From Podarcis erhardii (taxonomy: Eukaryota), in assembly GCA_964252035.1 (NCBI GenBank), contig OZ176204.1: DNA of 64,000 nucleotides; one strand, 5' to 3'. The position numbers and the translations under genes are program-made. This document shows, one piece after another, positions 1-64,000 of this stretch; position 1 is the stretch's first letter; every line of letters starts with the position of its first letter. The notes below the pieces were generated by a model. That model saw only the letters and a program-made list of their open reading frames with translations, was not told where the DNA came from and did no database searches.

Positions 1-1215
1 CACCATGTAAAACATTAATGATTAATGAGGCTTGTATTGATTTGTTTTCATTTTATCGAAATCAAAATATTACGCAAGACAAGAGGCCAGTAAATAAGCA
101 GTAAACACGAACATTTTAATATTAATGAGTGGCGCTTTCCAGGCTTAAAACTCACATAAGCCTCCTCCCAAGAAGATGTAATAAGCAAAACACAGAAGGT
201 GGAGCTTTAAAGGACATAATTTGGCCTCCTTCGTGTTTCACTTCCTGCTGACATTTCTTCCCTGTGCCAAATATTTGTGGTAGTGGATGAGAGGGATTCT
301 TGCAGGGTGTGGGGGGGACAAGGAGAGGTAGGAAGCAATGTGAATGCCTCCTCTCTCATTTCCAGGCTGAAGAATGCCTAGCACACTGACTGAGAACCTC
401 TGACCACATTTCCCCCCAGTAGACAAAACAGCACCACAGGCATCTCAACCACTAAGCCACTCCCACCCACTCCACTAACCCACAATAGTCAACTATGGGC
501 CAAACACCACTCTCAGCCCTTAGGCTACAGCAAAGAGGGAATATAAGGGGCCCGTGGACTTTGAAAACCTTTAAATAACCTGAAAGGATACACTTGTTCC
601 TAAGCATAGATCAGCTGTAAATAACAGGCGTCACCCACAAGGTTACTTTTGATATTGATTTTTATTTAAAGGATTGCGGTTTTCAGGAGTAGGAAATATG
701 ACAGGCCAGTGTTCACATTTTGTCGTTATGCAAGTGCACGAGTGCAAACAGGCACGCACGCACACAAATAAAATAGGAATATACCTGTTTATTTTTAAAG
801 CAGCTTTACTTAAAATAACTCCACCACATAAAGGTGAAAACAAGAAGGATTCAGCTATATTTGCAGTACAGTCAACTATGCAGTCGGCAGCAACAAGCCA
901 GTAAAGAACATACATGTGAAACAAAATAAACAGCACTCCAAAGTGAGATATTAAATTTTGTAGATACTTGCACATTGTCAATCATTTGGTTAAAGAGCAT
1001 TAACAGTGGCCAAAATACTTCTCAGCAGAACCGCTAAAAAGAATGCACAATGCCAATAAATGCATTACTGTTCAAAAGCTGCTCATATCCCAAATAGACA
1101 CCTCATCTCATCAACACAAGTAGAGAGCCACAGCACATCTAGAGTCTGTCTCAATCATCATGACACTCATATCAAAACATAGGGCCATGGGAGGAACCCA
1201 CGATGATAGATAGTC

Positions 1216-1430
1216 CAGTCGTCCCTTGGTTCTTGAACTTAATCCGTTCAACTCCCGAAACGGTTCGTAAACCAAGACATGGCTTCTGATCGGCTGCAGG
1301 AGCTTCCTGCAGCCAATTGGAAGCCGCTTTGCAAAAACGTTTGCAAACCGGAACACTTACTTCCATGTTTGCGGCATTCGGGAGCCAAAACATGCGAGTA
1401 CCAAGGCGTTCGAGAACCAAGGTATGACTG
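1216..1430. mobile_element. Tigger/pogo-like (Tc1/mariner superfamily) MITE
   Basis: Terminal inverted repeats CAGTCGTCCCTTGGTTCTTGAAC ... GTTCGAGAACCAAGGTATGACTG; internal hairpin GGCTGCAGGA/TCCTGCAGCC. Confidence 0.75.
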
Positions 1431-2284
1431 TGCTTCTATTTGTGATGTTAGAAAACACAAAATATAGATAAAGCTTAAATAATTAGTAAAATATTAGCAA
1501 AAATAAATGCATGATAGTGCTTTTACAGTGTAATCCCACTGTAAGTCCTATTAAGACCTACATCTATTGGGTAACAGAAATAGTACTGAGCCTTAAGAGT
1601 ATCCTATACATTTCTCAGACATTAACTCATTGTAATTCTTGCAGAGTAAAGTCAATCAGGATTACCACCTCCATGTTGCAATGGCAAACTGAGGCTGAGA
1701 TGAAAACAGAAGCGGGCCTAAGTCAAGCTAGTGAGTTGGTAGCATGGTAGTGATTCAAAGTGAGGTGCCTTCGATACAGAGGTCATTCTTTAGCCAGCAT
1801 TGTATAACATTCTAAGTAGCTACGATTCAGCAAAACCATACAAAACTATAATCCTCATGTACCTACAGCCCACATTTCTCTGCTATGGTTGGGCTTATAC
1901 CATCTCCCTACATATCTGAGCCACACATTTATGAACACTTTTCTTCTTCCTTTCCCCTCCCACCCAAGCCATACCAGTTTCTTTCTGTCCAACAACTCCA
2001 AGATTTGGTATTTCATCTCTGCGAGTTAAATCCCTAGAATATGCCTTGTTCTTTCGCATGATACTGAATCATTTTCTTAACTAACCATTCCTGCATCTGT
2101 GGCTTCTCTTTAGAAAATTCACAAAACCTCTCTCCTCCCTTGATAACTGCAGCCCTACTGAGGCATATCACTCACTTGTAGGGCACGACTGTGGGGACTG
2201 AACTTTTAGCAACATTTTGTCTCTTCCCTCAAACAACCATGGCCTGCAGCTGTCTGAAGAGAAAGGGTAGCAGAGGCTCTAACC

Positions 2285-2345
2285 ACACAGAGGCTGGCCA
2301 CAGGATGCTGGACTAGATGGACCACTGGCCTGATCCAAGAGCTTT
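2285..2345 (+). mobile_element. Short 3' fragment of a SINE/CR1-related repeat
   Basis: GGATGCTGGACTAGATGGACCACTGGCCTGATCCA; related sequence occurs in the opposite orientation at 17790-17868. Confidence 0.55.
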
Positions 2346-3031
2346 CATGTGTTCAAAAATAATCATAATAACACCATATATACAAGTAACGCCTGAGTTA
2401 GGCTTATGGTGGCCATCTTTTGAAATCCCTGCTACGCTTCCAGAGCACTAGTCTTTATTTTAAAAGCTCTACATCCTTCAGTTTCACAACAACCTTCTTC
2501 TCACCTTATGACACCTTCTAAAACTCTCAGAGATTCACCTACTACAAGCCTGTTATATTTTTGTTGCCCTTTCCATCGTTCTACTTCCTATATGTGGAAG
2601 TATAATAACAAAGTCCCACAAACTGTCTTCTCTAAGCTACCCTTGCCTTTAAAAAAATCTGTAATTGCCATTTGATAGACTCCTCCCCACTTCTTTACTG
2701 TTTCTTCTTCACTCCTCATCAAATACTATTACAATGCATATAATTTAGCAACAATCCATTTCCTTCCAGTTGCCACTAGGTAAATCTACTGCAGTAAGTG
2801 CTAGAAGTAAATTTATTCCCCTGCTTCATCACTCACCTATGCATCTACCAACTCTCCTACACCTGTGGGCATTTGACTATCTTTTCCTTTAACTGTGCAA
2901 AGGAGAAAAGGGGTGACCTATTAAAATCTGCCTTTCATGACTTTACTCTTCTGGGCTTACTTGATAGCAACAGTAGAAATCTTCCTGAATCACAAAGTAA
3001 AGAGGATATATGTGTTGGCCAATCAATTTGT

Positions 3032-3165
3032 TATTGTTGTTTAGTTGTGTCCAACTCTTCATGACCCCATGGACCAGAGCATGCCAGGCACTCCTGCCTC
3101 CCGCAGTTTCGTCAAATTCAGGTTGGTAGTTTCGAGAACATTGTCCAACCATATCGTCCTCTGTC
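3032..3165 (-). mobile_element. RTE-BovB LINE 3' end fragment
   Basis: Minus-strand translation ...RSAWHALVHGVMKSWTQLNNNN resembles the BovB ORF C-terminus (RSAWRALVHGVTKSRTRL), followed by a (CAA)-type tail. Confidence 0.85.
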
Positions 3166-3266
3166 AATTTGCATCTTATAGCAAACAGCAGGAGATATGC
3201 ACATCTGGAAGCTCCCACTCTCTGCATCCATATTTGTGCCTCTTGAATTTTGATACTTTGTGCATG

Positions 3267-3295
3267 AGCGCGCTGTGTGTGTGTGTGTGTGTGTG
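3267..3295. repeat. (TG)n microsatellite
   Basis: Direct reading. Confidence 0.95.
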
Positions 3296-3929
3296 TCACA
3301 CTTAAAATAGACACACACATTAAATCAAATATCCAAGGTTTAAAACCTTTTGTCAATGAAAAATGTCAAGCTTTAACATGATTTGAAACTGGAGAAACTG
3401 TTGAATTTCATTACAGCTGTTCAACCTTTTTTTTTTTATTTAAGCAACAAAAAAATCTTTTTATTAGGAGGGAAGGGAAGGGGGTGGGAGAAATCGACAG
3501 CTCCACTAGCCAGAGGCACTTTGCAAGCGGGAAAGTAGAACTCAAGATGTGGGCAGGCCTCAGGTTTCAGCGCCTCAGGGCATATCCAGGAGACACCAAT
3601 GTATTTACTGAACAGCCAGTAAAGCAAAGGCTCCAATCTTATAACATGTTATAATCTTATATTTTATGAGAGTCCACAGTAAGTTTTCAAGGTTCAAGCA
3701 GGGGGTACAATTGGTTAGGAGAAATACAGAGAGGAATTATTATCCACCTATCCTTTAGAAGATAAAATAACTTGCATATGTGTAGCTGCAAACTAAGATA
3801 ATTTAATTACTCTGCCTCATTTCATAATAGATACTAACTCCTCAAATAGAAAACTCTATTCTAGTCTCTAGCTGTGCAACAGAAAAATATAACAGCCTCT
3901 AGTTCGCACTGTGTCTATGAACATGCATA

Positions 3930-3930
<1 letters not shown>

Positions 3931-3972
<42 letters not shown>
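3931..3972. repeat. (CA)21 microsatellite
   Basis: Direct reading. Confidence 0.97.
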
Positions 3973-3976
<4 letters not shown>

Positions 3977-4447
3977 ATTACTGCATCACACACTATTTGA
4001 ATAAGGATACTTCACTCAAACATTTGCATGTGTGGCAAAGGCAGTCACCTTAGGGACCTTTCGACTTAAAAGACCTTTGAATGCAAGGTCCTGGCAGTGT
4101 AATCCGCTGTCCTGCACATAAGAAGCTTACCACTCACACAAATGTTGTGTCAGGCTTTACTAAAGAATATGCAATGATCCAATAGCAGCTAATCTACTGA
4201 ACCATCTTCCTGAGATGATGCGTGGTGGCTCAAGCCAATGCAAGGGAATCTGTAGTGCACAGTGGTGAAAATGTTCCCTCCGCATTCTGGCTTGGTTCTC
4301 TACCTTCCTCTACCGAGTAAGCGAGTGGCTGAACAATCCAGAATTCAGCTGTTAACCATAGCTTTCCACTGTGTGCAAATCCATAAACAGCTCACAGACA
4401 AGCCAAGTGCAAATGCATCCATTGTGTGAGTTTGCTGTAAATAGTAA

Positions 4448-4448
4448 T

Positions 4449-4489
<41 letters not shown>

Positions 4490-4524
4490 AACAACGTAGA
4501 TAAGTGGTGGTGGTGGTGGTGGTG
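4448..4524. repeat. Compound (AAC)n ... (GGT)n microsatellite
   Basis: (AAC)n at ~4448-4495, (GTG/GGT)n at 4504-4524. Confidence 0.9.
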
Positions 4525-4599
4525 ATATCTATTATACAGGGCAAATTCCCAAAATCTTATTCTTTATTGAAACAGATGATTAACAGTATGCATTCTGTT

Positions 4600-4733
4600 A
4601 GATTTGGGCTTCTAGTCCACTGTTGTCTACTTGGATTGGAAGAGGCCTTTCACATCACCTGCTGCCTGATCCATTTTTCTGGGACCTTCTAAATACAAAG
4701 TATGTGCTTTACCACTGAGCTACAAACGCTTCC
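4600..4733 (-). mobile_element. Degenerate tRNA-derived SINE
   Basis: GGGACCTTCT...GCTTTACCACTGAGCTAC is the reverse complement of a tRNA-like A/B-box head. Confidence 0.55.
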
Positions 4734-6120
4734 ATGTTTCTGTATTTGGTCTACCAAAAAATCCCACCAATTGTCTATCCCAATGGCATTATGTCACTTA
4801 AAGAGGAAAGACAATGAGATACTTGGCAGCAGTATAAAAGCAGAAGGCAGGAAGCCTGCCTAACATTGGAATCCCTTTGGAGATTATCCTATTGGCTTCT
4901 CAGTCACATCCTCCAATATTTCCCCTTCTTTGTCCCCCTTGTTCATATACATGAGGTCTAGAAACACACTTTTAAAAATAAAATAAAAAATGAAGGGAAT
5001 TTTTAGAATTCTGAAAGTGAGGCTAGATCCTGTGCATATTATTTTATAGTGTTTGGTCAAGATGCAGCCTGGATTCACGCAGAAAGTCTTTTGGCTTGTA
5101 CATTCTGCATCTGACTACTTTCCACTACTATGATCATATTGATGAGGCAGGGAAAATATCAAAACTGACAACCAATCCATGTAAATAGGAGGGCCTGGTT
5201 GTGAAGCGCAGTATCTAGACAAGGCAGGTTGCTATGATCACTAAATGCCATGCCTGCAATACCACATGAATCATTTGAGTTCTTTATTGCATAGTGCTCA
5301 TGACTGTAGAAGTTTCATTTTTTAAAAAAGAGGGGAAAAGCTGTCATTCATCCTAATGCAAATTAAGCTCTCTCCTTTTTTTTAATACACAACATTTGGG
5401 TCAGTTTCCAGGGAAATGTTGCTGAATTGCCCATGTTTACTCCAGCTCCAGCAATGCAGCACAACCTTCAGTCAAGCTATTAACTTGAATGTTGAACTTC
5501 ACAGCCTGGCTGTCTTTCTCAGCCATCCTTTTGATGTTACCTCCAAAGCAAAAGATCAAAGGCTCCAAGTGTGGTGAGGGGAAGTCCCAGGCTCTTAGCC
5601 TACCAGCCTGTGATATATGTTAAAATCCTGGCCAAAAAAGAGAGAGAGAGCGAGAGAGAGTGCACAAGGGAGGGGGAAGAGAGGTGGGGGGAAGGAAAGA
5701 AAGAAAAACCAGCAAAGGAAAAGTGTCCAAGCAGGGCACCAATGTGAGGATTTGACAGAATAAAGCTCCTATTTATTTTTTTAAAAATCCACACAGAACA
5801 GAGCAGGTTTTTTTTTTTTTAAAAAAAAGAAGTAGTTCTGTCATCAACTGCACTTCTAATTGTGTGTTCAATTTGACAACTTATCCACTTAAAATTTTCA
5901 TGTACTGCTTCACCTCACAGCATTAAATTATTTATTCCTTCACCACTGAGAGGACACAATTTAAATCAGGATTTCAGTGTGCCAGGGGTAGAGAAACCAA
6001 AACACAGCTTACCTCCCCATTTTAAAGAGCTCACAATCTAGATACGCTGCAGCTCGGACAGTTTTATAGAGTCTTCTATCCAAAGTTTCCTGAAGAATCT
6101 TTCCAGCTAACAGAATCCAA

Positions 6121-6135
6121 GTGTGTGTGTGTTTT

Positions 6136-6174
<39 letters not shown>
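6121..6174. repeat. Interrupted (TG)n microsatellite
   Basis: Direct reading. Confidence 0.93.
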
Positions 6175-6177
<3 letters not shown>

Positions 6178-9100
6178 GAAATGTTATACCTTGCCCTTCC
6201 AATACATTTGCATCCCTTGCAACAATTTAAAACAAAACAAGTCCATAAAAGAAATAAAAGCAACAACATAAAAATGGAAGCACTGAAAAACATTTCCAAT
6301 GTGAGGGTCTCCCACCAATCATCACCATCATCAGCTAAGTGAGACAAATGTTTGCCAGAATTAGGAAATTTTAACCAGTTGGTGTTTTTTTTAAAAAAGT
6401 GACAGGTTACATAGGGTGATATATTCCACAATCAGGGTGCAACAATGAAGAAGGCCCTCTCTCGCTTATCCTGACCGCTCATGCTTCAGCCATTGATGGG
6501 ACATATAGAAAATCATTTCAAATATATTATAGGGAGCAGAAGGTCTGGGACAGGAGGACACAGGTAAAGCAAGGTAACAAAAATATACTGAACAAAAACA
6601 TAGAGAGCACTGAGCAGCTACTGGAAGCTAGAGCCATCGCCAGGAAATAAGAGCAAAAATCTGTTGAGACTTTGGTAGTAATAAGTCATAGTATAGTTCA
6701 CTCCAATTACTCTATAGCTTGCTATTGTGTAGGTGTCAGCTTATACCATTGAAAAGGCAGTGACATTTTGGCAAAGCTCAAACACAAAAACCAAATGAGT
6801 TCCATCGACATCTTCTGCTTAATTAAAGCACACTCTGTATGCAGTGCACAGATGCAACTATGCCTAATATTTTGGAGAGGGCATATGTGAACAAGACTTT
6901 GACTAGGAATGGCCATGTAATTTAGCTCATATCTGTTGGGCAAAGCTTGTTGTACTTATGTGCAATACCTTTGCAACAATGTACTTTCTTTAAATTACAA
7001 CTGCAATAAAATATACCAACCACCTGAGAAAGTTTGAGTAAGCTAAATCAAGTCAGAGCCTAAATCCCATACAGGTAATCTTGGATAGTAAGGTTAGCAT
7101 GACCTACACCACAGAAGGAATGGGATTTCTGACAATCCTTGATGTTTCTAATTTTGAATATGGAAAGTTTCACATTCCTGCACACCAAGTTTGTAAACTG
7201 CGACTCACTAGGGGGAAGCAAATATGCTTTTAACGTTATGAAGTGAGGAGGATTTGTAAAACGAAGAAAAAGTTGGTTTGTGTCTCTCAGTTGACTCATG
7301 CTTATGTATGAACAGGTGGATTAGGAATTTTTAACACAATTTTTTAATAAATAATATTGTATATTTGTTTGCAGTGTTTCTAGACAGGAACATGCATTCT
7401 TCATGAGGGACAAGCATACACAGCCAGAAATATACTGAAAGCTTTTACTGCAGCCAATCAACTGGCAAGCGGGATTTATTTAAAACCAGCTTGCCCATTC
7501 AGCTGCACATAGAATTTGCAAAACATTTCCACCAAGCATAAGCTAAGGGTTCTAGTGGTCTACGTGGTGGGGCAGAGCTGTAAAACCACCCTCTTGATAC
7601 TGGCACTGGTGCAGTTTACTGGAATGGGGCAAAGCAGGGGGAGGCTGGGGCGACATGGGCACACTGGCAGAACAAATCCTTGACCTAGTCCTGTCCAAAT
7701 AAGCTGTAGTGGCACTGGTGTTAGGATGAGAGTTCTGTGGTTCTGTTCTATGGGCCTCAGTTGGGCCCTAGAAGAAACATAACCATCAAATAATTTAGCT
7801 CTTAGGCCATGAAAATTCCACATATCTGAATCAGTGAAAAACAATGAACTGAGTCTGATTAGTACTGCCTTCCTAAAAAAAACAATAGTCCATTGTTGAG
7901 GAAGTAGCTTCTGCTTATTCAACAGTAAGACACAAGGTTCTCACGACAAAAAGAAGAACTTCCTCAGAGTCATCAACCTGTCTTCTCTTTCTCAGATTAT
8001 TCTTTGAAAAGTTCATTTAGAAAACCAAAACCAAAATATGTCCTGCATTTGAACAACAGTGGGAAGAGCAGATATTCAGAAACTACCGGCTGTCCTGGGA
8101 TTTTGCCCTAAGTCAGTGAGCAAACAGGACCTCACAGTGTGGAACTCAGTCTCTCAAGATAATCACGTTAGTTTTTCCCACCGTACCTTTTTAAAAAGGT
8201 ATTTCAAATAAAATCAGTACTCTAGGTGCTTTTAGGAGACTCACTGTTGGTTCCTCTTTAAATTATTCTCTCTCTTTATTCCCTTTTTCAGATGTATTTA
8301 ACATTATTAATGCGTCAGCTGGCAGTATATGTGCAAGCAATATCAATTACTATGAGACCCTATCGTGGTATAATTATCGCATAACCCTGAGACTGTGAGC
8401 ATCTCAATGAAATAAGAGTCCCTGCTCCCCAGCCATACTTCCAGGGTTTTTTAAAAATCATTATACGTAGCATCATGTGACTGCACCGTGGGCAGATGAA
8501 GTCAATTGAGAGTAAGGGCACTTCTCCTACTCTGAATTGGAGGTGGGAGAATGGGGTAATGATGGCAGTTGACACATGTCAGGGAAGGAAAGAAACTACA
8601 GCTGCTATTTCAGCCCCTGCCATGCAGAGGTTACATGTACTTCCCCTCCTGTGGTTTCACATCCTGCATGGTACAACCTATAACATGGGTAACCACTTAG
8701 CTGTTCACAACCCATGAACAGCGCAGTAAAGTCTATATGTCCTAAACCAGACTCAATCAGCAGGCACATCTGATTTATGCCTAATCCAACAAGTGATACA
8801 CATATAGGAGCCTACTTACAAATATGGGGGGGGGGGGGGAACAAAAAAACCCTTTGCTATACTGGGGCTCTGGGGCTGATAATGGCCCCACAGACTCAGA
8901 AGAATCCAAAATAAAGTTGGCAGAAAACTGAATTAAAATCCTGTACTGCATTCCATTCCTATAATAATACAGGAAGAGGCAAATTATGTTTGCCCAGAAT
9001 AAATCTCTGCCAGTAATAAGCTTCTATTCAGGGATTATATGAAGATTGTGGGAGAGGAAATTAACACCTCACCAACAATGTCAATTTTATCAAGACAAAA

Positions 9101-10043
9101 ATAGCAAAAGGGAATAATTGAGAACAAAAATAGACGAACATCTTATTCAAGCTTTGCCTAGTAGTAAACTACCATGTACAGTCTAACATTTCTTTAAGAG
9201 AGAGAAAGGAAAGAAGTATTTCTAAAAATATAAAACCCTGTATCAAAGTCCTTTCTAATTTGTGTCACTGCCACCAACATTTTGTCAGGGCTCCTAACTG
9301 CCCTACAATTGCCTTCAATTTCCATTCCCTACCACCAATAAACAAATATCCATGGTGAACAAAGTTTGACAGCAAACTTTATAAGCAGAAAGAAAGAAAT
9401 AATTTGGCATACACTTATAGCACATTTAATTTTACATACAGATTATATGATAGAGGGTGTTATCAATGCAAGAGCAACTTTTATAGCATCACGAAGAGAA
9501 TAAACTTCTCAAGTGCCAGCAGGTATTTCCAGCAACAATACTTGTTGTGTAGCTATGGATCACAAATTGAAAATATACACTTCTCTCCTAAAGCCCAGTC
9601 TTAGGGATTTATACACCTGACCCACTACCCCTCATTCCTTCAAAAGCACAAGAAAAATCCAGGTTAGGAGAACAAAAGATCTGATACGAATTTAATGAGG
9701 ATATCACATTCCATCCCCTTTTCCCACCTAAAAGAGATGTGAAAAGTTGCCTCCATCAACATGTAAAATTTCTCACAGAATTAAATCCTATAATCCCATT
9801 TAGCACAAACGAGGTAGAGCAGCACGTTTGTGCTTAAGACATTTTAGTCTCTTAAGAAAGTGACATTTTTTTAAATTGCTTCTCTTGAAGAGTGTTTGGG
9901 AAAGATTAAGAATCTCTCTATTTCATCTCTGTTGTTGGTATAGTGAAGTCAGGGCAGAGACACAGGCTTTTTCAGTATATAATCTTCCAAAACATTGAGC
10001 TAAATTAATCTTTGAAATGGAATATACAGTATATTACACATTT

Positions 10044-10080
10044 TGTCTGTCTGTCTGTCTGCCTGTCTGTCTGTCTCTCT
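10044..10080. repeat. (CTGT)n tetranucleotide microsatellite
   Basis: Direct reading. Confidence 0.9.
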
Positions 10081-13000
10081 CAAATCAACAGCTTCATAGA
10101 AACAGTTGCTTACATACAACAGTATTGATTAATGATTAAATTAATGATTAAAATTATCTGCGGTTTCTTTAATATCGCATCACTGAATGATATTTCTACT
10201 TAGCCCCCAAAAGGAGCCGATAACTCCTTTCCACAGAGCAAAATAAATTGCAGATACTATTGGAAGACTGGAAACCAATCCATTCAGCTCCCCCTTTGGC
10301 AAATGACCTATCAAAAACAGTACAAGATTTTTGTTCAGCTCAGTCAACTGGGTTTTCTGCTTAACCCACAGGCATTTTTCCTGTTTCAAAGTTTCTATTA
10401 ACTCCCTACTGATGTACCCTAAAAGAATTTTTAAGGGCTTGGAAGCACATAAATAAAATACTTTGTTGGACTGGCACAGCCAAATGAAAGTCTTTCTCCT
10501 GCAGTGGTGGTGATAAAAGTTTCAGTTGCAGCTATGCACAGAGACCTCCATAGATTTCTGATAGCTGAGATTGCCAACCAATCAGCAAAGCTGAGGAGCC
10601 CAGCTATGAGAGCTATCATTCCTGTTTAAGATGAGTGTCAAGACAGAACTTTTATTTTGCAGAGCTCTAGCCATCTCTAGCTGCAAGGTCACAAGAAATG
10701 ACCTCTCCGGTTATCACTCTTTCAGTGATGAGGAATCTGGAAAAAGGAAAAGGAGGAAGAACATGGTGGGGAAGGAGCAAGACTGTGTGAAATCAGGAAC
10801 AGGGGTGGGACATTAAAAGTTTGTTTCAAAGCCAATATGGTGCACTAAACCAGCCTTACCCAATCTGTTGCCCCCCAGGTGTTTTAGACCACAACTCGTA
10901 TTGGCACCAGGAAGCACTTGATTGGTAGTGTAAAATATCTGAAGGTCAAAGCTGGTCCTAAACCCGCTTTCCCCCTCACTTTGGCTCTGCGTGTTGAGAT
11001 TTCAGGTCAGCAACTTAGCATGACTCAAAATGATGAAAAATGGAAGTGGAAATGGTATTAAACATTTTTGACCAAACGTGAGTGGGCTTCATTTTTCTTT
11101 CTTTTTTTAAAGCCTTTGAAACCACAAAACACCATCCAGTGGTTCAGGGAAATATACCAAATCTTGGTATCTTTTCAAAGACATAAACTACTCCCGTAAT
11201 GCAGAGCAGTTCGGGAAAAAGAGGGAATGTAGAAAACAGAGAGAACTGAATATTGCTGAGTACGCATTTACAGAGTAGGTCATGTAAGCAGTATGCAAAC
11301 TTGAACCCCGCCATTATAAGGTTTCCCATATTACTTTTTATTTGAGGTCTACCACTAAAAAGGCAAGCTCCCAGAGATGATATGCCAACAGCTCAGCATA
11401 GCCTGTCCATACCTATTAATTAGCATGTAGTGACAGCTGAAACCAGCTGGCTTTCTTTACTCTACTAACAGAGTAGTAAACAAATTCAGCATCAAGAAGT
11501 TGGTGCTACAATCCCCCGAATGGAGCTGCTTGCTTGCTAAAAGGAAAAGGGACCACCATCAGATTCACATACTACTGCCCAGTGGTTTCCAGCTCAACTG
11601 GATGTATAACCCTGCCAAACCACCTTGGCCTAGGCTGCCTGCCACTGCAATCACTGGCAATTTTCACATCGTATCTTCTGGGCAATACTTGTGCCAACTG
11701 GTACCAGAGAAGGAAGGCAGAAGCTTCCCTTCTCACTAAGGCTTATTGGAAGGGTAAGCAAATTAGAGGCAAAGAGGAGGAAAATGTGATTTCCTAACTA
11801 AAGTGTATTGCTTTATTATAGCTACAAGCAGATACAGTTGTAGCTGATGAGACCACATCACAAGAACACAAGGATCTGGATTGGACAAGTCCAGGAAAAG
11901 GACACTAATGAACATCTTATCTTGGAACCTCAATTAATGAGCCAAGGTAGCATTTCACAATTTCCCTAGGGTGCTACTAGCTTGGACATACCCAAACATT
12001 TCCAGACAGGCAAATGGCTGTTCTACATACATGTCTTTCTCCTCCTACTGTACTGGTCGGGTACAGCTGCTTAAAAGGTTGAATGAAAATCAAGTATTTG
12101 GAAGAAAACATAAACTTCATGTTTAGAATTAAACATAAACTTAATGCGGAATCAATATGACCACAGAGCCCTTTTCTAACAAGTGAACAAAATGAGAGAA
12201 GGGGTGCATGAAGACTTCTGCCCAAAACATGAGTGAGGCCTGCTAAACTTCAAATCTCTTCCAACACAATATTCAAGAGTACCATTTAGGCATGCAAAAG
12301 GCATGCAGATCAGTGAACAGTTGGCAGTTCTGCAGTACTTTCGATTATCAATATGCTGGGAGCTCTGGGCTGAATCCAAAGGTTTCCTTCCAAAAATGGA
12401 AAGGGTCTTTCTCCAACAGATGGACTCCATCCATCAGAGAAAAAGAACCTTTGGGCCCAACCTTCTATGTCACACATTTACATTACACCGAAAGAATATA
12501 TGGCATGAACCCTAGGAGTAGCTATAGATGTGAAAACCACTGGAGTTACAGAGAATGACTTACATTCTAAAATATTGCTAGTGGGGGTTTTCAAACAATA
12601 TCTACTTGGTATCTTTTTTAATAGAGCAGCAAGAAAACCTTAGGGCTCCAGTAAACAAAGAAACACACACACACAAAGCAACTTAATCAGAACTTTACAG
12701 AATAATTTACAGCATGTCTTATAAACACAGCATAAACAATGTTTATTTGTTTTAAATAACTCCTGCATATGTTTTCAGGAGACAACTCAGGCCATTATCA
12801 TGGGCTAAATCAATTGGCAGAAGCCAATTTGGATAACAGTGTTATGTTTGTTTGGAGTGAACATAAGAAAGAAAATCTCTTTATACACTCAACACAAACT
12901 GAAAGCTTCTGCAATGTTTGTATTATGTTCACCAACCACGTCACTCGTTCCCTGGACTTGCACAGCCATCTATAGGTGCTGCCAACTGACTTAATTCACC

Positions 13001-13307
13001 CTGACAGCAACCAACACAATTGGCAGGAACAGTGGAGAGCAATAGGCTCTGTCGCCCCAAAAATCTCTTTCGTATGCTGTGATAAAGGCAAGCTCACTGT
13101 TGAAATTGTAGCCATGCATTCCAAGTGTACTCATGCACCATAAATAAAAGTTTCATTAGGGTTACAAGATACCAATAGGTAAGGGGCATGCTAATATTCA
13201 TAGGACATCCTAAGGAGCTATTATAGAGAAAACTGCTGGTGAAATGGGCAGCTCAGCTTTCTTCTGGTCAGGATGCTGTTGGGGTCTGCCTACCCTTTGT
13301 TCTCTTT

Positions 13308-13361
13308 GCATATTCTACGGTGTTTAATTCTTCGCATATTCTACGGTGTTTAATTCTTCGC
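13308..13361. repeat. Perfect 26-bp tandem duplication
   Basis: GCATATTCTACGGTGTTTAATTCTTC at 13308-13333 and 13334-13359, plus GC. Confidence 0.95.
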
Positions 13362-15104
13362 GGCTACATAGCAGAGGTGTCAGGGCAGCTATACCATGGC
13401 AGTTCTGTATTGAAGGCAGAGACCACTTTGTCCCTGTGTAGTGCCACCTTCATACATAGTGCTGCAATATAAATAGGGCAGGGCTGAGTAATGTATGATC
13501 CAGCAGCCTGATCCCAATACCTTAGCACTGTTGATCCGTTCTGAATCCTGAAGGTTTGGCCTTCACTGGCCCATATTGGCTGGAGGGCAATCAATCAATT
13601 TCAAGCAGCAATTATATGTCAAAGATGCACAAACTATGCACATCATTCGATGGTCATTATTATTCAGTGGTGTCCATAAATCTGTGGATTATATCCAAAA
13701 TTGTCGAGGTAACTAGAAATAACGTTGAATTAATGGCTTGTGTAGATGTGATTATAATTTCGGTCTTAGAAGATGCATTATACTGGATAATGTCAGCAGG
13801 TCATGGAAGTGCTTGCTGTTAAGGTAAAAGAGATTATGTTCCAGAGCTGGGATAGGAGGTCCTATTCACAAACTTGCATCACATTTCCATGTCAGCTACA
13901 GAGGCTGCCTGAGACTGTCATTCACAGGAATTGTCATGGAGTAATTCCAAAGATTTCCACTGGTACTTTTAGCGACTGTTTCCTGACACTTGAGTGGGTA
14001 TCAGATGTTTTGGCTATAGAGTGTGACATTTCACACATACAAATATTACCGTTAAAATCTGCCATGTGCCTAACTGCTACATTAAGGCTGAAATCCTAAA
14101 CACACTTACAAAGGAATAAATAACACTGAGATCAACAGTCCTTGCTTCTGATTAAACATGCTTAGGATCGTGATGCACAAAAGTAAGTCATAGTTGCCAA
14201 ATTCTGCAATGGCTTCTGTGCTCCCTCCCCCACCAAAAAAAGAAAAAGCTATGAAATTTGAAAGCAATCATAGTCTGCAGCATACGGATACCATTATGTG
14301 CACATTTTGTTTAATGTAATGTATTTACTCATTTGTTAAGAGGTTTACAAACAAAACCACGGTTATCCATGATTAGAAATCTCCAAAGCAAAACTAGCAA
14401 AACTTATTAAAAATAATATAAAATAACATAAAGCACACCATTAAGCGGGGGGGGGGGACACCCTAGGGGTGGTATTCTCCTAAATTCTACTCAGAGTAAC
14501 CACATTCAAATTGATGGCCCTAACTTAGGCATGTCCATTAATTTCAATGGGTCTACTATGAATAAAAGTTAGTGGAAGACAACCTCTAGTAACTACATTC
14601 ATCTGAGAAGCAGAAAGACAAAGAGGTGTGGTCATCAGGGCACCTGAAAGGGTCCTCTGGAAAAGGCTTTCCAGAAATGGAAAGAACAATGCAAACTTAT
14701 AGAAAGAGGTACGGTAGTTCTGCTTTGGACCAAGGGCAGAAAGAACATGGATGATGTAGGATACAACATACCCCAAAACAAATGAAATAAAGGAAAATGT
14801 GGGCAACACCTCACCACAACAAACAAAAAATCATTAAAAATTGGGGAAGGGGACTCACAGGCACCATGTTGGGTACTCCAGCATAGAAAATCGACCCCAA
14901 ATTTTCCCTGTCCTGGTTTATTTTCCTTTGGGATCCCCATGGCTGAAAAGTAAGCCTTCCTTGAGGCCAGCAGCATCAGAGTGGGAAATTCAAATCTGAA
15001 CCATAGGAGCAATGTGGACAGAGGAAGCACACACTGATGAGTTTGGTGCACACCATGTGCAAGAGAAGCCAGCAAATCAGGAAATAGCACTGCATCCAGC
15101 AGCA

Positions 15105-15471
15105 CACCCAAACAGTGGCGCTGTAGGTAAAAGCCTCAGCGCCTAGGGCTTGCCGATCGAAAGGTCGGCGGTTCGAATCCCCGCGGCGGGGTGCGCTCCC
15201 GTCGTTCAGTCCCAGCGCCTGCCAACCTAGCAGTTCGAAAGCACCCCCGGGTGCAAGTAGATAAATAGGGACCGCTTACCAGCGGGAAGGTAAACGGCGT
15301 TTCCGTGTGCTGCGCTGGCTCGCCAGATGCAGCTTTGTCACGCTGGCCACGTGACCCGGAAGTGTCTGCGGACAGCGCTGGCCCCCGGCCTCTTGAGTGA
15401 GATGGGCGCACCAACCCCAGAGTCTGTAAAGACTGGCCCGTACGGGCAGGGGTACCTTTACCTTTACCTTA
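15105..15471 (+). mobile_element. Full-length young Sauria SINE (Squam1)
   Basis: tRNA-like head (GTGGCGCTGTAGG; GGTTCGAATCC), central CCTGCCAACCTAGCAGTTCGAAAGCAC, 3' (ACCTTT)n tail; CpGs largely intact; possible AGCAGCA TSD. Confidence 0.93.
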
Positions 15472-17399
15472 AGCAGCAGTCAAGCAACTTGCACCAGCAG
15501 TATTATGATAGCTTGATTTCTGAGGCAAGATCCCAGTTCAAAATACTTGTCTCTTTCTCTCCTTTTCCTTTTGTTATTTGTGGGGAGACAGATGATTTTC
15601 ATATCTAGCTTCTAAACCACCTAACTCCACTTAGAGCTCTTTTCTAGCATTTCCACCGCAAAAAAGAGACAGCTGATCTGGCGCTGCTTTTATCCAGGAA
15701 TTACAACAGGGTGAGGGCTTTTACAGCATCTGATGAGTGACCGAGGCCTCCTAGACATCTCTCTGCCTACTGAATAGCTTTCTGACTGCCAGGCATTTGT
15801 GTGTGTTTTTTTTCTCCCAGTGAGTGAGAGGAGCCAAGCACAAACAACAGGCTCCTTGTTCAGGCACGCTTTTTTAGCCCAATGAGGTTGCCCTCTAGAA
15901 ATGCTTCTAAGTAAATACCTAAGCCAGCCCATCATGAGGTCTATATACAACCCTGCTTAGGATACAATACGTGCCACTGTAACATTTCATCTGTCAGCTG
16001 CCCTTACAACCACCTCTATTGTAACATAGATTCCACCTTCACTGGGGGATTTATGAAAGAATCAGAGGCAAAATCTAGGGGCTCTCTACATGGGAGAAGC
16101 ATGGAGAGCAAGAAAAACAAGTCTTTTTTTCTTCTAAAAGAGAGGCAGAGAGAGAGAGCAACAGAGACAGATGTGATCTAAAACATTTTTATAAGCTGCA
16201 AAAATAACAATGTAAAGAAAACCAGTTGTCAATTTATTTACAAAATCCAAAATAAACTGAAAGATAGAACAGGATAAAATATTCAGATATACGCCCAACA
16301 AGATTAAAAATAGTTCTGACTTAAAGTTATGCAATACTAGTTCAAAAACACACACACAAAAGACATTCATATTCTGTATTTGTTTAAGCCCCCTATATTT
16401 GGAATGTCAAAAATATGTTTGTGCGCAGGGATTAGTAGTACAGAATTCAAACAATCTCTACCTGAAACCTTAAGTGGTACATCTTTGGTATTATTGGGGA
16501 TTTTTTCTGAACACTTGCATCAGATTCTTTTGGTATCTCCAGAAGACACTAGGGCTTAAACCAACCATGTAAAATAGTCTCAGAAAGTTACTAGCCAGCA
16601 AAAACTTTACTCACATACTTTTTAGTCAAAGCTTGTGGAGGAGGAACAGAGCACAGTGTTTTTCCTTTTCCAGACCCGCTTGTGAGTAAAATGCAGGCAA
16701 GTAAAATATTTTACAGGCGACAAACACTGACAAAGGGGCACAAATTGCACCGACAAAGGGGCACAGAGTGATCTGTGCTTCTTCTGCCAGACCACATGAT
16801 TCCTGTGCTGAGCACCCTGCATGTTTAGGGGAGTGGTTAAAAGCAAGACTGGTGCAACTTTTGTGTCCTGCATATCCAGAAAGGACACATAGCAGGCTGG
16901 TGGTGGAAAGATGGAGTGATCCATGCCTCTGATATCAGCCCACTTGATTTCTATGCTGGACATGCAGCAAAGGGCTTTGTCTAGTACAGAAGTTCATCAG
17001 GCCAGCAAGAAAGGTATCTGGGTTGTTCTGCCCCTTTACCATCACTCACCATGTATGCACACCAGATGAGCTGTCATGCTCACCCAACCAGCTACCACTC
17101 CATTTCTGTGCTGGATGCATGGAAGAGGCAGCTGCTTTCTCCACATCCAATTTCTCCACCTGGCAATGGAGAAATTGATCCCTCTGTTCATTCACTACCA
17201 ACCTGCTACACTTCTGTGCTAGATATGCATGATGTTTGCCTACCAACAATGGCGGCAGCAGAGGGAAGGAGTGCTCCTTCCCTCTGGCACCAGCATGCTT
17301 AGTATCTGTGCACATAGGAAGGAACCTCATCTCCTGCATGTTTATATGGCAATGTAATGAGCTGTTAGAAGAAGGACAAAGCCTCTGGCAGCCCACATA

Positions 17400-17659
17400 C
17401 CGTATTTTTCGCTCTATTAAGACGCACCAGACCACAAGACACACCTAGTTTTTGGAGGAGGAAAACAAGAAAAAAAATATTCTTCATCTCAGAAGCCAGA
17501 ACAGCAAGAGGGATCGCTGTGAAGTGAAAGCAGCAATCCCTCTTGCTGTTCTGGCTTCTGGGATAGCTACGCAGCCTGCATTTGCTTCATAAGACGCACA
17601 CACATTTCCCCTTACTTTTTAGGAGGGAAAAAGTGAGTCTTATAGAGTAAAAAATACGG
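17400..17659. mobile_element. Tc2-like (Tc1/mariner superfamily) MITE
   Basis: TA TSD (17398-17399, 17660-17661); TIRs CCGTATTTTTCGCTCTATTAAGAC / GTCTTATAGAGTAAAAAATACGG; 30-bp internal hairpin at 17490-17560. Confidence 0.85.
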
Positions 17660-17789
17660 TAGTTTCTATGCTGCACATGGAGGAGGCCAAAGTGCCTTCT
17701 TCCATACCCAGCATAGAAATGCAGTGGGCTATCAAGAGTCCTCTACTCATCTTCTGGCAGCCTGCTTGATTTCAGTGGTAGGCAGGGAG

Positions 17790-17868
17790 GAGAGCCCTAT
17801 TGAATCAGATCAAAGGTCCATCTAGTCAAGCATTCTGTTCTCACAGTGGCCAATCAGATGTCTGTGGG
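17790..17868 (-). mobile_element. Degenerate SINE/CR1-related 3' fragment
   Basis: GGTCCATCTAGTCAAGCATTCTGTTCTCACAGTGGCCAATCAGATG, reverse complement of the repeat family at 2285-2345. Confidence 0.55.
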
Positions 17869-18207
17869 TATTTGCTGGTAAACATCATCCTTCTGACAGC
17901 CCACTCACTCATCTATATGCAGTATTGCTATCTATGCTAACCAGGGGTGTGGTTAAAAGCCAACATCTGGAGCATGTACAAAGCTAGGCACTTTTATCCA
18001 TTTTGGAGTAGCCACTGACCAACGTATAATGTTTTAAACCAAGCTGTAATCTGTTTTGATGAAGGGCAGTTTATAGATATTAAAATTAATATATTAATGC
18101 TTCTTTCTCCCGTGTCCCCTCATCATGGATTAGAATGTGCAAATGGCAGTCAGATCCTTCCCTACTCACCACCAATGAACATTATCAAGGATAAAGTAAG
18201 GCTTATA

Positions 18208-18456
18208 CAGTCATACCTCAGGAATACGCTTTGGGTTAGGCATTTTCAGGTTGCGCTCCACAGCGACCCAGACGTAACAGAGCGCATTATTTCTGGGTTT
18301 CGCCACGTGCGCATGTGCAGACCGTCAAAATGACGTCACACGCATGCGCAGAAGCACCGAAACGTGACCCTCGCACGCGCAGACACGGGTTACGTTCACT
18401 TCGAGATGCGAACGGGGCTCTGGAATGGATCCCGTTTGCATCCCGAGGTACCACTG
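18208..18456. mobile_element. Tigger/pogo-like MITE
   Basis: TA-flanked TIRs CAGTCATACCTC ... GAGGTACCACTG; CpG-rich interior. Confidence 0.8.
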
Positions 18457-18513
18457 TATCTGCATGCTCCCTTCAAAACCCATGTCTCTTTTTGCATTCA
18501 GGTATTCATAACA

Positions 18514-18607
18514 AACGCCAGCTCCCTCAGCCAGTAAAGCAAGATGAGCACCGCAACCCCAGAGTCGTTCACGACTGGACTTAACTGCCAGGGGTCCCTT
18601 TACCTTT
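18514..18607 (+). mobile_element. 5'-truncated Sauria SINE
   Basis: GCTCCCTCAGCCAGTAAAGCAAGATGAGCACCGCAACCCCAGAGTC...GGGGTCCCTTTACCTTT; matches the reverse complement of 23644-23740. Confidence 0.85.
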
Positions 18608-19283
18608 TTTATTCATAACGAAGTACAAGCTGCAACATAAGAAGTGGCCCCCAAATCTGGGCCAGCAGAGAAAATCAGACTCTCAGGCTGCAGCAGCTGT
18701 GCATACAGAGGACTGCTAGCCATGAGCCCCACCATCCAGCGATTTCCCACAAACAAGAGTTACCTAATGCTATCCATTTTCAAGTGCAACTATTTTCAAT
18801 TAAAACTTATATAGCCTGGCACAGAGAAGCTGAGCTTGAAGAGAATGCAGCTACCTTTTCAAGAGTTAAGATACCTATGTAAAGTACACTTCAAATTAGA
18901 AACAGATTGATTCCTGGGCAGAAAAAGGCTGTAAACGGTGTAGGGGATTATTTCAATCACAAGGCAGGCAGTCTCAGCCAAGAACCACAAGCGGAGATAA
19001 GTGAAAGGGTGTTGCAGGTTTGCACTGAACAGCAACCTCAAATTCCAGCCACAAATGTATTTTCAGACTGATGAACGATGGAAGCATTTTTAAGGCACAA
19101 AAAAGGGAATGGTTTGAAGGAGATCTGTGCAGTTCAGCAAATCAGTCTTAGGTTTGTGCATGTATCTCCATTTATTGGGCTAACCCTGGATAGACCCCAA
19201 CAGCCCTACAGCTCCCTTCCCTCTTTCTCTTGTAGCAACTCTATGCTAGCTTCCTCTCACAGCATGCTTTCCTAGGCTTAGGC

Positions 19284-19595
19284 CAGGGGCCAGCAAACTT
19301 TTTCAGCAGGGGGCCAGTCCACTGTCCCTCAGACCTTGTGGGGGGCCATACCATGGGGGGGGGAATGAATGAATTCCTATGCCCAACAAATAACCCAGAG
19401 ATGCATTAAAAAAAACAACAACACACACGTGTAAAAACACCAGACAGGCCCCACAAATCACCCAGAAATGCATTTTTAATAAAAGGACACATTCTACTCA
19501 TGTAAAAACACACTGATTCCCGGACTGTCCGCCGGCCGGATTGAGAAGGCGATTGGGCTGGATCCGGACCCTGGGCCTTAGTTTGCTAACCCATG
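19284..19595. mobile_element. hAT MITE, copy 1 of a tandem pair (with internal ~70 bp duplication)
   Basis: TIRs CAGGGGCCAGCAAAC ... GTTTGCTAACCCATG; homologous to 19602-19851 and 33332-33466. Confidence 0.85.
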
Positions 19596-19601
19596 CTCTA
19601 A

Positions 19602-19851
19602 CAGGAGTCAGCAACCTTTTTCAGCAGGGGGCCAGTCCACTGTCCCTCAGACCTTGTGGGGGGCCAGACTATATATTGAAGAAGAAAAAGAACTAATTCC
19701 TATGCCCCACAAATAACCCAGAGATGCTTTTTAAATAAAAGCACACATTCTACTCATGTAAAAACATGCTGATTCCCGGACCGTTCATGGGCTGGATTGA
19801 GAAGGTGACTGGGCCGCATTCGGCCCATGGGCCTTAGTTTGCCTACCCATG
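19602..19851. mobile_element. hAT MITE, copy 2 of a tandem pair
   Basis: TIRs CAGGAGTCAGCAACC ... GTTTGCCTACCCATG; same orientation as copy 1. Confidence 0.85.
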
Positions 19852-20063
19852 GTTTAGGCTGTCCCAACATTCATCCTGGACATGCACCCCCACTACCACC
19901 TCCACCCAGTTCACCAATGTGTTATCTTCTCCATTGCCCCTATTTCCTTAATGAATGTGACCTGTTTTAACACTACTACTGTTTGCCATGTTGCTAGTTT
20001 CCAGAGTCCCAAATTACCTCTCCACAGATTTGCAAAAATGGCTGGAGAGGCTAGAACTAAAGC

Positions 20064-20090
20064 TATATATATATATATATATATATATAT
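20064..20090. repeat. (TA)n, left flank of PLE
   Basis: Direct reading. Confidence 0.95.
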
Positions 20091-20750
20091 GCAGGTTTTG
20101 GTGTCCTCGGGTGTCTTCCCGTGTAAAAGTTGGGGTGTCTAGGCGACGTTTCGACGAGGTCTCACTCGTCATCTTCAGGCTGGTGCTTTCGGCTTCTTGT
20201 TACTGGAACAGAGCAGGATCTCAGTGTTTGAGTTCCTATAAATACTGTAGAGGGGGTGTGGTGTATAGCCTCCAATGTTCTGGGCAGAGAGGAAGTTCCC
20301 AGGCTAGTGTGCCTTTTCTTCTTTTGTTCCTTAATTACTTGAGAGATATCTTGAGTGATTTCTTGAGTGATATCCTGAGTACCACTTAGGTGGGTCATTA
20401 GGTGTGGATTAGTTGTTAAAGTCTTTGTGTCTTGACCTCTTGAACTTTGTGAAGAGTTTTCCTGAGAAGATGGCTGTACTGTACTTAGTTGTGCTCTGGC
20501 TTGGCTTCGTGTATAGGGGCGAGCTGTGGTTTTGTGGCTTGTGTCAGCCAGATCTGTGTAGGGATTGCAGGGGGGTGCAGCATCCGGAGGTGCCACCATG
20601 GATTGGCTACTGGATGGTGTCTGTAATTCATCTGTGGAGAGGGTCTGGGTTTGGGTCTGGTGTGGTTGATTGGTGTTGGCGTTCTGTGTGCCTCTGGATC
20701 TGGTGTCAGTTTTTGTACCCGTCAGCCTGTACCCGTGAAAATCTACGAAA

Positions 20751-20752
<2 letters not shown>
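20091..20752 (-). mobile_element. Penelope-like element 3' fragment (Poseidon-type, inferred) inserted in an (AT)n tract
   Basis: Low-complexity T/Q/S/P-rich reading frame open across the fragment and ending ...HQPEDDE* inside the CTGAAGATG...CGAAACGTC motif typical of PLE pseudo-LTRs; flanked by (TA)n 20064-20090 and (AT)n 20753-20796. No RT or GIY-YIG domain present. Confidence 0.8.
20139..20185 (-). ncRNA. Minimal type I hammerhead ribozyme motif within the PLE
   Basis: Minus strand: CUGAAGA (20178-20172), U, stem II GACGAG/CUCGUC with UGAGAC loop, GAAAC, GUC cleavage triplet (20147-20145). Stem III is palindromic ACGU; stem I is weak (2 canonical bp). Confidence 0.7.

Positions 20753-20796
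<44 letters not shown>
20753..20796. repeat. (AT)22, right flank of PLE
   Basis: Direct reading. Confidence 0.97.
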
Positions 20797-20799
<3 letters not shown>

Positions 20800-23643
20800 T
20801 GCAGCAGGAGTGAGGGTGGTTTCCAAGTCAAAAATTCCCTCCGTTCTATTGACATGATAACCTTGCATTTATCAGTCAGTACTTTCTAGCATTCCTCTGG
20901 AGCTACTGCCAATTTGCTTCTCATCTCTCGCCATTAAGCTTAAAGGTAAGTGTGTGGAGTAATTGAGACCTGAATTTCGCAAACTGGGTCCCTTAAGGCT
21001 ACTGGCTTTCATCAGATCCAGAGTGCTGTCCCAAAACATACACAATGAAATAATTTTTGAATAATATTGTTACAGGAGAAAAACTGAGGGAACCATCATG
21101 GGGCAAGCTTTCCACCTGTCTTGCCCCACCTCAACCCCTGCCTGAGATTCTTATAAGGAAGACATACTGAAGTATTTACTCTTGTTCTCGCTAGCATTTT
21201 TCTGGGGACTGCACTTTGCCTTGTGGGCATGAACATGCATGTATTTGGTCTTAATATTTTTTGACATTTTAAAATTTAGGTTTGAATCGTCGTTTGTATT
21301 GTTTGTGTCTGAAAAAAGGCCTTGGGGCCCCCTTTTTTGGCCAAATGGTGGCATATTAATAAACAGTAATAAAACATAACAAAAAGCTCTTCTCAAGCCA
21401 TTTTCTGAAGGAACAGAATGGCCTTCCAAAGTCCACCAGGGATAATCCTCATTGGCCTGTTTTGGGAAACAAACTGTAGCAAGTCTCATTCTTGCACTGT
21501 CTTCCTCTTTCATTCACTAGCAGAAGAAACCAAAAGCATATGGTTCCAGTTTTAAGCAAACCATAGATCCCCATTGCAGTTGAACTCTGTTAACATTGGT
21601 TGGTTCAAACCATAGTTAGCAAGAGGCTGATTTCAAGTCATATTTTCACAAATGTAAATAACACTGCATACTTTACTCCAATTGCAAAATTTAAAGGTTT
21701 TTGTACTGCAATCTCTACGGCACAACCTCCGATCCAAAGCAGTTACAATAATTCAAAATAAATATCACCTGTCTAGTCGGCAATCAGATAAAGGTGGTCT
21801 AGCTAGGAGCAACACTAGCCGAGAAGCTGAGGACATGAAATATTAAGGGGTACAAAGAATTTCCTACACTACTAGATGGAAAGAGACAGTGCTTGCTGAT
21901 TCATACTGCCGTTATTCCAATTTCAAATTATCTAGTTTCTCTTGTCCTCTTATTACACTTATCAGCCAAATAAAATAAACAGTGATGCAGAGAACAATGG
22001 CCTTAATAGCTTAATGAGCAGAGTGTCTTGAAAAGTACAGTGAAGAGCCTTCCTCAGCTATCAGAGTCATTGAGACTAAAATAAACTTCCAAGTCCTTGG
22101 AATCTGGAGACTGTTGCATGATAAACATGTGAGTCAACTGTTTCCAACAGGCTTCGTAGCTGGCTAGGCAGAGCCTGTTGCACCAGCCTAACTCTTTATA
22201 TTAGGATGCATTGACCTTGCAGTTTCATAATCAATGATCTGGGACTGTTCAAAAATTTTTCAAGACAAGGCCCCAGAAATATTTCCCAGTTTTAAGGCAT
22301 CTTAAATCAAAGATGAGTGGAGTGTTGAATTTGCCACCTATGTCCAAATATCACCCAATATAAATGAGATTCTGTTCAACTCCTCTACACTGGACACATT
22401 ATCTATCCAGCTACCACTAAGCATACACACATACTTTAATATGTATTATATCACCCATACACTGTCTCTATAGTGTCCAGAAAGATAGGAAAGGTTATAC
22501 ACAACAGACAAGGACTCTGATTTTCACCATGGCAACCAGCTTATTTATAATGTGGCCTACCTTCATCAAAGCACAGCAAAAAAAACACAAACCTAAATGC
22601 AAGTGTAGTGGTACATTCAAGTACTGAGATGAAGAAGCTTGCATAAGCATGTAAATGAACTGCTTCCATTACATTATATGTACAATTATTAGCATTTACT
22701 CTTGGATATTCCTTCTCCTTTTTAGCCCAGGTAAAAGTAATAGGGAGAAAAAATAATTATTAAAGGTTCAAGTACATATCTGCATCAAAGGTAGGAGACC
22801 TCCTTAGAGTGCTTGCTTTTAAAAGGGACAACTTCAGCACTGGAAAGGGAAGATATAGAAGATGGTGGTTAGGCAGCAGGGAAGCAGGTAGATACAGTGA
22901 CATGTTCCTTACAGGAATCAGAAATAAAAAAGATGATCTATCCATGAGAAACTACATTGTGTCTGGCACAAAACTTCTGGGATTTCAAGCGAAAGCGTCT
23001 ATTTCAAGGCAAGTAACACCAAATCACAAAAACTAATTGATACTGTTAATTGGAAACTACGCAAAGCATTTTCCAATGAAACTATTGTTTTACGTGAGTA
23101 GCTACTTCCTGGGATATTCAAAGTGGCAGCTTAACAAATCACGGATAGTAAAAATGTACTCACCCTATTATTTGTTTTGTCAACAACATGTCAGTAGCTT
23201 CTTCTGACTGGTTCTAAGTCTTAGCATATAGAATGTGTGAACACTCAGGGAAAAGCACAAGCTTTCTTAAGAGATAATCCTTTGTGAAAAGGTGCATAAA
23301 CAACCTTTCCATATGAAAGAAATGAGTCAGAAAGCAGGGGAAAGGTCTACCAGGATTTCTTTATACTGACTGATCTAACAAAAAAAGAAATACAATTAGG
23401 TTTCTGAAGAATTTCTCTCTCTACTACTGTAAATAAGTTGGTAATTGTATAACACCAATCTCTGTTTGTTGCTTTTTGGCTTTAAGATATTCTAATCAAC
23501 AGGAAACTTCCTAATCTCTTTGTTCTGGTCAGACATTAAGACAAGATACTAAAAGGAGTGATAAAAATCGGGTGTGATCAACCAAACTCTAGATGTGGAG
23601 GTTACTGGAAGTTAATATATTTTCAAGTGATGAGTTTCTTACT

Positions 23644-23878
23644 TAAAGGTAAAGGTAAAGGGACCCCTGACCATTAGGTCCAGTAGTGGCTCTGGGGTTG
23701 CGGCGCTCATCTTGCTTTATTGGCTGAGGGAGCCGGCGTACAGCTTCCGGGTCATGTGGCCAGCATGACTAAGCCGCTTCTGGCGAACCAGAGCAGCACA
23801 CAGAAACGCTGTTTACCTTCCCGTCGGAGTGGTACCTATTTATCTACTTGCACTTTGACGTGCTTTCGAACTGCTAGG
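23644..23878 (-). mobile_element. 5'-truncated Sauria SINE
   Basis: Starts TAAAGGTAAAGGTAAAGGGACCCCTG (tail, reverse complement) and extends to TTTCGAACTGCTAGG. Confidence 0.92.
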
Positions 23879-25358
23879 CACATCCAATTCAGATTCCTCT
23901 TTATTACAACAGGAGCACACCTGGCATTTTCCAGCAGAGGATATCTGGTAGGCAATATACCTAAAACAACCAAGTGATAAAAATCTTATGGCTTCCAAGT
24001 TGATTGTTAGAAGCTAGAAATTAGTTACAGGAGACTCTCCACTGAAAAGTCAGTTCATGTATTGTACACGGTCTTGGAAATTTACACTGCCAACCACGGA
24101 TGGGGTGCACACTAAGTTCAACGCAACCTGTCACGTGCAGCACCTAGGACAATGTTGGCAAAACATGAATGTTAATTAGTGGGAGCTGTAGCATGACAGA
24201 TCTTGCATGCTCTAATTTTGTGAATTGGCTATATTCCACTATGGAACTTGGAATGACATACCACCCAAATAACAAGATGAATCATTCATGCCATGCTGCA
24301 ATGTGCTCAGAAGGTCTCATAATATAACATCACAAAACCACAGAATTGTAGGGTTATAAGGGATAGAAGGTCATCTTTTCCAGTTCCCTTTCTACAGGCA
24401 GATATTGTCAGAACAGCCAGGAGCAAGCAATGAGGTAATTATTGATATAAGCTTTCAGGTCAAGCCAGCTACTAAGATCTTACTCCTCCTTCCTGATATG
24501 AGATTTGTCCACTGTTTAACTAGCTAAAAATCCTCTTTTTATGTAGGATGCTTTTTGAGAGATAGGGAAGCAAAGAAGGTCATCCCATCATTAGCTCTGC
24601 TACCCACATGTACTGTAATATGTGTTCTATGTGCCAGGAATCAAGTTATCTAGTGCAAATGAACATTTTACATGCATGACCTCAATATACAGACCTAAAT
24701 TGGTTTAATAATATACTTGTAATATTAATTTCTTTGAATGCTGTCCTGAAATTCCATTTTTAGATGAACCGTTACACGTTCACATCAGTGCGAGTGAATC
24801 GTTTTACTGCAGGCCTGTGAGTGAGGAGCCCATGATCTTGCAGTACACTTCCAATTTCTTAATCAAGTTAAACGTTTGGCTCTTTTACATGTGCACTAGC
24901 CTTCATTTGTGTATGTAACAAAGCTCTGAATTTCCCTGCCAGTGCATCTGGAGACTGGATCCCAAGCTTCACAAAATCTAGAACATCCCTCCATGCCCTG
25001 GGGTTAAGTTACAGTGGCAACTGAGCTCTTTAAAGTGCGCTGGAAGCAATGTCACTTCTTGATTCACAGCCTCATTTTTCAAAATAAACCTACATATCTT
25101 TCCTTCCTATGCTGTTCACATTCCTCTCAATTTATTTATTTTTTTAATTTTTTGTTGCTGTTGTTGTTGTTGCTAATTAAGCAGCCTTTGTTTTGTTTTG
25201 AAAACATACTCACCATATGCACCTCACTAGCTTAATCTGTTAATTTTACTGAAAGAGGGGTAGCTTTTAGAGAAGTGGAGACAACTTAATGATTGTGTCA
25301 CAATCCCCGCCTGTTCAGATCTGACCAATCCAAAGTGGATTGGAATATCTATGAGTTC

Positions 25359-25711
25359 TAAGGAATCAAGAAGACAAGAATTTTAAAAAAAGAATGGGGA
25401 ATGTTTATATTGTATAAAATGTTTATAATGTATAAAATCATTGTAAACAGGTCAAAACATTAGTAGAATTTTAAACACACTTGTAATGTAACAGGATGTA
25501 TAGATAAGGAAGATGAAAAATTGCAGAAATATTGATATGCAGTTGAAAACAGAATCAAAAGGACCCAGGGAGGGGATGGGGAGAAGTCAGGAGATTCAGA
25601 GTAATTTCGATATGTAAATATTGTATGTTTTTTTATGTATGTTTATTTTCTTTCGCTTTCTTTTTCTTTCTTTATCTTTGAAAATCAAATTAAAAGATTA
25701 TTTTTAAAAAA
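25359..25711 (+). mobile_element. 5'-truncated L1-type LINE 3' end
   Basis: 17-bp TSD GGAATATCT(A/C)TGAGTTC at 25342-25358 and 25712-25728; GT/T-rich 3'UTR ending in an A-rich tail. Family assignment is by resemblance. Confidence 0.75.
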
Positions 25712-27287
25712 GGAATATCTCTGAGTTCACGAGTGCACATTTAGTGATGGTGGTGGAAGGTTAAACACGCATTTACAACACCGAGGAGCAACCTTTTTGA
25801 TGGAATATGTGAAGATTAGTCATCTTTATGAAGCTGGGAAGGAGCATCAGGACCCAGCAAAGTGCCCTCTCCCCCCCCCTTCCATTATTATGTGCTGGCT
25901 TCAGCATAAAGATCCTGACTTGCTTCATCATCATATTTATTATTCACTCACTTATTCTTGGCTTAGTTTAAGAAGCCTAGAATTATTGTCCTTTATTATG
26001 CCAATCCAAACTAACTGAAAGTAAATGTTAAGTATTGAAAGGAAGAGAAGTGTCATATCCACACTATAGGTCAACTGTAGAAGATCCAAACCATTTAGCA
26101 CAGTTCTTTTTGTTTGTTTTTCCAAAAACAACAACACTAAAGCACCAGTTTCCTATTCAAGTACAATTTCAAGTTCAGGTTTTCAAAAAGCAGGCATATG
26201 TTTACAGTTATATGAAGATTTTAACTGTTCGCAAAACGCAAGCAAGCTTTGAAAGAAACTACAAAAACTGCTAGCGGTGCGTGAAGAAACAAAGCAATAT
26301 ATTTACTAAAATATATTCTTCATAGCTGCAGCCTGGAATTTTTCCTTTCTCGTCAGGGAAGCAAAAAAAGAATAACTACAGTGACATCTAAGTACGCAGG
26401 CTGATTACAGTTTTACTTTCAAAAGAGCTCGAATTGATTTTTTTTTTATAGATTTCAAATAAATTAAACTAGATTGACTCACTTGAGAATGGCCATAATC
26501 CCTTAGTCAGATCCCAAAGAACTCTTACCAAACCAGCTGTTAATTTAGGATTTATAAGATAAAGCATGAGAAATCCACCCCCTCGTACCTAAGAACAGCA
26601 GCTGACATCATCTCTGAAAGGGGCAAGCTGCACATTACACATTGCAGTTGTACACAGCTGGCCTCTTCTCTGTTGTCTCATGCCCTTGGAAAGGGCAGAG
26701 CAGCATTAGAAAAGTAACAGAAGGAAAGTCTAACGCCTCCCATGCCAACAACTTTCTCTTAAAACTCCCCCCCCCCAAACCCAACTCTTCTCCCGCAGCA
26801 TTCCAGACCCTAAACATGGGACCAGAACAGGAGGAGGAGGAGAGTTCAGGTCAGGTGGGGTGTGTGTATGGAATCAGTGGAAAGCAAGTAGTCAAGGGAA
26901 GCATAAAAACTTCCCTCTGGTTTCTTCTTCAGATTTCCTCCTCCTAATATGCTTTGCACTGGAGAAGCCATGACACCTAAATAGGTGCAGGAAAACATTC
27001 AGATTGCAGCTAACTTGGCAACCTGTTACTTCTAACCTGAAAGTTCTAGTGTGATGGCTATGAGGAAACTTGGGTGTGCGGAGGAGAAATGGAAACCACA
27101 TTTTATAGGACAATTTTTCCTTAAGAATCATAATATGCAGGCTTCTCAGCTTTCCTTTCAATTAGAATGTTTTAAATCACTGGATTGATTTCCCCATGCC
27201 CTACTGGAACTAAGGCCAGGTACCTGCAGCTGAAATAGCACATCCTTTTCCTGTTTACCTCATCTTCTCTTTCCTCCCCCCATCCCA

Positions 27288-27470
27288 TTAGGAACACAGG
27301 AAGCTACACTGAACTGAAGCAGACCATTGGTCCAGCTAGCTCAGTGCTGACTGGCAGAAGCTCCCTGGGGTTTCAGACAGGGGTTTCTCCCACCCAACCT
27401 TCCTGGGGACACCAGGGGTTGAACCAGGAACCTTTTGCATTCAAAGCAGATGCTCTACTGCTGTCCTTCC
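27288..27470 (-). mobile_element. tRNA-derived SINE (Squam3-like)
   Basis: TAGGAACACAGGAAGCT...CAGACCATTGGTCC...CAAAGCAGATGCTCTAC; reverse complement of the 53815-54009 family. Confidence 0.75.
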
Positions 27471-27572
27471 CCCTAACATTGCTGCAGGTATGTCTTCTTG
27501 TGCTACCAAAAGCACAATGATGGTGCTCTACATACAAGCAAGTAGGCAAAATGAAATTCTTCAGAAAAGAGC

Positions 27573-27675
27573 ACCTTTTATATCAGGAGTATGGAATCTC
27601 AGGCTCAGGATCCAAATGTGGAACTCCAGGCCTCTTTTCCTGGCCCTTGGCGTTCTCCCAGCCCACACCCCTCAC
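27573..27675. mobile_element. Degenerate hAT MITE fragment
   Basis: CAGGAGTATGGAATCTC...CCAAATGTGGAACTCCAGGCCTC...CCCACACCCCT resembles the left end of common squamate hAT MITEs. Confidence 0.4.
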
Positions 27676-28680
27676 TGCTTTTTCCCCATCCACATTATCC
27701 TTGAGTGTTTTTGTCTGGCTGGAACATATTGTTGAAGTGTGATGATACATCTCACTTGCCTGACTGGGAAGGTGTATGTTGCATGGCTAGAACATTCTCT
27801 ACTGCAGAAAGGTAAAAGTCACATCCATTGCTCCTCCCACTTTGCCTCTGGCCACACCCAGTAATGACAAGCAGCCATTGGAAGGGTGCCTATAACAGAA
27901 TGCAGCCCTCGGATTGTTCTAGCGTACCAACACAAGGACACTTAATATATACATTCTCAGGCTTAGGTATTCTCATACTTTGGAGTTTTGCAAAAGACTC
28001 CATTTATCTGAACATTTTTTAATTATATCCTTACATCTGTGATTATTATGCTGGATTTGAAAGTAATGCCTAGGGTTCAAGTCATTACGGAGGTAATTCT
28101 AACTCAAATTGTGCACTTCAGTTTTCTAACTTATATTTTGCAACACTAAAATCAAAATTTGATAAAACCAACAGGCAAGACCTGCTTTGAGACATCAATG
28201 CTGCACAGGCTGAAAATCCAAATAAAAAGCATAGCTAAATATTTATAAGCAAGTACAAAAAGGTCTTTAAATTTGCGTAGCTGAAGTAGATACTTCCTAG
28301 AAAACAATCGTTTACCAAAGTTTTCAAGCACTGTTTCTTCATATTTCACATGGACTCCATGATGGTGACAGCAATCACAATGAAATATGTCTCACCCACT
28401 ACGTTTCTCAGAGTACACCCAAGAAATGCTAGCTGGTTCTGTCACATTCCTTTCAGCCCTCTTGATATTTACCAGCAACAAGTTTATCTGCATAGGTTAC
28501 AGCTGCACTCCCACTCATGGTCCTCCAAATAACAAACAACCCCCTTCTACTCTATGATTCTGCAAAACTGGCAAATGCATTCTAATAAATAGGAGTATCT
28601 GGGAATTTTCCATAAAAGTAAACTAGCACTCAGTGGTCATAAACAATCAGTGTCTCTCTTTATTTTTTAAGTGCCAAGAT

Positions 28681-28717
28681 AAAAGCGCTTAAGACACAAA
28701 GTGTCTTAAGCGCTTTT
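28681..28717. repeat. Perfect 17-bp inverted repeat with 3-nt spacer
   Basis: AAAAGCGCTTAAGACAC-AAA-GTGTCTTAAGCGCTTTT. Confidence 0.95.
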
Positions 28718-28750
28718 GATTTTCTGCTGCTTACATTATCTCTCATTGGT

Positions 28751-28826
28751 CAATAGAATCACTGAATTGTAGAGTTGGAAAAGACTACAAGGGTCATCTA
28801 GTCTAACCCCCTGCAATGCAGGAATC
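28751..28826 (-). mobile_element. CR1 LINE 3' end fragment
   Basis: ATAGAATCACTGAATTGTAGAGTTGGAA...GGTCATCTAGTCTAACCCCCTGCAATGCAGG is the reverse complement of the CR1 3' terminus (ATTCTATG-type tail). Confidence 0.75.
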
Positions 28827-29770
28827 CTAAGCATTTTGCTCTTTATAACAAACTTTACTGCAGGGGAGTAGATTTCTTCACAGTGAAGACATCCCATGTA
28901 TTCATGTTTCTAAGTAGGTCTACCATTACTTTCCATCTGGTTACTCTTCTTCAGTATGTGAAAAAAGTCTTTTCATTTAGTATTGTAATCTTACACCTAC
29001 TTATTTTCTTTCTTTTTTACCATGTATGGATATATGTATGTATGTCAGAAAATTAGCTCTCACACCAATACATTCATACTGAGAATTTTCTTATTTTTGT
29101 CCCAATCCTAAATATATAAACCTTTAAATCTGAACACAGGATATCCCTATATGCCACAATTAATTGCGTTACAATTACCTTTTTAAAAAAGCAAGCAGGG
29201 GTTGTATTCAGTGACTTCCACTTGCACAAATGGATGTCCTCCTTCCCCTCTGTGAGCTGTCCAAATATGTTTTTTGTGAGGGGTGGTTTCCCCAACTCTC
29301 TGGAGCAAATTTGGGAATGACACAGGACACATGCAGGGAAAGTGAGATAGGGGAAGTCCTGCTACACAAGCAGATATTATTCCACTTGCCCCATTATTTA
29401 GTTGAATACTTCCCCTATGCTCCACCCAAACGACTGTTACAGGTCCAGTTGTGCAAACGGTGTGTTTTCAGGGTTAATTTATGTTTAAATCTTAGGTTAT
29501 AATCTCAAGAGAGGAAATCACTCTAGTCTTCAGTCTCTATCCCTTGTAGCAAGAGATAAACATAACATCAAAGGTCCATTGCCTTGTTTGCAGAGCACTA
29601 AGTATTAAAAGGAAATTGTTTGTTTCTGTTTATTTTTTTTAAAAAACAACATTATGAGCTGGTGTGGAGGAAGCAGAGGATGCAAAGCAAATGCACTAGT
29701 ACAGAGTGGAGCACTGAGGGGTTGATTTGAACATCACCTTTCCCGCACACATGTATTGCGCTCCTTCTTC

Positions 29771-30010
29771 CGTGGTCATAGGATTACATATGCTTCAGGT
29801 TACATACACTTCAGGTTACAGACTCTGCTAACCCAGAAATAGTGCTTCAGGTTAAGAACTTTGCTTCAGGATGAGAACAGAAATCGTGCTCCGGCGGTGC
29901 AGTGGCAGCAGGAGGCTCCATTAGCTAAACTGGTGCTTCACGTTAAGAACAGTTTCAGGTTAAGAACGGACCTCCGGAACGAATTAAGTACTTAACCAGA
30001 GGTACCACTG
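29771..30010. mobile_element. Tigger/pogo-like MITE with damaged left TIR
   Basis: Near-identical to 33718-33942; right TIR CTTAACCAGAGGTACCACTG followed by TA. Confidence 0.85.
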
Positions 30011-31439
30011 TATCTGTCGGATCAACCATCTGAAGGGGAAAGCATGTTCTGACTATCCCAGTTGCACTGGCCACCAGGCCCACAACTCAGAAAACAAGTG
30101 CACCTTTCATGAGCATATATTTGTGCTTTTAAAAAAAATTAAATAAAGAACTATCATTGGTTTGTTATTCATAAAGCAATGAGGTTTCATAAAACACTCT
30201 GTTTACAGAATGTAAGGGGATCAGAATTAAAATCCAATTTAAGGAATTATGGAGCCTTCAGATTGCTTTTGCTCAGTGATGAAAAAAGACAGGGATGTTG
30301 TTACTGGAAGAAAGCCAGCAGAAACTGAGCGCTGTAATAATAATTATACAACCATGTATGTAAAGGGGATGGGGAAGTATTGAAAAAGAACTTAATGGCC
30401 TCAATAGTTACAACTCGATAGCCAAGAGTGTCTGTCCTTGATTTACAGTTCGCTGAAAAAAATTGTGTCACTGAGTTGCCTTCTTCACACACAAAATATG
30501 TCAACATCTAAACAGGCCAAGCTGGGGGTTAGTTTGCTTCATCTCCATTTGAGGCCGTATTTTTTTTATGTTTTATGTAAGGAGATACTTTTTTTTTTGG
30601 TCAACATTAAGTAGATCCGAATAGGTAGCTGGGCCCTATGTAAATAAGGGATTGGTCATTCTTACTTCCCAGCTCTATAAAGCCTCTATCATTGTAGCAG
30701 TCAAACTAGTCACTGCACGGCCACAGTTAGTAAAATCAAATTCAATTGCTCAAGTAGAGCATAGTCTATCTTTGACATATTCATCAGACAAAATCCTTAT
30801 TTCACCCTTCATATTTAGCAGCAGTTGGCATTTATTTGCAACATTTCCACACTGCCCAAAAAGCTCCATGGACAAACAGAGCTTGAAAGGCCCATAAAAG
30901 GGCTCATAAAAGATGAATAATAGGGACAAAGGTGGTGTCAGTTTTCCTACTAATCATATTCTCCAGGCTGAAGATGGCCCCACCTGCTTCCTACCTCTAC
31001 TCTGTCCCGTTTAGATCCATATAGTGGTTTTATGGGGCCTCTATAAAATGCACAGTTAAGAACAACTGCTAGTAGATATCTCTTCTTTTCTTTGAATTCC
31101 AGTGAAGTGGTAGACTCCTTGAACTGGTTCTTGGAATCAATAATGGGCTGACAGGATGCAATAAACAGAAGCTCAAGTGAAATATGATTTAGTTATGGGT
31201 AGTGGGTGGCCATATTGTCATCCCGTTCTAAATAATGGGATTAAAATCATCCTGAAAGATGAAGATTGGGCCACTCCTGGGTTCTGCTTTGCTGAAAGCA
31301 GCTACAGCCTAGAAGGTACTTACTCCAGGTTTGGGTTGGTACAACGGCTGTGCAGGCACAGCAACTGGGAAATCTGGATCTAAAAACCATTGTTAATATA
31401 GAGATGTTTTGATAAAACGAAGCACTGCAATCCAATCCA

Positions 31440-31938
31440 TGTGGAGCTAAAGTCACCCAGAATGCTGTGTCAAGGTGGCTGACTGGTATTAAACATAGGG
31501 TACATATAACTCCTCCCCTCAAACAACTTCATTGGCTACCAATACAGTATGGGGCCAGAGTTAAAATAATGGTAGCAAGCTCCCGCAAAATATTCCTCCC
31601 ATACACTCCACCTCTTAGCAAGATACTCGCTGCTAACTATACCTCTGTACTTCTGTTGTGTAAAGCATGGAAGACCATCTCAAGAGATACTCAACTGACT
31701 CCCTCACTCCCTGCACTTAGGAGACAGAATAAGAACGTTTTAGGAAGGATCTAATACCCTAATTTATTTTAGCAAATGGGTCTCTTTCCTGCCTTTCACA
31801 CTATTGTTTTATCCTGTGCTTTGATTTAATGTTACCGTATTTATTATACAGGTATGTACTCTACTTTAGCCTGTTGTAAGCGGCCTGTGGTCCTTGTGCA
31901 GCTGGGAAGTGGGGTAAAAAAAAATATGTAATAAATAA
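31440..31938 (+). mobile_element. Old L2 LINE 3' fragment
   Basis: QNA...RWLTGIKHRVHITPPLKQLHWLP matches the L2 ORF2 C-terminal HITPxLxxLHWLP motif; ends TGTAAGCGGCCTG...TAATAAATAA. Confidence 0.8.
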
Positions 31939-32671
31939 TGGACAAAAGCTGTCATCCCAACCTAATCAATTATTTATCCGACTAAACAATAAATACATGT
32001 TACTCAAGTCTTCAGAGTTAAGAGTCGATTGATTAAGAATGCTTTTCAGTTTCTCAAGTTACAACTGGGTTCTTTTAACAGTAGGCCTCTGTAACACAAG
32101 GAAAGACAAACAAGAGCTTCTTAAAGAATTGTGCCGTGTTTTAATTTACACTTCCTCAAGTTGTGAATAAAAAGGAGGGGAAGAGATTGAAGATTCAAAC
32201 AAGATATGGGCTACCTCAAAACAATCACAACCTTTAAAGGTAAAAGAAAACTGGCTCTCCAGAGCAGGGTTGTGGCTTTCTTTGAGGAGCTGGGGTGGAG
32301 AGGAACTTCCACTGACACAGCACAGAATACAACTCTGTCCTACAACATCTGATAGGCCACAGCTTCCCCACCCCCTCAGTCTCACTTTAAACAAAACAAC
32401 ATTCAGCCCCCATGAGTATGAAGATGTTTCTCAATAGGCAAGAAACTCAGGGCTCATACGTATTACCTTTGGCCCTGTGCTTTCTAGGCACAGGTCTGCA
32501 TTTTAAAGTGCCATGTCCAAATGCTCCCCCCGCCTTTAGGGCTTCCACCAAATAAACCCACTGTTTAAAGCTGAATCGGAACAGCAGCACAATTTGGCTT
32601 TTCTGCAAACACCTGCCTATCTGGTTTTGCCCCACATTCCAAAATGCCTGTTATACCTACAAGCTGTATGC

Positions 32672-33466
32672 CAGGGGTAGGCAACCATATTTTTCGCTCT
32701 ATAGGGATCACCGGACCATAGGGTGCACCTAGTCTTTTTTGGGGGGGGGGAATAAAGAAAAAAAAAAATATTCCCCCCCAGCCCCAAAGAGCAACAAAGA
32801 AGCCAAGACAGCCAGCGGGATCCATCCCGCTGGCTGTCTTGGCTTCCTCTTTAGCCGCGCACAACCTCTCTAGCCGGGAGAGGCTGCACATGGCTTTGGC
32901 AGAAGCCAAGAGAGCTAGCAGGACGGATCCCACTTGCTGTCTTGGCTTCCTTTTTAGCTGCGGGGCTGGGGCGCACCTCGCCTTCGCTCCTGGAGCTTGC
33001 TGCTATCCGCAAGCCTTCTGAGCCTGGCGGGAACTCCGAAGGCTTGCAGATAGCTACCCAAAGCCCGGGGTGCGTAGCACTGCACTCCCCAGGATTTAGG
33101 CTGCTGCCTGCTATCCGCATGCCTTGGAAGCCTGGCGGGAACTCCCGCTGCACTCCGAAGGCTTGCGGATAGCTTGCTGAAGCCTGGAGAGCGAGAGGGG
33201 TCGGTGCACACTGACCCCTTTCGCTCTCCAGGCTTCAGCGAAAGCCTGCATTCGCTCCATAGGACGCACACATATTTCCCCTTCATTTTTGGAGGGGGGA
33301 AAGTGCGTCCTATAGAGTGAAAAATACAGTATTTAAAATGCAACACTGGGTTATTTGTGGGGCACAGGAATTCATTCATATATTTTTTAAAAAATATAGT
33401 CTGGCCTGCCACATGGTCTGTGGGACGGTGGACCGGCCCACAGCTGAAAAAGGTTGCTGACCCCTG
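32672..33466. mobile_element. hAT MITE interrupted by a Tc2-like MITE
   Basis: TIRs CAGGGGTAGGCAA ... GGTTGCTGACCCCTG; 8-bp TSD CTGTATGC/CTCTATGC (32664-32671, 33467-33474); right part 33332-33466 is the reverse complement of 19602-19740. Confidence 0.85.
32685..33329. mobile_element. Long Tc2-like MITE nested in the hAT MITE
   Basis: TIRs CCATATTTTTCGCTCTATAGG ... CCTATAGAGTGAAAAATACAG+TA; ends shared with 17400-17659; several internal hairpins and a direct repeat. Confidence 0.85.
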
Positions 33467-33717
33467 CTCTATGCTTTGACTCACTACCGCAGTCCACCAT
33501 AAACAGGAAAGCTTCCACATTTGCCAGTATGCAGACAATGATGACTGTGAGTTGATTACAAGAGGCCGAATTATTTGTCTTAGAAGGAAATCACATTCCT
33601 ACAATGTTTCTTCTGTTATACAAGAACCGTCTGAGGAGTCTTAAGTAGAGTTCCTAAGGGCCACAGTAAGTTCTTAGAAGGCTTAGTAGTCCTAGTATTT
33701 ATTTAGGGTTCCTAATA

Positions 33718-33942
33718 CAGTGGTACCTCAGGTTACATACGCTTCAGGTTACAGACTCCGCTAACCCAAAAATAGAGCTTCAGGTTAAGAACTTTGCTTC
33801 AGGATGAGAACAGAAATTGTGCTCCGGTGGAACGGCGGCGGCAGGAGGCCCCATTAGCTAAAGTGGTCTTCAGGTTAAGAACAGTTTCAGGTTAAGTATG
33901 GACCTCCTGAACGAATTAAGTACTTAACCTGAGGTACCACTG
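33718..33942. mobile_element. Complete Tigger/pogo-like MITE
   Basis: TA TSDs at 33716-33717 and 33943-33944; TIR CAGTGGTACCTCAGGTTA / TAACCTGAGGTACCACTG. Confidence 0.92.
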
Positions 33943-33957
33943 TAATGTTATTTTGTA

Positions 33958-34272
33958 TAGGAACATAGGAAGTTAATAAATAACAATAACAATAATAATA
34001 ATACATGTGTACCCTGTCCATCTGACTGGGTTGCCCCAGCCACTCTGGGCAGCTTCCAGCATATATAAAAACATAATAAAACATTAAACCTTAAAAAACC
34101 TCCCTATACAGGCAAGCTTCCCTTCATCTAGGTCAGTATTGTCTGAACTGACTGGCAGAAGCTCTCCAAGGTTTCCAGACAGGGTTCTCTCCCAGCCCTA
34201 CATGTAGATGCTTGGGAATGAATCAGGGACCTTCTGCATGCAAAGCAGATGCTCTGCAACTGAGCTGCAAAC
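33958..34272 (-). mobile_element. tRNA-derived SINE (Squam3-like) interrupted by an L2 3' fragment
   Basis: Tail TAGGAACATAGGAAG at 33958-33973; body resumes ~34112 and runs to the tRNA head GGGACCTTCTGCATGCAAAGCAGATGCTCT. Confidence 0.75.
33978..34111 (-). mobile_element. L2 LINE 3' end fragment
   Basis: TACCCTGTCCATCTGACTGGGTTGCCCCAGCCACTCTGGGCAGCTTCCAGCA with (TAA)n, resembling the reverse-complemented lizard L2 terminus. Confidence 0.65.
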
Positions 34273-36420
34273 CTTCCTCATTGCTTAGTCTGCTCCTCCA
34301 GGCACACTTAGGTGCAATCCACTGCCACTGAGAACTGACACAGGAGCCTGAATTGCACTTCTCAAGCCACCCACTGGCACTAACACATCCATTTTCTTCT
34401 TTCAGGAGGGCAAAGAACTGTGGCCTTCCACATGGGAGAAGTGTAGAATTTCTAACTACTCAATAGTCATAAAATACTTTAACATTCTAAACCAAAGCTC
34501 AGAAACTGGCCTAGGCCCAAATGTGAAATTCAATCATCGGGGGGGGGGGGTCCTTTATTTATTTGTTAAAATGGAGCAACCGAAGGACTTGCAATAAGTG
34601 TGCAGAATGTGAAAACGAAAGACAAGCAGATGAAGCGATAACAGTGCAAAGTGTTTTGCGTATCTTTTCATACAGATGGCTTTGAAAACTCATAACATGG
34701 TTGTATATAAAAAGAGCATAAGATTTCTCGGCAATAATGGCATGGCGGTATTATTTTAATCAACTTCTATAAGCAAACCAGACAAGTGGGATGGGTATCA
34801 CATACTTATTAATTGGGACAGATAATTTTCAGATGTTTATTGAGCCTATAAAAACATGCTCCTGCAGTTAATGAAGGAAACCTTCTAGCCCTGAAAGGCC
34901 AAAGTCTAACATTCTAACAAGTAGGCTGAAGGCTGTAAAATGGAAATAAAGTCTTCCGTGACAGGAATTTCTTGTACATAAAAGAAGCTGACATGGAACA
35001 AAATAGCGCAACTGGCAACAGATTCCTCATCTGACTGCCACTAATTTCATGCCTATCAATGAGCTGGAGAATTCCAAGATCCTTCCCCTCTGGAACCTTT
35101 TGTCCCAGCACCCCAGGAAGATAAATTAGGTCATATGTTATGCCCTTTTCCCTCCCAGCTCTTGTTAACCAAATATTGGCCACATGGATCACACCAGCCA
35201 ATACCAAAAGCATAAGCTGACCATTATTTGAAGGGGGAGGGAGAATTAGATTAGATGCTGCTTTCATTTCATGGAAAAAGATATTATCTAAAACTTTTAA
35301 AAGAACCAAAATGTTGAATAACACTATAAAATGCATGAAGGGCAAATGTTTTAGAGAGAGAGGGCTCACGATTAAGAGCAAAAGTACACAAGTAGAGATG
35401 ATTTAAGAGGATGATTTTTACTGTTGCATATGGCGGCTGAACAGCAAAGAGTAAACATGATTAGTGTCTAGCAAAGCTCATCAGCACTTTTATAGCTTTA
35501 GGTTTAATTAAAACAACAATGGTGCTGGGATCTGAAGAAATTAAAGAGACATAGTTGAAATAATGCCTTTCTAGCATGACATTCTCCCTAGGGAGGCAAA
35601 GAGGAAAAGGGTTGGCTTAAACAGCAGGATGGGGGGGGGGGAGAGATAATGGGCATGGAACTATGAATTCTACCATCACATTTCTAAAATACGTGTGCAA
35701 AGCAATCCTAAGCATTTTTATTTAGATGCAAGAACCCTCTTTGGGAGAAGTGGCTGGAGGCCCATGTAGGACAACATTCCAGTCTTAAAAGCAGTCTGCA
35801 GAGACTCATTTCAGCGATGCTTTGCCTGAGTCACCCAATGACCCCATCCCAAGCACTGTCTTGATTCCTTATTCTTCCCCATTATCCCTTCAGTTGTGTG
35901 AGTAAAGGTGGCAGCAGACTAGACAGAAACGCCACAGTCAGAGAAAGGATGCCCCTTTAGCTGCCAGACAGTTCTACCAGCAGGGATCTAATTTGGGAGG
36001 AGGCATCTGCTCTGAAGGGTCTACTTGGGAGGAAGCAGAACACCCAGCTGCAAGCAATGACCCAAGAGAAGACCAGGTAGAGACAAACACTATATAAATT
36101 TCTCGGTCTCATTTTGTTCTTTACATTGCTATTAGCTCTCTATGGGTCTCATGTATGCTATAGCTCAGTCTATATCATTGACTCAGGCTCCAGCCTCTAC
36201 ACTCAAGTAGTGGTCAGAGAAACTTCCCCCAAGCAAATCATGAACTATAATCCAGGTACCAACCATGAGGCCAGGCTTGGACATCACAACACGCTATGTT
36301 TTCCATCAGAGCAGCCGTACCAAGAACAGGGCAGAAGTGGAGCAAGAACTTTTCAGCAGGTGCACCAGCACACTGTGTGTTCGCATTAAACCATAGTTCT
36401 TGGTAATAAAAAGTTTAATC

Positions 36421-36534
36421 TCCAGATGTTTTGGGACTACAATCCCCATCATCCCTGACCACTGGTCCTGTTAGCTAGGGATGATGGGAGTTGTAGTCCC
36501 AAAACATCTGGAAGGCCAAGTTTGGCCATGCCTG
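36421..36534. mobile_element. Palindromic hAT-type MITE, left end truncated
   Basis: 35-bp arms CCAGATGTTTTGGGACTACAA...CATCATCCCT / AGGGATGATGGGAGTTGTAGTCCCAAAACATCTGG; right terminus CAAGTTTGGCCATGCCTG. Confidence 0.8.
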
Positions 36535-36984
36535 GTTTAATGTGATGCACACACCAGGCCACATCAATGCAAGATGAACTCCTAAATGCTATGGTACCTA
36601 TTAACATAATTTAACACTTTAGGCAGGGCAATAGGAAGATTTTCAGTTTTTCACCTTGTTGTAAGGGCTAGCTGGTATTGCTGGATATATTACATCTGTT
36701 GACACTGAGACTAAAGCCTCAATTCATATCAATTAAAATTTTTGTCACTGAAACCAATGGGGTGCAAAATCATGCCACATGCAACACCAGAAAGAAACAA
36801 TTTTCTCTAGATGTGTGGACCGGTTCCAAACAATTCATAATTTTAAAGTGTTTTGTAACTATGCATATTGTTGCAAATGTTGTCATAATAGATTGAGGTA
36901 GTCATTTCTGCACAACAGCTTCACTTGCAACAGCTTTCACATGCTGTTGATGAAGAGCTAAATGAACAAATCAAATGGGGATCG

Positions 36985-37088
36985 TGAACCTTGGCTGTCC
37001 AGGTGTTACTGAACTACAACTCCCATAATCCCTGACTTTTTGCCATTGTGGCTGGAAGTTGGAGTCCAGCTTCACTAGGAGGGCCCAT
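36985..37088. mobile_element. Degenerate palindromic MITE
   Basis: CCAGGTGTTACTGAACTACAACTCCCATAATCCCTGAC resembles 36421-36460. Confidence 0.5.
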
Positions 37089-39816
37089 GAAAGAGAATAA
37101 GAAAATTATAATGTTACAGCTAATCTAAAATATGTATGTAAGACATATTATAACATATACTTAGATATACTCTGTAGGTGTGTTGCAAGTAAAAACCACG
37201 AGTGATGAACTTAAGTGAAAACTAGGTTTGAAAGAGCTTAAAACACTGAGATAAAAAGCCACTCTGTAAATGAGAACGATAAGTGAACCACTAAAGCAGA
37301 AATCAAAACCATATACATTTTGCATGTGGTTTGCTGAAAAGCAATACCACTAATTTGGCTCACTTGCAGATTCTTAAATAATAATTCTGTGTGTAGCTCT
37401 TGAGGAAAAATGACAACATAAATAGACTGTTTTGTCAACAGACTGAGGGTTAGTAAACCTTCAAAATGGGTTATGGGCTAAAGTGTCATTTACTTTTAGG
37501 AGGGCATTTTTAAGAGAGTCTAAACAACACATTTCTAGAATCCTTTAAAAGATAAACCAGTTCAAATCCTTGTTTTAAATCAATATTTTGAGCAACCCAA
37601 GTTTCCATCATCAATTCTGACTTTGGTTATTCCCCAAAGCTGTAGATTTATACATATTTGGAAACCAGAGTAATTGGAGTATGAAGGTAAACAGTTAGCT
37701 AAAAGTCCCACTGAGAAGTCAGAGGGCTGGTGGTCTGGAGACAGAAATAGTGGCAATTTACGTTGCCAAACATCAGAGTGTCTATGGTTGACTAGGCAGC
37801 AGGTTTCCAACCGCGGCAAGAGGAAAAACTCACAACTTTTATCCAATGCTTATAGATGCAACCAAAATCTAATGATTGTGCTACGTTAGCTTATGGGTAC
37901 TGCTGCATCAGCACTCAAAAGAAGGTTGCTAAGTCCTAGAGCAAATGGACATGGGGGAAAATGTTTTAGATGCTACAACTGTAATCCCGAGTGCCCTCAC
38001 TAGACAGCAACTCATCAGCGTGACTCAATTCTGAGTAAAAATGCCTGGGATAACAACACAACATGATTTGCAGGCTGAAGCGTATGTTCAGCCAGCCCCG
38101 AGCTCTGTGCTGCAATTGCTATGTACGCACAACCCTTGATACAAAAATATTATATAAGGGAACATGGGGATTCATTACAAGTCTTTACTTGAATGGAGAA
38201 TAGATTTGTTGTCTGTGACGCTAAATAAACCCAGAAGTGTTTTGCACAATACTTTTAGTTCCATGGCAAAAGATTAAGCTTCTGAAAGGTGGTGCTCTAT
38301 AGCAGAAGAATCAATTGATAGGTTGACTTAGCCTCATAGCAGGCTATTGTTGCTGTGTTATGTTACAATTAATTTTTAAAATATATTTTTTGCCAGGTAA
38401 AAAGGGCCTTGACGTGTAAATTGCACAATGATTGAAATATTGTTCAGCCACAACTGATAAGTGTCAACAATCCTTTATAAGTACAACATCAACATGGAAA
38501 TAAAAACAATGGCACTCCATGTCTGATAACATCATTCAAAATCAGACGGCTTCCGTGTCAGTTGCCCTCCGCTCACACTGCAGGTTAAGACTGAATGGCA
38601 AACCCTGAGTGGAGACCTCAGGAGAAATTCACAAAGTGTGAACAAGACCTCAATCACAAATGCAAATGAAACCATACTAGATTATTCATGCCTTTAATTA
38701 AAAGAAACTTACTATGACAAACAAAGGGAAATAAAGAAACAAGAAAAGCTTGGCTTGTTTGGAAACAAAAGAGAATGTTGCATAATAAATCGTGTGGGCT
38801 TAGTTTAGGAAATCTTTGAAAGATTTGCAAAAACTGCTTCAGTTTGGGCCTGGTAAAGAATCATATACGAAAACCCTATGAAATGCTAGGCATGCTACCT
38901 AAAACTGAAGGTGACAAATGCTTTGGGGGAAAGTGAGGCAGTACTAAGGGGAACATGCTGTAAAGGACATTAATACTACAGTAACAACACAGTTTAACCG
39001 TTCACAGTTGATTTTTGTGCTTATAAAACCTTGGAGAAAAAAAAAAATCAACAGATCTTTCAACTGGCTAACAAAGATAACTGAGACAAATAAATACAGT
39101 TCACGAGAGTTTTGGGGGACCTTCACTCAAGAAACTAGACAATGAGGTCAGGCTAAGTGAAGCACATCACAAAAAAATGCTTACTAGCCTAGAGTACATC
39201 CTTTACAGGACAGAGAACCATCTTGCTTTCAGTGCTTGGCAAACACTGAGCCTGCAGGACTGCTATTGTGAAACACAGCTTACAACCATCCCACCCACCC
39301 ACCCCACTACTAATGGGAAGAATCAGGATGCAATCTTAAGTCCATCAACTTAGTGCTTATTATGGTGATGAAAGGAATAATGTTCATGTTACCTAAAAAT
39401 GAGAATTCAACACAATGGTGAATTGTTTCAGAAATCTGTCTTCTCCAACTGCTAGATCTCTCGACATGTCTAGCTCTTCTTTTTTTTAAAAAAGGCTGAC
39501 ATTTTTCAATCTACTGCATTATGGTAAGCATAGATGGTAACAATAAATTAATATTTCCTTCTTCATTTGAAAATCAATAGTTTCAAGCAAAACTAAGAAC
39601 CCACATCATACCAATAACCACAAACCAGTTCTCCTCCATGTTTCTCCAGTTGGTTCATTTACACAGTAGTGCTCTCAGAATAGCTGTTAGTACATCTTTT
39701 TGTCATTTCAGCTTTCCAGAGTCATTAGTATTAGGCACTGAAACGGCACAGCACTCGCCTGCCACTCTGTTGAAGCTTATAGAGCATCTCTTTCCTATGT
39801 TGTTTCCTCCTTTGAC

Positions 39817-40108
39817 NNNNNNNNNNNNNNNNNNNNNNNNNNNNNNNNNNNNNNNNNNNNNNNNNNNNNNNNNNNNNNNNNNNNNNNNNNNNNNNNNNNN
39901 NNNNNNNNNNNNNNNNNNNNNNNNNNNNNNNNNNNNNNNNNNNNNNNNNNNNNNNNNNNNNNNNNNNNNNNNNNNNNNNNNNNNNNNNNNNNNNNNNNNN
40001 NNNNNNNNNNNNNNNNNNNNNNNNNNNNNNNNNNNNNNNNNNNNNNNNNNNNNNNNNNNNNNNNNNNNNNNNNNNNNNNNNNNNNNNNNNNNNNNNNNNN
40101 NNNNNNNN
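39817..40108. other. Assembly gap (292 N)
   Basis: Run of N. Confidence 1.
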
Positions 40109-41094
40109 CATTACTCACACCCTGTGTTCGCTAAGATGAATTGTGCTTACAATTCTTCATTTTCAATCATCAACAACACTTGCAGAAACAACTTCAGCTC
40201 TGTTGACACAGAAATGTCCTGTCTTCTCAGCAGACAGTTCTCAAAGGAACTTATTGACAAACAGCTGCATGTCATCCATCTATTTAAATATTTGGTGGCA
40301 TTAAAGAAATATATCCTTTCCCTCGTTCTGAGTAAAACACCCTGTCACTCCTTTATGCTATATAATTTTTCCTAGGTGCCACAACTCTAAAACGCTTCCA
40401 GTAAAATTGGTCTGCATCCACAGGGCATTTTGGGGGAAAGTTCAAATGAAAACCTGTGTGAGCTGGATCCCAGATTAGTGCAAAAAGGCACCCTGGATGG
40501 GGCAAATCATTAACACAGGTGATACATTAATAAAATATTTTCATGTTTAAACATACATCCACCAAAATAATTCCAAAACCAAACTCAAACCTGCAAAATG
40601 TAGCATGAGAAGTGTACCCACAAATGTCTCACAAACGCAGAAATTGCTTCAGGATATATTACATTAGCCAAACTGAATACCAAACCAGTGTGATTTAATG
40701 ATTATGGTCCTGGACTTATGAACAAGACCCAAATCCCAAGTCTTCTCAATCAGGAAATTCAGGGACTAACTGGAACAGTAGCTCTCTATCTCTCAGTCTA
40801 ACTTACCTCATAGAGCTGTTGTGAAGTTAAGCCCTTGAGGTAGGACAGGACAGAAATTTTATATAAGTACATTAAAATAAAAAAAAACTAGCTTTCAAGA
40901 TGACTCTAGTGAGACACTAGGTACCTGCTGGTTTTCTTTTTTTTAAAAAAAAGGAAGAGGTAAAGGATAAAAATATTTCTAATGCCACTCTTTCCTGAAG
41001 AAACACAGTGTTTCTCTTCTGAAAAAGCATTTAGTGGTGTTTTCGGAGTCATAACATTGCTCAGTAGCAAAGACAGGCTAGACTACAGAGGAAG

Positions 41095-41222
41095 GATGGG
41101 GACCAGTGGGCCTCTAGATTTTAATTGACTATATCTCCCATCATTGTTCACCATTGGTCCTACTGTCTGGGCCTGGTTGGAGTTTGGAGTCAAACTGTAT
41201 CTGTAGGGGACACAGGTTCCTC
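41095..41222. mobile_element. Highly degenerate palindromic MITE
   Basis: GGGCCTCTAGATTTTAATTGACTATATCTCCCATCA...GGAGTTTGGAGTCAAAC resembles the 36421 family. Confidence 0.45.
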
Positions 41223-44200
41223 AATCTTGACCTAAAGGATTCTCTTCAAACTCTTTTAAATAAATGTATAACATAATCCTATGAATGTGCACTCAAACGT
41301 CCCACTGAGTTTAATAGGTATTACTCCTAGGTTAATGTGCATTGGATTGCAGCCTTACATTTCCTTTCAAGAGCATGGAAAAATACTTTCATAGACATAG
41401 TTTCCACCTTCTTTGCACTATCGGAAACATATGCCCCCAAACCTGGAAAGCCAAACTAGACTGCTCAAATACTACTACTGAGCTTATAAAATAAAGTCAT
41501 GCTTTTCCAGCGCACAACTAAAGAACAGATTTTTCCACATTCAAATAAGGGAGGGATTACATAAATAACATGAACCCAGGAATTCTGGGCCAGGATGATT
41601 GATTAATTAATGGCAAGTTTAAGATAACGATAGGAATATAAAGTCTCTTGAAGCCAGGTAGACACAATAAAAATGTTTATAGGCTAGGATGCTGTCAAGA
41701 CCACTGTGATGGAGGGGCATATTTGTCTACTACTGGATGAATCATCCCCATTTATGCAAAATATTTCATACAAAACGGGGGGAAAGTCTCTTCATTGTTG
41801 CCAAAATGGAAAAAAAAATACAAGCAACCTTTAAAAAAAACAAAAACCCAAAATTTGTTTCCTCTGCCTTATGGAACTAGTGTTGTTCTTTAATTACTCA
41901 GACAATGATTACTTTTGCTACATAGCCCCAGAATACAACGTCTCATCCTACACTTTCCTATGTGTCAAGCAGCTCATGCAAGTTGACCCTGTGAGACAAC
42001 TAGGTAAAGAATTGTTAGGCTACATTTTGATCAATCTTCCAAATTTGACATGGGAATACTTGCTCTACTTGTTTTGTGTGTGGGTTTTCCAGTTAGATGG
42101 ATATGAATAACTGCCTTTGGCAGTCTGCTCTGCTGCATGCTGTGCAATGTATCATAAGCTGCAGCTGGTGGGAGGAAGGTCTATAGCCAGCCTGGCTAGA
42201 AAACACCCATGCAGCATACACACAGACATGCCTTCCACAAGGTTGCAAAAACTGAGTTGCTACTGCCCTCTTTAAATTTATTACTGGCATCTGGCACCCA
42301 GGTTTCTGAAATCATCCAGGAAGAACGACAGGAAGGCCACCCACGCAGTCCAGTCTCAAATCTCATTTCCCAACCAGTTTCCATGAAGACAAGTCAGGTG
42401 GGAAGAGTTAGGATGAGCTGAGAAGATTTTGCTTTCCCTAGCAAAGTCCAGTTTTAACATCCTTTTTTCCTTCCCTGGTGGATCCCAGTCTTAATCTCAA
42501 TCTTCTTCCCTGGGACAGCATGATTTAAATCTTCTTTCTTCCTTGAAGTCTTAGCAGAACCTACTCTGATCTCCCTCCCTCCCAACCTCCTTCGAAAAAA
42601 GGTGAGAAGAGAACACCATGCACCAAAGAAAGAAGAATTCCTTCTCTTGTTTGTGCATGTCTTGCCCTCCCTCCAAGCTGGCTCCCTTGCACGCATCAGC
42701 TGCCTGAGCTGTGTATTTGCAGGAAAATGTCAAGTGTGCTGTACATCACCCATGACAGCTCACACACATTTTTCCATGCAGGTAAAATGCCATGTGTGAA
42801 GGTGTACCATCAGCTGTATAAGGAAGCCTATCAGAGACCCAATAAAATTCCTTTTATTATATCTGGGACGTAACAAAACCATGAGATGGGGTGGTCATAG
42901 AGCAGTGAGGCCACATACCACACCACTGGTGGACTGCCTACAGCTCCATGTGTCAAGTTGTGAAATACTTGGTTAAATGTTAGGACAGAGCATGAAATTT
43001 CTCCACTGATTAAATATACCATAGAGATGTGATTTAAGCACACACAGTCAGCATTGCCACAAAGTAAAAGTTTGTGGAAGCCCAAAGGGAGGAGAAGTAA
43101 AGCTTCTGCAATGTTTTAGCAGGTTTTCAATGCAGTAAGTTCTCATAAGTAAAGAGAGCAGCCCTTGGCTGTCACCACTGCCATTCTAGTTCCAGCAACA
43201 ATGGCTCTTCACCAGTCTGGACAGAAAGCCAGACTTCGTCTCCACCTGCAAACAGATGGGCTCATCTATAAAACCACTGCCAAAAGCTTTTACATAATGA
43301 ATTCCTAAGGCTACTTATTATAAAACAACTAGGTGCAGCCTCATTAAACATTAGCTTGGAAATAAATAAAATAAAATAATGACAGGGTGAAGAAGTAAAG
43401 TGCATTACAGCTGTCTAAACTGAACAAACATCCCCATCCCCCCACATCATATTCTTATGTGGAGGAACACACCCTGTTGCAGCCAAAACCAAGAGCAAAA
43501 CCCATTTGCCACAAGTGGTGAGTGGATTAACAGACCTATGAGGGCACGATAATCTGCCACATAAATGACTCAATCAAATCCAAAATTCAGGATACGAAAA
43601 TAAACCCCAGGGAGGCACTGTGCTAAAGTATGTATGATTGATGGAAGCTCTCCTTTACTAAAATGTATGCAAAAGTAAAAGAGAAAGCATTTCACAAATT
43701 GTTTCGAGGGATTTTTTTTTAAAAAGACAATAAAGATATTGTTCCACTATCCTTAATATTTCTCCTCCCAACTCTTTCTAGCACATTCACCTTGAATGCT
43801 AAAGCTAGATGAGAGTGGGAGGACAATAAGCTTTCCGAAGCAAGACACAATGTGGTGTATCGGGGATTCAAAGCAGATCAATACATACTAAAAGCATTCA
43901 AGTTCTTTGCATGCTTCTGTTTGCCCACATGGGCATCAAGCCTTAGCAAACACAGGCCAAGAGAACAATGCGGTCTGTTCTCAGACAAATATTAACGGGA
44001 TAAGATTTCTCAGTAACGCACATTGTAGTGTGCCCTACCCTCCAGTGAAGTTATCTGTCTTCAAATGGCCAGTTCAGGAACAAGTGGGCTTAAGATAACA
44101 ACCTTCAACCGCAAAACCATGAAACTGGCATGACTTTTCTGTCAGACAGACTGACACTGTCTGATCCCTGGGGTGGGGCTCCACTAAAACTAGAACCAAA

Positions 44201-44267
44201 GCTCAGCTTGCAAAAGCTCTCCCACAATCAGTTTACAGGTCTGGAGCCATCAATCCAGTTCACATAA

Positions 44268-44306
<39 letters not shown>

Positions 44307-44348
44307 GAAGAAGAAGAAGAAGAAGAAGTAGAAGAAGAAGAAGAAGAA
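44268..44348. repeat. Compound (GAT)12(GAA)n microsatellite
   Basis: (GAT) 44268-44303, then (GAA) with one GTA interruption. Confidence 0.97.
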
Positions 44349-45037
44349 AGATGGCTATTTGGAACAGCAGAACACACTCCAGGTTCCCAACTGAGTTAAA
44401 ACATTTTTTTTTAACCATCTACAGAAAGAGAGTCAATTCATGCATATACTGTTGATATTAAGCAGAAAACATCGTTCTCCCTTCACTCAGCATCAGAACA
44501 AAACACACAAACTTCGAGAGGATTAATCTTCCTCTTGAAGATGGGAGATTTTCAGAGCAAAACCCACCACCAAAGTCAGGGGCAGCAAACAGCTGCTTGA
44601 CAGTTGAGACAGTAAAAATTGGTTATTTTTCCTGAGACATGGTATGTACACATTGCATTTAAACACAAAAGCCCCACCTCCTCTGAATACCTGGGCATTG
44701 CTATTCATGACTGCAAGTGCAGCAACATTTTGAAGAGGTCCTACACATGGAGTGGCATTTGAGTGTAGGGCTCCTCTACCTGTGGAGGGTTCCTAGGCCA
44801 AGCAGGACCTGCTGTCTCATTGAAGAACCCTACATGCATACATCAATACATGCAAAAAGCCCCTTGTCACCCAATGGGTATGTTGGGTGTGGGGCTAGTC
44901 CACACAGTCCTATAAACCTCTCACACACACTTGCAATACAGGAGGGAATTTATCTGAAGTCGCTTATGGTATATATTACACATTATATACATAAGAAAGT
45001 TTTAGTCATAAAAATATGAATTTTAAAAGAGTTTAAG

Positions 45038-45068
45038 TTACAGATAGGTAGCCGTGTTGGTCTGCCAT
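45038..45068 (-). mobile_element. 31-bp micro-insertion resembling a PLE (Neptune-type) terminus
   Basis: TTACAGATAGGTAGCCGTGTTGGTCTGCCAT flanked by perfect 9-bp direct repeat GAGTTTAAG (45029-45037, 45069-45077). Family call is from recall. Confidence 0.65.
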
Positions 45069-47161
45069 GAGTTTAAGATGATACAATATTACAAAGCAAT
45101 TTAGGCTTGCTGCAAGTTCTACTAAGGTAGAGTCATAGCCAGATTTAGGAATCAACACTGGAAGAATTCACTGCAGGCTGCCAGCAGGACTATCAGAGGT
45201 GCCAGGGTTGCAACCTGGAGGGTGCCGATTGAGATGTCCATATTGCAAAGAGAGTGAGTCCACTGTATGATGTTTTGCAGAGGTCTCTAGGGAAGGACAC
45301 GGCAACCAGGTCTTCCCTATGCACCACCATATGGAGTCCTTTGCAAAAGCCTTTGGGGGACATTTCAGGTACTCCCTTACAGCTAGGCTGTACAACTCAA
45401 AGCCTTGAGTCTTCTATTGCTAACACAAAAAATTGTTCTGATTTTAAATTTCCTCCCTGCTATTTGCAAGGATAGTTAATGATAAATTCCATTTGGTACC
45501 ACTTGAGCTCCGCTTACTTGTTGCAAAAACATAAGTAGCAATTTGGTCAACCTAACAGTTTAAATTATGGCTTCTCCCAATAAAACTCCAGGAGTTCAGG
45601 CAGAGAAACTTTGGATAAACTGAAAGTAAGCTTGTTCATTTCCCTCTTTTAAGCTCTGGGGTGTGCCATAGTTGGCTGTCCAGGGCATATATGGACAGCG
45701 GGCTTGTCCCTCTACAGGAAGTGACATGTAACTCTTCCACATGAAAATGCAGAGCTGAAGTAACGGGGGTTATACAGAATAAAAGTTCATCCTGCAAGAC
45801 CAGGAAGGCAGTCAACAATGGAGTTGTCAGAATTCCCACATGGCTGGTGCCAGAGTACCAACTCATTCTATTTTAGCTTTACACGTTTTGCTGTAGTTGG
45901 AGGCTCATTTGTAAGCAACTTGAAATATTGATGGCTCCACTAGCCCTTTCCTGATGAAATAATCACTATAAAGTTTGCATTTCCTCAGTAGTATTTGAAT
46001 GCAATGCTGATGTAGTCACTACTGGAAAATCCAGCAATAGTTCAGAATACTGCAAGTTAAGTCAGTATTAAGAGACTACATGGGTGGTTTTGTAGCAAAC
46101 AGATAACCTATTGTGCGAGTCCCTGACAGCTTCCTACCTGCTCCAGGAAAACAGTGGTACTCCTCCGAGTAAGAAGACATTGTGCAAACAGGAATTAATT
46201 AAACAACCATGTTACAGAACACAGATAGAAAGCAACGTAGCTATTGCAAAAGTAGTATCAGATGAGGACAAAATACCGCTGGGAAAAGGTAAATGCAGAC
46301 ATGTACACATAGCTTTAAGCAGCCTATAAATAATAGATAGTAATTTGGTTTAATAACTACATAATCTCTCTTTAGGCTCTGCTTTGTGCTGAAGTGTTTA
46401 GAACCTTATGAAACACATTGGCCACAATCCAGCACAAGTAGAGAGCAATCCTAAACCCCAATCTGGAAGGAGATGCGACTGGGTGGAGTTATGCCTTCAC
46501 CTGGTTCTGCCAAACTGCGCCCACCAAAAACACAAACATTCAGGAAGCTCCCATTGACAGTCATGAACATAAGTCCACAAAACAGGGCATGCAGGACAGA
46601 TTCAGGGCAGAGGTGAAGCAGATATGGCAATGGATCCTAGCCTGGCCCATTTTCAAGGCCCCAGTCTGAGCCACCTCAGCCTAGACTGCCACAGCAAAAA
46701 AAAAAAAGGGGGGGGGAGAAAACCACCTCGCACTTTCCCTCTTGGCTAGTAGGACACAGGCTTTGGGTGCAGCAGTGACTCTGCTGCTTCATTCTGCCCT
46801 GCTCCTCTCAGCCAGGAAGCAGGATTGTTCTGCTAGTGTGCTTACAGGCACGTTTCAGGCAATGCACTTAACGGATGTATTGGATTTTGGCTTTCAGCTA
46901 TTTAACTTTGAAATATTAATCAAAAACTTCATCCAAACCCAAACTCGCCTCTACCAACAATGGTTTCTCCCAAATTCAAGATTTGTTTACCAGAGATCAG
47001 ACTTAGAATATTCTTTAAATTAGATGAGAAGGTTCTGAAACCTCAAATGGTTTGTAATACAGCTTGAAGGCTGGAAGGAACATACTTTTGCCAGCATTTA
47101 AAGAGTTTCACTAGCTTCCAGTATTTCCAGCTATAATTCAGAGGGTTTGAAAGCCCTAAAC

Positions 47162-47488
47162 CAGTGTTTCCCAACCATGGGTTCCCATACATTACTTGAC
47201 TACAACTTGCATCACCCAGACTATTGCCTACACCAGTGGTGTCCAAACTTTTTTCAAATAGGGTCAGATTTGATGAAGGGCAGGGCCGACCAAAGGACCA
47301 ACCAAAGTTGTTAACCTTTTTTTAGGATTTTACCTCAGGAAATAAACTGCCACAGGGGTCAGATTAAACCAACCAGCAGGCTGGTTTAGACCCCCGAAAT
47401 GGACTTTGGACATGCGTGGCCTACACTAACTGGGGATGGTGGGAGTTGTAGTCAAACAGCATTTAGGGACTCAAGGCTAAGAAGTCTG
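47162..47488. mobile_element. Outer palindromic hAT MITE
   Basis: Perfect 8-bp TSD CCCTAAAC (47154-47161, 47489-47496); arms ACTACAACTTGCATCACCCAG / CTGGGGATGGTGGGAGTTGTAGT. Confidence 0.85.
47234..47418. mobile_element. Inner hAT MITE nested in the outer MITE loop
   Basis: Perfect 8-bp TSD GCCTACAC (47226-47233, 47419-47426); imperfect TIRs CAGTGGTGTCCAAAC / CTTTGGACATGCGTG. Confidence 0.85.
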
Positions 47489-50400
47489 CCCTAAACATTC
47501 TGGAACTAGGCTACCTGGAAGGATCTGCTGCTCCTATATACACCTGTTGAACTGCTAAGATCTTCATTCCACATCTTGAATTAAGGTGGTGGGTGGAGAG
47601 CCTTCTCACTAGTGGTACCCTACTAATGAGATCATTCTCTTGATGTCAGTTCAGAAATTGTTTTTCAAAAAATCTTTTGTGTGAGAGCCAAGTTTGCTTG
47701 GGATTGCAGAGAATGTCTACTTCGTGATGCATAAACCACACACACTGGTTTTATCAGTACAGAATGACAAAGCCATGCATGGATGGTATATCATGAAACT
47801 GAAACCTTAACACAAAATTATGTTCAGTGGTGCATAAGTCAAAACATTTGATCATGTGTACTATCTCTCTTCTTGTATGGAACCCAACTTTCTGAATAAG
47901 GTAGCTTGGAACATACATTTACATTGCCGCTTTTCAGAAATAGGATCCTTTACAACACAAAAACTATGGCTACATAGGTGCCACTTCCTGCAAAGATAAT
48001 TTGCTTAACTGGAAACACAAAAACACCACTTAACCAAACACTGTGTCCGGTAACCACATGCAAAAGTGGTTGATTTTATTCATCATGAAGGTCAAGTAAA
48101 AATATTTTTAAAGCAGGGATTATTCTGGTAGACAAACGGATAATGCAATAATACAAGTAGACAATGCAGATGAACAAATGTTGCAAACCTAGGTAGCACA
48201 TTTTGCACCTTGTGATATTTTACTTCACTGCTCTGAATAGTCCTGGGGAGACTGCAGCATCCAAATTATTCTAATGATGAGAGGTCCACAAAATTGACTT
48301 TTCATTACAAGTCTTTGTTTTGTGAGTGTAATGAGCTCCAAACCTCTCATTGAGAATGGAGTTGGGAAGGGTAGAAGAGGAACCATCCCCACAGTTGTAC
48401 AGAGCTTTAAGATGCTTGATGATAGCTAGGGTTAGTTCATGACATGCAGAAGTTCCAGAGCACTTCAGAAGCACATGGATGGTACCAAACATTCCTCATG
48501 AGCTTAGACCTGAGGAGAATAACAGGGGATTGTCTCTGACTTTGTGCTGCACTTGAATCCAACACTATGCCAGAAACAAGATCTCACCTCTCACACACTG
48601 GGGCTGGCACAGAGCACTGGAAACGACAGGGTTGGGCTGGCTACCAGAATGGTCTGAAATTGTGGGGCACTGATAATGACCAGCTACTCAGAGCATCGTT
48701 TTCACACAGTTAAACATAGCATAAAGCTAGCAATTTTGATCCCTGAGGTGCAAATAACCTAGAGTTGCTAATAGCGTGAAGGCACAATGGCTCTAAGTAA
48801 TTTAACTAGTGTAGGAACTATTCGTGCAATCACTGCAGAGAAAAGTCTCTGGAAGAAATTCCTCCTGCAACCATAGGACTAAAAGGGACCTGAAAAACCT
48901 GTGTCATGCCAAAGGCAATATCCTTCATATATCATGTATCCCATATTACTATGCATAATCCTGAGCGCAGGAAGAAATACCAAGAATCAGAACAACCAAT
49001 TTAAGATTACTTGCATGGAAGAAAACAGAACTATTTACTTTAGCAGCAATCACACAGTGAAAAGTACACTTGATCCCAACTCTGTTCAGGAGTGTGGCTA
49101 CTGCTTGCTGATTTGGAATGGGCCTCGCATGGGGGAGGGGAGAAGTAAGCCTTTCAAACAGAGTTTGACCTTTTTGGCCGATGTATGTTCTGCTGGGTTG
49201 TTAGGTCATGTGACCAAGCTGAATAGCGTTATGATCCTGTGTAAGTCCCCATTGCCTGATCCCATCCCAATAATTTCTGAAAACAAATAAATTCCCTGGC
49301 CATTAATATTAGCTTGGTGCATGCCACATGTTACTGTGAATATTGTATCATTTGGTGTTACTCATTTATGGGGCTTTTTTAATGAAGTGATTTTGTTATT
49401 GTTGTTCACTGCTTTAGTTATCTTTTAAAAATACAAATTTGTATATAAATAAATAAATATCAGTACATAAAAATGTAAATTGCTTTTAAGTAAAGTAACA
49501 CTGTTTCCCAAAGAGTCACATGCATATTAAACATTTGCATAAAAACATATCCACCTTCAATCACAGGATCAAACGTTATCAAGATTGCCACAAATAATGT
49601 TTGACACATGCAGTCCATCCGGTTGCATATCCTCGCGTATGTTGTAAAAAGATGGAAACATACTGTGAGGATTGAATAAGTATTCTCCCAGCAAACATTG
49701 TAATTAAATTGCAACAGCAACAGTGACAACAACATCTTTATCTACACGTGCTGAAATATTTGCAGAAAATAGCTAGCAGTTCCAACAGGAAACACCTCAC
49801 GTATCTTGGTGGGGGAGCTGTTTTAGGAAAATAAGCCTGCTATTACTTGACTGACACTTTCTTATTAGTCAGACGTCGGTTGGTACTATGAAAACTTGCC
49901 AAAAACAGTTTTACAAAAACTGCCGCAAGTGTTGGAGATAAGAGATCTCGTGACTACATACGTGCTCCTCATTCTGGGGATCAACAGAAATGTATGGGAT
50001 TTTTATCAAACAAAGAATTTTATAGTAAGTGGGTTTCATGGTTACTGTATCCATAGCTACTAGGTTAAAAAAATAAAATCAGGAGACACCAACTAGTTTA
50101 TTTGGCATGAACTTCCATAGGAAACAGCCTAGTCAATCTGATAAAATAGACTCTAGTCTGCCACAGACGTTCCAGTGTTTAGGCAGGAAAAACCAATATC
50201 CATGTACTCTACATTTGCAAGGAGTGGGATATTTCAACACCTTTTGCTCTCACCACAAGATAATTACTAAGCTGAAATTGAGTCGAGCTGACTCTATAGG
50301 GTGTGTTTTGCAAATTAATTTCCAACTTAATTAACATAATGAGTGATTTTGATTTGCCTTATCAGGTTCTTTTTTGCCTTGAAGGAGTTGAATCTTTCCA

Positions 50401-53400
50401 AGATACAGGCCTACATTTGCCCCAGAAATCACCGATGTTTCAAACCAAAATAGCCAGTATTTGTTTAGATCCCAAACTTTCAAATACGTGTTTGTTAAGG
50501 ACAGGAAAAAATGGAAACAGAAATGTATCTAATGAGAAAATTAGCTAGACATTTAAAAAGCACACCAACGTATAATTTCACGTGTTTCATCTGAGGTAGG
50601 CCTGAACCTTGTTACCAGTACTTCACACACCTCTACTTGAAGGTGTGTCTCAGCCCTGGAATGTAATAAGCATATGATTCATGGGGCCATTTCTATCAGC
50701 TCAGGCTTATCTAAATAATCCTTCCAACGACCAATCAGATTACTCACAAGACATGGGCAAGTTTAACAAAAGAGGTTTCTTATCTGCGATCCCTGAAAAG
50801 CCTTCCAACTATACAAGGTAAATAGCTAAAACAGTCCCGTAATGACTCTTTCAGACTGCTGAGGGAACTCCAAAAGAGAAAGTAGGAAATAGGTACACAT
50901 ATATCAGGAACACAGGATGCATCATCAATAAAGATATCAATAGCTACAGAGTCATGGTGGCATCATAAGTGAGAGAGTGCTATTGCTACTGTGAGAACAG
51001 AATATCGGATGAGATGGGTCTTTAGGGGTGCGAGTCGGGTGTATGAAAAGTAGAAGTTTCAATAAACTTTCTCAACTTCATTTATCTTAGGATATAAGTC
51101 ATTTTAAATGACAGAACTTCAAATGAATCACAGGTGAGTGGGTGGCAAGTGCCAACACTTTTGTACCTGACAAGGCTCCTGTGCCTTTAACAGCTATATC
51201 ATGAGCAGAAATTAAGCAGATAAAGTTGTTCCAATTGATGCATCATACTGACTGGGGAAAGCTTTGTGTGCCGAATTTCTATTTGTCATGCAAACTGATC
51301 AATGCGCAGAACGCTGTCAGAAAAAGGTCACCCTCCTACATTTGAAATATTGTAAAGAAAGTTATCGTTTTGCAGAAACGCACCTCTTCCGATGCATTCC
51401 AGCACCACAAAACTCAATCCATTACACCACAAGCCTTAAGGGCAGTAAAACCTAAGGCTTACAATTCTATATGCAATCCTTATACCAAATCAAAGACCAT
51501 GTATCTTTCCACAAGCACATTTTTTAAACAAGGAACAGAGCTAAATTAACACACAAGCCGGCTGTCTAAAGTGTCAACAATTAGTACACACAAATGGAAG
51601 TAGGAAATGCCAAAATAGCTGGACTTCACTGAAGGGGGAGGAGGCCAATGCAACTCTAGGTTCATCAAAAATAAGGAAAGCTAATGACGAGTAAGCAGCT
51701 CAAAACATGCCTGCCCTCTTTCACCCCATTCCCCCTCTCCCCGTCTCTTGTACATACCCAAAGAGACAATGGTTGATCAGGAGTGAATCACAGAGGGGGA
51801 CACAGAGAGAGGGAGAAATGAATCTGAACCCTTTATCTTCTGTCCTTTATAAAAACTGCCACTCAGTTAGCAGAGATTGCTCTAATTGCTGTGACAATTC
51901 TGCAACCATTCCAACGACTTGTGTGTTCTGGACAGGTTTCCCTGCAAGTTTGAAATTCTTGGCCTGTGAACCACTCTGGTCTAAAAGAGGTTTCCCTTTG
52001 GAGCACAGAATGCTACATTAACCACTTGTCCCTCTTTTGAGCTCCCTTTATTCTACTCTTTTCCAATTGCCAGATTTAAACCTTAATGAAAACTTGCCCA
52101 GCCTTTTCTTTCCATAAACCCCATAGAGTCCCTGGTCAATTGGAACACATTGTAACCAAGGAATTTCATATTGTCCCGTTTATACTGAATAGCACCTGAT
52201 AACTAAAGTATATGTATCAAAAGTATAAACATAATACAAATACTCTTTATGTTTATTAATGAAACTGATGTGTTGTAACTTATCACTTCACATATTTCTT
52301 TGAGCATCACAGAAATGTTTTGAGAGCAATGAAATTAGACACCAGAAGAATTTTTAAAAGTGAGTAAATTTGAACTAAAATGCAAAAATGTATTTCATTA
52401 TGCATGGGTACACCCACACATTGAAGCTACTTGCGCTATTGGGTGATCTACAGGTAATGCAGAGATGCAAGCGAATATTCTCAGTGGGGGCAGTGTTTCT
52501 CTTTATGTTGCTTTCTGATTATTGCAAAGCGGGAAAGGGGGGTGGGATGTTACTGATGAGTCCCTCAGACACAATTTATCCAGTAACTGAGAAGCAGAGA
52601 AGCATATTTTTAAAAGATGCCTTTATACTTAGTTATACATCTCTCAAGGTGAAGAGAAGACAGACAAAAGGACTTAATATTTTTAAACATTTTACATCTA
52701 TGCAAGGCACAATAAGACATACATCTTTTCTAAAAAGGTGTGGCAAGGGGGGAAAATACATATAAAAAAACAACAACTAGCCAGCGGGCTGCCATCATAT
52801 TCTTTTGATATTTCATTCAAGGTCATATCCTCTCATGAGAATGCTTGTACCACTGAATATTAATTTATATACATAATATATACTCTGCAGCGATTTGTCA
52901 ACACTAATGCAACCATCTCTGAATGGAATTATCCACACAACCAGCTCTCTACAAGAAATGTATCATTTGTTTTAATTTGATCAGTTGGAAAATGCTGTAG
53001 CTTCAGCCTCTTAATGTAAGGACATCACTAAAACTGTGTTAAATCTTAAATGCAAGCTGAACCAACTTAAGAAATCATGTCTGTGACTGACAGAAAGCTA
53101 GGAAACTATTAATCTTGGTAAATTTCACCAGCTCAATAGCTCCTTTAACAACCCATGCCTACCATTTGTTTCTGTTGACCAAATGTATATTTTGGCAAAT
53201 TCAGAATAGCTATTTTTACAAGAAGAAAATAAACTATCAGCTACATTTTATACCCTACTTGGACCACTATAATCAAACTGACAACAAAGCATTGTTCAGG
53301 GCTACATGAACCAAACTTGCAGCCATGTGCTCCCACCTTCTCCTATATACTCAATTGACTAACTAACTTTCTGCAAAATAGTAAGCAAAAATGGACACTT

Positions 53401-53814
53401 ATCACACAAGCTGAATAAGACAACAGTTCCAAATTCTAGTTTCAAGTCTTTTTTTTTCAGATTGCAAGTGCAACTGGTTTGGATGCAGCAGCAAACAATG
53501 GTTTTTGTCAAAGTGGTATTAACACATAGCAATGAGCCCCCATAACACATAGAAGGTGAATTGGGGGCATTTTGCTGATCCCACCCCTGATGTCAACATT
53601 TTGGGCATGGACATCTGATAAGGAAAGCATTTGTGTGCAACATTATGTACCTGAACCTCTGGATGATCTGAAACCCCAATCTAGACTACAAGCAAAGAGC
53701 TATATGTATAAGGATGTTGATTTTTCATATGCCCCTATTCAATATGTAGCAGCCAAGCTGGGGCCCTGCTTCCCCTTCTATGCTTAGAACCCTCATACAG
53801 CTGAGGGTTACAGA

Positions 53815-54009
53815 GGGTTTAGCCATAGGTCAGTGGTAGAACATCTACATTGCATGCAGAAGATCGCAGGTTCAATCCCCAGAAACTCCAGATAGGGCTG
53901 GGGGAGAATCCTTTCTCAAATCCTGGAGAGCCACTGTCAGTGACTGCAGACAATATTGAGCCAGATGGAACAATGGTCTGACTCAATAAAAAGGCAGTTT
54001 ATGTGCCTA
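53815..54009 (+). mobile_element. Full-length tRNA-derived SINE (Squam3-like)
   Basis: A box TAGGTCAGTGGTAGA, B box GGTTCAATCCC (53869-53879), body CCTGGAGAGCCACTGTCAG...CAATGGTCTGACTCA, short tail. Confidence 0.85.
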
Positions 54010-55324
54010 AAACACACGACAAGAGTGGAAGGAGGAGGGAAAGTGCTTAGGCACTGGGCTCACTGCTGTAGCACCAATCCACAAATCAAACACAGGAGAT
54101 TTCGCTAATATCAGTGACATCAGGTTGACAAATACAATGGGATGCAAGAAAGAAGACAAATGCTAGCTGGGCAGCCAGCATGTGAATGTGCACATTCAGT
54201 TTCACATGAATACGGATCCAAAGGTAAAATCAGTTAGTTCCCATTAGTGTTTTGCACCATTTAACCAGTAGATCTAGAAATCAGACTTGGAGCTCAAACC
54301 ACTTGTACATTTTTTTTTTTAAGTCTTGTCAAGCTATGGTTGTAGCAAACCATTAAGGGGATGTGGGAAATCCAAAAGAGAAAGGGGAGGAGATTAAATC
54401 ACAGCCCCTAGGTTGAAGACAAGCAAATGTGACATCTGGAAATAGTTAAGTCATCATTGGAGGGTACATGCAGTTAAGCCCAAGAGTAATTACTCATTGT
54501 GCTTGTAACTTGTTTACTTCAGGGAAGAATGTTTACATTTCCAAAGATAAACAAATACCATCAAGTAGAAGAGAAAACCAAAACTCAATTACCACTGAGA
54601 AAGGCAATGAGCAACAGTATCTGTGATTATGACCAGTCTGCTACCAGTGAAGATATTGCTACTTGTGCCCAGAAAAGTTGCCCTGATTTAAATTATCTGG
54701 ATATACCTTTCTAACTAACCAACACAAGGGGTGGAGGGAGAAACACTGGCGCTATTTGGCTGTGTAAATGGGGCCTAAATCAAGCTAACAAGTAGCTCTG
54801 GATAACTGAGATGCAAACAATGGGGTCATTGAGCATTTCAAACATGCTAAAAATGAAAGACATGGTCTTTATGCCTTCCTTATTCAAGCAGGAAGTCTCA
54901 GTGAAGTTGATGAGACTTCTGGGTGTGCAAGGAATGTAGAAACAGATCTCTTACAAACTGGTAGTATATTCTCTAAGAGAGACACAAACTTGTCTACATC
55001 TCTCGTTAAAGGTTTTGTTGCAGAAGCATTTTCGGTGCCCCTTCCCTTGTTATTTTACTTAGGCTGCCAGTGATAGTAGTGAACCAATTTCTACTAAATC
55101 CAATTGTTTCACGGTCCTGTGCAAGAAAGCCATTGTTTCTCGAGGATCAGCAGTGTTCATCAAGGCTAATAGTGCCCCTAACCTTGATTTAATTTATTTA
55201 AAGCTAAAACAAATGGCTAAAAACAAAACAACTGGCTAGTACTTCATAATTGGCCTAGCAAGTTAAAGCTCAGTTATCTTCTCAGTAAATATTTATACTG
55301 TCATTCTTTCCCATTCATTCTGCA

Positions 55325-55327
<3 letters not shown>

Positions 55328-55361
<34 letters not shown>
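55328..55361. repeat. (CA)17 microsatellite
   Basis: Direct reading. Confidence 0.97.
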
Positions 55362-55364
<3 letters not shown>

Positions 55365-58300
55365 TGTAGCCTACATCTGCAATTCATTGACTTTACAATT
55401 TACCACATGTTGAGATGGAGAGGTCTCAGCTCCATTTGAATCATTGCACAAATATGCAAGTGATTTATCGTTTTAAAACTGAAGACTGCAAAAGAACGAC
55501 TCCACTTTTCCTGCACATTACTCCTCCTGGCAGACCACAAACAATTACAGTTCGTACTAATTAAGCTCTGTAAAATGTGCTGTACCCTGTTAATGCCAAC
55601 CAGGCCCCCAAATTTCTCTTCCCCAAGCCAAAGTTTAGCTAGCAACTTAACTCATTCATGGCTGCCTGCTTGACTGTGTACAGCTTCAAGAATAATAAGG
55701 ATCAAGCTTTTGGAGTACTTGAACAAAAACACACAAAAGAACAGACCAAGTGCCAACCTGGAATTAAACAGGGAGTTGCAAATGAATGAATTCTCTTGGG
55801 AAACAGACAAACACCACTGTTGATAACCTGCTAAAAGGTCCTACCACATCACCTCTGTAATGTGGTGTTAAGGGATTCAGATTTATCCCTAGGGGCTAAT
55901 AAGTTACAGAACTCTACTGGTTAGGAAAATTCATAAAACATTATGTCCTAGGCTTCTTGAACATTTACTAGTGGAAAGTTGTTGGGGTTTTTTTTTAAAA
56001 AAAAAATACAATTTTATATTTTGCAGGGGGAAATGACTCAGTATTTTAAATGGAAGGGGGTAAAAACATATGGGAGAAAACCAATATATGTATTCTTCCC
56101 ATACTCCCTTTCCCAAATTAGTATCTCTAAGTTGAATGTAATAATGCACCTAACTAGACTGCTGAGGTGGGGGAATATATTCCTATGACTTATTTAAAAA
56201 CCCTGATTTATCCTTTGGCCTATTTTTATCATTTAGGGTTTGGCTTTTTTTTAAAAAAAAAGAAGCATCATCATATAGATTAAGAGAAAAGCACTCTTGC
56301 ATTTAAAAGCATTTAAACAATGCACTTGTTTAATACAGGGAGAACAAGAGAGGGGGCCCCTCAAGTGATGCTTCGCCTTGGCCCCAAAGACTTTCCTGAC
56401 ACATGAGCCAATCATTCCCTAGATGCCCAGCTTCCCCTTTAGCAGCTGATCTCAACAATATTTTTTTCAAGCACCCCCTACACACTAGCATTCTTCCTTA
56501 TTTGCTCCTGGCCTCTGGATTTTACCACATTCTTTCCCAGATACACTTTTTTTTCCTAATGTATTTTCTCTCCTGATCTGTCCCCTCTAGAAACCCAGAT
56601 TTTATTCAGTTCTCTAAAATAACGGGTGGGGAGGTAGGCACGTAATTTAAAACCAGACTTTGAAATGAAAAATGTATCATCTGTCTGCTATCTAGATATT
56701 CTTATTGAAGTGCCACTTTCTTGCTTTATTTCAAGAAAGAAAGACAGAGATCAATCATAAACATACATCTGTTAAATATAGCCTAATGTAACTTGTTTAT
56801 TAATTCAGGCATGGCAATTCTCCCCCCCTCTCAGCTACAACAAATATATTCAGGGTTATATCAGGTTTCTTTGAAAGTATTCTGGGAAATATTTTGCAGG
56901 GTTCCTGTCTAGATATCCTACACAAGACTGCGAGCACGTTGATAAAGAATGCAGGCTGTGCGAAAGGTTTGCTTAAGCCACTACACATTGCCCCTCAGTA
57001 TTTCAAGCATTAATTCTGAATCATAGGAAAAGGCCAGCCGTGCAGTTAGGAGAACAAACACCAAACTCCCACCAGCCCCCCCAAAACAATCTAAGCTTTT
57101 CATGGGTTTATTTCCCCAATTTCCCCATCTCTCATTGCTTATAATTAGTGAAAGAAACCTGACCCACTGCCAGTGTCTGTGGACCTTGGATATTATAAGG
57201 CCAGCGTGGCGTCAAATATCTTAACATTCATAAGTGTTATAGGCTGTAAATAAACCCTGTAGATTTATGACCCTTCGCTGCCTGCCAGCAAATGACTGTG
57301 GCACATTTCTTTCAGCAGACCTGTTGAGGTGCAAGTTTGCCTTTGGTTGTAAAATTAACCATTTCCTTCACAAACATGCCCAATTACGAGTCAGCGGGCA
57401 AGGCTCTGCCTGCATATTTGCCATAGCTCAGTACAAAGAGAATACACACACACATCACACACACAAAGGCTTGGGTGAGTACAAACTCTCTTACTATGCA
57501 AACAATCCAGCAGCTGCAGCTGCAGCAGTTAAAAAGTCTGGAGCAAGCAAGAAACAAAAAGTTCCCACAACAGGTAAGGTGTGGGAAGGAGAACATTCTA
57601 ATTCCACCTACATCCCTGAATGCACTTACAAAAACAGACATCCATGCCCTCTTATCTGCAAGGGCTCTTTTGTTGGAAACTAGATGCACTCTGACCCAAA
57701 GAGTGCATCCCTTCTTCATTTTATTGGGGCAGCATGCATGTTTCAAGAGCAACCACAAAGTGCCTCACAAATGTTTTCTCCCCTCAAATCCACCCCCCCC
57801 CCCCGCAAACAGTCACCTACTCCCCTGTTCAGGAAAGCATTTGCTAAATCCAGGTTGTCTCATGCTTAACAGCCAATAATCCAACTTCCACATAACTACC
57901 AGACAGCTGGAAATGGGGGGCCTTACAGTTTTAGTCATGGTGCAGTGTGGAAACACACAGATGCATGCAAAAAAAAAAAAAGGCAAAAAAACCCCCTACA
58001 GTTGTCCTTTCTCTATTCTGCTTTTTTTTTTTAAAAAAAGGGGAGGGTTAGCATTTTCTTATGAATCCATGAAAATTGGAACTTTCAAATCAAGAGCCAA
58101 ATCTTAGTATACTTATTTTAAAATACTACATCTTAGCATTGCCTCACAACAAAAGGCAATATTTGGGACCCTCACACAAAGAGATGCTGCAAATTTTGCC
58201 ATCAGAAGCGTCAAACTTTTACTTCTTTGAGCTCACAAGCTTGCATTCCACTTCCAAAGGAGGACTGGCTATTAAAATTCACTGATTCTCTCTCTGCAAC

Positions 58301-61300
58301 CTTAAAATCATGCTGGAGAAGTTTAAATGCCTTTTTTTAAAAAAAAAGAAGTTAACAAAGCTAATGCTAGTTGCTATGATATATTTCGCAAGCCACTTGC
58401 AAAGCAGAAACAGCGTTCTAACTGGACTAAGAAGTGAGAGGTTTTCAGACTCCCGTGCTTCATTTGATTGGTGTCAGAAGATCATCGCCTGAGAAAAGCT
58501 TGTTTCTACACAGTTGGGGGGGGGACTTCATTGTTGTTTTAAAGCCATCAAGAAGGTGAATGGTACAATTCAATGAATAGCTTATCTCTGCCATGAAGCG
58601 CAAACAGGCTGACATATGAAAACTGTATGTACCTTGTGAACATCCAACTAGTTTAACACCATAACCCTTATTTCAAAAATCAACTAAGCCCTCAACCTTA
58701 AAGATTAGTCAGGAATCAAACCATCACATTGGAAGCAGAAATCTTAACCGTGCAGAGCAATAAATATTTCTAAGGAAGATGAAAAAACAAATTAGCATAA
58801 ATACCAAAGAAGGGCAGGAACACCTGTTCTTTGTTTTTCAGCATGATAAGCATTCCATTGTTCTCTATTTAAAATGTAATGACCTGTGTAATTACAGTAA
58901 TATTACATTGTATTGCAGGGGCTCCAAATGTCACACTTTTGAAAAGTGTTGTCAAAACAATTCAAGACAGAGGAAACAAGGGGGGGGGGGGAGAATACCA
59001 TTAACTCTTCGTGCACCAGGATCTACATTCTTGTGCAGAAGATTATGTACTTCAGGAAATAAAAGGGAGAAAATACATTTTCCAATGCATTATTTTAAAA
59101 TATTTCCATTAATGGGCATTTACCAGATCACAAGCCATATCACTTCCATATTTTCCTACACTAATCATTTTAGATTCAGGTTGAAATGAAAGATGAGCAC
59201 TGTGAAAGAACTCAGCACCGTGAGACAAATCTCCCCCACAAAAAGCAAATTAACAGTATGTTCATAACCAGAATTACATCTAACTACTTAATTGTTCTTC
59301 TATTAAATTCTATTGCAACCACTACCACATTGCCTACACAAGTGTATTCTTTAATTCATTATTTCATTTCTAACAGAGCTCTCCTTACTGCATATTGGTC
59401 CTCTTCAGAGCCAGGCACATTACTTTAGCAAAAGCAAAATTAGCATTATGTAGAATAATCTTTTGTCATTTTAAAATAAAATTGTTGCTAACAAGCTTTA
59501 TGGACTCTTTGGCAATTAAAGCAATATTCCTAAAGTAATGTATTATTCATCATAAGCAGATTTAACGATACTTCATAATTCTTTACATTTCTTAAAGCAG
59601 AAAATTGGAAATCAGTGTTCAGCTTATGTATTTCTAAGAACTGAAGGTTGCATATGAGAACAACAAATATTCCTCTAAATAAAAATAAAAAAACCTAAAC
59701 CAAAAAGGAGGAAACAATATTGCAAAACAACTTGTTTAACCTTCAGTAAAAAATATGGTTCATGAGCTCATAATCCTGTGTGATAATTCTACCTATGTGT
59801 AAGACTCAATATTATTTATTTACTTACACCTTTGAGTTAAAAAGAACAGCCAAATTACAGGAATACACCTTGAACAGTATAAAATGAATAAATCCTTTGT
59901 AATATTTAATCATCCTGGTTTGTACCATAAACGAATAATGGGTTCTCTTTAAACCATAATTTATCTTGCTTTCACAAATGTAAACTCTACAAATCATTGG
60001 GAATAGAAGAAAGGGCCCAAAATATGCTGTTGGCTTATGTGCAAATTGCCTACTGAATATGGAAAATGTCTTTTGAATCCATATGATGCTAAGGAACAAG
60101 GTCACCTGTTATATCAATAAAATAATATATTTTTATACAATGAAATGAATTCACTGTAACAGTGTGTTGTTATTAGAAAGAGAATGTTTAAATATGGCCA
60201 AGAAGAATTTTCTCCATTAACTAATAACTACTCTGGGGCCCTGATCAAACATCTATTCAAAATCTCGATACAAATAGTTCCCACTCATTTCAAAAGGTAA
60301 TGGACTGCATCAATATTAAATCCTAAGTGCTTCTAGACAAAGATGTAAATAAATATAAAATTCTTTTTTTTCCAGGGGAATTTTTTCCCCTAATGCTCAT
60401 CAGCCCCACTAATTTAAATTTGCAAAATTATTTCTATTTTGAACAGAAACCACTCTGAGGAATAATTTTAAAAGGTTATGCTTTCATAGTACATAATTAA
60501 AATAACCACAAAACAAACACTCTATGCCTACCAACATATAAGATGTTTTACCTGTCCCATCACCTCTCCAATTACAAAATCCAGTCACCTTTCTTTTCCA
60601 TTATGCTAAAACTGCGGTTACAAAAATGTCTCCTTGCTATGACCATAGCCCCAAAATAAAAGTAAATTATAAAATATCTTGACTGGGTTAACCTCATCCT
60701 TGAAAACATTTAAAAATACACAAGTAAACACTATTTTGTCATCTTTCCCCCTGTAATTTGTAATCTGAATTTGGACTTTAAGTAAAAACAAGCCTGATCT
60801 GACATTTTAAAAACAATTGTAGACTGGACACATTGAAAACATCCCATAGTCTAGAAACAGATTCAGCAGCTACCTAACAGTGGAACTTGTATTTCAAATA
60901 GCTGCCTCAAATGACCAAGTTAAAAGAAAAGAAGTGAGAATTCAAACAGTAGTTTGGAGGAGAGAGAATTAAGTGGATAGGTTGGGAAAGAATCACTTCA
61001 GTTAAAAGATGCAATAGAAAATGAGATAACAAATAAAATGTATACAAATCCTGCATTCCCTAGGGGAACTGGCTTTTTTTTAAAAAAAAAAAGTTGTATT
61101 TGAAACAATGTTAATGAAGATTGTATTATGGTTGGGCAGAGGAAGTAGAGCTGGCATAAATCCACGAGGATGTGTGAGGAGGGCAGTGACCAACACCTCA
61201 CACCTCCCAAAAGTTTTAACAAAACCAGTCTGAGGGCTACAAGAAACTTATTCCCTCCATTCATACTGCCACACCTTCGGGTCCTCCTGTCACACCAAAA

Positions 61301-61495
61301 GGTCTTAAAGTACACATATTCTTCCAGATGAGCCCAGTTGTTTTGGAATACAAATATATATTCCTTTCAAGTGAAGGCTTGTTTCTTTATATAATGCTTT
61401 TAACTTTTGTTTGTTAATGGGAAGGCAGTGTCTGTTTGCAGGATTGCATTTGCCTTTTCTATACTATGTCCTGACTCTGCTGAGCCAAGCACAAC

Positions 61496-61498
<3 letters not shown>

Positions 61499-61543
<45 letters not shown>
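61499..61543. repeat. (AT)22 microsatellite
   Basis: Direct reading. Confidence 0.97.
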
Positions 61544-61544
<1 letters not shown>

Positions 61545-62425
61545 CTTCGATATTTTCTTCCCAACACAATAAACATGGGGGCCACATCCACTATCTTCTT
61601 ATGGAAGCCATACATGTGATCTATTTAAATGGAAGCTGGTGACTTTAAGGAAAGCCAGTGTGCCAAGGAATGAAAATAAAAATTTCTCGCCCCTTCCAAA
61701 AGAAAGATGCCAAAAAATTCTTACACAGAATAGAAGGAAGAGAAAACTGGGGATGGGGGAGAAAGCTGTCTATAGTTAACTGCCACCCTTTAAATCTTTT
61801 AAACACAAAGAGTCCTAAAGTTTTTTAAACAAAAACAAAACCCGGATAAGATTTTACACCAATTAATCACTCGATGGCAACGCTGCCAGTAAATTAGTAA
61901 CTCGGGAAGGTTTCAGCAAGCGAGCAAAGGGTTAAAAGGGGGAGGCAAGGAAAGGGGGAGGGGAGAGAAAGGAAACCCAGTCGCCACTCGAGAGCGGAGA
62001 AGGAAAACAGAGCGCGATAGGAATCGCAAAAAGAGTTTTGTGGGAAGGAGAGCGGAGGAGGCTCGCTTGCTGGGCGCGGGGGGGGGGGATTCAAAAGCGG
62101 GAGCTGGGACTCCGGGTGCCCTTCGCCCTGCCAAGTCCCAGGCCGAAGCCCCGAAGCCCCAAAACTGAAAGTAAAGGAATCAACATGGCGAAGTGTAAAC
62201 AGCCCCTTTCTCTGCCCTCCCCCCGCCCCCTCGGCGCGCAGGCAGCGGAAGGCGCAAAAGTTTTGGAAAGTTTCAGGCAGCGCCGCGGCGGCCGGGAGCG
62301 GAGGGGGCGGGCGGCACAGGCGGCAGGGGGACCTGGGCGGGTGGGGGACGCAAATGCGCGGAAAACACAGCTCGCATTTCCAGATATATACTGTATCTCT
62401 GTACATATGCACACGTTCGACTTAC

Positions 62426-62550
62426 CGTTCTTGCCGTGGGCGAGAGGGAGCCATTGGGAAGGTAGGGGCCGGTCAGGTCGGGGATCATTATAAAGGGATA
62501 CCCAGGATATGGTGGGCCCTTGAACAACCCTCCATCTTGCCTTTTCGCAG
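62426..62550 (-). CDS. TCF7L2: TCF7L2 coding exon 3 (125 bp)
   Basis: gttag|CT acceptor at 62551; encodes (A)[41 protein letters not shown]; donor ACG|GTAAGT at 62425. Intron 2 = 227 bp. Confidence 0.98.
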
Positions 62551-62777
62551 CTAACATGGCGGGGGAACGAGGCACAAGGAGAGAGAAAACAGAAAGCAGG
62601 GGGGAAATCACGGTTAGAAAAAGTGCTTCGCGAAACTTGGAAGAGCATTTCTTTGCGCAAACGGAGAGCACGGTTTTGGGGGTGCTCCAGCTCCGCGCGC
62701 TCTCCCCCCCCCTCCACCACCCTGGAAAGGGGAAGGGGAAGGGGGTGGGTGGGATGGAGCCATCAAGCACAACTTAC

Positions 62778-62844
62778 CTTCCTCTAAACTTTCTCTGGAT
62801 TTATCTCTGAAACTTTCGGACCTAGGCGGGGGCCGCCTCTCCGC
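62778..62844 (-). CDS. TCF7L2: TCF7L2 coding exon 2 (67 bp)
   Basis: ccaag|GCG acceptor at 62845; encodes AERRPPPRSESFRDKSRESLEE plus the first base of Ala; donor AAG|GTAAGT at 62777; continues the exon 1 frame. Intron 1 = 403 bp. Confidence 0.97.
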
Positions 62845-63247
62845 CTTGGATCAAAAGAGGGTGGAAAATAGCCAAAAAATAAAATAAAAGGGCACCGGGA
62901 GAGTAGATGAATGAGGCAGTTTGGGGAAATAAAAGAAGGAAGGAGGAGAGAGAAAAAGAGAAGGGGGAGAGAACAAGTTAGAAGTTTGTGCAAAACTTGA
63001 TACGGAAAATACAGAGATAACTGAACCCACCAGAGAAGCAACAGGGCAGTCGCCGACCATACTATAAGAAACAGAGTTGCAACTCCGGGCGAAAGCTCAG
63101 TTCCCCCACCCCCTCCATGGCATTTTTCTCTCTTCTCCCCACCCCCACCCCCAACTTCTTGCATCCCGTCTCCCCGGGAACCCCCAAGGTGGAGTAAGGC
63201 AGGTGTGCTGCAAAGAGCGGCGGCGGGGCGAGGGGGGGTCTCCTTAC

Positions 63248-63436
63248 CTCCGAGTCTGAAGAGCTGTTTTGATTCGTTTCTGTTTCATTGACTAGCGACG
63301 ATTTGACATCGGCTAAATCCCTCTCCGCCGACGAGTTCTCCGAAATCTTCTCTTCTTGCTCCCCTTCGTCTTTAAAAGAGATCAATTCATCGTTCGCCCC
63401 CAAATCGTCCCCTCCACCGCCATTTAGTTGCGGCAT
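63248..63436 (-). CDS. TCF7L2: TCF7L2 coding exon 1 (189 bp, aa 1-63, beta-catenin-binding domain)
   Basis: Translates [63 protein letters not shown], near-identical to the vertebrate TCF7L2 N-terminus; ends GAG|GTAAGG (donor at 63247). Confidence 0.98.
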
Positions 63437-64000
63437 TTTCCTCCTGACTTACCCCACCAGCAGCAATTTTGCAAGGACAGAGGGGAGGGGAGGGAGAGAA
63501 GAAGGGGAAAGGGGGGGGAGGAAAAAGGGGGAAGGATTAAAAAAAGAAAGAAAGAAAAGGGGGAAGTTTACAATTTTTTGTTTTAAAAAAAGTCCAAGGT
63601 GAAAGTTTTTTCCTTTTCCTTTTCTTTCCTCCTGGGGAGGGGAAAAGAGGGAGGAGGAGGAAGAGGGGAGGGCAGTGTCCCTTCTCCTTTCCTTTTGCAC
63701 CAGTGACTTTGGGTTTCTTCTTTTCCTTCTTCTGGATTTTCTCTCTCTCTCTCTCTCTCTTTTCTTCCGAAGATCAGATCAGCGTGTAAAGCGCGCGCAC
63801 AGACACACGCGGGTAGACACACACAAAATTAATAATAAAAAAATTATATAAGGAGGGAGGGAGGGAGAGACGGGGGAGGGGGGAACTATAAAAAAATTGC
63901 AGCAAACAAACCAAACAACAAGTCAGCTGTAAAAAAGGGGGGGTAGAAGCCGCAGATATAGGGAGCCTGTGCCGCTCGGATTTGAGTGAGTTGAAGTTAG
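63437..64000 (-). other. TCF7L2: TCF7L2 5'UTR / TSS-proximal region, probably running to near the window edge
   Basis: Directly upstream of the ATG; pyrimidine tracts; blocks such as AACTCACTCAAATCCGAGCGGCAC, TTCACCTTGGACT and AAAATTGCTGCTGGTGGG match my recollection of the mammalian TCF7L2 5'UTR; no upstream ATG seen in 564 nt. Exact TSS not determinable. Confidence 0.75.

What the first reader, a model, noticed from the sequence alone, without database searches (positions are those of the whole stretch)
20139..20185. Hammerhead ribozyme core sense to the TCF7L2 pre-mRNA
Seen: the minus strand reads CCAGC-CUGAAGA-U-GACGAG-UGAGAC-CUCGUC-GAAAC-GUC-GCCUAG. This has the full hammerhead core, a perfect 6-bp stem II and a GUC triplet, with predicted cleavage between 20145 and 20144. 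Established: PLE pseudo-LTRs carry minimal type I hammerheads whose palindromic stem III (here ACGU) is thought to form by dimerisation. Inference: TCF7L2 is also transcribed from the minus strand, so each nascent transcript contains this motif ~42 kb into the intron. It could be cut by trans-dimerisation with another TCF7L2 or PLE RNA, letting TE RNA gate a Wnt-pathway gene. Caveat: stem I has only 2 canonical pairs (G-C, C-G), so this copy may be weak or dead.
Basis: partly seen in the sequence, partly recalled or inferred. Interest (0 to 1): 0.72.

Follow-up and report, generated by a model that had tools for sequence, protein, structure and literature searches.

The report
Penelope retrotransposon hammerhead in TCF7L2 intron
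The hammerhead-ribozyme motif is real, but it is the standard minimal ribozyme carried by a truncated copy of a very abundant lizard Penelope-like retrotransposon that landed in a (TA)n microsatellite inside a TCF7L2 intron, and nothing indicates that it cuts or regulates the host gene's RNA.

Summary
Observation confirmed. The minus strand at 20183-20139 carries CUGAAGA, one unpaired U, a perfect 6-bp helix II closed by G10.1-C11.1, GAAA, a loop-less palindromic ACGU and a GUC cut site. No shuffle reproduced it. No Rfam model scores it.

It is an ordinary minimal hammerhead of a Penelope-like element (PLE). The 660-bp insert (20091-20750) lies between two (TA)n tracts. Its long open frame is 96% identical to the C-terminal tail of a protein that carries the PLE GIY-YIG endonuclease. 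A9-U-G10.1 forms an AUG that opens a second frame, as in the studied Anolis element Poseidon_Ac. The insert ends 82 nt after that AUG, which fits the internal start of reverse transcription known for PLEs. The family is extremely abundant in three lizard DNA data sets.

TCF7L2 does run on the minus strand, and the cut site is 42.3 kb into the intron.

The gating idea has no support:
- No partner hammerhead lies on that strand in the window.
- Nearest-neighbour energies disfavour the active dimer.
- Published single minimal hammerheads do not cleave.
- Family RNA reads show no ends piling up.
- The locus had no RNA reads, so it could not be tested directly.

This scan has already noted many PLE hammerheads elsewhere in this genome. 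Interest is low.

The parts
20139..20185 (-). Minimal type I hammerhead motif: helix I 5' strand, CUGAAGA core, unpaired U20171, 6-bp helix II with a 6-nt loop, GAAA, loop-less palindrome ACGU (20149-20146), GUC, helix I 3' strand. The predicted cut is after C20145.
   Evidence: hallmarks as listed in PMC4209133
20165..20716 (-). 3' part of the PLE ORF: the disordered C-terminal tail that follows the GIY-YIG endonuclease. It is open for 184 family codons. The stop UGA (20164-20162) lies in hammerhead loop II.
   Evidence: open frame; 176/184 identical to P0005 residues 185-368, E 5e-126; GIY-YIG in P0005 and P0004; loose-end consensus at 20716 encodes LPDIWKLALP
20091..20172 (-). AUG formed by A9-U-G10.1, followed by 27 open codons up to the 3' junction with (TA)n. 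Read as the start of the next PLE unit's ORF, ending at the element's reverse-transcription start region.
   Evidence: same layout in Poseidon_Ac
20717..20750 (-). 34 nt at the 5' end of the insert that do not follow the family sequence. Possibly the PLE 'tail' or filler.
   Evidence: Similarity to the 3' end is not significant.
20064..20090 (.). (TA)13.5 microsatellite flanking the 3' end of the insert
20753..20796 (.). (AT)22 microsatellite flanking the 5' end of the insert. The two tracts are read as one split target microsatellite.
   Evidence: (TA)n target preference of PLEs in PMC8557442
62426..62550 (-). TCF/LEF exon ending ...SPTART with a GTAAGT donor. It is the upstream boundary of the intron that holds the insert. 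Its 5' limit is approximate.
63248..63436 (-). TCF/LEF first coding exon (beta-catenin-binding N-terminus). It fixes the host gene on the minus strand. Its 3' limit is approximate.
   Evidence: PF08347, E 5e-29

Best explanation
The motif is the minimal hammerhead ribozyme of a 5'-truncated Penelope-like retrotransposon copy (20091-20750, minus strand). The copy inserted into a (TA)n microsatellite in a large intron of TCF7L2 and happens to lie in the sense orientation. In this squamate PLE family the hammerhead sits at the joint between tandem units. The end of the RT-endonuclease ORF runs through helix I, the core and helix II, giving the C-terminus ...HQPEDDE with its stop in loop II. The next unit's AUG is formed by A9, the unpaired U and G10.1. 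Reverse transcription starts a short way into that next ORF, so every copy carries the ribozyme near its 3' end. Because helix III is only a loop-less palindrome, the ribozyme can reach an active fold only by pairing with a second copy, as in tandem read-through PLE transcripts. This insert is a solitary copy deep in an intron, so it is most likely an inert passenger, and TCF7L2 pre-mRNA is most likely not cut there. Shown here: the motif, the PLE identity, the (TA)n flanks, the high copy number, the orientation and the position in the intron. Inferred: inactivity in the host transcript.
For: [quoted passage not shown] The Poseidon_Ac consensus has the same layout across its tandem joint, and its ORF AUG falls at A9-U-G10.1. 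The open frame of the insert matches P0005 at 96% over 184 aa. P0005 and the related P0004 and P0006 carry GIY-YIG. DNA contigs of three runs continue past 20716 with a consensus that encodes LPDIWKLALP, which are the P0005 residues just before the tail. Word depth over 20084-20725 is 10^5-10^6, against 20-100 in the unique flanks, in the DNA of three organisms. (TA)n lies on both sides, and it is a known PLE target. The insert spans the cut site, so its template RNA was uncut. This fits the finding that cleavage is not needed for PAc insertion in vitro. Against any activity on the host: there is no second motif on the minus strand. The double-hammerhead fold scores -18 to -20 kcal/mol, against -23.2 for two monomers and -29.4 for a competing dimer. 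Single minimal hammerheads are inactive in vitro. Family RNA reads show no pile-up of ends and no drop in depth across the site.
Against: No RNA read covered the unique intron flanks, so cleavage at this locus was not tested. The RNA run comes from another organism (G), which may or may not carry this insertion. The PAc hammerhead has only a 3-bp helix I, yet it cleaves in vitro at 500 nM RNA with PAc protein present, so a weak helix I does not prove the motif dead. Family RNA is present in cells on both strands, so a trans partner exists in principle. Nearest-neighbour energies ignore tertiary contacts and protein chaperones. Conservation of the ribozyme is therefore seen only through the invariant HQPEDDE peptide.
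Confidence: 0.87

Rival explanations
1. The sense-oriented hammerhead in nascent TCF7L2 RNA pairs through ACGU and helix I with a PLE transcript or another TCF7L2 transcript. It is then cut 42 kb into the intron, so that TE RNA levels tune TCF7L2 output.
For: The motif is intact and sense to the gene. Transcripts of the same family are present in an RNA run. A related lizard PLE hammerhead cleaves in vitro. Conserved intronic hammerheads exist in other amniote genes.
Against: The intermolecular contact is only 4 bp plus 2 bp per helix I. The active dimer is predicted to be less stable than the free monomers. Single minimal hammerheads are inactive and dimers are slow, mostly at unphysiological Mg2+. 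No read ends were seen at the cut site in family RNA here or in Anolis. HHR-bearing PLE copies are noted many times in this genome, and in Xenopus about 43% of retrozyme copies lie in introns, so this locus is not special. There is no evidence that the insertion is conserved.
Confidence: 0.02
2. The insert affects TCF7L2 by another route. It could be exonised as an alternative terminal exon through a cryptic acceptor inside the element, or it could supply a PLE promoter that starts intronic transcripts.
For: In Podarcis muralis an annotated translin-associated factor X isoform (P0001, UniProt A0A670HLY4) ends in 105 residues read from a copy of this same element. It uses the same frame, down to the stop in the hammerhead loop. 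The TCF7L2 copy has the same orientation relative to its gene.
Against: P0001 is a single automatic gene model. The RNA run gave no reads in the flanks and no junction reads were listed for the element. Splice phase and acceptor strength were not examined.
Confidence: 0.05
3. Chance occurrence of a hammerhead-like string in non-repetitive intron sequence.
For: There is no Rfam hit. Helix I is weak.
Against: 0 of 300 and 0 of 100 shuffles reproduce it. It lies in a recognised PLE copy, exactly where PLEs carry their hammerhead.
Confidence: 0.005

Closest known systems
Minimal hammerheads (min-HHR) of metazoan Penelope-like elements (Cervera and De la Pena 2014, PMC4209133)
   Same: [quoted passage not shown] There is no helix III hairpin, only a palindromic 15.2-16.2. 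Helix I is short and poorly defined. It lies in a PLE, and such motifs were reported in reptiles.
   Different: Helix I has 2 contiguous pairs here, against the usual 4-5 (Drosophila virilis Penelope also has 2). Cleavage was not tested.
Poseidon_Ac (PAc) of Anolis carolinensis and its hammerhead (Frangieh et al. 2024, PMC11167929)
   Same: It is a lizard PLE whose hammerhead spans the tandem joint. The ORF start codon is A9-U-G10.1. The cut site is 25 nt (here) or 26 nt (PAc) after the start codon. The element's 3' end is set by reverse transcription starting inside the next ORF, 82 nt in here and 111-118 nt in PAc. The endonuclease C-terminus is homologous (...EAIEI.KH..N.N...IW..L, compared by eye).
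   Different: It belongs to a different family. Here the ORF has a tail of about 185 residues that runs into the ribozyme and stops in loop II, whereas in PAc the ORF stops 126 nt before the hammerhead. The flanks here are (TA)n. The loop and stem sequences are unrelated.
Conserved intronic hammerheads of amniotes (RECK, CTCL, DTNB; reviewed in PMC6155905)
   Same: It is a type I hammerhead lying in an intron, sense to the host pre-mRNA, and probably of retroelement origin.
   Different: Those are complete ribozymes with three helices and tertiary loop contacts. They are conserved at orthologous positions over long evolutionary spans and are found by Rfam models. This one lacks helix III, sits in a young high-copy TE copy, and shows no evidence of conservation at the locus.
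Animal non-LTR retrozymes (bioRxiv 10.64898/2026.07.22.740005)
   Same: They carry PLE-derived hammerheads, and dispersed monomer copies are common, many of them in introns.
   Different: Retrozymes are short non-coding tandem units. This insert is a truncated piece of an autonomous PLE with ORF sequence, and it is not tandem.

Membership tests
Hammerhead ribozyme, PLE minimal type I (min-HHR) | Catalytic core C3-U4-G5-A6-N7-G8-A9 and G12-A13-A14, with an NUH cleavage triplet | tested here: met
   CUGAAGA, GAAA and GUC are all present.
Hammerhead ribozyme, PLE minimal type I (min-HHR) | [quoted passage not shown] | tested here: met
   GACGAG pairs with CUCGUC over 6 bp, and U20171 is unpaired.
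Hammerhead ribozyme, PLE minimal type I (min-HHR) | No loop 3, with a palindromic 15.2-16.2 that allows a dimeric helix III | tested here: met
   A15.1-C-G-U16.1 reads ACGU at 20149-20146.
Hammerhead ribozyme, PLE minimal type I (min-HHR) | Helix I of about 4-5 bp | tested here: not met
   There are only 2 contiguous canonical pairs. D. virilis Penelope (2 bp) and PAc (3 bp) are similarly short, so this does not exclude membership.
Hammerhead ribozyme, PLE minimal type I (min-HHR) | Self-cleavage at the predicted site | not testable with these tools
   Family-level RNA reads show no pile-up of ends. There were no reads at the locus.
Rfam hammerhead families (Hammerhead_1, _3, HH9, HH10, II) | Score at or above the gathering threshold | tested here: not met
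   There was no hit at gathering score and none at E<=10.
Penelope-like element insertion | [quoted passage not shown] | tested here: inconclusive
   This copy is truncated after the EN domain. Its remaining 184 codons are 96% identical to the tail of P0005, which carries GIY-YIG. The related P0006 shows RT C-terminal motifs plus GIY-YIG. No full-length element was recovered.
Penelope-like element insertion | Hammerhead at the tandem joint or pLTR, near the 3' end of copies | tested here: met
   The cut site is 54 nt from the 3' junction, and the layout matches Poseidon_Ac.
Penelope-like element insertion | Microsatellite target, (TA)n in the Neptune and Naiad clades | tested here: met
   (TA)13.5 and (AT)22 flank the insert. 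The preference is described.
Penelope-like element insertion | Optional 30-40 bp 'tail' at one end | tested here: inconclusive
   34 nt of non-family sequence lie at 20717-20750. They have no significant match to the 3' end.
Domesticated intronic hammerhead (RECK/CTCL/DTNB type) | Complete three-helix ribozyme conserved at the orthologous intron position across species | tested here: not met
   There is no helix III. Orthologous presence could not be resolved, because contigs of all runs break at the (TA)n tracts.

The most novel reading that the evidence does not exclude
Abundant sense PLE transcripts in lizard cells could act as trans partners for the many solitary sense-oriented minimal hammerheads in introns. 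They would form double hammerheads that occasionally sever host pre-mRNAs, TCF7L2 among them. TE expression would then dampen a set of host genes.
Probability: 0.02. Interest if true: 0.8.

Novelty: new member of a known kind. Interest (0 to 1): 0.13.

Why it matters
As it stands, this is routine repeat annotation: one more copy of a known ribozyme-bearing retrotransposon in an intron. Two details are mildly useful for people who study PLEs.

- In this squamate family the hammerhead is read in two frames. It encodes the last residues of the RT-endonuclease protein (HQPEDDE, with the stop in loop II) and the AUG of the next unit. That terminal peptide is invariant between families that are only about 40% identical elsewhere.
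- The copy spans the cut site and ends 82 nt into the next ORF. This is a genomic trace of the uncut-template, internal-initiation mechanism shown in vitro for Poseidon_Ac.

Only direct evidence of cleavage in nascent TCF7L2 RNA would make the locus itself interesting.

Tried and rejected
- **Rfam scans.** Both scans gave only microsatellite-driven noise.
- **Self-comparison of the window.** It found no second copy of the element.
- **Second descriptor hit.** The hit at +35532 has an AT-rich 5-bp stem, no G10.1-C11.1 pair and no helix III, and it is antisense to the gene. I judged it chance.
- **5' filler versus 3' end.** Similarity is not significant: 45 of 500 shuffles scored as well.
- **Fold of the 3'-terminal 54 nt.** It is no better than shuffles.
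- **Protein searches that came back blank.** Pfam on the insert's frames gave nothing. The ESM Atlas gave no usable hit. The word search with the 145-aa ORF was blank, which says little because that search only sees proteins of similar length to the query. The PDB search with P0002 was blank.
- **Exact-pattern scan of metagenome contigs.** Zero hits.
- **Earlier-findings search by sequence.** Blank.
- **The look-up of encoding contigs.** No nucleotide alignment or covariation test of the family hammerhead was possible.
- **Presence or absence of the insert in related species.** This could not be read from the contigs, because all of them break at the (TA)n tracts.
- **N run at 39817-40108.** Left untouched.

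Full report
**1. The observation**

In order it contains:
- CCAGC
- CUGAAGA (20178-20172)
- a single U (20171)
- GACGAG, loop UGAGAC and CUCGUC (a perfect 6-bp hairpin, 20170-20153)
- GAAAC, GUC (C17 = 20145) and GCCUAG

The pattern CTGANGA-N(8-30)-GAAACGTC occurs once in 64 kb, with 0.00 expected from shuffles. I wrote a descriptor requiring the core, an optional bulge, a helix II of at least 4 bp and a palindromic helix III followed by UH. It recovers the site. None of 300 shuffled windows gave a motif of equal quality.

Rfam gives no hammerhead hit at gathering score or at E<=10 on a 1.1-kb slice. That is expected, because the motif has no helix III hairpin.

**2. What the motif is**

Cervera and De la Pena (PMC4209133) defined the minimal hammerhead of metazoan Penelope-like elements (PLEs). 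They listed features that emerged without being built into their search:
- a conserved G10.1-C11.1 pair
- a long helix II
- a palindromic 15.2-16.2 with no loop 3
- a short, poorly defined helix I

The window's motif has every one of these.

**3. The surrounding element**

The motif sits near the minus-strand 3' end of a 660-bp insert (20091-20750). The insert is bracketed by (TA)13.5 at 20064-20090 and (AT)22 at 20753-20796. (TA)n is a documented preferred target of PLE clades (PMC8557442).

One reading frame of the insert is open for 198 codons, from its 5' edge to a UGA in hammerhead loop II. The other two frames each carry about ten stops. Pfam, the ESM Atlas and a first word search were blank.

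The full HMMER search found three relatives:
- P0001, a Podarcis muralis translin-associated factor X isoform whose last 105 residues are 93% identical to the frame
- P0002, an unnamed 223-aa ENA protein (E 2.7e-11)
- P0003, a Micrurus spixii fragment

A word search seeded with P0002 then found Phrynocephalus forsythii proteins named GIY-YIG domain-containing. It also found P0005, a 368-aa protein from a Logan contig. P0005 has a GIY-YIG domain in its first half. Its last 184 residues match the window's frame at 176/184, with E 5e-126. P0006 additionally shows the RT C-terminal region ahead of the endonuclease.

There is independent support from DNA reads. Contigs of three sequencing runs that overlap the insert continue past 20716 with a 99%-consistent consensus. 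Its reverse complement encodes LPDIWKLALP, which are the P0005 residues immediately before the tail.

The insert is therefore a PLE copy truncated at about 20714-20716, just after the endonuclease domain. It is preceded by 34 nt of non-family sequence (20717-20750). These may be the PLE 'tail' or filler. Their similarity to the 3' end is not significant.

**4. Comparison with the studied lizard PLE**

The Poseidon_Ac consensus (supplement of PMC11167929), read across its tandem joint, has the same layout. It runs CUGAGGA, an unpaired U, a 6-bp helix II starting with G and ending with C, a 7-nt loop, GAAAC and GUC. The ORF's AUG is A9-U-G10.1, and the cut falls 26 nt after the start codon.

Here A20172-U-G20170 is likewise an AUG. 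The cut is 25 nt after it, and the frame stays open for 27 codons until the (TA)n tract.

Frangieh et al. showed that PAc reverse transcription starts inside the RNA, 111-118 nt into the ORF, and that this defines the ends of genomic copies. The window's copy ends 82 nt after its AUG, which is the same logic in a different family.

Because the copy contains sequence on both sides of the cut site, the RNA that templated it was not cleaved. This agrees with their finding that hammerhead cleavage is not needed for insertion in vitro.

One difference from PAc stands out. Here the ORF's long C-terminal tail runs through helix I, the core and the 5' strand of helix II, giving ...HQPEDDE. In PAc the ORF stops 126 nt earlier. 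HQPEDDE is invariant in P0001, P0002 and P0005, although P0002 is only about 41% identical overall. This is indirect evidence that the ribozyme sequence is constrained within the family.

**5. Abundance and RNA**

I laid three DNA runs and one RNA run on 18800-22000.
- **DNA depth.** The summed word depth over 20084-20725 is 10^5-10^6, against 20-100 in the unique flanks, in organisms A, B and G. The family is therefore very abundant in several related lizards. This depth is not a copy number.
- **Presence at this locus.** All contigs break at the (TA)n tracts, so presence or absence of this particular insertion in the relatives cannot be read.
- **RNA at the locus.** The raw-read RNA run (organism G, about 12% sampled) has no reads at all in the unique intron flanks. 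The locus was not tested.
- **RNA from the family.** Reads at 90-99% identity cover the element on both strands, with more first mates on the + strand. Depth does not drop across the cut site, and the tool lists no place where molecules begin or end.

Frangieh et al. likewise found no read ends at the PAc cut site.

**6. Host gene**

ORFs on the minus strand at 63062-63436 and 62273-62770 contain the TCF/LEF N-terminal beta-catenin-binding domain (PF08347, E 5e-29 and 2e-11). The second exon ends at 62426 with a GTAAGT donor.

**7. Does it act on TCF7L2?**

Nothing suggests so.
- **No partner in cis.** A minimal hammerhead needs a partner, and the window's minus strand has no second motif even with two core mismatches allowed.
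- **Weak contact in trans.** Only ACGU/ACGU plus two pairs per helix I would hold two RNAs together.
- **Unfavourable energetics.** With ViennaRNA the double-hammerhead fold evaluates to -18.1 to -20.3 kcal/mol. Two free monomers give -23.2, and a competing dimer that pairs the palindromic CAG-C-CUG and buries part of the core gives -29.4. These are nearest-neighbour estimates that ignore tertiary contacts and proteins.
- **Published activity.** A single minimal hammerhead had no detectable cleavage. Dimers were slow and mostly needed unphysiological Mg2+.
- **The locus is not special.** Intronic copies of PLE-derived hammerhead units are commonplace: about 43% of Xenopus retrozyme copies lie in introns. 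This scan already holds 152 notes naming hammerhead and Penelope together in this genome.

The known regulatory-looking intronic hammerheads (RECK, CTCL, DTNB) are complete three-helix ribozymes conserved across amniotes. This motif is neither.

**8. Verdict**

It is an ordinary member of a known kind: the minimal hammerhead of a truncated, fairly young PLE copy (96% protein identity to another copy, frame intact). The gene-gating idea remains an untested speculation with the odds against it.

**9. Limits**
No nucleotide-level family alignment or covariation test was made.
- The comparison with Poseidon_Ac was done by eye from the paper's supplement.
- Cleavage was not tested.

Noticed in passing
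window 20165-20480 (-); protein P0001: A Podarcis muralis gene model for translin-associated factor X (UniProt A0A670HLY4) ends in 105 residues read from a copy of this same PLE tail. It uses the same frame, down to the stop in the hammerhead loop. Copies of this element can therefore be annotated, and perhaps used, as terminal exons. The TCF7L2 copy carries the equivalent ...acagtacag|CC site in sense orientation at about 20480.
   Followed up: partly
window 20162-20183 (-): In this PLE family the hammerhead is read in two frames. Helix I, the core and helix II encode the ORF's last residues HQPEDDE, with the stop in loop II. A9-U-G10.1 is the AUG of the next unit in another frame. The terminal peptide is invariant between families that are about 41% identical overall.
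   Followed up: partly
window 19228-19869: This is a very high-copy repeat (word depth 10^6 in three lizard DNA runs) with internal duplications of about 256-320 bp period. It is heavily represented in RNA reads on both strands. It looks SINE-like and is separate from the PLE insert.
   Followed up: no
window 15226-15470, 18515-18607 and 23646-23878: Three copies of another dispersed repeat ending in GGTAAAGGTAAAGG-like units. Two are in inverted orientation about 8 kb apart, with arms 85-94% complementary. They are probably squamate SINEs.
   Followed up: no
window 35532-35566 (+): A weak hammerhead-like string: CUGAAGA, a 5-bp AT-rich stem, then GAAAUA. It lacks a G10.1-C11.1 pair and a helix III, and it is antisense to TCF7L2. 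I judged it chance.
   Followed up: partly
window 61495-61557: A third long (TA)n tract lies in the same intron with no insert. It is an empty example of the kind of target used at 20064-20796.
   Followed up: partly
window 20338-20380 (-): A 12-nt unit repeated 3.6 times inside the PLE tail. It encodes the repeated TQDITQEITQDISQ stretch.
   Followed up: no
window 20236-20244 (-): A TATTTATAG string lies about 55 nt upstream of the hammerhead. Earlier notes of this scan propose a TATA-type promoter just ahead of PLE hammerheads in this genome. I did not test this.
   Followed up: no
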